Positions 1 through 64,000 of a DNA stretch of 64,000 bases are shown here, piece after piece. The notes below the pieces were generated by a model. That model made no database searches, was not told the origin of the DNA, and worked only from the letters and a program-made list of their open reading frames with translations. Numbering within the stretch: the stretch's first letter is position 1; every line of letters starts with the position of its first letter. Source of the stretch: Moniliella sp. 'wahieum' (Eukaryota); NCBI GenBank assembly GCA_003971905.1, contig RSEE01000012.1, positions 248,001 through 312,000 of the forward strand, given 5' to 3'. The position numbers and the translations under genes were made by a program.

Positions 1-809
1 TGAACGTCGCTTTGACACGTGCTCGTGCTAGTCTGTTCGTGCTGGGCAATGCGAGCAACTTGCGCAAAAACACGACCTGGAGTGCGCTGATTGATGCTGC
101 CAAGTCCGCGCACTTGATCAAGGCCGTCACTGCCGAAACAATTCGCAACATGCCCATCCAACGCCCCAAGGCGGGCACCAAGCCAGCCACAGCCGTCGCC
201 CGCCTTTCCGTGGATGTGGCAAAAGTCAATCCGATTGATTCGCCCGAGGTGGAGGATTCCGAGGGCAAACGGCTTCGGCCGCCAAAGGCCCAGAACGGGG
301 CCAATGAGACCACCAATCATCCTCCGGCTAAAAAATCAAGAAGCGAATCGTCAACATTCCTGAAAGGGGGAAAGCCGGTCCCAAGACCCCATCTGAGCGG
401 GTGGGTTCCCCCCAGGCCGGTCAGCCTCCTCGCGAGATGCTGCTTCGCCACCTGCCCCTCCTCAGGGTAAATCCGAGGATGCACGCAGAGATTCCAACCC
501 CCGCCCAAGCATCCACCGGGACCTCTTCTTCCCAAACTTCCCGCCCCAGCCCCATCCAAGACCATCATGATGTTGGACGATGAGGATGTGCCTGTGGCAA
601 AGAAACCTAAGATGGATGCGGGCGGTGCAGCCCGGGGTGCCCCTTCGATCCCTCGACGAGACGCTGCTCCTCAAAAAGGCCGTGGGAGTGCTGGTCCCGG
701 TCCCAGTGGATCGGCTGCCGGTCGGCCTGGCGGAGCAGGGCCTGCGCCACCCAGAACCACCGTCTCCAAAGCCGCGCGGGCTGCTATCTTTGCTCCGCGT
801 CGTCGGTAA
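1..809 (+). CDS. C-terminal part of an SF1 (Upf1/Sen1-like) helicase, probably Sen1; 5' end lies outside the window
   Basis: Frame from nt 3 reads NVALTRARASLFVLGNASNLRKNTTWSALIDAA, the motif-VI end of Upf1/Sen1 helicases. A low-complexity K/P/G tail follows, with a probable intron ~420-465 and a stop at 807-809. Confidence 0.7.
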
Positions 810-1120
810 GCGATAAAACTCCCAGCGTGAGCCCCGGCGGCAAGCTACTTGAAGTAGTTGGCTCTCGTAGCTGCTGTGCTGCCCTTCTCCCATTTCCTGC
901 ATGTCCCGCTTAGCAGACTGCCACACTGCTCGGAACCACTCTTCGTTCCTCATCACTGGCACCCATTCTATCCCCCTCCTGCAATTCAATGCATACAACA
1001 CTTTGCGCATCCTCCCTCACCATCCCCGCACTGGAACTACAGTAGATGGAAGAGCAAATCGGGTCGTGTATTTTGACACAAAGGCGTGTACGTGAGGTGG
1101 GAGGTGGAAGTAAGTTCCAT

Positions 1121-4100
1121 CTAGGCTGGCCTGGCGGCGGCAAGTACATGAGACCGAACCAGATCCTCTTCTTGCATGAGTTCGCCATCCCCCACAGGCT
1201 CTTCGACCCTCGCGCCCGCCACGGCACCCTTAGTGTCCAGGGGGGCAGGGGGCCTCGGGGGGGGGGGTGGTTACATCGTCCCTTTCCTGGGTGGCTAGCG
1301 GAGCAAGGGGACGCACCGAGGCTGTGGGAGTACTAGGGTCGTAGGATGTGGATCCATCCAGAGCTTCAGGGGAAGAAGATGGATGAACCGACGCACCGCG
1401 CTGTGGATCGGTTACCTCCCCGTTCCCGGGTTGAGAAGGCGGAGAATCTTAGCCTGGTGCACCACACGAGCGGCGAGCTGCGCATCGTCAGGCTTAAGCG
1501 TAGCCAAGAACCGAAGTACCTCAAGGGCGCGAGCTAATTCCCCCGCTCAACCGCGGTCCGAACCAAGTCACTGTCGCTGACTCACTGGTCCGGAGCGAGA
1601 AAAGACGACGAGCAAGAAGGCGACGGCAGTACGGGTATCGCCTTGGTGCAAAGCCATGCCCAGAAGCGGCGCGGGGGCCCGCAGCAGCAAACAGGGTGGG
1701 CCATCGCGAGGCCTCGGTTTTACGCGCGCAGTTGGCAATCACCTAATGCAGAGGGGAAAGACCGGACAGGCCGATGGTCCGACGCAGCTCCTCCACCCCT
1801 CGCGCAGCCTGGTCCGCGCCTGTGCCTTGCGTGTCTCGGAGCGCAGCACGGCCATACGAGCCGGTCGGGACCATCCGGATCAGTCAGCGCCGTGGGTTCT
1901 GTAGTAGAGCGGCGTTCCCGGTGCAGACGACGAGGGTGGCGTGCTGGTTGCCGCAGAGGTGGCAGGAGAGGAGAGGGCCTCCATCCGCCGCATCCTCCAG
2001 GACGGCATGCAAGAGGATCTCAAGCGCATGGGGAAAGTACCCTAGACGTGCATAGGGTGTAGCCAGTTCAGCTGCGGCAGCAATCGCATCTTCCGCCAGA
2101 GGGTGGGCAAGGAAACTCAGTGCGTGTCGTAAAAGTCCTGGTAGGACAAGGTGGGTGGTCGTGCTGGTGCGCCACAGGCCAAAGTCGAGACTTTTGCGTA
2201 GAACCAAGCTAGCTTCCATGCCCACCACACCTCGATTGGCCAGCAGACAGAGAGGGTAAAAGTCAAGCGGCAGCACGGTTCCTTGACTCGAAACGTCCAG
2301 GTCGCTTCCCGACGCATAGCTGCTAGAGGAAGCAAGGTCTCGGCTCGCCAAGGATGAACTGGACGAGTTCAAGCCCATCTTGTCGATCCCAGTCGATACC
2401 GAGGCCAAGTGGGGATAGGAAGTTGATTCGGGTGCGTGCCCCGTCTCCTTCCATACCCACCCATGGCCGTCAACATACGCCCACAATGTGTTTTCGAGCG
2501 CCTTGGGTGCATCAATCAAGGTGGTGGTGGTCCACACCAGTTCCACCTTATCCGCCAGCACGTGCGCATGGTAAGCGACTTTCGTTTGTGATGCAGGACG
2601 CGCTGTCGCCGAGCCTGAAAGGGAGCGGGCTAGGGGATTAGGGGAAGAGACGGTACCCGTGACCAGCTGCGGGGTGGATGCAGAGGGCGGCAGGCTGGAG
2701 GTTGACGCGGAAGGTGTTGGGGTTCCCGAGGAGACCAAATCCGCCACCGATGAGGTGGTAGCCCATTGGAGTGGGAGATAGCCGGGTCGGATGCAGCTTC
2801 GGGGGAGAAGGTGGGATGTTGGCTCAGTAGGAGGCAGTTCGGCAGTATTTGCCTCATTTTGGGAGACCCGCCCTTTTTCTCGACGGAGCCAAGATCACTG
2901 GGTGCCGTGGGTACGGGGTAACAACTGCGGAGCCGTTGGATGAAGGGGGTTGGATGAGGTGGAACAACAGGCCGAGGACGGAGGAGGAGGAGGCGACCGT
3001 TGACGAGGAAAACCAAAGTAGCCTTGTTCAGTACCTCTTTAGGTCGATTGAGGGCCAAGGGGGGGGAACGAGCCAATCCACCGCCCGTACCCTGGTAGGC
3101 TCGGACACGACCGACGAGAGGGACAGGTTGCCCATCATCTTAAGGGACAGACGGGTGGTCGCGTAAGCATCGCTTGCCGGCGCACCGGGATCGCCAGTCA
3201 TGAGCGAAGCGTGGGCGCACCACAGTTCCTTGGGACGAAAGGCGAACGTGATATAAGCTGTTGGTAGCCGTGTACAGGATGATGCTGGCACCCATCCCGC
3301 TGCTTCCACTGGGAAGAAGGGTCAGGGTAGATGCGCATCTGCACAATGGGTGCTGGCACCCGTTCCATCGCGAGCAGCCGAGCATTGTCCAGGGGCAGTC
3401 TTGCGTCGTACGCTCGCAACTGCGCTTCCCCCCCGAGTCGGCTGCCACGAGCACAACGTGGCCCACCCAGCCAATCCCACCACGAACGGAGAAGCCTTGT
3501 TCTTGGTTGAGGTGCGCCATCTCAAACATGCGCCACTGGCCCACGCCGGGCTCATCTTGGCTGGAAACGGACGCGCCAACAGAGATGAGGCGTGCCAACG
3601 CATGGGCCGTCGGAGTTAGACATGACACAGCAAATCCCCTTCGCCCAGCAATCGCAACCCAGCCGCCATCTTGACTTAGCGGGCAAACCGAACCGGCCAG
3701 TTGAACGCCAGGTAGCGGGGCAGACGAATGTGCCAAGCTTGACCTTGGGCTGCCCCCTCTCCACCCGAGCGGCCGGAATGGTTGCCCGGTACGCAAGCTG
3801 GAGGGTGCCGCCGCCGCATCGGGGGCAATCACTTGCCATTCACTCAGTTCGCGCCCACGGTACAGGATCAACTTGTCCCCGCATGCAGTAATCCGTAGCC
3901 AGCCGCGGCAGCACTAGCCCCTCCACAGAGTGTGGTTTGAGAGGAGCGGATGAAGGGAAGAGCATATAGTTGGGAATTGGGGTCAAATGACTTGACCTCC
4001 GTCCCTGGCGGAGACGCATCCGGTCGAGCCAGGAACATCACCTCGTTGTTGCCCATCGTCCAGAACAGACGGGTGGCACCAAACAGATGATCGTCCTTGA

Positions 4101-5953
4101 ATCGCCGGTGAATGCCTGTCCAAAGGTCACGTGAGAGGTGGCAAGGATTCGGCCATAGGTACTAAACAGCCCATCCACGGGCATAGCCTACTGCCAACGC
4201 ATGACCATCCGACGTCCATGCGAGCGAAGTCACCTTGCCCAGTTGGGTACCTCCATTTTGAGGTAGACGAATACTATGCGAAGGGGTGGCTGCGCCTGTC
4301 GAGGCGTAGGTGTAGGCCTCGACGATTCCACTGCGGGTCCCAATCGCAAGCAGGGAAAAGGGGGCATTGACCGCACTGGAAGTAGCTTGGCGGCCTGGAG
4401 TCATCGGGCCGGGATCAGGACGGTCATCTTGCTCGGCCCGGTGCTTGCCCTTGCTACTGACGGATGACGGGGGCGTCGGTCGCGGTCCTTCAGTGGAACA
4501 GGGGGAGACGCACCGTGAAAGGTCTGGCCGGTCCAGGAGAACAATTTGGGGTCGTACACCAAGCTGGCCGTGTGGGCACGGCCATCCGAGGTGATCCAGA
4601 TGTAACCCCATTGACGGGCTGTACTCGATGGCCATCACATGAGCCATCTCAGCATCTTCGCCGACGGACAACGCGTTGGGAAAAGTAGTCCGTTGGATTT
4701 GGGTCCATTGCTGGCGTGGCCATTGGGAGCCGTCGACTTGGGCTTGTCCCCCAGTGGTGGATGGATCTGCAGCCAAGGCAAGCGGCGGAGCAAGGTAGTG
4801 TGGGTCCGCTTGGTTTGGGCATCAGCACTGAGGTCCGAGGGCCAGGGGATGAGCTGGATCGCAGGTGGATCGCAGGTGGCAACCACGACATGGGTCTCGG
4901 TTGCGGTTGCAGCGGTGCAGCTGGTCCAATGCGCGGCGCGTGTCAGTAGCGAGCGTAACAAAATGGGCGAAACAGAGAAACGTACCCGCTCAACCCAGCG
5001 TCCATCTGCATGGCCAACGTGAACTCAATCTCGACCAAGTCGGTATTCGAGCTTCCGGCTCGGGCGGCGCCGTTCTGCTCGTCGAGTGCCTGGGTAATCT
5101 GCTTGGGCTGGGGCGGGCGCGCAGATGGACTCCAAGTGTCCGAGTGAGGATGGGGAGCTCACCCGCGGTGCGGGAGAAGATGTTGTTCATGGCCTGAGGC
5201 GCAGGAGCGTAGCGTTCCCCTGACTCGGACGCAAGTGGCGCACGGGGGCTGGTGAAGCCTGAAAAAGAGATGGAGCGAGCATGCGAATGAGCACGACGAC
5301 GCGGGCCTGGGGGTAAGGAGGGAGAGTCGGGGAGGACAGGGACGTAAGCGTATACGCTTTCGCGTGGCTCGAGCATGCGATAGAGCAGCAACACATTTTG
5401 GTCTGTCTGAAGGGCGATGCGGGGGGCTGGCTGCCGGCGGCGGCGGGTGAGGCCCAAAAGACGCGAAGGCAGCGGCCGTGCTCGGCGGACACTGGCGCGG
5501 GTGCGCCGAATGACAGCGACAGCTTGGGTAGGACGTGGATCCAAACAGAGAGGGTGAGCGCTGAGGCAGGCAAAGTAGACGCCGTCCGGGCTTCGTGCGA
5601 GATCAACGAGTTGCTCCCGCTCCTCCGCCTCGACGGCACAGCAATGTCGGCCGCAAGCGAAGAGGAGGAGGGGCGCGTTGGGATGGGCATTTCGGGCGGG
5701 ACGGACAGGACGGGGGCTTGTGGGGGAGTTGGTAGAGTTGGTAGGGAGGGGGCGTCGGCGACACTGGCCCTGGCTGCGTCATCGGCGGAGACAGCGGCAG
5801 CAGCGCAGAGCAGCAGCAAGCAGCAGCAGCAGCAGCAGCGGTGGCAGCGTGGCGCTCGTAGGCGGCAGCCTCGGCAGGGGATGGTGGTGGGAGGGCATGG
5901 AGGCCTGCTGGCCCCAGATGGAGGCAGCGGGCAGCGCCGGTGGGCCAGTACAT
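1121..5953 (-). CDS. RIC1: RIC1 (Rab6/Ypt6 GEF subunit), many frameshifts
   Basis: Starts MYWPTGAAR (typical Ric1 MYWPxG). WD-like segments (VTSLAWTSDGHALAVGYARGWAV; GWVAIAGRRGFA) and RIC1-domain motifs LPLDFYPLCLLANRGVVGME and YFPHALEILLHAVLED. Intron ~4921-4985. The 3' end is inferred across frameshifts. Confidence 0.8.
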
Positions 5954-6629
5954 GCGCAGGAGCGGTGGAGGTGGGTCGGGGGACGAGGCAGGCGAGGAGG
6001 AGCGCGGTGAGCGTGGGTTCGCCGAGGATGCGATGATGATCGATGAGGCTCCGCGGCGGGGGTGGGATGCGATGCGCGCTCCACTTGGCTTCGACCCGCG
6101 CAATGGAGCCATCCCAGCGCCACCTGCATCCGTCCTGACTCGACGTTCACCCCCACCGACCCCCCAGACGACGAGGGCGACCTCACCGCCACCTGGCCAT
6201 TTCCTGCCAGCCCATCGGCTTTGCTGCCACACACACACCTGCCTGGTCCCTTGCGTGCACCCCGTTGACAAGTTTGCGTTGACAGCACAATGCGTTTTCT
6301 CTATACCACGCAAGCAAGCCTGTCGCTGTCGCCGATGAGAGCCTCCGCGCCACTGCATTTGCCATGTCTTTTAGCATTCTTGTGCGAGACCAAGGCTCTT
6401 GTCCTTCTCTTGTGGTGCTATCAACCCCGCCGGCCCCTCTAACCATGGAAGTGGCGACCGGTCTATCTCGCCATGGGGATCGGCCAATGGTATGATGTAT
6501 CCGTCGCGGGGGAAAGGAGGCATAGAAGCAGGTGTGTGTGTGCAGGCACGCATCCAGGCACGCAGAACTAAGGGAGAAGAGTACAGCAGGCAGCACGAAA
6601 AGGGAAGGGTAGGAGGTGGGGAGGAAGCA

Positions 6630-7592
6630 TTAAGCTGAGGTCGGCACCAATTAGGATTAGTGTCCTGCTGCTTGGCACTCGATTCTTTTAGGGCGAGCAA
6701 TGTTTGGTCCGGAACGATTCGTAGTGGATCTGCGCCGTGGTCTCAATCAAGTCTTGGAGGTGAGTGCGGGTGAGAAAGTTGCGAAGTAGACAAATTCACA
6801 ATGGTTTTCATTTTCCACTTGGACCACGCCGTAGGGGATTTGCGTCCGATGACCGTTTTGCCATCCACCACCACGCTCCGTTCGGACCCAACTGGCCAGG
6901 GGGATCAAGTCGCGGATGCGCTCGTTGAGCTCCCGCTCTTCCTCATCCAAGTCCGCGTCGTCAAAGGGGTAGAGACGGATCTCGTTGAAGGCGAGCTCGG
7001 CACGGATGCGTGCTTGAACACTTCGCGTTCCTCCAGTGTCAGCCCATCGGACTTGGCAATGACCGGCACCACATTCACCCCTCGGCCAGTTTCTTCATCA
7101 CGATCAGGTCAATCGGCCGGAGAGAGTGGCCGGTGGGGTTGATGAAGAAGAGGCAGCAGTGGATGCGGGTGTCGGTGATGTACCGGTCGCGCAAGGCAGT
7201 GAGTTCTTTGCGGAGGTATGCACTGTGCTGGTCGCGGATGTACTTGACAATGGGGTCCCAGCTGCCTTCGTTGTTGACCTGGTCGCCGTAGCCGGGGGTG
7301 TCGACAATGTTGAGACGCAGCTTGACGCCATTCTCGACGATCACATGGCTCACTGGGTGGATCTCGGTGGTCGAGCGCGGCAGGACATCGGGCCTGAAAG
7401 CGGCCCTTGGTGTCGATCAGATGGCTGGCAAAGAGGGTGTTGATGAGGGTGCTCTTGCCCAGCCCAGTCTGGCCAACGACCATGACGTTGAACTGGAAGC
7501 CGCGCTTGAGCAGCTTGCTCTCGATCTGCCGGGATCGAGTCGAAGCCCACGTAGCCCTGCAGCGGCGTCACATTGTCGCTTGTGGTGGCCAT
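6630..7592 (-). CDS. CDC10: Septin, Cdc10-type
   Basis: GYVGFDSI..., [24 protein letters not shown] (P-loop), [16 protein letters not shown] (G3), [36 protein letters not shown]; short C-terminus without a coiled coil. 3' end approximate. Confidence 0.88.
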
Positions 7593-8044
7593 GCTGGGAA
7601 GAGCAGAGAGGGTGGGGGTGCGGGTGCGGGTGCGGGTGCGGGTGGTGCTCGCAGAGGTGCCCGTCGGCTGTTCTGCGCTGCTCCTCTGCGCGGCGAGCGG
7701 CACAAACCCAGCAACGCAGCCCCGCCGGCGCGCGCAACGGCACCCGGCAGGTGGCCAGTGTCGCCTGCCCCACGCGCCACACGCTTCCCCCGTGCCCACT
7801 CCGTCAGCGGGGGCTGCGCGGCACGTGACCACATCCCCCCCTCTCTTCGCTCCATCTGCTCGACCGAGGGAGCTACATAGCACTACGGAACCACTGGGGC
7901 GCAGCCAGCCCGCCTCGGCCCCGCTTGTGCTGGCATGGAGCAGCGCGGGGACACAAACGCATCGACGGCGGATGGGATGATTGATGATTGATCGAGATCC
8001 AGAAACCTAACCATTTTGAGGCAGCCCCTCCACGGGCACGCAAG

Positions 8045-9702
8045 TCAAAGCGGTAGACGCTGGCTAAAGTACTCTTCGCCAGCGCAATGCACCGCACGTT
8101 GGCGCCCAGCTTGTTGATCGTCTCTTGGTACTCGTCCTCCTCCACACTGTCGTACACAATCCCCCCGCCCGCCTGGAGAGAGACGACGCCGTCTTTGTAC
8201 GTCATCGTCCGGATCGCAATGGCCACGTCCATTGCGATCGGCATAGCCCATGTGGCCCACCGCGCCAGCGTAGACGCCGCGACGCTCCTGCTCCAGCGCG
8301 CCAACCAACTCGATGGCGCGGATCTTGGGCGCCCCCGAGACGGTTCCGGCAGGGAAGATGGAGCGGAGCGCATCGAACCGGTCCTTGCCCTGCGCACTGG
8401 CCCGTGATGCGCGAGGTGAGGTGAATCACATGGCTAAACTTTTCCAGTTGCATAAACGACTCGACTTGGGTCGTGTGCGGATCGCATACCCGACTAATGT
8501 CGTTCCGGGCCAATCGACCAGCATCACATGTTCCGCTCGGTCCTTGTCGCTCTCAGCCAAGAGGCGCGACTGCGCCTCGTCCTCTTCGGCTGTTGCGCCG
8601 CGCTTGACGGTGCCAGCGATCGCGTGGACAGCCACCTTGCCCTCCACGATCTTGCACAACGTCTCGGGACTGGCACCAATGATCTGGCAGTCCCCCACAT
8701 CGAGGTAGTACATGTACGGGCTTGGGTTGATCTGGCGCAGTTGGCGGTAAATGTTAAATGGGTGCACGTCGGTAGGCCGTGTGAGACGTTGAGAGGGGAC
8801 AGCCTGGATGATCTCGCCCTCGGTGATCGACTTGCGCAGGCAGTCACAAAACCCTCGTAGCCGGCCTTGCCGACGTTGCTGGTAGCCTCTCTGCCGAGCT
8901 GGATGGGGCCTTGCTTGGGCATAGGCAACGGGCCAGTCTCAAGCACTTTGCTTGCCACGTTGGTGACCTTGGCCACTGCCTCGCGTACCGCCTCGCCACT
9001 TCCTCGGGCGTGTGCGGTGCATCGCTAGGCAAGTAGACATGCGACACACATGCAATGCTCTGGAACACACGGTCAAAGATCAAGGTCGTGTCGCAAAACA
9101 TGTACACCGACTCGGGGATGCCCAGTGGATCCTTCAGTTCGCGCGCAGTGCGAGGCTCAAAGTAGTGAACACAGTCGTATGAAATGTAGCCCATTCCGCC
9201 GCCTGGAGACCGAAAAATGGTGCGAGGTCCGTGTCAGCCTGGACAGACAACAAAAAGAAAGAGAGAGTGGGGGGGGGGGACGAACCGGTAAATAAGGGCA
9301 GTTTGGCCAAGGGGATATACTTGTACTGCTCCAGTTCGGCTTTGATGTGCACCAACGGGTCCCCCTGCAGAGGCTGGGTGGGGCCGGTGCGGAGAACCTT
9401 GTAAGGGTCCACACCGACAAAGCTATACCTCCCAATGTTCTCTCCGCCCGTGACCGACTCGAGGAGGAATCCGATCCGGCCCACGTCGGCACCGTCCGAC
9501 ATGCGCAGGTAGGCCGTGACAGGCGTCAGCAAATCAGCAGGCAGGGATTGGTAGATGGGAATGATGTTGCCCTGGGCGGGGGTGGTGGGCGTGCCGAGCA
9601 GCGCAGCCTGCACCTCTGGCAGGCTGGGGTAGATGTCCTGGAGAAGGGTGGGGTCAGTGGGGAAAAGGAGGGAGGTGGAGGGGGATAGCACACCTGGCCC
9701 AT
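8045..9702 (-). CDS. TRP2: Anthranilate synthase component I
   Basis: [95 protein letters not shown]. Introns ~9640-9693 and ~9202-9287. Confidence 0.93.
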
Positions 9703-9713
9703 GTGTGGTGGAA

Positions 9714-9755
9714 GGCGGTGGTGGTGGTGGTGGTGGTGGTGGCGGCGGCGGCGGT
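9714..9755. repeat. (GGT)n(GGC)n microsatellite just upstream of the TRP2 start
   Basis: ggc(ggt)8(ggc)4ggt read directly from the sequence. Confidence 0.9.
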
Positions 9756-10117
9756 GTGTCGAGGGTGTCTTCCCTCCCGGAGTTTCTCAGGGAGCTCTTT
9801 AGTCAAGCGGACATGAGTCCGTCTCGAGTCAAAAACGGGCGGAATTGTGGCCTGCTGCTGCGCTGACGGGCTGGTCAGACGTCCCATGTCAAACGGCAAG
9901 TTTCAAATGGCAAATGGCAACTGTCAGATGCCCAAGGTAATGCCAAGCCTCAAACTTTCAAGCTCAAGCTTCAGCTTCAATGTCAATCGTCAATCTGCAA
10001 CATTGCAGCCCCCGTGGTTACTGATTCCGCCCTGAGTTCTTCGCGCCGCCTCGGCTGTTCTCGACACCACCCGGCCAGGCCCCCACACCCAGGCCAGCCG
10101 AGGCGCCGCCAGCCAAC

Positions 10118-10676
10118 ATGCCGTGCGTACCTTGGCCCCATCCCCATACATCCCCTGGGGCCATGCTAACCCCCCTCCCAGGCTGTACGAGCTGTTCTGC
10201 GTCGCTGCCTACTCGGCCCAGTCGGCGCCGCTGCGGACGCTGCTCTCCAACACCTCCAACACCATCATCACCAATGGCGGTGTGGTGCGGGGGATGCAGT
10301 ACTGGGGACGCCGTCTGCTGCCCCAAACTATGAAGCGTAACCAAGTCACGCATACCGAGGGGGAGTAAGTACTAAGTATCCCGATCACATTGACCTGGCG
10401 AATGCGCTAGCTGGCGGCTGGCTGGCTGGTTGACTGGCTGGCTGCCATATGGCTGGACCTGGGCCGGACGTCCAACTAACCCCCGTGTTCGTGTTCCGTG
10501 TTCTCAGCTACTTTATTATGCAAGTGGATACCAACCCCACCACGCTGAACCAGATTCGGGCGCGTATGCGCTCCGATCCGCGCGTCTTGCACTTCACCCC
10601 GCTCCGGTTGGGACGCAAGGTGAGTGAGGTGGTACCGTCTCCCTTCCCCACCCGCCTGGTGGGCCCGTGGGCTTAG
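10118..10676 (+). CDS. MRP17: Mitochondrial ribosomal protein bS6m
   Basis: Spliced product MPLYELFCVA...GGVVRGMQYWGRRLLPQTMKRNQVTHTEGDYFIMQVDTNPTTLNQIRARMRSDPRVLHFTPLRLG fits the bS6 pattern. Introns ~10123-10181 and ~10365-10508 have CTAAC branch sites. Confidence 0.85.
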
Positions 10677-11205
10677 GCGGCAAAACGATTCGGTAACCCG
10701 AGTCCAAGGGTACGTGGTGTGATCTGCCTGCAGGATCTACTTTGCCTCGTATGTGGGTGTTCGCGTGCTTGTTCTACCGACCCAAGGGGTACCGAGAGAG
10801 AGAAACGAGTGGAATGAAACCCAAGTGCAAAGGTGGAGCAGATGACAGAAGAAGGAGTGGCGAGCAACAGGGATGTGGGTTGGTAGTCGTCATAATCGCT
10901 GTTCAGAGACGAGATATCTGCGGTTTCAGCCTTGGCAATCACTATGACCACCTGCAGCTCGATGGGAAAAGTGATTTTTGGCCGTTCCCTATGAGAAACT
11001 GTCATTAACGTGATTTGAACAAAGGCCACCCATGCAATATAGGTCCGCTTTGGATTTCGCCCATCGCCCTTATACCTGTCGTCCGTACCGGATTCTTCCC
11101 TGGCAATGCACTCTATTCTGTCTCAGGAGGGTATGATGGAGATGTAGCATGCAGGGTAGACAGGAGGGAGGGGGGAAGATGGATGCATATGCATGGTGCC
11201 ACCAC

Positions 11206-11675
11206 TCACTTTTTCTTGCCCTTTTTGGACGTTTTGACCACTGTTGCACCACGGGTTGCCTCGGTACCGCCCGACATCCAGTCCAAGTCTTTCAGCAAAC
11301 GCAAAGTCATCCTGGGAGAACTTTTCTGGAACCGACCCAATTGACCCTCCATGTCGACCGCGACGCCCAACGCATTTGAACGTTCCGCCAATGGGTTCCA
11401 CAGCGGGTGGTTCGTCGGGTCCCGCGTCAACCGCATCGCCGCACGAGGAGACGGGTAAAGACATCAATCGACGATCCATCGTTCAGCACGATCGTCATGG
11501 GGAACTTGGATACGGGGCGGGGGGTATGCAACTTGGTTGGCCTGCCCATTTTGGCTGAGCTAGCAAAGGAACGCACCAGTCCCAGTCCTACGCCCGTACT
11601 GGAGCCAAGGTGAGGACGCCGAGCCAACGTAGAAAACGCACGGGCCGGTCCGCCTGATCCGCCCGTTGTACCCAT
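11206..11675 (-). CDS. MRPL36: Mitochondrial ribosomal protein bL31m (Mrpl36-like); possibly the C-terminal part of a fusion with Mzm1
   Basis: FPMTIVLNDGSSIDV...MRLTRDPTNHPLWNP...EGQLGRF matches the fungal bL31m N-terminal pattern (xxSDGS...L.RD..NHPLWNP); basic C-terminus KKGKKK. Contains frameshifts. Confidence 0.75.
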
Positions 11676-11685
11676 GCCACCGGCA

Positions 11686-12144
11686 CTACACCCCCCCGCC
11701 GCAGCATCCCACCCCAGAACTGGCGAGCTTCGAACTAGCCTTCTTGATATCTTCGTTGTTGCCCAGTTCCGTGTCGGGGGTGATCTTCAGCCCTGCACAC
11801 ACGTTCGCGTCACGTCAGTACTCCAGTGGTGCAGCGCCCAACAAGGCCAAACAAGACAGGTGCTGTGTCCACTCACGGTACGCGCCTGTCGTTTCTTGGC
11901 GAACACCTTGGACAATGTTTTGGCGGAGAGAAAGCGCAGTCCTTCCTCCCATTCCTGTACCTTGGCCGCAAACGCATCCTCGCCCGGGGGCAGGCGGCAG
12001 GGGCTGTTGGAACTGGGACCGAACGTGGCGGTACCACCCCGAAAGCGCACTGGGGTCGCCGGCAAACGTGACGTGGCCCTGCTTGAGTGCGCGGCGGTAG
12101 AGGGAGAAGACAATGTGGCGCTGCGGAGGCGTGAGGGCAGCCAT
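11686..12144 (-). CDS. MZM1: LYR-motif protein Mzm1/LYRM7 (Rieske protein chaperone, complex III assembly)
   Basis: SLYRRALKQGHVTFAGD (LYR motif plus FxGD), LRQNIVQG, and after intron 11793-11876 (GTGAGT...CTGAC...CAG) YRLKITPDTELGNNEDIKK, the characteristic Mzm1 C-terminal motif. Confidence 0.85.
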
Positions 12145-13686
12145 GGTGGCGGCGGCGACGGGTGTGGGAGCCAGGAAGGACCAGGTACGGAGGCGCAGCG
12201 GCGACGCGGCGGCCCACCCAGGCCAGCGTCCGTCCTAGTCAGCTTGGCCGCGGCGCCGGCCTGGCAGGAAGATCCCATTCCGCCCGCGCCGGGTTCCGCG
12301 CGGGGGGGCCTTGTAGCTTGAACGTTGAACGTTGAACGTTGAACAGCACAGACGGGTGGCAAGGTGTGTTTCAATGTTGCAGTGCCGTTTCACGCGCTGG
12401 GGCGCGCAGAGGGGCAGTGGCCGGCTGCTACGGCCGGCTGACGGGTGGGAAGCAGCCAGGAGGCGGCTGGGCAGACATCTGCCGACCCGATTTCGGGACA
12501 CGACTTTGTGGACACTGCCCCCTCAGCACCTCCCAGCCCATCCTCACAGCCTCACCAATCATCGACCAACCCCCATCCCACATCTGTCGACCATCCTTCC
12601 TTCCGCGCCGCCCCCGCTGCCCCGCTTCCCCAGGCCCTTCTGCAGGCGCAAGCTGCGTCGGGGTTGCTATATCAAGCTGGTCGGTGAGGGCACAGGGGTG
12701 GGTGCAGGGGAGAGGATGTGGGTAGCGGGGAGGGGCGCGGGGTGGCCTTTTGGACAGGGACATGGCCAAGGACTTGAGGAAGATCCATAGATCATCCATC
12801 ATCTCAATCATCTCTCAGTGTGACGCGCATTGCACTGTCAGCGCTCAGCGGTTCAGGGCTCTGGCGCTCAGACCCAAGTCCCGACTGCCCCCATCCAGAC
12901 GTTGGAGCCCATCTTGCCCCCCCCACGCCTCCCCCAAGGCCGGGCAACGACAGCGACAAGCGATGGCGATGGAGGCCGCGGCATCACAGCAATGCCATGC
13001 TTGCTTGCGACACAAAGCGATGATGCGTGATATAAGATGGTATCACTAGTAACTGCCCTGGATGTTGAACGCGGCCATGGCCAGGTGCTTGAATGTATTG
13101 CAGACGCCAGCCCCGCTCTGTCCGATGGGCGAGGATGGTGATACCGGGGCTGGAACCCGACTGGGCACGGCCGGCGCCGTGCTAGGAAGAGGCATGGCAG
13201 AAGGCATGGCCAGCTGGCGGACAAAACAGGGATCATCGATCAGGCCAGGCGGCGTGGGTACGTACGTGCGCTATACATACTATTGCTCCCTATACCATCG
13301 ACCATCCCCGACAGAGGCACTGGGCCCGTGCGCCCAGCAAGGCTCCGTTGGCTCGCATTGGCCCGGGGCTTTTCTTCTCATCCACAGCCGCTCAGCGCCC
13401 AGGGCACCACTCAGCGAACACACCACTGCGGCCTTGTTCTCCTGACTGGCTCGCTTACGGCCGTCGTCGTTGCCGTCGTCCCCACTGTCCACCACGCGCC
13501 ATGCCCCCAGTGTCCACGTGCGTTGCTTCCCCCAGCGCCCTTCTGGCTTTTTCTGACGCTCTTCTGCCCCCCCCCCCACCCCCCCCCCACGCAGTCTTAG
13601 GCCCTCCCCCCGTCGTCCATGGCCCCCTCTGTGCTGCCCCCACCTGCATGCGAGCCATTGCTGCCGCACAGCAACGCCACACGCCG

Positions 13687-14961
13687 ATGAACCCGTCCAG
13701 CAACCCCACCAAGTCCCGTCAACCCCTTCTCGACGGCACAAGTCCCGCCCCAGTGATGCCGCTGACCAGCCCTCCCACCCCTCTCGTGCTCGTTCGACGC
13801 GCGACCCAGCCGCCGAACCCGCTTCTGACGCTCGCCGTGCTCGTTCCCACCGCCCCCCGGGCACCTTCGAACTCAGGGAAAGCGTCTGACGCTTGTGACC
13901 GACCCGAAGGGAACAGGCGCGATCCCACGTCCCCCAGGATGGAGGCGGCCGTTTGCGCAAGCCGCTCAAATCAAGACATGAGCTGCACGACGAGCTGATG
14001 GCCGCCCAGGCCGACCTGGACTGGCTACAGGACAATGTGTGTCCCATGTGTGCCCAGCCGGTCCAAGGACGGCAACTGTACTGTTCCCCCGCATGTCAAG
14101 CGCGGGACTTGGGATCCCCCACCAGCCCGGCGACGCAGTTCTTTGGTTTGTCATTGCCACCCGTTGGCGCGGGACTCTTCCCTGCCTCTAGCCCCGTGTC
14201 GATGCGCCAGCGCAAATCTACCTCCCCTCCGCCGCGAGTCAGGGATCCGTATCGACGACCGTGTCGGGTGGCGAAGCAGGGTTGTTGCATCCCGACCGTC
14301 TCGCCCCTGATCTCCGGCGCGACTCTGCCTCGACACATGGAGGATCCGAATCGGAAGCACTGCCGACTACACCTTGTTTACCGATCTCTACCCGCTCCGA
14401 CCTTGACCCCGTCACATTTCGTCTGCCTCCCCCCGCTACCTCGACCACCTCGGCCACCTTGGCATCTACCTCCTCCTCGACCGCCTTGGCATCTGCGTCC
14501 AGCTCAACCGCTTTGGCATCTACCTCCACCTCGCTCCCGCCTGTGCCCATCAGCAGCAGCTTCAGTTTGCGGTACACCCCCGTCCCTCCCGAGCCTCCCG
14601 CCCGCCGCCCGTGTTACTTGAAAGTCCACAAAGTCCGATCGCCCCCTCGCCCTTTCTACATCGGCGGCACCGCTCTTGCGCCGCGGCGGTCGTACCTTCT
14701 CCCTGGCCTGTGCCCATGCGTCCAGCAGGTCCGACGAGCATGGAAGCACCTCCCCTTCTCGAAGGCAGGATGTCCCCACCTGCTTTGCCCTTGCGGTCCT
14801 CGCGGTCCTCGCGTTCTGGATCCTATGTCCCGCCTATGGCCTTGCCCTTTCTTCGTCCGCACCGTCCCGCCTCACTCACCACAGCGCCTACGACCCTCAT
14901 GTCCCCTTCCTCGGTTTCGGCCTTTGCGCAACGATGGACGCCACGCCCACAAAGCAAGTAA
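13687..14961 (+). CDS. Ser/Pro-rich protein with an Ecl1-like Cys4 zinc-binding motif
   Basis: WLQDNVCPMCAQPVQGRQLYCSPACQARD (CxxC...LYCSxxCxxxD, Ecl1-family pattern) at ~14020-14108; the rest is low complexity. Boundaries inferred across frameshifts. Confidence 0.6.
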
Positions 14962-15000
14962 CCGTAACCGCTTCCGCCCGATGAGGTACCAACTGGCTTG

Positions 15001-15038
15001 GCCCGTCTTGCCCCGTCTTGCCCCGTCTTGCCCCGTCT
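15001..15038. repeat. 10-bp tandem repeat (CCCCGTCTTG), about 4 copies
   Basis: gcccgtcttg ccccgtcttg ccccgtcttg ccccgtct read directly. Confidence 0.85.
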
Positions 15039-17007
15039 GGGGCCCTGGGCGGCCTTGTTCTCTTCTCTGAGCCATCGCACACGTCCCGTTTGCTGGGATG
15101 CATAGATGGACCGAGCTGGCACCTTGGCCGACTTGGCCCTTCTGGAGCCTCTGGTACCATATGGCCAGATTTGACTGAGCATCGTCGCTTGGGAGCTGTG
15201 GACCTGGCCTCGGGTTCCTTTTTTGTTCCTTTTCTTCTTTTTTCCCTTTTCCTGTCCTCGTGCGTGTCCATTCGGAGTCTCTGGGCTTCGCTTCGCATCA
15301 CCCCTCCTCCTTCTCCCTTCTCCCTTTCTCCCCTTCTCCCCTTCTCCCCTTCTCCTCCCCTTTCTCCCCTTCTCTCCCCCTTCTCCCTTCTCCCCCTTTC
15401 CTCCTTTTCCCGGACGAGCAAGGCGGAAACGATCCGTCTAGCCTAAAAACAGAGGGGGTTCTAGCCACCGTCTCTTTCCCCCTCCCCTCTTCCCCCTTTC
15501 CTCCTTACCTCTTTCCCCTTTGGGACAGCACCCAACGATCCATACACATCTTTGATCGGAGGATCAAGTATATCCCATTCCATTCAACATATGGTCCCTT
15601 CCCAATCGGTGTCGTGTGTGGCTAAGCTCCTACGTGAAACCGGTAAGGTTACCGGTTAGACGGCGCTATAGGCTCGGCAAGCAGATTAGGCTGTAAGCAA
15701 AGCCGACTCACACCGTGAGGGGTGTGGACGTGGTAAACCCCAAAGCCAACAAAAAGGGGTGCCTTGCAGAGCCCGTACCCTGAGCGCCTGAGCCGAGAGA
15801 GGGAGAAACCGTTCAAGTTGGCATGTTATATCGAACACTCTCTGGCACGTGCCCAACGTGGTGGGGGGGAGGGGGGGTGCTCAGTTCTTATTAGTGGCTG
15901 CGTGGCGCGTAGGGGTGGGGTGTATGACATGTCGAAGATTGGATGAAAACCGGTGTATTCCTTCTTCGGCGCTGAGGTACCCGCCCCTGCTCTTCTGCTG
16001 GCGATTCCCCTGTTCTCCTCTCTCCTCTCTCATCGATCCTCCGGAATGTAGACACCACAAGACCAATATAGTATGTGTGAGCGCAACGGAAGAAAGGAAC
16101 AGCTGCCGATCTTGTGGCCGAAAGGGCGCAGTATCAGTCGTATATAGTTGCTCTTGCAAAGAACTTTAGTAGCGTCATAGGGATCGATACTCTCTCGCGA
16201 CTCAAGCATAGCATTTCTGGTTGTGAATCCCGACTTGGTTAGTAGCCATACTCGGCTAAGTGACCGACTGGATGAGGCGAGAATCAATGCGGTAGAGCGA
16301 TGCGGTAGATACAGGTGAGATGTCCACAGTATATATATACCTCGGACCCTTGGCGGGCCCAGATATTTCACAGCCTACTACTACTACTAAGCTTGTGTCT
16401 AGGGCTACTTCTCACTGCAGTCCACAGAGCTGCGGGAGAAGTTGAAGGTGTAGATGGGGAAGGATCAGAGATTGTCTGGAGGGAGTGAGGGTCATGCATT
16501 ACCCTGTTATTCAACGGCCAAAAAGCCCGTCGGACGGGAGTTGTTTATACTTTTCTATAATATCTCTCGCCGTCTTCGCAATATATGCCAGATAGAAACG
16601 AGGAATCCTGAGGAGAATACGTATTTTGGCCACACACCGGGGGCCCGGACCCATAATTGCAGACACGTTTGAAGTAACACACATACGAGGATCGATGGTA
16701 TAATCACATGACGGAGAGGGGTGTATCGAATCAACAAAAGATATACACAGACAGGATGAATATGTGGTACAATAGTCGTTCAGAGTCAAACCAGGCATAC
16801 AAGAGGGGAAGAACTGGTATTTGCTCAACTGCAACTAGTCCTGGTGAACATGCAGACCGATGCCTTTTTACGATTGGACCAACGGGCCGCGCAATTTGAA
16901 AGGGATGAAGAAATGGATGTGAACGAGTGGTAGCCAATGTATATGATACGCTCTTTGGTGAATCTTGCGGCTCACACCCTCACACCACAAACCTGAGCAG
17001 AACAGGG

Positions 17008-17817
17008 CTAAAGAATGTGGCACTTCATGCCACAACACTTGGATTGCCCATCTTGATCTTCGTTCCGCGCCATAACACCGGCGGTACCACCCCGGCTCGG
17101 GCGATAAGCGAGACTTGAAACAGCAGCAACAGCATCAGCGTCCGAAGCACCGCGACCAGTGGGAATACCCTGAGGAGCAGCTTGATTCGTCTTCGAGGAC
17201 GGTTGGTTGGGATAGTCAGGGGCCGTGTGATGGGCTCTTGTACCAGGATGCGGCCTCGACCACTGGGCCATGGCCCCCGCCTCTGGAACGTGCTGGGCGA
17301 GAGGGTTGGAGGATGAAGGAAGAACATTCGTAAAGTTTGGGACAGGACTAGCAACACTGTGCATAGCTGCACTAGCACCGAATCCGCCTCCTCCCGGAAA
17401 CGTGCCTGGCCTGTGCCATGCGCTCGCGGAAAGGTTTCCTAAGGAGGGTCTGTGCCTTGGTCGTATGCGGGCAACAATATCGGTTAGACTGCCGTGATAG
17501 GCCACATGGTCTACGGGAACCCAGCGCGGCCTGGGCTTATTGGCCATGATCATCCCTCTTGACCGAGTTCTTTGGTCACGCCGAGGGGCATTCGGGGTCT
17601 CGGCGAGTGGGTGCGGCCCCTCCACTCGTCGAGTTCCCTCTTGCTCTTCAACTTGAGGAGGGGCCGCCATGTCCGTTCCACTGGCTGCTATACTGCCCGA
17701 TTCCGTTATCATGGACTGTTGAGAGTCAGCCGCACCAATGGTCGACGCCTGCCTTTGAAGGTCGCTTTCAAGGCCAAATGGTTCTTCGCGGTGATGACGG
17801 CTGGATGCCCTGGACAT
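17008..17817 (-). CDS. Hypothetical disordered protein
   Basis: About 270 stop-free codons from ATG 17817 (MSRASSRHHREEPFGLESDLQRQAST...) with protein-like composition; no recognisable domain. Confidence 0.4.
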   Translation of the reverse strand: MSRASSRHHREEPFGLESDLQRQASTIGAADSQQSMITESGSIAASGTDMAAPPQVEEQEGTRRVEGPHPLAETPNAPRRDQRTRSRGMIMANKPRPRWVPVDHVAYHGSLTDIVARIRPRHRPSLGNLSASAWHRPGTFPGGGGFGASAAMHSVASPVPNFTNVLPSSSNPLAQHVPEAGAMAQWSRPHPGTRAHHTAPDYPNQPSSKTNQAAPQGIPTGRGASDADAVAAVSSLAYRPSRGGTAGVMARNEDQDGQSKCCGMKCHIL

Positions 17818-18359
17818 GATGGGGGTCGGATGCTTGTCCGATGTTGAGCGAAAGAGAAGAGGGTACTGGTTGTTGGGCGTAGGGGAGCTGGTGAGCACCG
17901 ACTGGCATTTCCGAAGGTGAGATCGGGGGAAGGTTGGAGTGGCTGGCAACGTACGTGCGTGAGAGGATCGTCGAAAAGGGAGTGCAGTGGTGGTGCGAGA
18001 GTTATCTGCAAAGGAGATTGCAGCATATACTATTTGCAACGTATATAGACGCCTTGCCGAGCCTCAATCGCTTGTAACACCTAGTATATATGCTGTACGC
18101 GACATGGCTTTCGTTCCGGTTGGATTTCGGATCAGCAGTATATGCCTCCTTTCTATCTGGCACCGGAACCAAGCGCTGGCCTCACACTGCCACCCCACAA
18201 CCAAGCTACGGAAGCAATCCCTTAGGTCTTAGGTCTCCGGGGAGGCCAGGAGCCAAGTATTGCAGGTGTTTTGATCCAATCGGATTTCCACGTGGCCAAA
18301 CAAGGTGAGATCCATGCGAGACCCAAAGAGGGCAACATATGGCAATGAACACCGCTCGA

Positions 18360-19390
18360 TCAGTGTTTGGGCGGGTTGTACTGCAGCCGGCGGTTGGTAA
18401 TCGAAGCCCACTTGTACCTCTTGACCCAAATGGAAAGGGCAAGCATGTGTGGAAGCAATGATCATGTACTGGAACCCCATCTTCTTGCGCTCATCGTGCT
18501 CTGGCGAGGCGGCCCAGCTGAGGAAGGTCACAACATCCTTGGCCATCTGCGACGTGGTGGCCGGAGTGCCATCCTCGTACTCGACTAGCCCGTCAAACAG
18601 GACACGGGCCATACCAATCTGGGTGCCAGGGAAGTAAGGGTTGAAGTTCATGCCCTCGGGCACGTGCACACCAGCTGGTGGGTCCACGTAGCCAGTCAAA
18701 AGAGAGAAGATGTAGTCGGCACCCGAGTGACGGGCCTTGACCATGAGCGAAAGGTCCGGCGGCAGGGCACCCTGGTTGGCAGCACGCGACGCCTCGTCGT
18801 TAGGGTACGGGGCAGGAATGTAGTCGGCCAGCTTACCCGGCCGCGTGAACATCTCTCCCTCGTCGTTGGGCCCGTCCTGGTACTCGTAGTCGGCAGCGAT
18901 CTCCTTGACCTCGTCGACCGTGTGAGAGACACCAACCAGGTTGCGCCACGCAATGCGAGTCAGCGAGTGGCACGACGCGCACACTTCACGGTACACCTGG
19001 AACCCACGGCGGATGGAGGCGTGGTCGTACGTCTCAAAGTGGCCGAGGTGCGGCCAGGGGTAGGCGGTCGGGTGCAACCCTTCGTCCTTCTCATTGGCGC
19101 TGACGGCAGGGAGGAAAGGAGCCTCGCCAAAGGCGCTGGCGTACAAAGCGATCCCACCTACAACGGCCGCAGTGGATCCATACGCAGCGGTGCGAGAGGC
19201 CCAGAAGGGAGCCTGGGCCGGAGCAGCGTTGGTCGCCGTGGAGGCGAAGCGAGACTGCGGAGGACAAGCAACGTCAGCAAACGTCAACATTCGTCAGTCG
19301 GCGGGCTCGAAGGGCAAGGGACAGAAAACGTACGCCCTGGGCACCGAGCGTGGCAGCGCGGCCAGCGGCCGAGCGAAGGAAAGAGGCCAT
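18360..19390 (-). CDS. CYT1: Cytochrome c1, mitochondrial
   Basis: Presequence [15 protein letters not shown], intron 19255-19333, heme motif [60 protein letters not shown], then C-terminal TM and ...YNPPKH*. Confidence 0.97.
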
Positions 19391-19950
19391 CGTCACCGCC
19401 TCGAAGCGCGAGCTCGTCGTTGTGGAGAAGCAAGAAGGCCCGCCCGCAGCCCACAGCGGCCTGCCTCGCTGAGCGCTGATCCCTACGCGCCGCCCTCAGA
19501 CTCGCGCTGTGCCGATTTGTAACAACGGGCCGCCCGCACGGGCGCAGTGTCGGGTCGTCCCGCCTGCCGCGCCCGAACACAGCTCGTGTGCCAGCGGTGC
19601 ACCACATTACGTATGCCATTAATAATTGACGCATTTCAACCCAGCTGCGGTGGTTCGGACAGAGATCTGAAATTGCCATTGGCCCAACTGGGCGGGCGAA
19701 GCAGGCCTCACCACCACCGCACTTCTACCACACTCGGTCTCTGCTCGGCCTTCTCCCATCCGTGGTCGAGGAAGGAGCCTGTTTGTCTGTCGTGCGATGC
19801 GCTGCCGGAGCGTACTGAGTACTGACTACAGACTATCGGATCTGGAAGCTGGTACTGTGGACACACCAAGGAAACGGAGGGCATGGGGCGTGTGGGAATG
19901 AAATGCGGATGGATGCAAGAAAGGAAGATGAGACGAGCAGAAACCGATAA

Positions 19951-22900
19951 TTAGAAGAGAGCCGTTGTTCCGACACAGGACCGAGAGACCAACAACACCC
20001 GTACGTGCAATGCGTATTCAAAGGAAACCTCACTCCGACCGCCCCACGGGTCGCGGAAGGAGCGCGGCGGATCGGCCAGCCAAGGCATCGCAGAATCCGG
20101 GCGAGAGCTGTGCATGTAGTTGGTCGGATGGTGGACGCGGTACGGGTTGGGGGGGAGGGAGGAGACGGCGCCAGGGTGGTGCGGTAAGGAAAAGGGCCGA
20201 CGTTGTGGCATGGGGGACGAAGCGGAGGAAACAGAGGTCACTTGGTTCTGGCCAATCGAAGCACGCGATGTGGCGCCCGGGCCGGTTGCAGAGGCATGGG
20301 CGGTGAGGGAACGGCCTGGACCAGTAGAGTTGAGCTGGGCGTTGCTCATCAAGTCGCCGGGCGCATACGACATGGTCGGTTGGCCGAGTCTACTCCATTC
20401 GGCGGGACCCGCTCCCTTTGGCCCAGGGGGGTTAGGGGCGCGACCATCGTGTGCGTGAGAAGGCCGGATTGGCCACCCGGGGCGGCATACAGATTGCGGC
20501 GATCCATAGTGTTTAACGCGTTACGGCCCACTCCTGTGCCGGGTGTCCGGAACACCCCGGGCGAGTGTTTGGGCCAGGGGTCCGGGTCCGGTCGAGGTCG
20601 CTGGACCCATCAAAACCATTATAATATGCCCAACGCGGGGGGTGTCTTGCTTGGGCTTGGATGACAAGGGGGGTGGCATGCGAGCATTGAACGGCATTCG
20701 GGACGGGGTGAGGGGCACCTCCGGATGAAGGTACTGCCCAGCATCGTCGCTGCCCATCACGTCGTAGGCGTCCATACTAGGTTGAGCCATGTACGAGTTG
20801 GGGTTGCCGGGGGAGCTGTGCCGGCCGGGAAACGGGGCTGACGCAGCTATGTCCGACGGACGGACACCCACGGGCAGCTGGGCACCGTTGGGGGGGAGTG
20901 CCAAGCGGAGTGAGATAGGGAGGAGAGGACGACACATTGTCGGACGAAGTAGTCGACAGCGATGCGAACGACGGATCGTTAAGCATCATGCGACGGTCTT
21001 CACGGTTGCGGGCGTACCCAGGTGTTGCCGAAAGGCGCACAGGCATGGAACAGGGACCAGGTTCGAAGCGCTGCCCGCTCCAAGCGTCGAGTTGCTTCCA
21101 TCGTTTTTCGAGCCTCCACTCCCACACTTCCACCACTTCCGCTGCCGCTCGTGTGCTCGTTGCCCGTCCTCGGCCATCCAGCTCCGAGCGGCTTGGTTGC
21201 GCTGCCAGAGCCCTACTGTCGGCTTCCACCTCGGGGGTAAGGGCGAGACAGCGGGTGTGGGTCGCCTTGGTTCCATATGGTGGTGATGGTGATGATGATG
21301 TTCGTGATTGTGGTGTGGTTGTGGGCATGAGAATGATACATCTTCAACCGATGGAACCGTCCGTTACATCCTTGACCTTCTCTTGCGGATTCCACGCATT
21401 TAGACCCGGACCCACCACGACGGTCGTAGTGCTTGCGCCACGAGTCGAGCTCAATCATGGGCGAGAAGGGTACGATGTGATGGAAGATTCGACAGCGGAA
21501 CTCAGCCCATATTGCCACCGTCTTCGTCTGACAAGAGCCACGGAGTTTGGACGTACTCCACTGGCAAGTTGCGCAAAACGGGGAGCCACGTCTGACGTAA
21601 TCCCGGGCCAGTCAAAGTCAAGAGCTTGTTTGATGGTGTTGAACTGACGAGAGGCACGTGGATCGTTCCCTACACCCGCGACATATTGCCTGAAAGATAA
21701 GAAAGTAAAGTTGGTTAGTTCCGAGCCAGTCCTTAGGCAAGAATTAGAGGCGAAAGGGGGGAGGGGGGGAGGAACGTACCAATTTCCATAGTTGGACGTG
21801 GCGTCATAGTCGATCAAGTGACTAGCGAAGAACTCGGCTCCCACGCGCAGTCGCAAGCCAAATCCTTGGACAAGAACGATGCCACATTTTGCCGTCCACG
21901 GTGGACATGAACCCGCTTTCGCGCAGTCGGTGACATTGGCATCGATAAAGGGATGCCGGTGCGTGCCTCGAGCACACGAGTGACCTGGTTGTTAGGTTCA
22001 TCAACAAGGGGGTCCCACATTTTCCACCACGACTGCTTCTTTTCTGCCTGGCGCGGATCGGTCACCGTCTCAAAGCCACCGAGAGAGTAAAGAAGGTCGC
22101 CAAACTTGGCAGCTGCAAGGAAAAAGTAGTCGCGCCACATGAGTTCGAATCGGACCCAGTAGGTGTTCTGGTCTTCGCCTAACCGTCCCTCCAGTTCGTC
22201 CAACACTTCCCAGATCTGACGAGCAGAAATGCACCGTACGCAAGGAAGGGCGACATTTTGGTACTGTACCGGACCCAACAGGTTATTCTGGTTTGCTTGT
22301 ACCGGGCCACGGGCGGGAGCCCTTCGCGCGCCGCGGGCCTGTCGCCATGCGGCCGCGAACAAAAGTACCCACTCGAGTCGCTCCAGAGCCGACGTCTCAC
22401 ACCACGGAAGGGGAAGGCGGAAGCAGTGTGACGCGAAGTGAGCATCGCATAGTCGTTCATGCTTCCGCACACTGAGGCTGGATGATAGCGTGGAGAAGAA
22501 ACTTCATCAAGTCATCCCATGAGATGGCCTCTTCGGTTTTCTTCCTTGGCCTGGCCGGTTGCTGCCGCATAAGTAGGAGGATGGGGAGATTGGTGGTCGC
22601 ATCCCACCGTTGAGGACACCGTTGATATCGGAACGAGGATCGATAGTAAGGGAGTAATTGCGAGTGTCCTGGATCCGGGGTGGAAACGGTTTGAAACGGG
22701 TGGGAGGTTGGGCCGTGGAGCGAACCATGCGCTTGCCTACGACTCGGCTCGTTTCCGGAAAGGTGTAAATCATCCGGGGTTCCTTGATGTCAAACGGCAA
22801 GTCGGCCGGGTGGATGAGAGTTTTGCCATACGCAAAATTGAGCGGGACCGTCGATGTGCACCGTCTTGGCCACCGCATTCTCAATCGCGATATCTTCCGA

Positions 22901-24005
22901 AGCAGCCTCCTTCTGCATCCATACTGCCTCAACTGAGTCTCCTGTGCTTGCAGCGAAGCGACCCAGCTCATCCACCATTTCCGTCTTGCCAAACGAATCA
23001 GCAGATCTGAACCACGCTTCAGCAGGTTTGCCGCAAGTCCGCCACAACACTCAACAATGAGCGAACCCGGAACGCCCGTCTTCCAGAACCCGTACTTGGC
23101 GTGCGGGCTTCCGGACCTGACGTTCGTAGTTGGGCAAGCCCGAAAGCTCAATGACCCTTTCGTCAAATACGAAGAGCGGGAGAATGTACTGCGACTGCGA
23201 AGCAGGTTCCACTCGTCGGAAAAGACACCACCACCATTCATACCTTGTACCGAATGGTTGGGCAAGCCAGGCCCAAGAAGGCTTGCCCAGGCCGATATTG
23301 GTACGGTACCCGCTCCGCTCCAGATCATCGCCCATCCAGGGGGTGGGGGTGGGGCACGGTCCCGATGGGCCGAGGTGAAAAGGGGATTGTCATGAATGCG
23401 CAGATCGTTGCGGAGCAACACGATCAAAATTGACCGTCCTTCTGCATCCGTCACAGAGACGGTCCCTGTGGACGCAGGGGTACGGGAGCTGCACCGTCCG
23501 TGGAACTGGCGGTGGTGCGATCGGTCGAGTCGTGTGTGCCGCTGCTGGGGCCTGTTCCGAGTGTGCTGGAGGGGAGGGAGATGGCGGAACCTGTCTCGCT
23601 TTCGCCTGGGCCATACTCGGAGGAGTTGGCTTCCGAACGTCCCGCTCGGCTCTTGGGGCTAACCAGCGAATCCGAGCCGGTACGGTTCGAGACGGCAGGA
23701 GACGGCTCGGTGGCGCGTTTGGCTGCGATCGAGGCAGCTACGTCAAGACGTTGGCAACCGAGTCGGACGCAGGGGACCTGCATCTGCGCGCCGCCGGAAT
23801 CGAAGTGGCGATCTGAGATTTCAGAGACGGAGCGGCGCGGACTCGAGTCCGAGGACGACTTGTCGGATTGGTTGCCACTGCTCCCCCGAGCCCGAGCCAG
23901 AAGCGGATGTTGGGGGGTCCGGCGAGAGCGGTAGCTGCTGTCGGTGGGTCCCGTGTTGTTCCCCACGCAGAGGACGTCGTGGCCATTGGTCCAGTTGGGC
24001 TCCAT
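19951..24005 (-). CDS. Cryptochrome-DASH (photolyase family); core ~21400-23454, long low-complexity extensions inferred
   Basis: ILIVLLRNDLRIHDNPLF, LPLFVFDERVIELSGLP, YWVRFELMWRDYF, ARTGIP, RGRQNVASFLSKDL, HLIDYDATSNYGNW | QYVAGVGNDPRASRQFNTIKQALDFD (DASH-type GVGNDPR). Intron 21690-21779. Both termini are uncertain. Confidence 0.85.
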
Positions 24006-25499
24006 GGTATGGTATGGCACGGTATGGTATGTGGTGGCGGGAACGTGGTTGGGAAAAGGGTAGAAGTTGTGCGAGGTGTTGATAAAAGAGTGTTGGTTGT
24101 ACAAACACCTCATCGACTCATCGGAGGTCTGAAGCGGGTGGCGAATATTTGCTTACGAGCGGGTGGGACAAGAGGCGGGCTGAGGGCGCTGCAAACTCGA
24201 TGCGATGTGCTGGCGAGGTCTGAGAGACGCGCGAAGAGAGCAAAAGTTGGAGTGGCGCAGTGCTTTGCCGGAACGGGAGGCAAATCAGACGCTGCGGGGG
24301 GGGGGGGGGGATGTCTGAGCCAGCCACTATGAAAGAGAGCAATGAGTTAATGAGACCTGAGGAGGGGGGGGGGTGACAGATGTGCTGGCTGTTTTGTCTG
24401 TGGCCGAGGGCTGGGATTGAGAGACGGAGAGTTGAGTGAGACGAAGGCAAAAGGGACATGCGCCCGACGGGATGCAATCAGGACAGGGACAGGAGGGACT
24501 ATGACGTCGGCCCAGGCTGGCGCGGTGGAGGAAACAAACGCACACCCATCTATGGGGTGACGCAGGTGATGGAGGAGCAGCACCGTCCACTGAGATCCCA
24601 GTGGAGATCGCCGTCCAGAGCGCAGGACCGATGACCGACGACGCGTGACTTGGCCTGGCCGTCGACAAAATGAAAATCCACGCCCCCGCCTCGATCGCCA
24701 CCACGATCTCAGGTAGCCCGGCAACCACCGCCCAGTTTCATGTTTCAAATCCGCTGCGTCGCCGCAGCGCACGGGCGGAACCCACGGCGGAACCGGCCAC
24801 CCCGCAGTATGGTATCCTGATGATGTCGATGATGTCATTGGTGGTGCATCGTCCCGAATTACCGTGATTTTTGCCTCCGCCCAAAACGAGAGGAGGCAGG
24901 CATCACCTCTCCCTACTCACTCCGTCGTCGACACGAAACTGGTCCAACCGAACGTGGGTTGCGGTGGTGGAGAGACGCTGCGTACGTTGCGAAAAGAAGG
25001 GGGGAGGCAGCGAGCAAGGTGAGGGAGAGGAATGGATTGGGCAGAGGAAGATGAAGAAGGAAGAGGAAGACAAGAGGAGGAGCAAGAGGAAGAGAGGGGA
25101 ACAGGCAGTTTGTTGGGGACAGGTCCCACAACGAGACAAATACATCTGTGGGCAAACGGAAGAATGGGACAATGGGAGTACGGGAGTACGTGAGAACGTG
25201 AAGACAGAGAGGCACCAGCAGCAAACCAAAGACCAAAAGGGGCAGAAACGCGTTGTGGAAAGAAGAGATGATAATAGGAAGGCGGATGGGGGGGAAGGTG
25301 ATGCGATGCGGGCAAGCAACGGGGCAAAAGAGAGTTGGTACGAGAAATGCGAAAGCCAGGAATGCAAAGCGACAACGCCAAGTGAGAGCACTGAGGGGGG
25401 GAAATGCAAACCCTTCGTAAGACAGCGAAAAGAAGGAAGCCAAGACGAGAGGCAAGAGGTTCGCAACCCCCCAGCTGAACGCAACGAGAGACGCCAAGG

Positions 25500-28400
25500 C
25501 CACGCGGGAAGATTAGGTGCCGCGCGAGCGGTTGCGAACGTGTTGGGTGGGGTCTTGTCGATGCTGGAAGCATGTGGGTAGGCGGGTACGGCGGAGGAAG
25601 CGTCTCGGCCGAGCGGGAGGGAAGAGGCGCATACGAGACATGTTTATTGGTCGTGCTCATGTCGGGTCCTGCGAAGGGTAGGAAGCCAATGGAGGATACG
25701 GACTGAAGGAATGTTCTTTTTGCCATGGCTCGGCTGGCCTGGGAGGGGCGAAGGGCGTGGCTCCTCGTCATCGGACCACTGGTCGTTGTCCAAAATGGCA
25801 GCCATGTCCTGCGTACCAATCATTTCGGTGCTAGGTCCAAACGCAGGGTTGCCCAGCGGGGCAAGCAACGGCGGAGGAGGCTGCGTCTCGTCGTACCCAC
25901 CAATATCGGCACCCCAACGGTCGTCTTCGGCCTCGGAGCCATCGGAAGTAGAGCCTTGGCTAAGACGAGTGCCAGGACGCAGGAACCCATTGGCATCGGC
26001 CACACGCGGGGCGGGGGCCAACGTCCCAGGAGCACCATTGGTAAAACGCTTGACCAAACTGCGCTTCAAACTCGGCCCGACGCTTGGCTTCCCGCTTGAG
26101 CTTGCGAAGACGACTGCGCTCCCACTCTTCCCATCGGCGCTTGGGAATTTTGGCCACGCTGGCTGCTGCCGCTTCGTCCCCGTGACCAGCACCTTTGGCT
26201 TCCCCTTCGACCTTGCGCGTCTCGCCCCAGGAGAAATCATCAAAGTGCCAAAAGGAGTAGACGGGAAGGATAAAGTTCCAAACCGGCAACGCGATGAGGT
26301 AGACAAACATGTACAGAACGTACGTATCTTACGCGTGGCCAGTACGATGAGCACACCGGGCAACCCAGGACAACGGCCAAGAGCATCAAAGGAATGGCGT
26401 CACTAAAGTCCTTGGGCGGGTTGATGCAGGCACGAATAATAAGTGTGTAGGTCAAAGCGATAGCGACCGGAAGCGAAGCTGTACCAAACAGGTCCATAAA
26501 CACCGAAAATTGCATGCTGAGGCAAAAGGTGCCGCAGAGTCACGGACCAGAACAAGCTCCATGAGGTTGTGCACCGTCGAGTTGATCCATCGGCGGCGTT
26601 GGGAAAGAAGCATTTTGAATGTGTCTGGCACCTCAGTCTTGCAGCGTGCGCGCGGGCAAAGACCATCTTGCGTTGGGGAAAGTTGCGGAGCATCAGTGTC
26701 GTAAGGAATCGGTCCTCGCCCAGAGCAAAAGGTTTTTCTGATGAAGCGTATGAGCGATCCTTGGCTGTACTCACGAGTAATCTCAGGAGCCACAATACTG
26801 GGACCCAGTCGTCACCCATGTCTTTGCGAGCCTTGATACGGTAGATGGAAAAGCACCCGGGGAGACAGGTCACACCACCAAAGACCGATTCGAACGCTTT
26901 TTGGTTGTGGTGGGAGATGAATACTCAAACACTTGGATCATCGTCACCCAGGATTGGTTCTTGTTGGTGATCCGTGTCTCCCCACAGGCACCCATGATCA
27001 TAGGATCGTGGGACATGCAATCCGCCAAAATACGCATGGCGGAAGGGTAGACCTTTGTATCGGCATCGACCATAAGACAGAGCTCGAAAAAGTCGGGCGT
27101 GACCCCGAGCAGGGTGTGGACCTTGCGGAACAGATCAAAGTCAAGCGGTGACATGGGGTCATTAAACGTGCACCGCTGCAGGAAATTCATGAGAATCATC
27201 TGCGAATCGCGCTTGCCACGGTTGCCTGGTTTGGCGTCGTGGGCTTCTTCGGGTGTGCCGCATTTGACCACAACCACCATAGGAGTTCGATGACCGGGGC
27301 ACTTGGTATAGTGCCCAGCGTAGACCATGGCCATATTATGCGCTTTGGCACCGCCAGCCACGAAGGGAAGCTCATTGGTGTCGGGTCCCAAAGCGCGGGT
27401 CGCATCCAGCAGCCCCACACATGTGTCCGGCGTGCTGTGGGCCTCGCCGTGGCCTGTGACCATACCGTCGGCAACGACAAAGAGGAGCTTGCGGTTATCG
27501 GGGTAATCCGAGTTGGAGAGGAGGCGAGTGTGTTGTTGATACCTTCCTCTCCCTCTGAATAACAAGTGATAAGAGTGACGATGTAGGGTGAGTCCCCGAT
27601 ACCAGCAAGGGACATATCAGCCGCAGGGGGGAGACCACCGTGGGAAGCAGAGGCCCAAGGCGCCGTACCGGGGTTTTTGACGTTTGACATGGCACCATCG
27701 GGCATCTGGGTGAGGGGGATGGCGCGACCCTGATCGTAACGGGGCTTATCGGTCATTCGTCCGGCCATGAACCAAGCAAAGTAGAGTGCCATGAAGAAGC
27801 GAACGAAAATCAAGAGTAGAATGATCACCAAAGATGCGTAGAGGACAAGTTGAGTGAGGAAGCACCCAGGAGTGATCCTGTTAATCTTGCCAGCATTGTA
27901 CTTATCGCGCAAGCAATAGAAGGTGTTCCTCCATTTAGGCTGAGTGTACAGCATGACGGTCGCATCTTTTCCGCTTCCGGATGGATCAGTGACCATGGCA
28001 CGAATGATCGTGTCAATGGGGTCGTTCGGCACAGGGTCTGGGTAGGCAGACATGTATGGATCCATGTCCAACACAGTGCCATCAATAACCTGTGCACGGC
28101 CAGTAAAGTTAGCGTGGCGTGGAGAAAACAAGAGAGATACAAAGGAAAGACATACATGTAGTTGGTCGTGTTGGCGGAGGCGATGGACGGCCAAGTCCAA
28201 CCGACTTGGCGAGTCGAATTCTCGAATTTCTTGGAAGCTAGATTGTCTGCCGTCAGCGGGCCCGAGACACAGCCGGCTTTTTGTCCCGTCGATTTGATAT
28301 TGACGTTGCACGTGTCGAGTTTGGCGGCAGCATAGGGGAGGCCGGTGCAGGACGGGGCGTCGCGGCGGAAGAGGAAGCTAATGTCGGTACCGGGAGCGTT

Positions 28401-28959
28401 CTGTGACAAGTTGTAGAGATTGAAGCCGACCTGTGTGCTGTCCGGGACTTGGGCGTTGCTAATCTTGAACATCCAGCCATCGATGCCGAGCAGGCCACTG
28501 TACTCGCGGTCGTAGATGCTGTAGAACTTGTGGAGGTGTTTTGAGCCGAAGCGGGACAGAAGGCGGCAGTGAGGGCGATGGTGATGAAAATGACAAAGCC
28601 GCCCAAGAGAAGCGAGATGGAACAGAGCGCAACCTTCTCGCGCCACGCTTGGCGGGAGGGCTTGTCTTTGATTCCGCATGTGCCCAAGATGGCACCGGGA
28701 GCCCAAAAGGTGACTAGATGCGCGTAGATGGACCACCAGTTGATGCCGGTCTTGGCGGCAGGCTGGTCAGGCGGGTTGATCATGGGCGCCTGGGGGTGAC
28801 TGCGCTCCGGCGGGTGAGCGTCTTGGCACGGCGCATTGTCGTGGGCGCGCGGAGCGGCGGCGCAGCAACGGCGGCATCGATGGGGATGGACGTATCCGGC
28901 TGCGGCTGGCCGCGCATGCGGATGAACGTCTTGGACGACAGGTCTGTCCGACGAGCCAT
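25500..28959 (-). CDS. Chitin synthase, division 2 (class IV-like)
   Basis: [115 protein letters not shown]. No myosin head. Intron 28090-28155. 3' end approximate. Confidence 0.93.
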
Positions 28960-30169
28960 GGTGGGCGAGGCAGACTGGAAACGAGAGTGGCCCAGGCGGG
29001 GCGGGGGGGACGGCGGAGCAGGGGCAGCTGGGCGCTGGAGAGAGAGGTGAGCGGAGAGGCGGAGGGCAGGAGATGGTGGATGGTGGATGGCCATGGCTCT
29101 GCTGGGCACTGGCCGCCCCACCGCACCACCAGCGCTGGGCGAAACGACCCGCGGAAGCCAGCGTCGGGGATTGAAATTGCAGGGATCGGCACCAGCGCTC
29201 CCAGGCGCCGCCCGGCGCCACGCCCGCATCCCATGCAATATGCACCCCTGCAGCAGCACAGGGCACGCGCCCAGTGCCCTTGGGCCAACCCCAGGCAAGT
29301 GCGGTCGCAGTGCGTGATGCGGATGCATGCTGGCCGTGGCGCACACGGGGGGAAGCACCCGGCCCCTGCGCCTCCACCGCCACCGTTTGCGTGTGACATG
29401 TGGCATGCGATGCATGATGCAGGGCACCACGCACCACCGTGCTGGCGCCCCCTCCACGTCGGCCAGACGGCTGGCGGCCATGCACGAGCGGGTGCTGCAA
29501 AGCGCCTGTCCCCTCGTGGCTTGGCGCCGCTCTGGGCCACGTCCTTGGCACCTCCCACCACGCCTGTCTGCCGCCCAGGAGGCCACGGCGCCTGTGCTCG
29601 CCATCCGAGTCGCACTGCTTCCAGCGATCGGCACAGCAATGCATCATGCCCATGCCTCATGTCCCCGGCCACCGGTGGATCTGGGCGGGTGGAGGGTGGC
29701 CACAAGCATCACGCTTCCGATGGCCCGCAGCACACTACGCCTGTGCCCTTCCCCCAGCGCATCATGCATCACTGCACCCTGCATCACATGTCACATGCAT
29801 GTCACAGCATTTACCACGCACAGCTGCAGCGATGCCACCGGCAAGTTGTTGTGCCCTGCTGTGCCCTGCTGTGCTGTGCCCCCCAGAGCGCACACTTCTC
29901 TCTGACATCAGCCCCTCGCACTCGTCCGAACAGCAGTGCCTAGTGCACCTCGATCAACGTCTCTGCCTTGGCAGCATTCATGCAACGTCCACGCTTCAAG
30001 TGATGTCGATGAAGCCCTCCTCAGGCCCTCAGACCTCCCTCTGGCCCCAGGCCTCATTAATCATTGGGGTTTGCACACGTACAGCCGGGGCTAGACATCC
30101 ATGTGCGCACAATGGCGTGGAGCCTCCCCGGTCACCCCTCAAAGAGCAAGAATGTGGAAACAAAAGAAA

Positions 30170-30270
30170 TGTCGTGTCCCGGGATCGAACCGGGGACCTT
30201 GAGGAATCCGTTTGGATTTTCCATTGAAGTGGACTTCAATCTCACGCTCTCCCATCTGAGCTAACCCGAC
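30170..30270 (-). tRNA. tRNA-Phe(GAA) with intron
   Basis: Minus strand reads GTCGGGT TA GCTC AGATGGGA GAGC G TGAGA TT GAA G [intron tccacttcaa...] ...CTCA AGGTC CCCGG TTCGATC CCGGG ACACGAC A, followed by TTTCTTTT (Pol III terminator-like). A and B boxes are intact. Confidence 0.88.
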
Positions 30271-31524
30271 ATATTGGCCGAGTTGCCCAAACATTCATTT
30301 GTATGGCTTAAAGTCCGACCATTGTCATGTGGAGAGTTCCGAGGGGAACCCAGTGGTGTAAGAGTACAACCCCAGGGACAGCCAATCGAAGCCAAGGACG
30401 GTATGTCCGGCCTCAGAGAACCTGGTCAAACCGAGCAGGTGTAGAGGCGAGGGAGAGAGCCTCTGATTTGGGTAGCTATGCCTGCGTGCTAAGGCCGCAG
30501 CCCGGACCCTCCCAGGTATAGGAGCGTACGTAGGACGTTAGACCAGTTGAAGGGCCAAGGGGTAACTGGTAACGTGTGTTATATAGCTGGAGCGTTACCA
30601 ACACACTCAACGCGCTGTAGTAGGCGGAGTCAAATTCAGACAACGGAGTCCTAACGAAGAGCAAGCGCTACAGAGAGTAACCGCGGCTTGTGTAACTGAA
30701 GTGAGTCGGATATTCGCACGGGTGGTAGAAGGTGAAAAGGGTCTTATATCATAGAGGAAGGAAAAGGTTTGAACAGAGTGTTGAGCCATCGGGTGGCGCG
30801 TTGTAGGAGGGAGATTGCTTCGGATGCCGACAGGTATTCATTCAGGCTGCATGGAATGGCGCCTTATATACCAGAGGAGAAGGAGAAGCTATCACACGGT
30901 AAACCACGCGTGATGAGGGGAAAGAGACACAAAGGGGGCAAGGAAGATCTAGAACGGCAAGGAAGATCTAGAACAAGGATCATATCCACATCCTGTGGGA
31001 ATGTGTGTGTGATCCGTCACGCGTGCTTTGGCCAATGTCCCTTCAGTTCCTCCTCGGGCCTGGGAGTTCCGTTGTTTTCTCTCTCCTGTTTTTCCCTGTT
31101 CCGCAGCTTAGCCCCTGGTGGCGACTCGCTGCTTGAATGTTCCTCTGTAGGCGTTGCTGTGGTTGGCTTAGACCACCACCACCACCAGTGCGATTGCATC
31201 ACCCTCGAGGACCATCAGGCATCAGGACTCCAGGCCTCATCGACATCACAGAGACAGGGGTAGGGGTATACTGGTGTAACAGGTGGAACAGGATGGCCGA
31301 TAATCGAGATAATCGATAATCGATAAACGATAAGAACCACAGTTAGCAAGCCTTAGACAGAGCTGTTTATAAAGAACTTGTTAGAGGGTACTGCTAGGGT
31401 TCTCCTGCGCGGCCCTCAATGGATCGGTGACGCTCGCCTAGCCGAGCGGAAGCGTTCCGCTCGCAGGCCAGCGCACGCCCTGCTCGCTCCATCTCCCTTC
31501 TCTCTCTCCTTTCTCCTTCCCTTC

Positions 31525-31681
31525 AGACGTTGCTTGAAGACTTGTGGCTCACCACTTTGCCTTCACGCCTTGTCTGAAGGTATTACGCCTCTGCTTCCTT
31601 TCTTGACCTGTTGCTCCTCACAATGAGACGTTGCTTGAAGACTTGTGGCTCACCACTTTGCCTTCACGTCTTGTCTGAAGG
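31525..31681. repeat. 56-bp direct repeat, 2 copies (31525-31580 and 31626-31681), one mismatch
   Basis: agacgttgcttgaagacttgtggctcaccactttgccttcacg(c/t)cttgtctgaagg occurs twice, with starts 101 bp apart. Confidence 0.92.
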
Positions 31682-32204
31682 CTGCCTTGCAGCTGATCCA
31701 TAGGATCGCGAATGCTCCCAAGTCGCACTCTAGCAGAACTAAGAGCTGTTTATATAAAGAAAGATCCAGGCCTCAAGTGCCTCATGACAGGTATAAACAG
31801 AGTGTGGGAAAACTATCACAGACCGTGCTCTCACAATGGCGCTGACGCTGCGCAATCGGGCGCAGCAGGTACAGGGTTCTGCCTAGACTGGGCGCAATCG
31901 ACACAAAGCGCCTTCGTATTACACCGATGAGTCCATGCGACCATGGCGGCCGCGGATAATATCCACAGCATGGGTAAGGTGTCCGCTGGCTCTCTCACAC
32001 GAGTCTGAGGGGACTGGCACGTAGTGTTTGGATGAGATGTCTATACGACATGCGGTGCTCTGCGTCCGGAGATAACCGGAGCGCCCCGTGACAGTAAAAT
32101 GTTCCGGGCGCTACTGGTAACCGGTAACGGTAACGGTACCTCTTTTCACCAGTTTGAGCGGCAAGGGCCGAGAAGCAGTACCCCACCAACCGTTTCCCCG
32201 TACC

Positions 32205-34640
32205 ATGGTCCTCGACATCCTTGCCACTGTTCCGTTTGATGTGGCCCTCAAATTCTCAATTGCGGTGTTCTGGACGTGCCCAGTGTGGTGGGGCTCGCGC
32301 TGGTTTGCAAGCATTGGCGGAATGTTGTTCACCATGAGACTGTCTGGAACTTGTGGGCGTGGCGAACAGGACTGTTCCCCCCCGACGTCTCCCCCGCTTC
32401 TATTGATCCCCGTGACAACCTTCTTGCGATCTGTGCCGAGCACACTTTGGGATCGAGCAAGGTGCGTTTTCAAGTTGCGATTTTGGGAACATCGTGGCGT
32501 CGTTTGGTTCAAGCCGTCCATGCAGTTTCTGCCAAGCAGGGATACGACCTCAACCTTGGATGGAGGGCGATGCCGCGCGGGACAGTGAGTCAAGTGCTCG
32601 CGCCCCTTGATTTGCAGCAGGTTGAGTTGGAACCAGAGGCACACCCGAGTCTCGTCCGGCGCCCCGAAGTGTTATTTGGCCCGCATCAAGACATGCCATT
32701 CCCTGTACTGAACGCTCCCTTCGTCGTCTTTCCCGACAATGTGGGCCTGTTCTGCGTCGAATGGGAGGAGGGGTTAGTTCAAAGAGGGTCGGCTTCAGTT
32801 ACGGTGGATCTCGCCACTGGCGAACTTCTGTTTTCCACTTCGCCAGAAGAGAAAGAGTTTTGGAATTTTGCTCATGACCCTTTACGTCCCGACATTGTCC
32901 TTGTTCATGAAGTAACGACTAGTGGAGCAAACCTCTCGACGGAGCTTCAGGTGCTGCAGGCTGGCTGGCTCAACTCGCCTCCATCCTCTCCTCGAGGCAG
33001 TCTGCAACGCATTGGGGCTCAGTGTGAAAGGTACATTCATTGATGGTAATCGAAATGATTATGATCGTATCCGCTTGGCTCACCCTATGCTGCAGCTTTT
33101 ATCTGCACACAGCGCTTGCAGTATGGGATGTGACGTCGTGTATGTTGATCTCCCCTTCTGATTGTGTACGTCAGTATATTTACCGGTATGTGACTGCCAC
33201 AGGCACTATTCAAAAGGCGATTGACCTTCAACCATTCTTTGACGGCTGGGCGGGGTTTCGTTGCATGAACTTGGTGCATTTCAGTGCGTATCTACCTCAC
33301 AAGGCGACATGCTTTTGGTCTGTGGCCTATACTTGGAGCATGTGACTGACCTGCTCATACGCCTGCAGCGATGGAAACGACTTTATCCTCGATCCCACCA
33401 CCCACAGCATCTACTTTCTCGTGTTGTGTGGACGCAGTGTACATTCAGCGCATCCCTCTTGACTTGGACGGTCCCGACGTAGAACTGCAACACTGGGAGG
33501 CGGTCGTGTTAGGTTCATCCCTAGCACAGGAATCAGCCGGATCGCGTCTTGCCGATCTCGGGAGTTCTTTTCTTACGAATGTTTCCGCGTCACTCACCCC
33601 TCCCAAACGGCATCCGACTGTGGCGTAGTCAAGAAGGGGCCTCCGATTGACGTTGCGTATATCCGGTTGGGTCTCTGCTATTAGTTCTGAGTGATCCAGT
33701 TGGCTGATTTGACAAGTGGATACAGCGACGCAGGTGCCGTCCTTTGTTCTGCTTTGAGGTCATTCAGCTGGACACGTCCACTGGTATGCTGGTCATCTTA
33801 TTGGAAGAGCAATTACTGCTCGTTCCCATGCGATGGCTACTGGATCGCACAGAATATGATGGCAAGGTCCTCAGTATGACTTGCCTGCGCCTCGAGAACC
33901 GATTCTACTGGACCTCGACGGGTTTCCGGGTCGGTGGGATGTGCCCCAAAGGGATTCCTGGCAACCCAGACGTGGCCAGATTTCGGTTCATGGTGGAAAA
34001 GTGCTCTTTGGCCCCAATACGTTGATCGATTATGCCTGCCCACGCGCCACAGATATCTTGGTTGACTTTCTGAATGTCGGTAACGAATGGGGCAACGAGT
34101 TGCCAAACGCATCATCAGAGTGCCTTGTGCGCCACCTAACCCACCAGCACAGTATTGTGCGCACATTGGCACACAGTTCCTATTCTTTCGAATGCGTCCA
34201 ATTTGTTGGCTCAACCGCCTTCGTGACCTGCACTGCTAACCAGCTATTCCACGACGAACGGGACAATATTGACGAAGGCTCGACTCACCCGAACTGGCAC
34301 ATCACTCCTCCAGCAAGGAACAAGTATGCTGAAACGCTGCCTTCTCCTCACCCCATTTCCTCCGCCGTGCGGGGAACTACCTATCTCCTTCGCATCGACT
34401 TTGATGCGTCGTATCGCCTGGCTCGCGCAACCGCCCCTACCACCGCCTCTATTCTTGGCGTCTGGGGCAGCACGAAGACCTGTATTCTTCAGTGTGTTCC
34501 TGATGTTGGATTGGCATGCTGTCGACGTGACGCTGATGAGACGCCGAGAGATTGGGCACTTTTATACGGGGCACGATGTTTTGTACTGCCGTTACTTCTC
34601 CCACCATATAGATTCGCGTGCAGAACGGGATGGTGACTAG
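32205..34640 (+). CDS. F-box-like protein with an unrecognised C-terminal region; frameshifted, may be one or two genes or a pseudogene
   Basis: MVLDILATVPFDVALK.../...VPSVVGLALVCKHWRNVVHHETVW fits the F-box consensus (LP.E/D...I...L..VCK.W....LW). Chained coding-like ORFs continue to ~34640. Confidence 0.55.
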
Positions 34641-35608
34641 CGTGACCACATTGAGCATGTACGCCCACTGCAGCGCGAGTAGGTGTTTTGTTGGAGGGAA
34701 AACTGCTCCGTCGAAGGAACGTTGCGCGAGCGCGGACCGCGGTTGCTGAGATCTAGACTCTCGTGCTCGGCGCGCCGCAGCGTCAGCTTGCTGACTAGTG
34801 GCTAGGCGGAAGAGTGCTGTGGCGCACACTGGAGATGCCTGTTCTGGCCTCTGGTTGCATGCTGATCGACGCGGAAGACGCCACAAACGGAAAGGGCAGG
34901 AAGAGGGGAGGAGGCCAGCCGGGGCATGGCCTGGTTTGGCTTGGCGCACTCCGCAGAGCTGGGGCGTACTCAGACTGAGTATTGAGTAGCAGCCACTGCA
35001 GTGACTAAACCACAGCCAGTGGATAGCGGATAGTGACCGGATAGTGACCGGTGGCCGGTGACCAGCGACCAGTGGCCGGCGCTCCGCCTTGCACCGTGGT
35101 GGTCAGGTGCGATGACGATGACCACCGGCTGACCAAAGCACACGGGGCAGCGTGACGTCAGTGACCGTGGGGCAACACAGCCCCCCGCCGTTCAGCTGAG
35201 TCGCACTATGCACTGGCGCCGTGCGGCCGACCGGCGGGAAACGTTGGACTTGGTGTTGCACGCATGCAGCATCGCCCGCAGGGGGGCAGTGGTTCGCAGC
35301 GCTCGCTCTGCATCATTTGTAAGCGCGCGGTAGGGTTGGTGCCTTTCGCCTGGGGGGCAGTGTGGGATGTCGCCGGGCGAGTGTGGCGCAGTGCCACTTT
35401 CCCCGCATCGACGAGGTGCCGGTTGGTGCCGGTGCGGGCTGCTGCGCTGCAGGCTGGGGGGGGCTGCGCCGGCAAGGCACTAGAGGCACTAGGCGCGCTG
35501 CTATTCCTTCCGCCCGTTTCCTTCCGAGGCCTCCTACCTAAATCCCTGACGCATCGCCCGCTCCACCTCTTCCTTTTTCTCCCCCACCATCCCCAGCGGG
35601 TCGACGCC

Positions 35609-38066
35609 ATGCTCGCTGCGCAGCTCCTCCGCACTTCTGCCCGCCGCGGCGCTGCCGCGGCCGGACTCGCATTCCTGCTGCCACCCGCGGGTACGCGTCC
35701 GCCACTGTTGCTGAGCAGGTGCCCGACGTGGACCCCGCCATGTTCAACGAGAAGGTGGAGATGTCCCCTCGAGGTTGGCAAGGGCCACTTTATCAACTAC
35801 AAGCGCATCTACGAACCTCCAGATCGTCAGGAGCGCCTCAACCGCCCGCTGACCATGTCGGAGAAGATCCTCTACGGCCACTTGGACGACCCCACCACCC
35901 AGACATTGACGTGGCGTTTCGTACCTCAAGCTGCGCCCGGACGTGCGTACCTTGCCTGTGTTCTCATCTGTATCGTTGGGCCAGTCGCTGACTATTCTTT
36001 TGCCTTGTAAGCGCGTCGCTTGCCAGGACGCTACGGCCCAGATGGCCCCTGGCAGTTCATGTCGGCTGGCCTTCCCAAGACCGCTGTTCCTACCATGTGC
36101 ACTGTGACCACTTGACCAGGCGCAGGTGGCGGTGAGGCCGACCTTGCTCGTGCCAGCAGATCAACAAGGAGGTGTACGACTTCCTTGCTACCTGCACGCC
36201 AAGTACGGCATTGGCTTCTGGAAGCCTGGTTCGGGTATCATTCACCAGATCATTCTCGAGAACTACGCTTTCCCCGGTGGTCTGATGATTGGTACCGACT
36301 CGCACACGCTAACGCTGGTGGTCTCAACATGATTGCTTGCGCGGTTGGTGGAGCGGACGCTGCTGGACGTGATGGCCAACCTGCCCTGGGAGCTCAAGTG
36401 CCCAAGGTGGTCGGTGTGGAGCTGAAGGGCAAGCTGTCGGGCTGGACTGCGCCCAAGGACGTGATCCTCAAGGTCGCGGGTGAGCTCACTGTCAAGGGTG
36501 GCACGGGCCCATCATTGAGTACAAGGGTACCGGTGTCTCGTCGCTCTCTGCTACGGGCATGGCTACCATCTGCAACATGGGTGCTGAGATTGGTGCGACC
36601 ACCTCGCTCTTCCCCTTCAACGAGCGCACTGAGGCCTACCTCAAGGCGACCAAGCGTGGTGACATTGCCGCGTACGCTTCCAAGTTCCAGAAGTACCTCC
36701 TTCCCGACGCTGACGCTTCGTACGACAAGCACATCACCATTGACCTTGACAACCTCGAGCCCCACATCAACGGCCCCTTCACGCCTGACCTTGCTACGCC
36801 CATCTCCAAGTTTGCCGAGGCGGTCAAGAAGAACGACTGGCCCGAGGAGCTCAAGGTGGCTCTCATTGGCTCGTGCACCAACTCGTCGTACGAGGACATG
36901 AGCCGTGCTGCGTTCATTGCTGCCGAGGCGGAGTCCCACGGTCTCAAGACCGTTTCGGGCTACACGGTCACTCCCGGTTCGGAGCAGATCCGGGCTACGA
37001 TTGAGCGTGACGGCCAGATGGAGACGCTGGAGAAGGCTGGTGGTATCGTGCTTGCCAACGCGTGCGGCCCTTGCATTGGCCAATGGGACCGCAAGGATGT
37101 TGCTAAGGGCGAGAAGAACTCGATCATCACCTCGTACAACCGTAACTTTACCGGCCGTAACGATGCCAACCCTGCGACGCACGCGTTTGTTGCCTCGCCC
37201 GACATGGTGACTGCCATGGCCTTTGCTGGCCGCCTCACCTTCAACCCCCTGACCGACTCGATCAAGGGCGCCGACGGCAAGGAGTTCAAGTTCTCTGAGC
37301 CGCAGGGCATTGAGCTCCCGGCCAAGGGCTACGACCCTGGTGAGAACACGTACCAGGCGCCTCCTGCTGACGGTGCCTCGATCGACGTGGCGATCAGCCC
37401 CGAGTCGGACCGTCTGCAGAAGCTTGCGCCATTTGCCAAGTGGGACGGAAGAACCCTACGGGTCTGCCCATTCTGATCAAGGCCAAGGGCAAGTGCACCA
37501 CTGACCACATCTCGGCTGGTGGGCCCTGGCTCAAGTACCGTGGCCACTTGCAGAACATCTCGAACAACTGTCTGATTGGCGCGATCAACGAGGCCAACGG
37601 TAAGGCCAACGAGGTGCAGAACAAGTTCACTGGCGAGTGGGGCGCTGTGCCGGCGACGGCCATCTACTACCGCGATCACGGCAAGCCGTGGGTTGTGATT
37701 GGGATGAGAACTATGGTGAGGGCTCGTCGCGTGAGCACGCTGCTTTGGAGCCCCGCTACCTCGGCGGCCGGGCGATCATCACCCGCTCCTTTGCCCGTAT
37801 CCACGAGACCAACCTCAAGAAGCAGGGCATGCTTGCGCTTACCTTTAAGAACCCCAAGGACTATGACAAGATCAAGCCACTGACCTGGTCGATCTCGAGG
37901 GTGTGACGGAGATGGCGCCTGGCTCGACCATTACCCTGGTTGCCCACCACGAGGACGGGTCGGAGGACAAGATTCCCCTCGCCCACACGTACACGAGGGC
38001 CAGATTGGCTGGTTCAAGGCTGGCTCGGCTTTGAACTTGATGGCGGCCCACGCTGCCAAGGCCTAA
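35609..38066 (+). CDS. ACO1: Aconitate hydratase, mitochondrial
   Basis: [127 protein letters not shown]. Intron ~35943-36011. Confidence 0.97.
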
Positions 38067-38489
38067 CGTGCACCGCGCAGTACCGCCTTGCCCGACCGGC
38101 TTCCTTCTCTGTGCTTGTCCCTAGTCTCTTATCTCCCAGATGATGCATGATGTACTCCATGAGGTGCAATGTGCAGGAGCCTACTATGAAAAAAAGCGTG
38201 CGAGCTTGCACTTCATTCCTTTAATTCCCCCTGCATTTTCTTTCTACTCGAATGACGTTGTAGACCTGAGGTATTTCGTAGCCTGAAGCCTCGCCTAGGG
38301 AGGGCTAGGTCACATGGAAAGGGAGTGGGAGCAACTGGGGGAGAGGCGAGTCAGCGCGTGGGTTTTGCAGTGTCGGCGCCTGGTTTCGGTTTCTGGCCGG
38401 GGCCGAGGGAGGCGGCGGATTTGGAGGGCACCGAGGCGTAGAAGATTTCGGTGCCGAGCGTGTCAAGGTAGAAGCGACGGACGCGGTGG

Positions 38490-39465
38490 CTACCGGCTCA
38501 CCCCGGCTCCCGTGAGGTACTGCAGTCCGCTGAGGACCGTGGTGGCGGCCACGATCCACTGTAATGGGACAAACGCACTGTTGAGCCACCCACCAGGCTG
38601 GTCCAGGCCGGGTGGGCAGTGGCAAAGCCTGCGGCGGAAGCAACTTCGGTGGCCTGCGCCAGCGCAGCAACAGGGTGGCCAGGCCAACGAGGAGCAGTTG
38701 GAGGAAAGTGTGTACTTGCTCAGCTGGGTCGGTTTGGCCATGACGCTGGGCAGGCTCGGGTCAAAGTACCTTCCCACCGTCTTGGGCGGCGGAAGGGTAC
38801 GGTAGCGAATGACAAACGCCGATAGGATCAGGCCCAGGTCGCGGGCAAGAATGAGCGCGAGAAGCGGCAAGGGGCAGCAGCCCGCTCATGCCCAGACAAT
38901 GACCATCGTGGCCATCAACCCCTTGTCGGCTGCCGGGTCGGCAATGCTCCCAAACACGGTTAGCCGACCGTGGTCGCCGAGCTAGCCAGCCGTCCAGCAC
39001 ATCCGTCACGCCCGCCACGAAACAGCAGGCCGGCCGCCGGGAGCATGTGGCCATGGAGGATCATCCAGCCAATAACGGGTACCATGGCCAGCCGGGCGCC
39101 GTCAGGGCATTGGGGATGGTGAGAATGTCCTCGCTCAGAGCGGGGCCCGAGGGACCGTGCTTGGCTGCATGCAGGTGGCAACAGCCTGGGTGATGGGCTT
39201 CTTACGCTCCGGTGGAGGTGCAGCGGACGAGCGGCGGGGGGCGGACGTGGCCAGCGCGCAGGTGGGGCTTCTCAAGGCGTAGCAGGAGACGAGGGGCGCA
39301 CACTAGGGCGGGTGGGGCGCACCGGGCCAGGTGGGGCGTGGGAAGGTGTGGACGCGGCGCGGCGCGGGGGCGCGCGGGCCCAGGGGAACAGCCCATCCGA
39401 TGCGGAGGCCAAGGCCGGGGCGAGGGCGAGGGCGAGCGGGGCACGCTGGTGGGGGCCAGCGCCAT
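38490..39465 (-). CDS. CRD1: Cardiolipin synthase (CDP-alcohol phosphatidyltransferase family)
   Basis: ILTIPN..RLAMVPVIGW, AGVTDVLDGWLARR, GSIADPAADK, RDLGLILSAFVIRYRTLPPPKTVGRYFDPSLPS, KPTQLSKY; Arg/Pro-rich presequence-like N-terminus. Confidence 0.88.
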
Positions 39466-40585
39466 GGCGAAGGGGGCAGGAGCGCTCCGGTGCTCGTGGG
39501 AGCGTGGGGCGGTGGGCGCGCGGGTGCGGATGCGATGCGGAGGGGATGGAGTGGACGGCTGCTGGACGGGCATCGCGCGCAGGCGTCCGCTTTGCCCAAC
39601 CCGCCCGCCTCCATCGCTTCCGTTGGGCCGCCGGGCGCTGCAGAAGAAATGCGGAGGCGGCGGCATGTGAAATGTTCAATGCCCCAGCTCTGCCCTTCTG
39701 CGTAGCAGGCTTGGCCTGGCCTGGAAGAGAGAGTGAGCCCTTGAAGGAGGCCGTGAGTGCCCCCCTCCCCCACCTACCAGACCATGCACTTGGTCTCCCC
39801 TATCCACAATGCCGCCTATAGCTTGCCACTCTAAAGAAAGGTGCTCAAGACGAACGCGTGCCCTCCGCTCAGGTGGGTGCTCAGTCGTTCAGCGTTCAAG
39901 CGTTCAAGTTCAACGTTGTTCATAACCCTGATCGTCCTGAACCTCTGTCTGGCACAAACGAACCTCGAACGAACGTGTGGAACGTACCATATGTCACAGC
40001 GGACGTTCGACTTTCGTAGCGGCGGCGGTGTAGCTGGCACAGACTGTGTGGGCGGAAGGCCAATCTGTGGGTGATGGCAGTGCTTTAACCCAAGTTCGTG
40101 TGGATCGTCTGCCCCACTCCCTTCCACTGCCGCAATGGATCAAGCTGCGTAGCTGGCCTGATGTTGTGAGGTTCGTGGATGCTCGGTGCATGCGGATCCA
40201 GCTGGTGCGCCACCAACACCATCCCCCTGCTGGGTTGATGGGGGGCTCAGGCCCTGAGGCGCTCCGGCTCAGCTGAGCAAGCTGCATCCAAGTGCAAGAA
40301 GGAGCAGTGGTGGGGCGGGCGCCGAGTTTGATTCTGCGGCCAGAAACGCGTCCAAGTCGCCTGTTACGTCCAGGCCAAAAGTTCTACTGCGGCCGGCACT
40401 GGCGCAGTGCCAGCCGAGTTTGATCGCTGCCCGCGCTGCCGGGCGCCAGTCTTGTGTCCGTGCACTGGGGGCGCACAACCCGCGCGCCGCACCGCACTGC
40501 ACCAGTGTCGCCCTGTCGTGCTTAACTGCGCCCACGTCTTCTAGCTTCGGTCTTTCGGCCCACATTTCTCCGCGCACTGGCCGCG

Positions 40586-40592
40586 TATATAA
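40586..40592 (+). promoter_or_regulatory. TATA box of the enolase gene
   Basis: TATATAA about 60 nt upstream of the ATG at 40654, followed by a pyrimidine-rich leader. Confidence 0.6.
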
Positions 40593-40653
40593 CAGCACGC
40601 CAAGCTTCCCACTCCGCCTCCTCTTTTCACCATCCTCTTTCCCTCCATTCGCC

Positions 40654-42078
40654 ATGTCCATCTCCAGCATCTTCGCTCGCCAGATTGTACGTTGCCCCTC
40701 CCTCCCTACTCACCGTGCTCCTTCCTTTGTCTTGCGGGATCGGTCAGACTGACCTGGCTTTTCCTGCTTTCAGTTCGACTCGCGTGGCAACCCCACCGTC
40801 GAGGTTGACCTCACCACCGAGAAGGGTCTCTTCCGCGCTGCCGTTCCCTCGGGTGCCTCGACCGGTATCCACGAGGCCGTGGAGCTCCGCGACGGCGGCA
40901 AGGCCTACATGGGCAAGGGCGTCACCAAGGCTGTTGCCAACGTGAACGACATCATTGCCCCCGCCCTCATCAAGGCCAAGATTCCCGTCACTGACCAGAA
41001 GGCCATTGACGCTTTCCTCAACCAGCTTGACGGTACCCCCAACAAGGGCAAGCTCGGTGCCAACGCCATCCTTGGTGTCTCGACGGCCGCCTCCAAGGCT
41101 GGTGCCGCCCACGCGGACCTTCCTCTGTACAAGTACTACGCCAAGCTGGCTGGTATTGCCCCCCCTTACGTCCTGCCTAGCATTGCTTGCAACGTCATCA
41201 ACGGCGGTGAGCACGCTGGCAACCGTCTGGCCTTCCAGGAGTTCATGATTGTCCCTACGGGCGCCAAGACCTTCACTGAGGCCATGCAGGTCGCTACTGA
41301 GGTGTACCACAACCTCAAGTCGGTCATCAAGGCCAAGTACGGCATTGACGCTACCAACGTCGGTGACGAGGGTGGCTTTGCTCCCAACGTTGAGGGTGCC
41401 GAGGAGTCTCTGGAGCTGCTCACTGCCGCCATTGAGAAGGCTGGCTACACGGGCAAGGTCCACATCTCGCTCGACGTTGCCTCGTCCGAGTTCTACAAGA
41501 ACGGCAAGTACGACCTTGACTTCAAGAACCCCAACTCGGACCCGAGCAAGTGGCTCACGGGCAAGGAGCTGGCCGATGTGTACCTTGGCTACATCAAGAA
41601 GTACCCCATTGCCTCGATTGAGGACCCCTTCGAGCAGGACGACTGGGAGGCGTGGAGCTACTTCCGTGCCAACGCTGTGTGTGACCGTCATTGGTGACGA
41701 CCTGACGGTCACCAACGTGCTCCGGATTAAGGACGCCATTGCCAAGAAGTCGTGCAACGGTCTTCTGCTCAAGATCAACCAGATCGGCACTATCACCGAG
41801 TCGATTGAGGCTGCCAAGCTCGCCCAGTCGGACGGCTGGGCCGTCATGGTGTCCCACCGCTCGGGCGAGACGGAGGACACGTCGATTGCCGACCTTGTTG
41901 TCGGTCTCGGCGCGGGCCTGATCAAGTCGGGTGCTCCTGCCCGCTCGGAGCGTGTGGCCAAGTAAACCAGCTCCTCCGCATTGAGCACCTCGAGCCCACC
42001 TCGACCTACGCTGGCATTGACTCGTTCACCCGCAACAACCAGCCCCCCAAGGTGCTCACCAACCAGCACAAGGCCTAA
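40654..42078 (+). CDS. ENO1: Enolase
   Basis: [11 protein letters not shown] | [93 protein letters not shown]. Intron 40687-40773; strong codon bias. Confidence 0.98.
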
Positions 42079-42481
42079 GCGTGGTGTTGCCCTTACCCTT
42101 ACAACGTAAAACGTACGAAGGTCTCGCTACGCCTCTCATGAGTTCATGACGATCCTGTTTGTACCCCAAAATCCATTTCTCTTTGTCGCTGTATCTTGCA
42201 CAGCAACCGGCACACCACCAAGACGTATAGTGCAAGGGAAAACTTACGGTTACAGCTGCCCACATCCAACTAGACACAGAGACAGAGTACTACTGGCACG
42301 CAACTGCGGCCCCCCGCCATGTCGTGCCCAGCTCGCCTTCCCTCTTCCGTCCCTGGCCGGAACAGTAGTTGAACACGTTTTGGAATCCTGTTTGCGCCTT
42401 TTGTTCATGAGAGTACTTGTCTGACAACCTGTACAGTGCCAACACTGTCCTTCTTTGCTAACGTCGAGTTGGACGGATCTT

Positions 42482-43825
42482 AGCTGAGCGCTGAAGCTTG
42501 AAGTTTTGGCGCTAGCTACTGGGAATGATTAATGAGGCCTGAGGCCTGAGGCTCAGGCCTGAGGAAAGCTTGTACAAGTCGTAGCAGACCTCTGTAGGAC
42601 TAGGAGATCCCTCTTTGATCCGTGATGCATGCAAGTACTGAGTAGAAAAGGCTCAAAAAGTCGCCCGCTGCTCTCCAGACACTGACTGGGACCGTCCTCT
42701 ACAGAGGGGATGTGTCAGGGGCGGTGTCTTGGTGAGCTCCGAGACAGAGCTTGACCGAGCTCGTCTCCGAGGTTTTGCGGCGATACCCGGTCCACGGTCC
42801 ACGTTGCACGTTCCACGTTGCACCTTATTTGGAAGCCGCTGGAGCCACTGGAGTCCCTGTGACTAGTGACTAGTGACTAGTCACTAGTCACGCCCGGTAT
42901 GTCCGGCGTAACGCGTAAACGTTAAACGTTAAACGTTAAATGGCAAGAGAGACGCCCGCTCCTTCGCAGCAGACCAATGCCACAAGCGCATCGCAATGGG
43001 TGTGCAGGTACGGAGCATACGCCAGGTGATACTGATGCCAGCGGAACGTGGGAACTTTGGGCCGGTGCGGCGAGCCATGCTTCATGCAAAGTTTGAAGCT
43101 GGTTGCTTTTGAAGCTTGAAGAGCTTGAAGCTTGCCTCTGCTCTGCAAACGGACTCGTCCCGGTGGCATTATGCACGCCAAGCTCCCACGCCCGAAACGT
43201 CTATCCGCCGCGGGTGCGCTGTCCCGTGCTGTCTCTCTCATCGATCATTCTCGCACCCCTCTCTCCTGGATCTGCTGTGATCGATGTGATCGATATTCAA
43301 TGATCACATGTCACATGTCACATCCAGCGAGCTAACCATAGCCAGGACGCGCTCCAATCAGCTGCAGAGTCATCCGGTGTGTTTGCCGAACATCCATTGC
43401 GTCTGCCCGGCCCGATTCATGGCGGGAGACGAGGGAGGAAGACAAAAGCACTCGTCTTGGCTCGGGCATGCTGGTTGGGAGCCACAATGTTCGGGATGTC
43501 GGAGGCAGGATGCATGATGCATGATGCATGATGCGAGTTCGAACCTACCCAACACGCCCAACATCAGCAGTATCACGCGTCCTGCATAGGTCACCAGTCA
43601 CCTATGTATGATGCATGACATGCACGAGCCACTACAAGTGGCGCACGTGGTGCTGTGGTTTCTTCAGAGCATTCTGGTGGGACAAGGGTTACCGGGGTTA
43701 CCGGTTAAGCTTAAGGCCAAGGAAGCTTCATCGATCGATGAATGGGCAGCACGGCCAAGCCAATTCGATCGAGCAACCGCGGTTAAGCGTAACGCGTAAG
43801 CGCCAAGCGTGCGTAAAGCTTAAAG
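42482..43825. repeat. Cluster of 7-bp-periodic palindromic micro-arrays (ANNNNT + 1 nt)
   Basis: AGGCCT-G repeats at 42535, ACTAGT x4 at 42862-42888, ACGCGT-A-(AACGTT-A)3 at 42911-42938, ACATGT-C repeats at 43306, ATGCAT-G x3 at 43510, ACCGGT-T-AAGCTT at 43700. Confidence 0.85.
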
Positions 43826-44666
43826 GTAAGCCGCCAGCCAGCTCCTTGGTTTTGGCTTGGCCTCGGAGTTGGATGGAGATACACTAGGATGGAATGAATC
43901 TTAGATGGGTCAGTGGCCGGGACACGAGTACGCGGGCGAGGCGTGACGCGTGAGGGAAGGGAGCCAGTTCAGTCGGATGAGCTGGATGGGCGGGTTGGGG
44001 GCGCGTGGCAACAGAGAGTGGGCAGCTGCTGGACCAAAGGAAGTCCGAGGCAAGCTCAGGCCATGGGATCAATATCAATCTCAATCTCAATCTCAATCTC
44101 AATATCAATATCAATCCAAGGCCGTGAGCGCGTGAGCCATGATTAGTGGGCGAATGGCCTGCGAGCGCCAATGGGTGCACGGTGGTTGGAATTTGGGGGT
44201 GCTAGGTACTGGTTGGTAGGTACTGGCTCCTGGCTGCGACGTGTCATGTGCCAGCCCACACCAGACGCCGCCCTCCTTGCTTGTTCCTGCAGGCCACCGC
44301 ATATTGCCGGGCATGTGGATGCGGCCGCTGGCGTGCGCTGCTGCGCTGCTGGCCCCTGCACCCTGCCTGCTGCCCGCCGCAGCACATCATCCATCACCCA
44401 TGCATCACCGGCCTCATCGATCTCATCCGGCCGTCCGATGGGACATGTCACATGTCACGCGTCCCCGTCACACTCACACATCACACGTCCCATGTCACAC
44501 CTGTCGCCCAACCCCGGCTGCGGCGAGCAGCGCACCCCAGCAGGACCACAATGCACAAAGACCCCAGCGGACTAGCGGAGAAAGGGACGGGTGGGCAGTG
44601 CGCTGCAGTGCGGGCCTGTCGGCGCCCCCGTGGCTGGGTGGCCCCACACTGCCCGTCTGCCTGCCC

Positions 44667-44683
44667 GATAAGCGCCGGATAAG
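44667..44683 (+). promoter_or_regulatory. Tandem GATAAG sites (candidate AreA/Nit2-type GATA-factor sites) upstream of the ammonium transporter
   Basis: GATAAG at 44667-44672 and 44678-44683, about 310 nt upstream of the ATG; TATA-like TATATAG near 44877. Confidence 0.5.
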
Positions 44684-44986
44684 GTTGGGTCTGAGTCGCC
44701 GCAAGGAGGCACACTGGTGCGGTGCCTGCGCTCCATTGGCGGCGGCCGACGCAGTGTTCAGCCTGCGCGCTCACTAGCTCACTGCCCCGTGGCACGAGCC
44801 TCGCGCGCCCAGTGGGCCGCTCCAGGCACCACTGCACTCTCGGGCGCTGCATGCGGTTTGCGCTCGCAGGCGTGGTATATAGCTTGGCCACACCCGTCTC
44901 CCCCGCCGCGCAAAAAAAGCCTCGCCCCGTGTCACCTCCATCGCTTTCTGCCGCCCCCGCCTCCCTCGGTCGTGCGCGCTCCCAGC

Positions 44987-46427
44987 ATGCTTGCCGACAC
45001 GTACAACGCCACCCTCACCCCGAGGGCAACATCCAGATCTGGGTCGATGGCACGCCGCAGGTGTACAACCTCGGCGACATTGCCTGGATCATCACGGCCT
45101 CGGCCCTGGTCATGCTCATGATTCCCGGTCTGGGCTTTTTCTATGGCGGCCTGCTGCGCCGCAAGAGCGCGCTGTCGATGATCTGGATGAGCATGGCCGT
45201 CATGGCCGTCGTGTTTGTCCAGTGGTTCTTCTGGGGCTTTTCCCTCGCGTTTTCCGAGACGGGATCGGCGTTCATTGGTGACCTGAGGCACTTTGGTTTG
45301 ATGAAGGTCGACCTCGGCCCGTCGGTCGGCTCGTCCAGTATCCCGTCGCTCTTGTTTTGTCTGTACCAGGGCATGTTTGCTGCCATCACGCCGGTGATTG
45401 CGTGCGGTGCGTTTGCCGACCGTGCGCGGCTCGGCCCGGTCCTGATCTTTACCTTTTGCTGGAGCACGATTGTGTACTCGCCGCTGGCCAACTCGACATG
45501 GAACAATGGCGTGGGCTGGGGCAACGTGATGGGCGGCCTTGATTTTGCGGGGGGCACACCGGTGCACACGTCTTCGGGCGTCGCGGCACTGGCCATCAGC
45601 TTGTTCCTGGGCAAGCGCTCGGGGTACGGTACTGAGCGCCTGGCTTACCGCCCATACAATGTATCGTACGTCGTGCTCGGCACCGTGTTCCTCTGGGTCG
45701 GCTGGATTGGATTCAACGGTGGCTCAGCCTTGGGCGCCAACCTGCGTGCGGTGCAAGCCACAATGGTTACCATTGTCGCCGCGGCCATGGGCGGGATCAC
45801 ATGGATGTTGTGGGATTACCGCTTGGAGCGCAAGTGGTCCACGGTGGGCTTTTGTTCGGGCGTGATTAGTGGTCTGGTCGCCATTACGCCCGCGTCGGGC
45901 TACGTCAGCACGCCCTCGAGTCTTGTCTTTGGCGTGGTGGGCGCGACAGTGTGCAACTTTGGCACGGGGCTCAAGACGTTGTTGCAGGTGGACGATTCGC
46001 TGGATATCTTTGCGGCGCATGCGATTGGCGGGGTGGCCGGCAACGTCATGACGCCCTCTTTGCCGACAACCGAGTCGCTTCCTTTGACTTGTCCGACCCC
46101 ATTGACGGCGGCTGGATCAACCACCACTACGTTCAATTGGGCTACCAATTGGCCGACTCGTGCTACGGCGTGGGCTGGAGCTTTGTCATGACCCTCATCC
46201 TCCTCTTCCTCATTGACCGCATTCCCTTCTGCTACTTCCGCGTCAGCGAGGAGGACGAGCTGCTGGGCATTGACCTGGCCCAGATTGGCGAGGAAGTCAT
46301 GTACCAACCCGTCGGGCCTGCTCCTACCAACGACACGCACCTCGCCGAGGTCGTCCTGGGCGATACCGACGGCCGCTCGCTTTCCACCGAAAAGGATGCT
46401 CCGGCACCTACGACCGCCACGCACTAA
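44987..46427 (+). CDS. Ammonium transporter (Amt/Mep family)
   Basis: GDIAWIITASALVMLMIPGLGFFYGG, YQGMFAAITP, LDFAGGTPVH, LWVGWIGFNGGS, SGLVAITPASG, VDDSLDIFAAHAIGG. Both pore histidines are retained (twin-His, Mep2-like). Confidence 0.96.
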
Positions 46428-46874
46428 GGCGCGAGACCCACGTCTCTTTGATTTCTTTCTTTTGCCTTTGTTTTCCCCGGCGAGCTTACCTCCTTTTCCT
46501 TTTCCTTTTGTCTGGCGCTCCTTGCTCCCCAATGTTGTCGCGGTTGCTTGTACGGTTTCGTGGATGTGTGCGACTCGCTCCTGCCGGATCACACGGTTCC
46601 TTTGGACCAATATATCCCCCTCTCTAGTTCCACGAATGTGCAAGATCAAGATGAGCCTGGCTTGAGTTTTAGCTATCGGTGGCGCGGTGGGCCGCATGGC
46701 ACTCTATCTCATATCATAGATCAGGCAGGTAGAGGTAGAATACGGCAGACAAAACAACGGTGCCATGCAATGGTTCTGGGGCAGTCCTGGAGGGAAAGGA
46801 AAGGAACGGATAAGATGGCGCGGCTCGACTGGGGCTCGGCCCGGCGCTAGCTCGGGACAACAAGACCGGCATGG

Positions 46875-48320
46875 CTACGCCGTGTCCGCGACGCCAGCCA
46901 GGTCGGGCTTGAGGCCGAGACCCGGTTGGTCCTGGATGTGCACGCCGTCCTGGCTGCGCTTCGTGCAAGCAGTCGACGAGTCGGGTGGGCCTGTCGCCCT
47001 CGACGCCGCATGCGGCTGCATCACCTTCTCTTCAAACGAGCCCATGCCGCGCATGCCCCAGCGCGCCAGCATCGCCTTGTCCACCTCCCAACTCGACGTG
47101 GGCGTCGTCAACATCCGTTCTCCCGTAAAGATTGCGTTGGCGCCGGCCAAAAACGCAAATGCCTGTTCCGACTCGGTGTACATGTGACGCCCCGCCGCCA
47201 GCCGAATGATCGAGGTGGGCAAGACGAGGCGAGCGGTAGCAATGGTGCGCAGCATGGTTTGGAAGTCGGTGGGCTAGCAAGGCCAAGCGGAAGCGGAAAC
47301 GGAAGCGGAAGCAGAAGTGGAGTTAGCGCGGTACCAAGGTTATAGGTGAAGGGGGAGGAGAGGTGGGGAAGGAGTTCGAGTCAGCGTGGGAGTCTGGAGA
47401 TACGTACCTCGTTCTCGGCCATGGGCGTGCCCGGGATGGCCACCAGCGCATTGACGGGGAACGATTCGGGAGGTTCGGGCAGGCGGGACATTTCCCAAAT
47501 CAGGCCCACCCGGTCCTCCTTTTCTTCGCCGAGGCCGAGAATGCCGCCGGAGCAGACAGAGATGCCAGCTTGGCGCGCATTGTTGATCGTCTCGATCCGG
47601 TCGTCGTAGGAGCGGGTGGTGACGACTTTGCTGTAGTACTCGCGCGAGGTGTCGAGGTTATGGTTGTAAGCGGTCAAGCCGGCCTGTTTGAGCTGCGCCG
47701 CCTGTTCGGGCGTCAACATGCCCAGCGTCGTGCACACTTCCATGTCCATCGCCCGGATACCACGGACCATATCGAGGATACGGTTGAACCCACGCTTACG
47801 TCCACCCACTTCCCGCCACGCTGCGCCCATGCAAAACCGTGTCGAGCCATTGGCTTTGGCCCTGCGCGCCTCGGCCAGGACCGAGTCGACGTCCGACAAG
47901 GGCGTCGCGCCGGATGACGTGTCGTACTTGGACGACTGGGAGCAGTAGCCACAGTCCTCACTGCAGCCGCCCTCCTTGATGTTCATCAACGTGCACAGTT
48001 GCATCGCCGCCGGGTCGTGGTGGGCGCGATGCACGCTCGCCGCGCGCGAAAGACAAGGTCGAGCAACGGACCATTGTACAGCTCATCCACTTCGTCGCGC
48101 GTCCACTCCCGCCGCGACGGCAGCTCCGTCGGCGCACCACCCTCGTGGGCCAGCGCGGCGTCCGGGTGGACAGCTGCGTCGGCACCGCATGCAGGCTGGC
48201 GGCGTGGGAGGTGAAGCTGCGGCGGGCGGCGGCGGGGGCGAGGAGCAGAGGCGAGCGCGCCAGGGCGCTCGTGGCGGCGGCGGCCAGGGCAGGCGAGCGG
48301 GGCGCAAGGCGAGAGAGCAT
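46875..48320 (-). CDS. BIO2: Biotin synthase (radical SAM), mitochondrial
   Basis: Presequence MLSRLAPRS..., QLCTLMNIKEGGCSEDCGYCSQSSKY (CxxxCxxC), RFCMGAAWR, AYNHNLDTSRE, PESFPVNALV, IIRLAAGR, AGANAIFTGERMLTT. Intron 47274-47407. Confidence 0.96.
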
Positions 48321-49357
48321 GGGGGAGGCAGCCCAGGGGGAGGCGAACGGGGGGGCGCAGGCGGAGGAGCTCGCGAGAGAGAGGGAGAGGGGAGAGGCAG
48401 ATGGGATGGGATGGGGTGGGCTGTCTGTCTGTCTGTCTTCCTGCGATAGCCTGCGGCCCTATTCACTGCCTAGCCTCCTGGCCCCGCCAGCCAGAGCCCC
48501 AGAGCCAGCGCCAGGCAAACGACGGGCGGCTTGAAACTTTTGGGCGTCTCTCTCCTGCGGATGGACGCATGCATGATGCATGATGCATGCCATGGGTGAT
48601 CAGCTGATCTCCGGACGCCGGGGGAAACCATCCACCTGCCCACAGTGTCCCAGTGCGGCCCCCCGCCGCAGCCCCAAAAACGCTGCGCCTCGGCAAGCTG
48701 GGCGAGTACGCTGCCGGGAACCGGACATCGATACTCGAAAACTGCCCCTCAGGCCTGACCGCCTGACCTCAGGCCTCACCCGCTTCCAAACCGGCAAGCT
48801 CCCCTCTCCCGCCTCGTCTTCTTCTGCGCACGGCCCGCTCGCCTAGCGACTGGCCCGCCGATGAACGAGTGCTAATACGACGTGCCTCACCCTCCAGGCC
48901 TCCGGCCCCAGAGCCACCAGGGACAGACAGCTTGGCCTGACCACCTGAGCATCCCCAACATCCACATTGGTGCGGCGGCCTCAATAACCTTCTCTGGCCA
49001 AACCAAGCGACCCACCCCGCCCGCACTTGACCGAGGCTCGGGGGCGAGACGAAAGCATGCGTCCTCTCGGTGGTCGGCTTGGCAATCTTCCCTGTGCCTC
49101 TCTCTGGTTTCCAGGCCTACCCGGCGCTAACCGCTACCAGCCACCCGCTAAGCGGTACCACCTTACCTGCGGCTGACGCTTATTATTAACCCGGAAAAAA
49201 AAATCAATTAGTGCAAAAAAAATCACCCTCTCACACACCCACACGTGGCCAAGATAGAATCTGTGTGAAAGTTGAAACTGCCGTTGCCGCCCGGTCTGCC
49301 TTCTTCTTTTCCACACCACCTTCTCCCAGTTTTCCTCCTCCTCTGCTTTCCCTCACC

Positions 49358-50509
49358 ATGACTGGCGGTAACTTTGAATTCGTTGCTATGGGCAACCCCC
49401 TGCTTGACATGCAGCTGCGAGATGGCGAGAAGGTGCTGGAAAAGTACTCGCTCAAGGCCAACGATGCGATTCTGGTCGCGCCCGAGCAAGAGAGCATCTA
49501 CGACTATGTCAAGGAGCACTACAAGATCAACTATGTGGCCGGTGGTGCGGCAGAACGCCGCGCGTGCTGCCCAGTACATTCTCCCGCCAAGACGACGGCC
49601 TACATTGGCTGTGTGGGGAAGGACGACTTGGCTGACCAACTGCGTGCGGCCAATGCCAAGGAAGGCCTCGAGTCGGCTTACCAGGTGGTGGAGGACACGC
49701 CGACGGGTTCGTGCGCCGTCGTGCTCACCGGCACGGACCGCTCGCTTGTTACCCGCCTCGGTGCCGCGGAGAAGTTCTCTCCGTCCCACTTGGCCAAGCC
49801 GGAGATTCAATCCCTGCTCGAGGGCGCCAAGATGTTCTACCTCGGTGGTTTCTTCCTCACCCATGGCGAGGAGAGTGCACTCACGATGGCCAAGGTGGCG
49901 CTGAAGAACAAGGTGGTACGTATGCGATTTCCAGCGTTGCTTCCTAGAACGGTGGTGCTAACCACAGTGTCTGTGCGATTGTCCTTTCTTCCTGTCCTTG
50001 CCGTTTGTGCGCTGCAGCCGTTTACGATGAACCTGTCGGCGCCGTTTATCCCGCAGTTCTTCACCAAGCAGGTGGATGCGCTGATCCCGTACGTGTCGGT
50101 GCTGTTTGGCAACGAGACGGAGTTTGAGGCGTACGCACAGGCGCACAACCTGCCCGCGGGCTCGACGTTGGCGCAGATTGCCCAGCACATTGCCGACTTG
50201 CCGACCGAGTTTGATTCGGCCGAGGCGTCGCCGCTGCGCCGCCTCGTCATCTGCACCCACGGTTCCGAGCCGACGATCGTTGCCCAGCAGGGCCACACGT
50301 CGCAGCTCACCATTCCGACCGAGCAGGTGGCAAAGGCCGACATTGTCGACACGAACGGGGCCGGGGATGCGTTTGCGGGCGGTGCGCTGGCGGCGCTGCT
50401 GCTGGGCAAGTCGGTGCCGGAGGCGGTGAAGGCGGGCCAGGCGCTGGGTCGGATGTGCATTGGGCAGGACGGCCCGCAGCTCAAGTTCCCCAAGGAACAG
50501 GTGCTGTAA
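49358..50509 (+). CDS. ADO1: Adenosine kinase
   Basis: MGNPLLDM, LKANDAIL, YVAGGAAQNAAR (frameshifted), YIGCVGKD, PTGSCAV, NLSAPFIPQFF, LFGNETE, IVDTNGAGDAFAGG (PfkB signature). Intron 49916-50017. Confidence 0.96.
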   Translation: MTGGNFEFVAMGNPLLDMQLRDGEKVLEKYSLKANDAILVAPEQESIYDYVKEHYKINYVAGGAAERRACCPVHSPAKTTAYIGCVGKDDLADQLRAANAKEGLESAYQVVEDTPTGSCAVVLTGTDRSLVTRLGAAEKFSPSHLAKPEIQSLLEGAKMFYLGGFFLTHGEESALTMAKVALKNKVVRMRFPALLPRTVVLTTVSVRLSFLPVLAVCALQPFTMNLSAPFIPQFFTKQVDALIPYVSVLFGNETEFEAYAQAHNLPAGSTLAQIAQHIADLPTEFDSAEASPLRRLVICTHGSEPTIVAQQGHTSQLTIPTEQVAKADIVDTNGAGDAFAGGALAALLLGKSVPEAVKAGQALGRMCIGQDGPQLKFPKEQVL

Positions 50510-51257
50510 GGCGCGGGCGCAATGTGTGCTCTCCTCCCCTGTTGCTGCTTTGACTCTCGATGGACTCAACCTCCATGCCCGGCTGTGAGCCGACGACATA
50601 TTCTGTACTGCATTCACCACTGCACCCGTTTTCGCTGGGCCTGGGAGTGGGTAGGAGGTAGCGCGTAGGGCGAAGGACACGCGAAGCCTGATTAATGGCT
50701 GGGGGGGGAAAAGGCGATTGAAGGTTGAACGTTGGTACGTTGTTGAACGTTTGAACTGTGGTTGAACGTGGGAGACGGCGTGGGAAGGGGGGGCCGGGGG
50801 CCAGTGCAGCTGAGGGCGCCGCCGCACGCGGGCAGTGCCCCGATCAGCAGCGCCACAAGCGATGGCAGGCAGCCGAGCAGTGTGGGCGAGCAGTGCAGCT
50901 GCAGGCGCGCATGGCCCCGCCGCAGCCCACACCGCATGGGGGCAGTGGCGGGGCGCCCAGCATTAGGCAGCGCACTAGGCTGCATCGCACGCCATCATGC
51001 ATCATGCATCGCATGTCACACATGTCACATGCCTCTGCCTGTGCGATCGAATGCACCCACTCTGGCACCCCACCCGTCCGCATCATGCATCCCCCTCGTC
51101 CAGCCCAGAATCATCGGCATCATCCGTCTGCACACCTGGGTTAGGTGCTGGTGCGCACTGCTGCGGCCAGCGCCGTCGCCCACACGCACAACACCGCCTG
51201 CGCTCCTCCACACCCCTCAGCGCCATCGCCCCCAGCGCCTCCCCGGGCTCTGGCCGC

Positions 51258-53304
51258 ATGCCCCCCCTGTCCTCCGTCAACACCGTCCCGCCCTGGGCCC
51301 TGGCTGCCGACCAGGCCGCCGACGACATCGACCTCGCCCCCGACACGCCCAGCGCCCCCCCCTGCGCGCCCCCCCGCCCCCCGCCGACCCCACCAGCTCA
51401 GGCCACTACTCCTTCCGCCCCTCCTCCGCCGCCGCCGCCGCTGACCCCGACCCCGCCTTCGCCATCCCCCGCACCCAGTCCCCGAGCCCAATCCAGCCCC
51501 CCCACCCCCCGCCTCCCCGACCCCGCCCCCGAGCATGCTGTCTCGTCCCCTTACCCCCACCGCTCCTCCACCGGCCCCCCGAACCAGCTTTCATCCACCT
51601 CCTCCCCCACCCCGCCCGCCCGTACGACAGAGGCTGCACCGCCTCCGCCAAAGGCTCAGCGAGTACCACGCCGCCGACGACTCGAGCGCAGTCAGCGACG
51701 ACTACGATCCCAACTACGAGGACATTTCCGACGATGAGATCCACGAGCCGCGCGCGTCGTCCCACCGCCGCGCGCATGGCATGTCCCATGTGTCCAGTAC
51801 CCGGCCCATTGACCGTTCCCGGTCGCTGGACCAGAATCGGTTTACCTGGGACAAGGACGAGTGGCTGACGGCCACCTTGCGCATGTCGCCCGCCGAACGA
51901 AGACGATTGGGCCATGAGATCCGCAATGCCTTGGCCAATTCTGGTTCGTACTGGGCCAAGCGACGGCAGCGCAAAAAGTTGCGACAGCAAATGCGCGCCG
52001 GAGGCGGCACGAGCGATCCCAACGATAGTTTCCAGCCTATGAACTTGGCCATTGAAGCAGCTCACACGTTTGGTTCCAAAGCATTTACCGGACGTGAGCC
52101 ACCCAAGTACACCCGTTCTCGACCTGTCCCGCTCGAACCAATTCAACACCCTGACGCACCCATGCTCGCTACCCTCCCGCCCCGCCTCCCTGCTTCCGAT
52201 CGCCGTGCCCCTTCTTCCTCCCCCTTCGACCGATTGGAGGAGGAGGAGGAAGGGGCAGTGGGTCAGCCACGCTCCTCGGTCGAATCGCCCCGATGGGGGC
52301 CTGGCGACTCCCGTGTCCATCTGGCCCGAATGAGCGGGTTGCATATGGGACCGAGCCACGAGGAGGGGGAGCCAGAGTTGGTCCACGAACGCTTTTCGGA
52401 AAAGAATGTGTACACACGTCGTCAAGCCAGCGACGAAAAGTGGAACACGCCCTGGCAACCACAAATGAACGAGGGCATCTCGCGATCCAACACGGGCTGG
52501 TCTTCTCACCAAGACGGCAGGTTCCCGCTGCATTGGATGCGTCACCATGGCTGGGGCGGCGGCGATGACGAGACGGGGTTCGGGTATGGGTATGGGCAAA
52601 AAAAGAAAAAGGGACGGGGTCGATTGACGTCTTGGGCGTGGTGGCGTGGCTTTTTGTTGCACAATCCATTTGCCCCGCTCTTTATCCGCTCGATCAACTT
52701 GGTGATTACCACGAGCACCTTGGCTGTCGCCACGCGCGAACGGCAAACTCTGCACGCCGAAGGGGTAGAGACAATTGTCGGTGTCAGTCCGTTGCTCGGC
52801 ATCATCTTTGCTCCCCTCACGCTCGCCCACATTTTCTTTCAAGTTTGGCTCGAGTACTTTGGTCGACCGATTGGGCTCTGGAGCGTACGGTCCAAATTGT
52901 TTGGCACCAGCATTGAGATCATCTTTGTTGGTATGTGGTCCGCCGAGATGGCACTAGCCTGGGATAACTACTTCACCACCCCCAGTAGAGAGTTGCCTCC
53001 GCACCGGCGCGGTTATATTCGACGTCTCCAGTGCTTTCTTATCGGTCTTTCCTTCATCAGCTTGTTCACCTACATGATCACCCTAATCGTACGTCCCTTA
53101 GATCCTTCTCCTCTTCCTCTTCCTCTTCCTCTTCCTCTTCCTCTTCCTCTTCCTCTTCCTCTTCCCTTCTTCCCGACCTGTCTCCGCTGCGGTACGGCAC
53201 CTGGAGCAGCTCGAACTGCACTGACGAACGTCTGTTGTCTCCAGCTGAGTCTCTTCCGCATCTTTGTCCGCGTCTCGGGTGGTTCTACCTCCGACGCGCA
53301 TTGA
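51258..53304 (+). CDS. SRF1: SRF1-like regulator of phospholipase D (C-terminal TM bundle)
   Basis: N-terminal SVNTVPPW; C-terminal FLLHNPFAPLFIRSINL, SPLLGIIFAPLTLAHIFFQVWLEYFGRPIGLW, LAWDNYFT, ...LSLFRIFVRV. Intron 53089-53244. Confidence 0.72.
53111..53164. repeat. (CTCTTC)9 hexanucleotide repeat inside the SRF1 intron
   Basis: Read directly from the sequence. Confidence 0.92.
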
Positions 53305-54253
53305 ATATCGAATCTCGATGCCAATCCGTCCGGTTGGTCCATTCTTTTCCAGGCTCGGGCCCCATCGCATCTGCATCAGTGCGCTTCTCGTGCAGACCAT
53401 TCTCTTTTTTGCTCCTTATTTCATCAGTCATCCCTGGGTCCTTCCCCCCACGCTCACTTATCCTTCCTCCCAGCACGTACGTACGTCCTGCAGGGGCGGT
53501 ACACTCTATTCTATTCTTTGCCTGCGCATGCACATCCCGGCATGCCGTGGAGTCCCATCATACTGTGCATACTGTGCATACTGCGCAGACCACAGACGTA
53601 TACCAGCATGATGCATGCCTCGACCGCTCTGTCCAGCGAGCAGTAAGCAAAAGTAGACGGAGTCCTGAATACTGAGTACTGATGAAGAGATCGCTGACCA
53701 CATCCGCTCTGGTCGGGGAGGGACCCGCACAGGCCCAATCATGAATCACATCACGCTAGGATCGCCGGGGAGGGGGAGCGGCTGCGCTCCCGTGGATGCC
53801 GTAGGCAGTACAGTTCGGATCGGGATCACGCAGATTCCGGCTCTTCCTCCTAGGGGTATACAGGGGGATGGGGAGTAAGTGGATGTGGTGGTGTGGTGGA
53901 GTCGGGCTATCGCAATGTGAAGGATGAAGAATCGATGGAGGCGCCAAGCTAAGCGTGGCGGCAGTAGCACTGGGCTTTTCTTGGGGCTGCAAGACGTGCT
54001 TGGTTGACTTAAGTGGACAAATGTCACGCGTTGGCTGTGCACTGAGCTTGAGCGTTCAGATTTCCGCGCACTAGTCCTGGGTGCTGCACTGGGGGTGCTT
54101 ATCAGTCCTGCTGTCTGTTAATCGACACTCTGGGCGACAGATCAATCACCTGGGCTGACGCCATCAGCCCAGCTCTCTGTTGCACCTATATCAACCCGCC
54201 TCGGCCACCCCGCCCATGTGCCCATATCCCCCTCACCCCCTGGCTCCCACACC

Positions 54254-55903
54254 ATGGTGACACTACCTCGCTCCGCCTCCTCCTCCGCCTTCCCCACCCC
54301 TCCCGCCAGGCTGCCAGCAACGCAAGATCAGCCGGCCGCCGTAGTCAGTGCTGCCGGTCCTGCCCACATTCATGCATCCTCGTGTGCGGACGAGACGGAG
54401 CCACTGCTGCCATCCCCGTTCCACAGTTCCCTCTCCCCTCCCCACCTGGGGCTGGCCAGCCCCTACGGCACCACCACTCCAACATCACGCTCCACAGTCT
54501 TGCGTCGCACTCCGCCTCGGACCCCGCCGAGCTGGACACGGTGAGCGACGATGGCGCATACGACCGGCCCAGCGATCCCGGCGATCCCGGCGACTTGGAG
54601 GTCCTTGGAGCAGGCGCAAGGGTCCGGTCTCGATCCACGGGTCCAGGTGGGAGTGGTGGGAGTGGTGAGGGGGTGGCAGTCGGGCGAGCCGGGGGGCGAA
54701 AAGCGGGTGCGATACGCGGCTCGGGACGCGGCTGGCCCGACCAAGCCGCCTGCGCCTACCGGATCGTTCACGGGCTGGCTGGTGCGTTCCGAGGGGATTC
54801 TGTTATCGGCGTTGGGGCAAATGCTGTACGCGTGCATTGCGTTCTTTTTCAAGCTGATCAACAGCCGCGAGGGGGCCGAGCCAATTAGTGCCAACCAAGC
54901 CGTGTTGGTACGCATGTCGATTACCTGGCTCTGTTGTACCCTGCATCTACTGTGGAATCGGGATCCGCACCCTTTGCTCGGTCCGCCGCACGTGCGCGGT
55001 CTGCTTGTTCTCCGTGGGTTTTCAGGCTTCTTTGGCGTGTGGGGACTGTACAGTGCGTTGCAGTACCTCGATTTGACCGACGCTACCGTCGTCACCTTTC
55101 TTTCGCCCATCACGACGGCGATTGGAGGTGCGTTGTTTTTGGGGGAACGGTTTGTGGCCCAAGAAGGTCTGGCGGCATCACCAGCTTGGTCGGCGTCGTC
55201 ATCATAGCCCGTCCGCCCTTCTTGTTTGGTCGGCAAGGAACCACAGTGGGGTCCGGTTCCACGCTGCCCGCCAACGCGTCTGCCCCCGCCTCGGCCGAAC
55301 CCGTGTCTCGGTCTTCACCTCTACGGTGGTTGTCTCCCCACGGCCAAAATACAGCGATCCTGTCTTCTCTCGGGTTTCACTCTGCCACCACCGACGCGAC
55401 CGATGAACAACGCGCCCTGGCCATCTGGTACGTGTCCCGGCCCTGCATCGCAACGTAGACTACTGACGGACCTACTCTGCTTACTCTGCTTTCCACAGTG
55501 CGTTGCTATTGGGCGTCCTGGGCTCTTCAACGGCGTACCTTGCCATCCGCAAGATTGGACGAAGGGCTTCGGCTGCGCATAGTGTCAGTTACTTTTCGCT
55601 GTGGTCGACACTTGTTTCGGCGGGCGCAATGTGGGTGGAGGGGCAAACGTTCGTTGTGCCCGAGGCCGGGTGGGTGGTGGCCGTGTTGGTCCTGATTGGC
55701 TTTTTTGGCTTTTTTGGCCAATTCTTTGCTGCGATGGGCTTGCAGCGCACAGCGGCGGCAAAGCCGCCGCAGCCAGTTACCTCCAAATCGTCTTTGCTAC
55801 GTTTTTTCAACTCGCCTTTCTTCATGTTGCCATCCCCCCCCTCAGCCTCCTGGGCTCGGCCATCATTATCGTTTCGGCCGTCTGGGTGAGCTTGATCAAG
55901 TAA
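54254..55903 (+). CDS. EamA/DMT-family membrane transporter
   Basis: Hydrophobic segments: VRMSITWLCC, PLLGPPHVRGLLVLRGFSGFFGVWGLYSALQYLDLTDATVVTFLSP, ITSLVGVVIIARPPFLFG, YLAIRKIGRRASAAHSVSYFS, SYLQIVFATFFQ. Intron ~55428-55497. Confidence 0.85.
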
Positions 55904-56608
55904 CCTCCACCGCCTCCCATCCCGCAACCAATCGGCCACTAGGCTGCATAGTTGTGTACATTAACGTGATCACGGTCCCTACCCTGGCATGTAGTCTTCC
56001 CATTAGTTCCCCGGTTTGTGCGGCGTGACAAAGAGATACTAGCCGGATGCATGTCCGTCCACAGCCCGTCGAATCGCCTTCCAAATAGAACCTGCAAAAC
56101 GATGTTTTGGTAAACTGCACGTAGCGATCCCACTATAGATAGAGATGGGTTGGGGCATGTTTATGCACGTGGCGTGGGGAAAGGAGAAGATGCGTGGTTC
56201 ATGGGGGGTGGTGTGCGTGAGAGATAGAGAGTGGCACTACCATGATCTGTAGGTCAGACTGATGTACACTGTTGTGGGACAACACACTTTTTCCTATGCC
56301 TTTTCAATATCTATCCGCCGGCCCCATGTATACTAGCCAAGCGCAACCGCGATGTCACAGCAATCATGCATCAACAGAGCAATATATATCCACAGTGGAC
56401 TCTCGTCCCATGATACCAGGTGGGAAGAGGGAGAGGGGAATTATGAAGGGATATCGAGGACCTTGGTGAGGGGCACCAAACGCCTAGAGGTGAGGGCGTT
56501 TTCCGCGGCATCCAGAACAGGGAGAGTGACATAAAGTCCGGGGTAGGGATCGAGGAAGAAAGGGATGGCGGAGGGAGGAATGAGGGACGAGGGGGAAGGG
56601 TAACCAGA

Positions 56609-58332
56609 TCACAAACGTTCTTCCGGTGGCCCCTTGTACACTTTGCGAGCGCCAATCGCATACCACACAGAGCCAGGGCCAAAAAGCCGACCAAGACGAC
56701 CGAGGCATAGTTCATGCTAGTCGGTGTGACGGGCAAGGCAGTGGGCATGGAAAACAGTACCAACTCAAACATGATCCAGGCCACTGCAATCCCGTTGACG
56801 CCCCAGCCAAGCCAGGAGGGCATGCGCACCTTGGCCTTGTTCACTTCGGTACGCTGGTGGCCCATGCTCATCACAATCGGCACGAGGTAGGCCAGTTGCA
56901 GTGCAATCACGCCCACTGAGACAAACGCGGTAAAGGCCGAGGTGGAACCCAAGTTGATCAACCCCAGCAGCGCCTGAACAATCGTGAGCAGTGCCAGTGA
57001 CTCGAGGGGGACATTGAGGGTAGGGTGAACCCGCTTCCACAACTTGCTCAGAGGCAGCGCATGGTCCCGTGCGAACGCCCAGGTGCACCGCGAGGCCGCT
57101 GTGGTAATACTGATTGAGCAGAACGCCGTCACGACGAGCACCAGCACAGTCAGCGCCAGGCCGCCGCCCGGGGTGCCCATGACACGGTAAAGATGTAGGG
57201 CAAAGCCTGTCCGCCCGAATCGTTAATAATGTCTTCGAGCGGAGGCATGGTGAAGCAGATGGGTAGAAACAAATACCAGCCAGCCAAAAAGCCAACTGGG
57301 ATGGCCAACGCAATCGCCCTCGGTAGCTGCACTTCGGGCTTGTGGGCAATCTCTTCGGCCATGCTGGTTGCCATGCCGATGGCACTGTAGGTATAGGCGG
57401 AAGGCAAAAGCCCAATGAACCTGTGTGCACAGCGCGGTAATTAGTACTCTACCCAGTCTCGTACCCAACGACCATAGCTAGCACAATTAAATGGACACGT
57501 ACCAAGTAAAACCGCCGTACCAGCTAAGGATTTGTCATAGTGCCCCAAGGCGTAGGCAGCAGAATGACGCCCCACATCGGCTTTGACCGAAAGGGCAATC
57601 AAGCAGACCACAATGGTAATCAGAGTAAACGCAGCGCAGCACGTGTCAGCCCAAGGAAGCCATTTGTTGCCAAGCGCACAGATGACAAACGCGCCGAGAG
57701 CACGTAGAAAATGAGCAACAGTTGCCAATCGCTCGCCGACCAGTCAGGGTGGTAGAGAGATACGGCAGCAGAAACCATCGAGGCAAGCCAAAGTTGACCG
57801 ATAGTGTGCTGGATGCAGGAAACAAGGACAAAAAAGTCAGAACATGCAGGTTTCCCCTAGAGACTGAATATAGAGCACTCTTACATGGTCCAGTTGCCGA
57901 CCAGCCATGCATAGCCGTTGATGTAGGTGAGAAGCACGCTCTTGTTCTTGGCCAGGTGGTGGGTCCAATAAGGTGGGCCAGCAGAGGTGGGCCATCGACT
58001 GGAAAGCTCAGCAAGACTAAGCGCGGTACATTCTTGCAGCACGCAATTGACAATCCAGCCTAAAAAGATGGACAGCTGTCCACCGCCGTAAATGGCGGAG
58101 AGCAAGGCACTGCCAATGCCATAGGGGATGGCAGCAATGGAGAGGGATTGGAAAAGAAGAGTAAACATGCTCGATTCGTAGCCAGATTGTGCTCCGCTTC
58201 GTATCCGTACACCCCTGGTACGTTCGGGTGACTCGCCGCATAGTCCTCCAACGTGGGAACTGCCTTGCCGTCGAACCGCTTCTCTTGGCCATCATAGGAG
58301 CCGCTGGTGGCAGACGCCTTGGTGTCTTCCAT
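56609..58332 (-). CDS. Amino-acid/polyamine permease (APC superfamily, GABA/choline ACT-like)
   Basis: SLSIAAIPYG..LLSAIYGGGQ, LSLAELSSRWPTSAG, INGYAWLVGNW, MAEEIAHKPEVQLPRAI, TAASRCTWAFARDHALP, LINLGSTSAFTAF, MNYASVVLVGF, KGPPEERL*. Two probable introns. Confidence 0.9.
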
Positions 58333-59148
58333 CGTTCTGCGGTGTGTGGGGGGAGTGGTGGTGGCGGTGGTGGTGGTGGTGGAAAAAAGAATGTGGAGTC
58401 GAGCCAAGTATACACGGAGAAGAAGCCATCCATTCATTCATAGTTTTTCGGCAGTTACATATCCTCAAAAGCAGGAGATTCGAGCTGGAAACAGATATAG
58501 GTTTTGCCGGTTGTTGCTGCTGCTAACGGTCAAATAAGGCAATCAATAGACTCGGCGGTTGGGGCGCCAAGGTGGACTGAATAGAGTGTAGCTCCAGTGC
58601 TTCAAGTTTCACCCTCGCCCTCGCTCAGATTCTTCGAGTGGCCTACTGGCGCACCTGGTCGTCCCCTCCGTGCCTGTCATGGACAGGCACCTGGTGGGGC
58701 GTCGTGTTAGCCCGTCCTGCGTGCCTCTGTCGATTCCATATCTCGCCGCACGCCTCTGTTGGTTAATGATTGCCAACAGGCATCAGTACTGAGTGTACTC
58801 AGTTGGGTACTGAGACTGGGTACTGAATACTGAGTCACTCTACTCAGTTCCGCGTTGCGCTTGAGTCCAGCCTCAAGTCTCGAGACAACGGAGGCGTATC
58901 GCCGACAATCGGTAATCGATAAGCCCAAGGAGGGCGGTCAGCACGGTGCCAGTGTCACCGCGCTTGCGTGGAGAGAGATAATCGATAACGTCGATAACGA
59001 TTAAGTTATCGCTACGATCTATCAAAGGATGCGGTGATGCATGTGTGACGGGCAACTAGTACCTAGGAATGCAAGCAATGCACAACGGGTGCCAGTTCAC
59101 GTGATGACCAGGACCACTGCTAAGTCACAACATTCGAACGCGCGAAAG

Positions 59149-61892
59149 CTACTCTGAGCAATCAATATCCATCCATTCCTCCTGCCCACATCCATTTATC
59201 CATTTCCTTCCGCAGGAGGGTGAGCCTCGTCTCTCATCCGCCTCCTTTCCCGCACCCAGCTTCCGCTGCCAGCCTCACGGTGACTGGTCGGGCGATACGA
59301 GTTGGGCCAGCTTGCCTCGTGCCCGCGCTGCGTCCCCCGTGGTCGCCCAGCAGCCAGGCAGGAGACTCGTTGGAGCTAGGTGGCATCCAAGGCGGCGGGT
59401 CGGACCCGGGTCATGCAGATCGACCCAGGCGCCTGGCGCGGTTGGTACGCCATCGAGCAAACGCTGCTCTGCCTCGGCCAACTCTTCGGTCGACCGGCCG
59501 CAGTTGCACAGCGTATGCGACGTTTTCGTCTCGCCCGTTCCGTACCCTGCTAGCGTCGACCACGAAGGCAGACTCGGTGCGGTCGAGCTCATCCCGCTAG
59601 GCCACCCATGGTCCCTGCGCTGCCGGCCGGCCCGACAGCTGGTGAGCCAGGCGCAGTCAGATTCAGATTGGCAAACGACCGGTGGGTGAAGCTGGAGGAA
59701 CGCGAGCCAAGAGAGGGACGGTGAGGCGCAGGTGAAGTGGCTCGCGTCGGCGTCGAAGTCCCCGAGGTGGGGAGGGAAGTACCCTCCAAACGTGGTGATG
59801 GGCACGCCTGACGGCGTGGAAGGACCGGTACGGACGAAACGGCCTGTGCGGGGTAAAGGCGATGGGCGAAGAGGGTGGGCTGGTGCGGAGGGTGGACCTG
59901 CAACAGCCGAGTGGGCGGGAGGCGAAGACGCCCGGCTAATGGGATGGGACGGAGTGAAGGCATGCAGTCCGCGCGGCCGGTGGAGCGAAACACTGGACCG
60001 GCGCCGCGACAGCACGGGACGGACAGCCAGTCAGAGTGGCCCTCGGATCGTTCGGGCGACGAGTGCCGCGAGCGTCGACCTAATGCAGCGGCCAGGCCCG
60101 ATCCAAGGACGGGCGGTGCGAGCGGCCAGTGCGCTCTTCCCGGTCAGAAGAGGGTTCGGGACTGCCAGAGCGCGAGGTGGCGAGAGGGAACACGGGAATC
60201 AGGGGGAACTGCGCGAGGAGGAGGAGAGGAGAACGAGGGCAGGGTATGGGCGAGCGAGGTAGTCGCCTGCCATGCATCCAACTCGGCCTGCCCCACGCCG
60301 AACGTCCCCCTACGCCCGATGTTGTACCTGGTCCTGGCGTGCCAGGGGCGGAAAGGGTAGAGAAAGTCAGCCCGTTCGAGGGCGAGCCTGGACGAGAAGG
60401 CAAGGGGGACTCAAGCGAGTAGGGCGGTAAGTGATGGTATCATAAGTGTATGCACAGCTCGGGATTGCAATGGCTCGGCGCATGGAAAAGACTTGTACCT
60501 TGGGCTTCCCATAAGAGTCTGACCCAGGTCGCTCGTCCAGCACCGACAAACGGGAAAAGAAGACTTCCACTCCAATTTCATGGGTGACCCGAATGTCCGT
60601 CTTGGATCCCCGGACGGTGCTGGGGCGGCAAATACGGTGCTCAGGCAGGCGCATGATCGCCTTGAGAGAATACCCCTCCCCCTGGCCCTGAGGAACACGG
60701 GCGGGACCGGGTACAGCATGGTCAGCAAATGTGCCGATCAGCGATTCACCAAAAGGCGAAAGGGACGGACGACCGTTCCCTGCACCCCGACCCGGGGTGC
60801 CGCGCAGGCTTTCCCGTTTCCGCATCTGTTCGAGCAAACCAGATCGTATCTTTTTCCGAGACGTGGTCCGGATGACGTGCCTTGTAGGGCATGCAGCCTT
60901 TCTCCCATAGACGCAACTTCTCCATGGGAAGCTTGAGCCACGCCTTGCGCACAGCACTGTAAATCTCGACCGTTTGCTCCAGGAAGACGCGGATGACGTG
61001 AACACTCACCCCCGGTGGCGGGTCAGGGTGATACACGTTGAGCGCAGACGTGCCCCCACAGTCAAGGACGCCGAGACGAGCGAGACACTCATTGGGCCCA
61101 GCGCTTCATGCACATCGTGGTATTGCACATCCAGGGCAGTAGGACCCCCATCCGGAGCGACTTGGAGAACGACATAGATTTCTTGCCAGGTCGAAACGTT
61201 AGCTTTCCCCGACCTGCGCCGACTGCAGTAGCAGTGAGAATGTAGCGCAAGCGGCCGTGTTTGGTCGCTCGAATGGTGGGCTGGTAGCAGGAATAATGAA
61301 GGCATACTCAAATCTGATTCGGGAGTCAAGCAGCAAGATTGTCAGACAACGTACTGTCTTCCTCAAAACCGGATACAACGTACCCATGAATACCCTTGGT
61401 TAAGTGGAGTCCCTCCTGTTTGACATTGAGCGACGCGGAGCGGGACATATCGGGCGCAGTAATGCGAGGCTGTCGGGGAGCATCTTCCTGCAAGTCGGGC
61501 ATCTCTTCGTCCAACGGCGCATCCTCCGCAGAGGCGGTAATGGTCAAGTCACCTCCGCCAGCGATGGGGGTTGGTTGGTTTGATGTGCTGGGGGGCGGTG
61601 CAGGGGTCGGGCCGTTGACGATCTCAACCGTCTTGTTCATAACCATCTTCTCCTCCCAACGGATCCCGCCCTGGGCCGAGGGCTCGGGGAACGCAAGGGT
61701 CTGCAAGCCCTGGAGCGTGACTTTGACGCCATGGATGGTGCGCTCGGAGGGGCAGCGGATCTCCACCAGGCCCGATACGGTCTGGTCGTTGCCGGGCACC
61801 CGGCTGTGTGGCGGCGGGGGGTGGATGAAGACGTCAGGGCTGCCTACGTGCAGCGCAATCTCGCAGGGCTGCTGCACAAAGCTGTTGATCAT
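59149..61892 (-). CDS. Alpha-arrestin-like protein
   Basis: VSGLVEIRCPSERTIHGVKVTLQG...GLHLTKGIHG | FEYAFIIPATSPPFER (arrestin-N pattern), IRVTHEIGVEVFFS, and LPPY-type PY motifs in a disordered tail. Intron ~61314-61383; 3' end uncertain. Confidence 0.65.
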
Positions 61893-62893
61893 CGCCGCGG
61901 GCAGGGGTGGGCGGCGATGGTGGTGGGGGGGGGGGGGGAGCTACTGACTAGGGGTTAGAGTGACAGCCACCATTACAAAGGTCGAATTGAACGGCAGTGT
62001 ATGATGCAAGAGGCCGCATGTGATGCAGTGATGGATGATCGATGAGCCGCCGGCCCAGCCACTGTTTCGTCTCGGTTGGTCTTGGGTGCGGCCTCCGCAG
62101 GGAGAGGCAGTGTGGACTCATTGGTAAGCTCCGCTGCAATTTCGGTCGGCCTACGTGTTTGAGCTTAGCGGTTGCTGCATGCGAGGTTAGGTTACCGGTT
62201 ACAAGGCTCTGACGTTTATCGATTATCGGTTAACGTTTGAGCCGCTCAGCTGCTGAGCCTTTGAGCGTTAAGTTTAACCGGCGGGTTCATATTTTTTCAG
62301 CTGAAAAAAACGGACACAGGACGTCCTGCACTTACTTTGCGGTCCACATCCTCCCCGCCACCACCACACCGCCATCGCCACCGCCACCGCCATCAGATCA
62401 TGTTATTCCTGTCCTACCCCATTGGAAGAAGTGAGACGTTGAGACCGACCCGGCCTGGAACAGCACCGCCGAGCTTTGCTTGCCTCGCTGCTCGCACGGA
62501 GCAGCTGCACTCACAGAATTCATAGAATTCAATGCATTTTTCACCGAAGTTTGAGCACCGTGGAAAAAAACCCTTCGTGTCTCATTTATCTCATTGGAGA
62601 GATAGATCCAGTTCATCGTTCACAGCTCGCTCACATGCCTCAACCACGCTCATTTGTATCCCTCTAATCGCGCTGCATTCAAGGCCCCCGACTTTCTGGC
62701 GACTACAAGGAAAACTGTACTCCATCATCTGCATCATTGACATCAACATCATGATGGCAGCCACGAGGCAGGCGTCATGATGCATGAAACAAGGTATGCA
62801 GAAAAAAACAGGCCGTGCATTTTTTTCGCAAAAAATGGTGGTACACCCGATAACCCCCACAACCCAGTTCTACAAGCAAAAGTGGCTAGTGGC

Positions 62894-64000
62894 TTAATAG
62901 TCGTCACCCCGCGAAACGACCTCTTTGCCCGTTGGACGGAGCAGAATGGTGTGCTCAAACTGAGCCGTCATGGAGCCCGGAATGTCGGCAAGGGGGGGGT
63001 AGTCCTGCACGATCCCGTGCTCGACAAGGTGACGCAGGCCAAGCAAGTAGTTCTTCTCCCCTGTCCGCTCCAAGTAGCGGCGGCACCAAGGCAACGTGCC
63101 AAAGTTGTTGTCGATGGTACGAAGAAGGTTCTTGGCGCTTTGCAAGCGCAATGTCTTACCAACATTGGCGGGAAGATCGAACTTCTTGGCATAGTGGCTC
63201 GTCTCGCCTTGATGAATCACCAAACCCCGGCCGGTCGATCCAAATGTCTCAATAGCAAAGTACTCGCCTTCATCCATCTTGACATCATTGCCGGGCTGAG
63301 CAACAATCGGGACCGACTTGCCGCCGTGAATCTGGTAGGGACGAATATTGTGCCCCTGGAGGTTACGGATGCACTTGACTTGCTGCAGTTTGCCGTCTAC
63401 CTCGTACTCATACGACTCCATCACCTCCTGAATGGCAGCACCGATCTCACCCAGACGCGCATCAATGCCGGCCTCCTGGATACCTTTGTTGGTAGCTGCC
63501 CGCACAGCGTCCAGCAGCGGCTGGTGCGTGTCGTCAAAGGCCAGGGTGAATGCACTGTCCACGATACGGCCCTCGACTTGAACACCAAAGTCAATTTTGA
63601 TCACGTCCTTCTCACCAATCACATGCTTGTCGCCCGTGTTAGGAGAAAAGTGGGCGGCAATCTCGTTGAGATTCAACCCGGTGGGGAACCCAATTCCGGC
63701 CTCGAACCCATTCTCCTCCACCAGCGCCCGCGTTCCATCTTCAATCAAGTTGGCCGCATCAGTGAGGCTCATTCCAGGCTTAATAGTACGCTGAGCATAT
63801 TGGCGCACTTGGCGATGAACCTCGGCCGCACGACGGATCAAGTTGTAGTTGCCCTGCGGCTCCTCCTGAATCAAGCGTTCCCGCTCTTGCAGCTCCGCAA
63901 GCGGAACCCGAGCCCGGTTCTCATCCAAAAACTTGCTCTCGTCGTACGGCTGGATCTCTCCCACGGGGTACGAGTTCTTGGCAAACATCTTCGACACGGG
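62894..64000 (-). CDS. MAP2: Methionine aminopeptidase 2; 5' end outside the window
   Basis: [112 protein letters not shown]. Confidence 0.98.

What the first reader, a model, noticed from the sequence alone, without database searches (positions are those of the whole stretch)
11206..12144. Mzm1 (complex III chaperone) and mitoribosomal bL31m look like one fused precursor or a dicistron
Seen: spliced Mzm1 reads ...DTELGNNEDIKKASSKLASSGVGCCGGG, then crosses a G7 run (11691-11697) to TAG at 11688-11686. The bL31m frame begins only 10 nt further on (ATG 11675), leaving no room for a separate promoter or UTR. Changing the G run by -1 or +2 nt gives one frame: ...GCCGGGCSAGGMGTTGGSGGP-ARAFSTLARR-PHLG...VRSFASSAK-[bL31m]. 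The linker holds two RxF(S/A) motifs. Known: MPP cleaves R-2 sites, and it splits composite precursors such as yeast Arg5,6 and S. pombe Rsm22-Cox11. Inference: this is a Mzm1-bL31m polyprotein cut after import, linking complex III assembly to mitoribosome supply. Alternatives are a dicistronic mRNA or frameshifting on the G run. Homopolymer indels are common in this assembly, so the stop may be an artefact.
Basis: partly seen in the sequence, partly recalled or inferred. Interest (0 to 1): 0.78.

Follow-up and report, generated by a model that had tools for sequence, protein, structure and literature searches.

The report
Fused Mzm1-bL31m mitochondrial precursor gene
In smut fungi and their relatives, one gene encodes a helper for respiratory complex III joined to a mitochondrial ribosome protein by a spacer carrying a conserved cutting signal, so the product is probably cut in two inside mitochondria; the stop codon seen in this draft sequence is most likely a sequencing error.

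Summary
The stop after the G run is almost certainly an assembly error. It is one of six frame-breaking indels in this copy. A second copy in the genome is open across the junction. A spliced contig from a public run has one base fewer in the G run and reads through. All 52 longer homologues of the bL31m part carry Mzm1 motifs upstream; the 25 with an organism name are all Ustilaginomycotina. The linker is variable, poor in acids and predicted disordered, yet 52 of 58 fused proteins keep an R-x-F/Y-S-T-type MPP motif there and none has one outside it. Cleavage is inferred, not shown. Against it: four Tilletia proteins lack the arginine, and Mzm1 shows no cleavable presequence. Verdict: new member of the known class of mitochondrial tandem precursors, not found in my paper searches. 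This scan noted the same fusion before on another piece of this genome (e1-7649511).

The parts
11877..12144 (-). Exon 1: Mzm1/LYRM7 LYR domain from the start codon; two cancelling indels near 11985 and 11933
   Evidence: Profile of the Mzm1 part of A1 hits E 3e-12; indels by alignment to the C31 copy; pN 0.083 against pS 0.416 over 85 codons
11793..11876 (-). 84-nt spliceosomal intron, GT..AG, with a branch-like CTGAC near 11817
   Evidence: skipped by contig 2 of run X1 (table 5)
11698..11792 (-). Exon 2, first part: Mzm1 C-terminal TELG motif and the GCC ending seen in many stand-alone Mzm1 proteins
   Evidence: Profile hit E 2.4e-4; tails of stand-alone Mzm1 proteins
11686..11697 (-). G7 run and TAG: most likely a one-base assembly error, not a true stop
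   Evidence: Contig 2 of run X1 has one base left out at 11692 and other letters at 11690 and 11691, which opens the frame; C31 copy and P0199 are open
11550..11685 (-). Linker without acidic residues, rich in Gly/Ser/Thr/Arg; candidate internal targeting and cleavage segment
   Evidence: No Asp or Glu in 58 residues from the G run into bL31m; hydrophobic moment 0.75 between the motifs
11628..11642 (-). Candidate MPP site 1 (RAFST)
   Evidence: the equivalent Arg and Thr are at least 90% conserved in 24 aligned homologues
11559..11573 (-). Candidate MPP site 2 (RSFAS)
   Evidence: RSFAT in the C31 copy and in P0199
11206..11549 (-). bL31m (MrpL36) domain to the stop codon; three indels near 11453, 11327 and 11291
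   Evidence: Pfam bL31_N E 0.003 on one fragment, below the cut-off; the A1 profile hits yeast and Neurospora bL31m chains at E 2e-12 and 3e-12; indels

Best explanation
One two-exon gene encodes a tandem precursor of about 285 residues: Mzm1, a linker, then bL31m. SHOWN: one open frame across the junction in the second copy, in a spliced contig and in relatives; two recognisable modules; a conserved R-x-F/Y-S-T-type motif confined to the linker. INFERRED: the positively charged, amphipathic first helix of Mzm1 acts as an uncleaved import signal for the whole chain. In the matrix, MPP cuts two residues after the conserved Arg, and Icp55 may trim the exposed Phe/Tyr. This frees Mzm1 (Rieske-protein chaperone for complex III) with a short tail, and bL31m for the central protuberance of the mitoribosome. 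In this lineage two motifs could excise the segment between them, as in Atp25. The linker is most likely the old bL31m presequence, kept after one fusion event at the base of Ustilaginomycotina.
For: Single frame: C31 copy open from the Mzm1 tail into bL31m. X1 contig 2 is spliced, has one base fewer in the G run and is open over 67 codons. P0199 is open across the junction. 52 of 52 longer homologues carry Mzm1 motifs upstream, 42 of 52 a whole LYR domain. Stop as error: five more indels in the same 855 nt, four in the other copy, and purifying selection between the copies. Cut site: broad motif in the linker of 52 of 58 fused-type proteins, 0 matches in 13,657 residues outside it; shuffled linkers give a mean of 4.55 and at most 14 in 2000 shuffles. 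The published consensus [R][AFR][FLY][AKLS][HSTQ] (PMC5063612) matches 31 of 58 linkers with no match outside. Linker Asp+Glu is 3% against 13% and 12% in the domains; the first 35 residues of 29 stand-alone bL31m have 0.6%. The AlphaFold model of P0012 has pLDDT under 50 at 135-184, around the motif, and pTM 0.31. In the Mzm1 tree the 19 fused rows form one side of a branch, 99/91.
Against: No cleavage product was observed. The broad motif was written after seeing the alignment, and many of the 58 proteins are close kin. Four Tilletia proteins lack the Arg at -2. A looser pattern, R-x-[FYL]-[SA], also has 31 matches outside the linker. The 15 residues before the motif hold only 4% Arg+Lys, and the 20 before it have a hydrophobic moment of 0.42 against 0.52 for stand-alone presequences, so in many relatives this is no textbook presequence. 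Friedl et al. report that internal MPP cutting needs a strong N-terminal presequence, whereas here the LYR motif starts at a median position of 14 and none of 43 proteins has the motif in its first 40 residues. The read-through contig is a single contig at depth 2.7 from a run of unrecorded kind and differs from the window at two further bases, so it is not shown to be the same strain. The bL31m tree did not resolve a single origin.
Confidence: 0.78

Rival explanations
1. One fused protein that stays whole, or largely whole, and tethers the LYR chaperone to the central protuberance of the mitoribosome through bL31m.
For: Four Tilletia proteins lack the -2 Arg. No cleavable N-terminal presequence is seen, which Friedl et al. 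found necessary for internal cutting. S. pombe Aco2-Mrpl49 is handled as one fusion protein that co-precipitates with large-subunit proteins (PMC8258696 passages; its processing is not stated there). LYR proteins occur on mitoribosome assembly intermediates (AltMIEF1 chains among the hits).
Against: The motif is the only conserved element of a linker that runs from 11 to 94 residues as delimited, which is hard to explain if it is not read by a protease. Both proteins are separate in other fungi. The model gives no sign of a joint fold (pTM 0.31).
Confidence: 0.12
2. The fusion is real in the lineage, but this copy is a dead duplicate and the stop is a true mutation.
For: Six frame-breaking indels in 855 nt; the genome holds a second fused copy and two stand-alone bL31m copies; no reads of this very strain were available.
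Against: The second copy has four indels of its own, and no other clear Mzm1 copy was found, so both would have to be dead. pN is far below pS between them. A contig 95-99% like this copy is spliced and in frame.
Confidence: 0.04
3. The locus makes the fusion but also makes Mzm1 or bL31m alone, by alternative splicing, early polyadenylation or an internal start.
For: An earlier, unchecked scan note reports a splice choice between Mzm1 alone and an Mzm1-release-factor fusion in a mushroom. This lineage has an in-frame Met at 11549, shared by the C31 copy and P0199.
Against: A product starting at 11549 would lack any targeting segment, and the stand-alone copies have Leu there. The only spliced contigs seen use the one intron.
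Confidence: 0.04
4. Two separate genes, a dicistronic mRNA, or programmed frameshifting on the G run.
For: The assembly does show a stop 10 nt before an ATG.
Against: Neither the stop, the G7 run nor the ATG is present in the C31 copy or reflected in P0199. 52 of 52 longer homologues are single frames. 31 of 58 have no Met within 30 residues before the motif.
Confidence: 0.02

Closest known systems
S. cerevisiae Atp25 (Rsf + M domain composite precursor; PMC5063612, passages seen)
   Same: Two mitochondrial proteins in tandem, one acting on the mitoribosome and one on OXPHOS biogenesis; an internal targeting-like segment between two MPP sites; a site consensus that matches 31 of 58 linkers here.
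   Different: Different partners; here the ribosome-related part is C-terminal; Atp25 has a cleaved N-terminal presequence, and none is seen here; cleavage is proven there and inferred here.
Fungal Arg5,6 (PMC8734313, passages seen)
   Same: A conserved fusion with an R-2 site carrying an aromatic residue at +1 (RSY) at the junction, with predicted Icp55 trimming.
   Different: Arg5 and Arg6 work in one pathway and form a complex, while Mzm1 and bL31m have no known shared complex. Arg5,6 needs a strong N-terminal presequence for the internal cut.
S. pombe Rsm22-Cox11 (as described in PMC4381221 and PMC8734313, passages seen)
   Same: A mitoribosome-related protein and a respiratory-chain assembly factor in one precursor that is split after import.
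   Different: Order and partners differ; described for fission yeast, whereas this fusion spans a basidiomycete subphylum.
S. pombe Aco2-Mrpl49/bL21 (PMC8258696, passages seen)
   Same: A matrix protein fused N-terminally to a large-subunit mitoribosomal protein.
   Different: Treated as one fusion protein in the passages seen; no shared sequence; it serves as the model for the uncleaved rival.
Predicted LYR-protein fusions in Angerer 2015, Table 2 (PMC4381221, section 4 read)
   Same: LYR domains fused to other mitochondrial proteins, including LYRM4-C12orf65 in insects.
   Different: The nine listed do not include Mzm1/LYRM7 with bL31m; the LYRM7 entry is a CS-domain fusion in Dictyostelium.

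Membership tests
Mitochondrial tandem (composite) precursors split by MPP | Two otherwise independent mitochondrial proteins in one open reading frame | tested here: met
   separate proteins in other fungi
Mitochondrial tandem (composite) precursors split by MPP | R-2 MPP motif with an aromatic +1 residue at the junction | tested here: met
   52 of 58 broad, 45 of 58 strict, 31 of 58 published consensus, no match of the broad or published pattern outside the linker; absent in 4 Tilletia proteins
Mitochondrial tandem (composite) precursors split by MPP | Internal targeting-signal-like segment (iMTS-L) at the junction | tested here: inconclusive
   Acid-poor and Ser/Thr-rich like presequences; amphipathic between the two motifs in the window (0.75) but weak before the first motif in relatives (0.42); no TargetP or iMLP predictor was available
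Mitochondrial tandem (composite) precursors split by MPP | Cleavable N-terminal presequence (present in Arg5,6 and Atp25; reported as needed for the internal cut in Arg5,6) | tested here: inconclusive
   No room and no motif for a cleaved presequence (LYR motif at median position 14; 0 of 43 with the motif in the first 40 residues), but the first helix is basic (+4.6) and amphipathic (0.78) and may be an uncleaved signal
Mitochondrial tandem (composite) precursors split by MPP | Demonstrated cleavage into two mature proteins after import | not testable with these tools
   Needs an import assay, purified MPP or N-terminomics
Mzm1/LYRM7 | LYR domain plus the Mzm1-type NVVQG and TELG motifs, closer to named Mzm1 than to other LYR proteins | tested here: met
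   PF05347 over the cut-off in 4 of 6 fused homologues scanned, no Pfam hit for the divergent window or C31 pieces; the A1 profile hits named Naumovozyma Mzm1p at E 2.6e-17 over positions 1-108 and LYRM4 chains only at 2e-4; no reciprocal search against a whole proteome was run
Mzm1/LYRM7 | Binds and stabilises the Rieske protein Rip1 | not tested
   Role taken from PMC4381221 passages
bL31m (MrpL36) | bL31 N-terminal domain with likeness to fungal mitoribosomal bL31m | tested here: met
   Yeast 3j6b_V E 2.2e-12 and Neurospora 6yw5_V E 2.6e-12; Pfam bL31_N over the cut-off in 2 of 6 fused homologues, below it in the other 4
Programmed ribosomal frameshift or dicistronic gene | Stop or slippery run, or a second start, conserved in relatives | tested here: not met

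The most novel reading that the evidence does not exclude
Mzm1 is a repeatedly used N-terminal carrier for mitoribosome-related proteins in Basidiomycota: fused to bL31m in Ustilaginomycotina and, independently, to the C12orf65-type rescue factor in Agaricomycotina gene models. Its uncleaved LYR helix would import the chain and license an internal MPP cut without any cleavable presequence, and selection would keep the fusion because it ties the Rieske chaperone one-to-one to large-subunit supply, or because an uncut fraction docks the chaperone on the ribosome.
Probability: 0.2. Interest if true: 0.8.

Novelty: new member of a known kind. Interest (0 to 1): 0.57.

Why it matters
Natural mitochondrial tandem precursors are few; the papers read list about half a dozen. 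Why a mitoribosomal partner is so often involved is stated as open (PMC5063612). This pair is kept across a fungal subphylum that includes Ustilago and Malassezia, and it comes with natural controls: separate genes in other fungi, a stand-alone bL31m duplicate in this genome, and a lineage without the -2 Arg. It would also test directly whether internal MPP cutting needs a cleavable N-terminal presequence. In practice, database entries named only Mzm1 hide the bL31m gene of these fungi.

Tried and rejected
Run search: one run, share 0.06, no RNA holder listed; parts of the stretch without cover say nothing. Pfam on the window's own Mzm1 fragments and on the C31 exon gave no hit; identity rests on the profile. 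bL31m tree: two of the eight window pieces were out of frame through a script error, the backbone was unresolved and a stand-alone Phakopsora row fell in the open group, so it is not used as support. In the Mzm1 tree the tail of the C31 row was out of frame, which lengthens its branch; the tree is unrooted and holds no other LYR family. Foldseek on the whole model gave no match at E 0.001 or better; the top rows were ISD11 and yeast bL31m. The 'near' search for bL31m returned only 4 proteins from 30 candidates, too few to map stand-alone forms. The 'longer' search with the Mzm1 alignment covered only 283 residues and up and scored 8000 candidates, so its 9 hits are a lower bound. The sigma-70 promoter scan does not apply to a fungus. 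No complex prediction was run: binding between the parts is not claimed. ATG 11675 as a bL31m start, and slippage on the G run, were considered and rejected. No supplementary files were opened; Friedl et al.'s supplementary tables could bear on the list of known fusions.

Full report
1. Observation. Of G-run lengths 4 to 10, only 6 and 9 open the frame into bL31m. The linker holds two motifs, RAFST (11642-11628) and RSFAS (11573-11559).

2. The stop is most likely an assembly error. The genome (69.5 Mb, 223 contigs) holds four matches to the stretch: the window, a copy on C31 that is 77% identical over nearly the whole gene, and two on C5 and C27 that match only the bL31m part. Aligning the spliced window gene with the C31 gene shows six frame-breaking indels in the window copy and four, at other places, in the C31 copy. 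The C31 copy runs from the Mzm1 tail through the linker into bL31m with no stop and no G7 run. Between the copies, pN is 0.083 against pS 0.416 in exon 1 (85 codons), 0.038 against 0.571 in the exon 2 core (22 codons) and 0.207 against 0.521 in the linker (31 codons). No other clear Mzm1 copy was found in two protein searches of the genome; the other rows were at E 0.015 or weaker. In the one run found (X1, kind not on record, share 0.06), 3 contigs were laid. Contig 2 (202 nt, depth 2.7) skips the intron, continues to 11610, lacks one base at 11692 and has other letters at 11690 and 11691. Read as described, it gives 67 codons without a stop from exon 1 through the first motif. It differs at two more bases, so it is not shown to be the same strain, and one low-depth contig can err; but it restores exactly the frame that the homologues predict. 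The loose ends of contig 3 match the C31 copy across its intron (compared by eye). A close unnamed relative, P0199, is also open across the junction with both motifs. Undoing the six indels gives about 285 residues (inference).

3. The fusion is conserved. A search for proteins longer than the bL31m domain returned 52 hits from 330 candidates. All 52 carry Mzm1 motifs upstream and 42 a whole LYR domain. The 25 with an organism name are all Ustilaginomycotina by my knowledge of the genera: Ustilago, Sporisorium, Kalmanozyma, Melanopsichium, Pseudozyma, Testicularia, Thecaphora, Violaceomyces, Malassezia, Exobasidium, Ceraceosorus, Tilletia, Microstroma, Parajaminaea and Sympodiomycopsis. Tilletiaria was added. 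A profile search of 1.84 billion representatives gave 1688 hits at E 0.001 or better, of which 150 were listed. Of the 196 proteins then held, 56 matched both halves, 72 only Mzm1 and 68 only bL31m. Named stand-alone forms came from Naumovozyma and Spathaspora (Mzm1) and from Kockovaella and Phakopsora (bL31m); only 20 proteins were looked up by name. Several short Mzm1-only hits stop matching at the intron position and look like exon-1 gene calls. In a 46-row Mzm1 tree the 19 fused rows form one side of a branch (99/91), and the window groups with Tilletiaria (96/91). This fits one origin in Ustilaginomycotina, but the tree is unrooted and the bL31m tree was unresolved and partly faulty.

4. 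Identity of the halves. The fused profile hits yeast bL31m (3j6b_V, E 2.2e-12) and Neurospora bL31m (6yw5_V, E 2.6e-12) with its C-terminal part. It hits named Naumovozyma Mzm1p at E 2.6e-17 over positions 1-108, far better than LYRM4 chains (2e-4). An AlphaFold model of the Ustilago protein P0012 shows a confident three-helix LYR part, pLDDT under 50 at 135-184 and pTM 0.31; Foldseek gave only weak rows, led by ISD11 and yeast bL31m.

5. The linker. It spans 11 to 94 residues as delimited and aligns poorly, except for one column set: the Arg and Thr of R-x-F/Y-S-T are at least 90% conserved in 24 sequences. A broad motif, written after seeing the alignment, is in 52 of 58 fused-type linkers and nowhere in 13,657 residues outside; shuffled linkers give a mean of 4.55 and at most 14 in 2000 trials; the strict form is in 45 of 58. 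The consensus printed by Woellhaf et al. (PMC5063612) matches 31 of 58 linkers with no match outside, while a looser four-letter pattern also has 31 matches outside. The six misses are four Tilletia proteins without the Arg, one boundary artefact and one near-match. The rows are not independent, since many are Ustilaginales. Composition resembles presequences (Asp+Glu 3%, Ser+Thr 35%; first 35 residues of 29 stand-alone bL31m 0.6% and 32%), but the stretch just before the motif is poor in Arg/Lys and weakly amphipathic.

6. A natural split. The C5 and C27 copies are 95% identical to each other over 10 kb, share only 347 nt of bL31m with the gene (80-81%), and show no Mzm1 profile hit in the 10 kb fetched for each. 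Against the window, the C27 copy has pN 0.037 and pS 0.68 over 107 codons. The C5 copy starts with a 35-residue leader ending in an RTLAT motif at the place of the second linker motif; the C27 copy has a short gap at that ATG. I infer a duplicate that kept or rebuilt a presequence and lost Mzm1; whether it is expressed is unknown.

7. Mechanism. Shown: one gene, two modules, a conserved site-like motif in a disordered linker. Inferred: import led by the Mzm1 first helix (net charge +4.6, moment 0.78); an MPP cut at R-2 with possible Icp55 trimming, as described for Arg5,6 (PMC8734313); release of Mzm1 for Rieske-protein chaperoning (PMC4381221) and of bL31m for the central protuberance (PMC5683760). 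I put the single frame at about 0.95 and cleavage, given the frame, at about 0.82. The main doubt is that Friedl et al. found a strong N-terminal presequence necessary for internal cutting, and no cleavable one is seen here. The chief rival is an uncut fusion (0.12).

8. Comparison and novelty. It works like Atp25, Arg5,6 and Rsm22-Cox11. The sequence-level features of that class are met; the targeting features are inconclusive, and cleavage could not be tested. I found no paper describing this pair: Ustilago + Mzm1 gave 0 papers; MrpL36 + Mzm1 gave 4, none on a fusion by title or abstract start; Mzm1/bL31m/fusion gave 60 with two of three terms, and none of the 20 listed held both gene names; two further searches gave 0. 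The library lacks most subscription journals. The lists in PMC8734313 (passages), PMC8847149 (passages) and Table 2 of PMC4381221 (section read) do not include it. Of all six papers I saw passages only, plus that one section, and no supplements. The fused proteins are already in public databases under automatic names. This scan reported the same fusion earlier from another piece of this genome (e1-7649511); I had reached my reading before opening that note.

9. Beyond the finding. Mzm1 is also joined to an RF-1-domain protein in Agaricomycotina gene models: 6 of the 19 proteins scanned had an RF-1 hit (named Serendipita, Calocera, Fomitiporia, Phlebiopsis, Exidia and Mycena), and 6 of 9 hits carry PF00472, one named C12orf65-like by its source. 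Only 2 of 14 such models examined have the broad motif before the GGQ loop, and an unchecked scan note ascribes that case to alternative splicing. Whether Mzm1 is a favoured fusion partner for mitoribosome-related proteins is the boldest open reading (0.2).

Verdict: a real, conserved fusion gene, obscured here by assembly errors; a new member of a known kind; interest 0.57.

Noticed in passing
L003:1501-1949 and L004:1501-1943 (G000 contigs C5, C27): Stand-alone bL31m duplicates at a non-syntenic site, under purifying selection; the C5 copy has its own 35-residue leader with a motif like the second linker site, and the C27 copy has a gap at that ATG.
   Followed up: partly
Proteins P0088, P0141, P0156, P0162, P0172, P0192, P0201-P0206 (Agaricomycotina): Mzm1 fused in gene models to an RF-1/C12orf65-type mitochondrial release factor; true fusion or alternative splicing not settled here.
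   Followed up: partly
Proteins P0108 (Ceratobasidium) and P0109 (Rhizoctonia): Mzm1 joined through an RSYST motif to about 550 residues with no Pfam hit; could be a third tandem partner or merged gene models.
   Followed up: no
Protein P0207 (Candida oxycetoniae): Mzm1 joined to a Tpt1 2'-phosphotransferase in one gene model, without the linker motif; possibly a merged model.
   Followed up: no
window 10036-10676 (+) and 8844-9802 (-): Neighbours: a ribosomal protein S6 family gene converging on the fusion gene, and an anthranilate synthase component I gene. No match to them was found in the 10 kb around the C31 copy.
   Followed up: no
L003:2400-2530: A short tandem repeat upstream of the C5 bL31m copy that the C27 copy lacks.
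   Followed up: no
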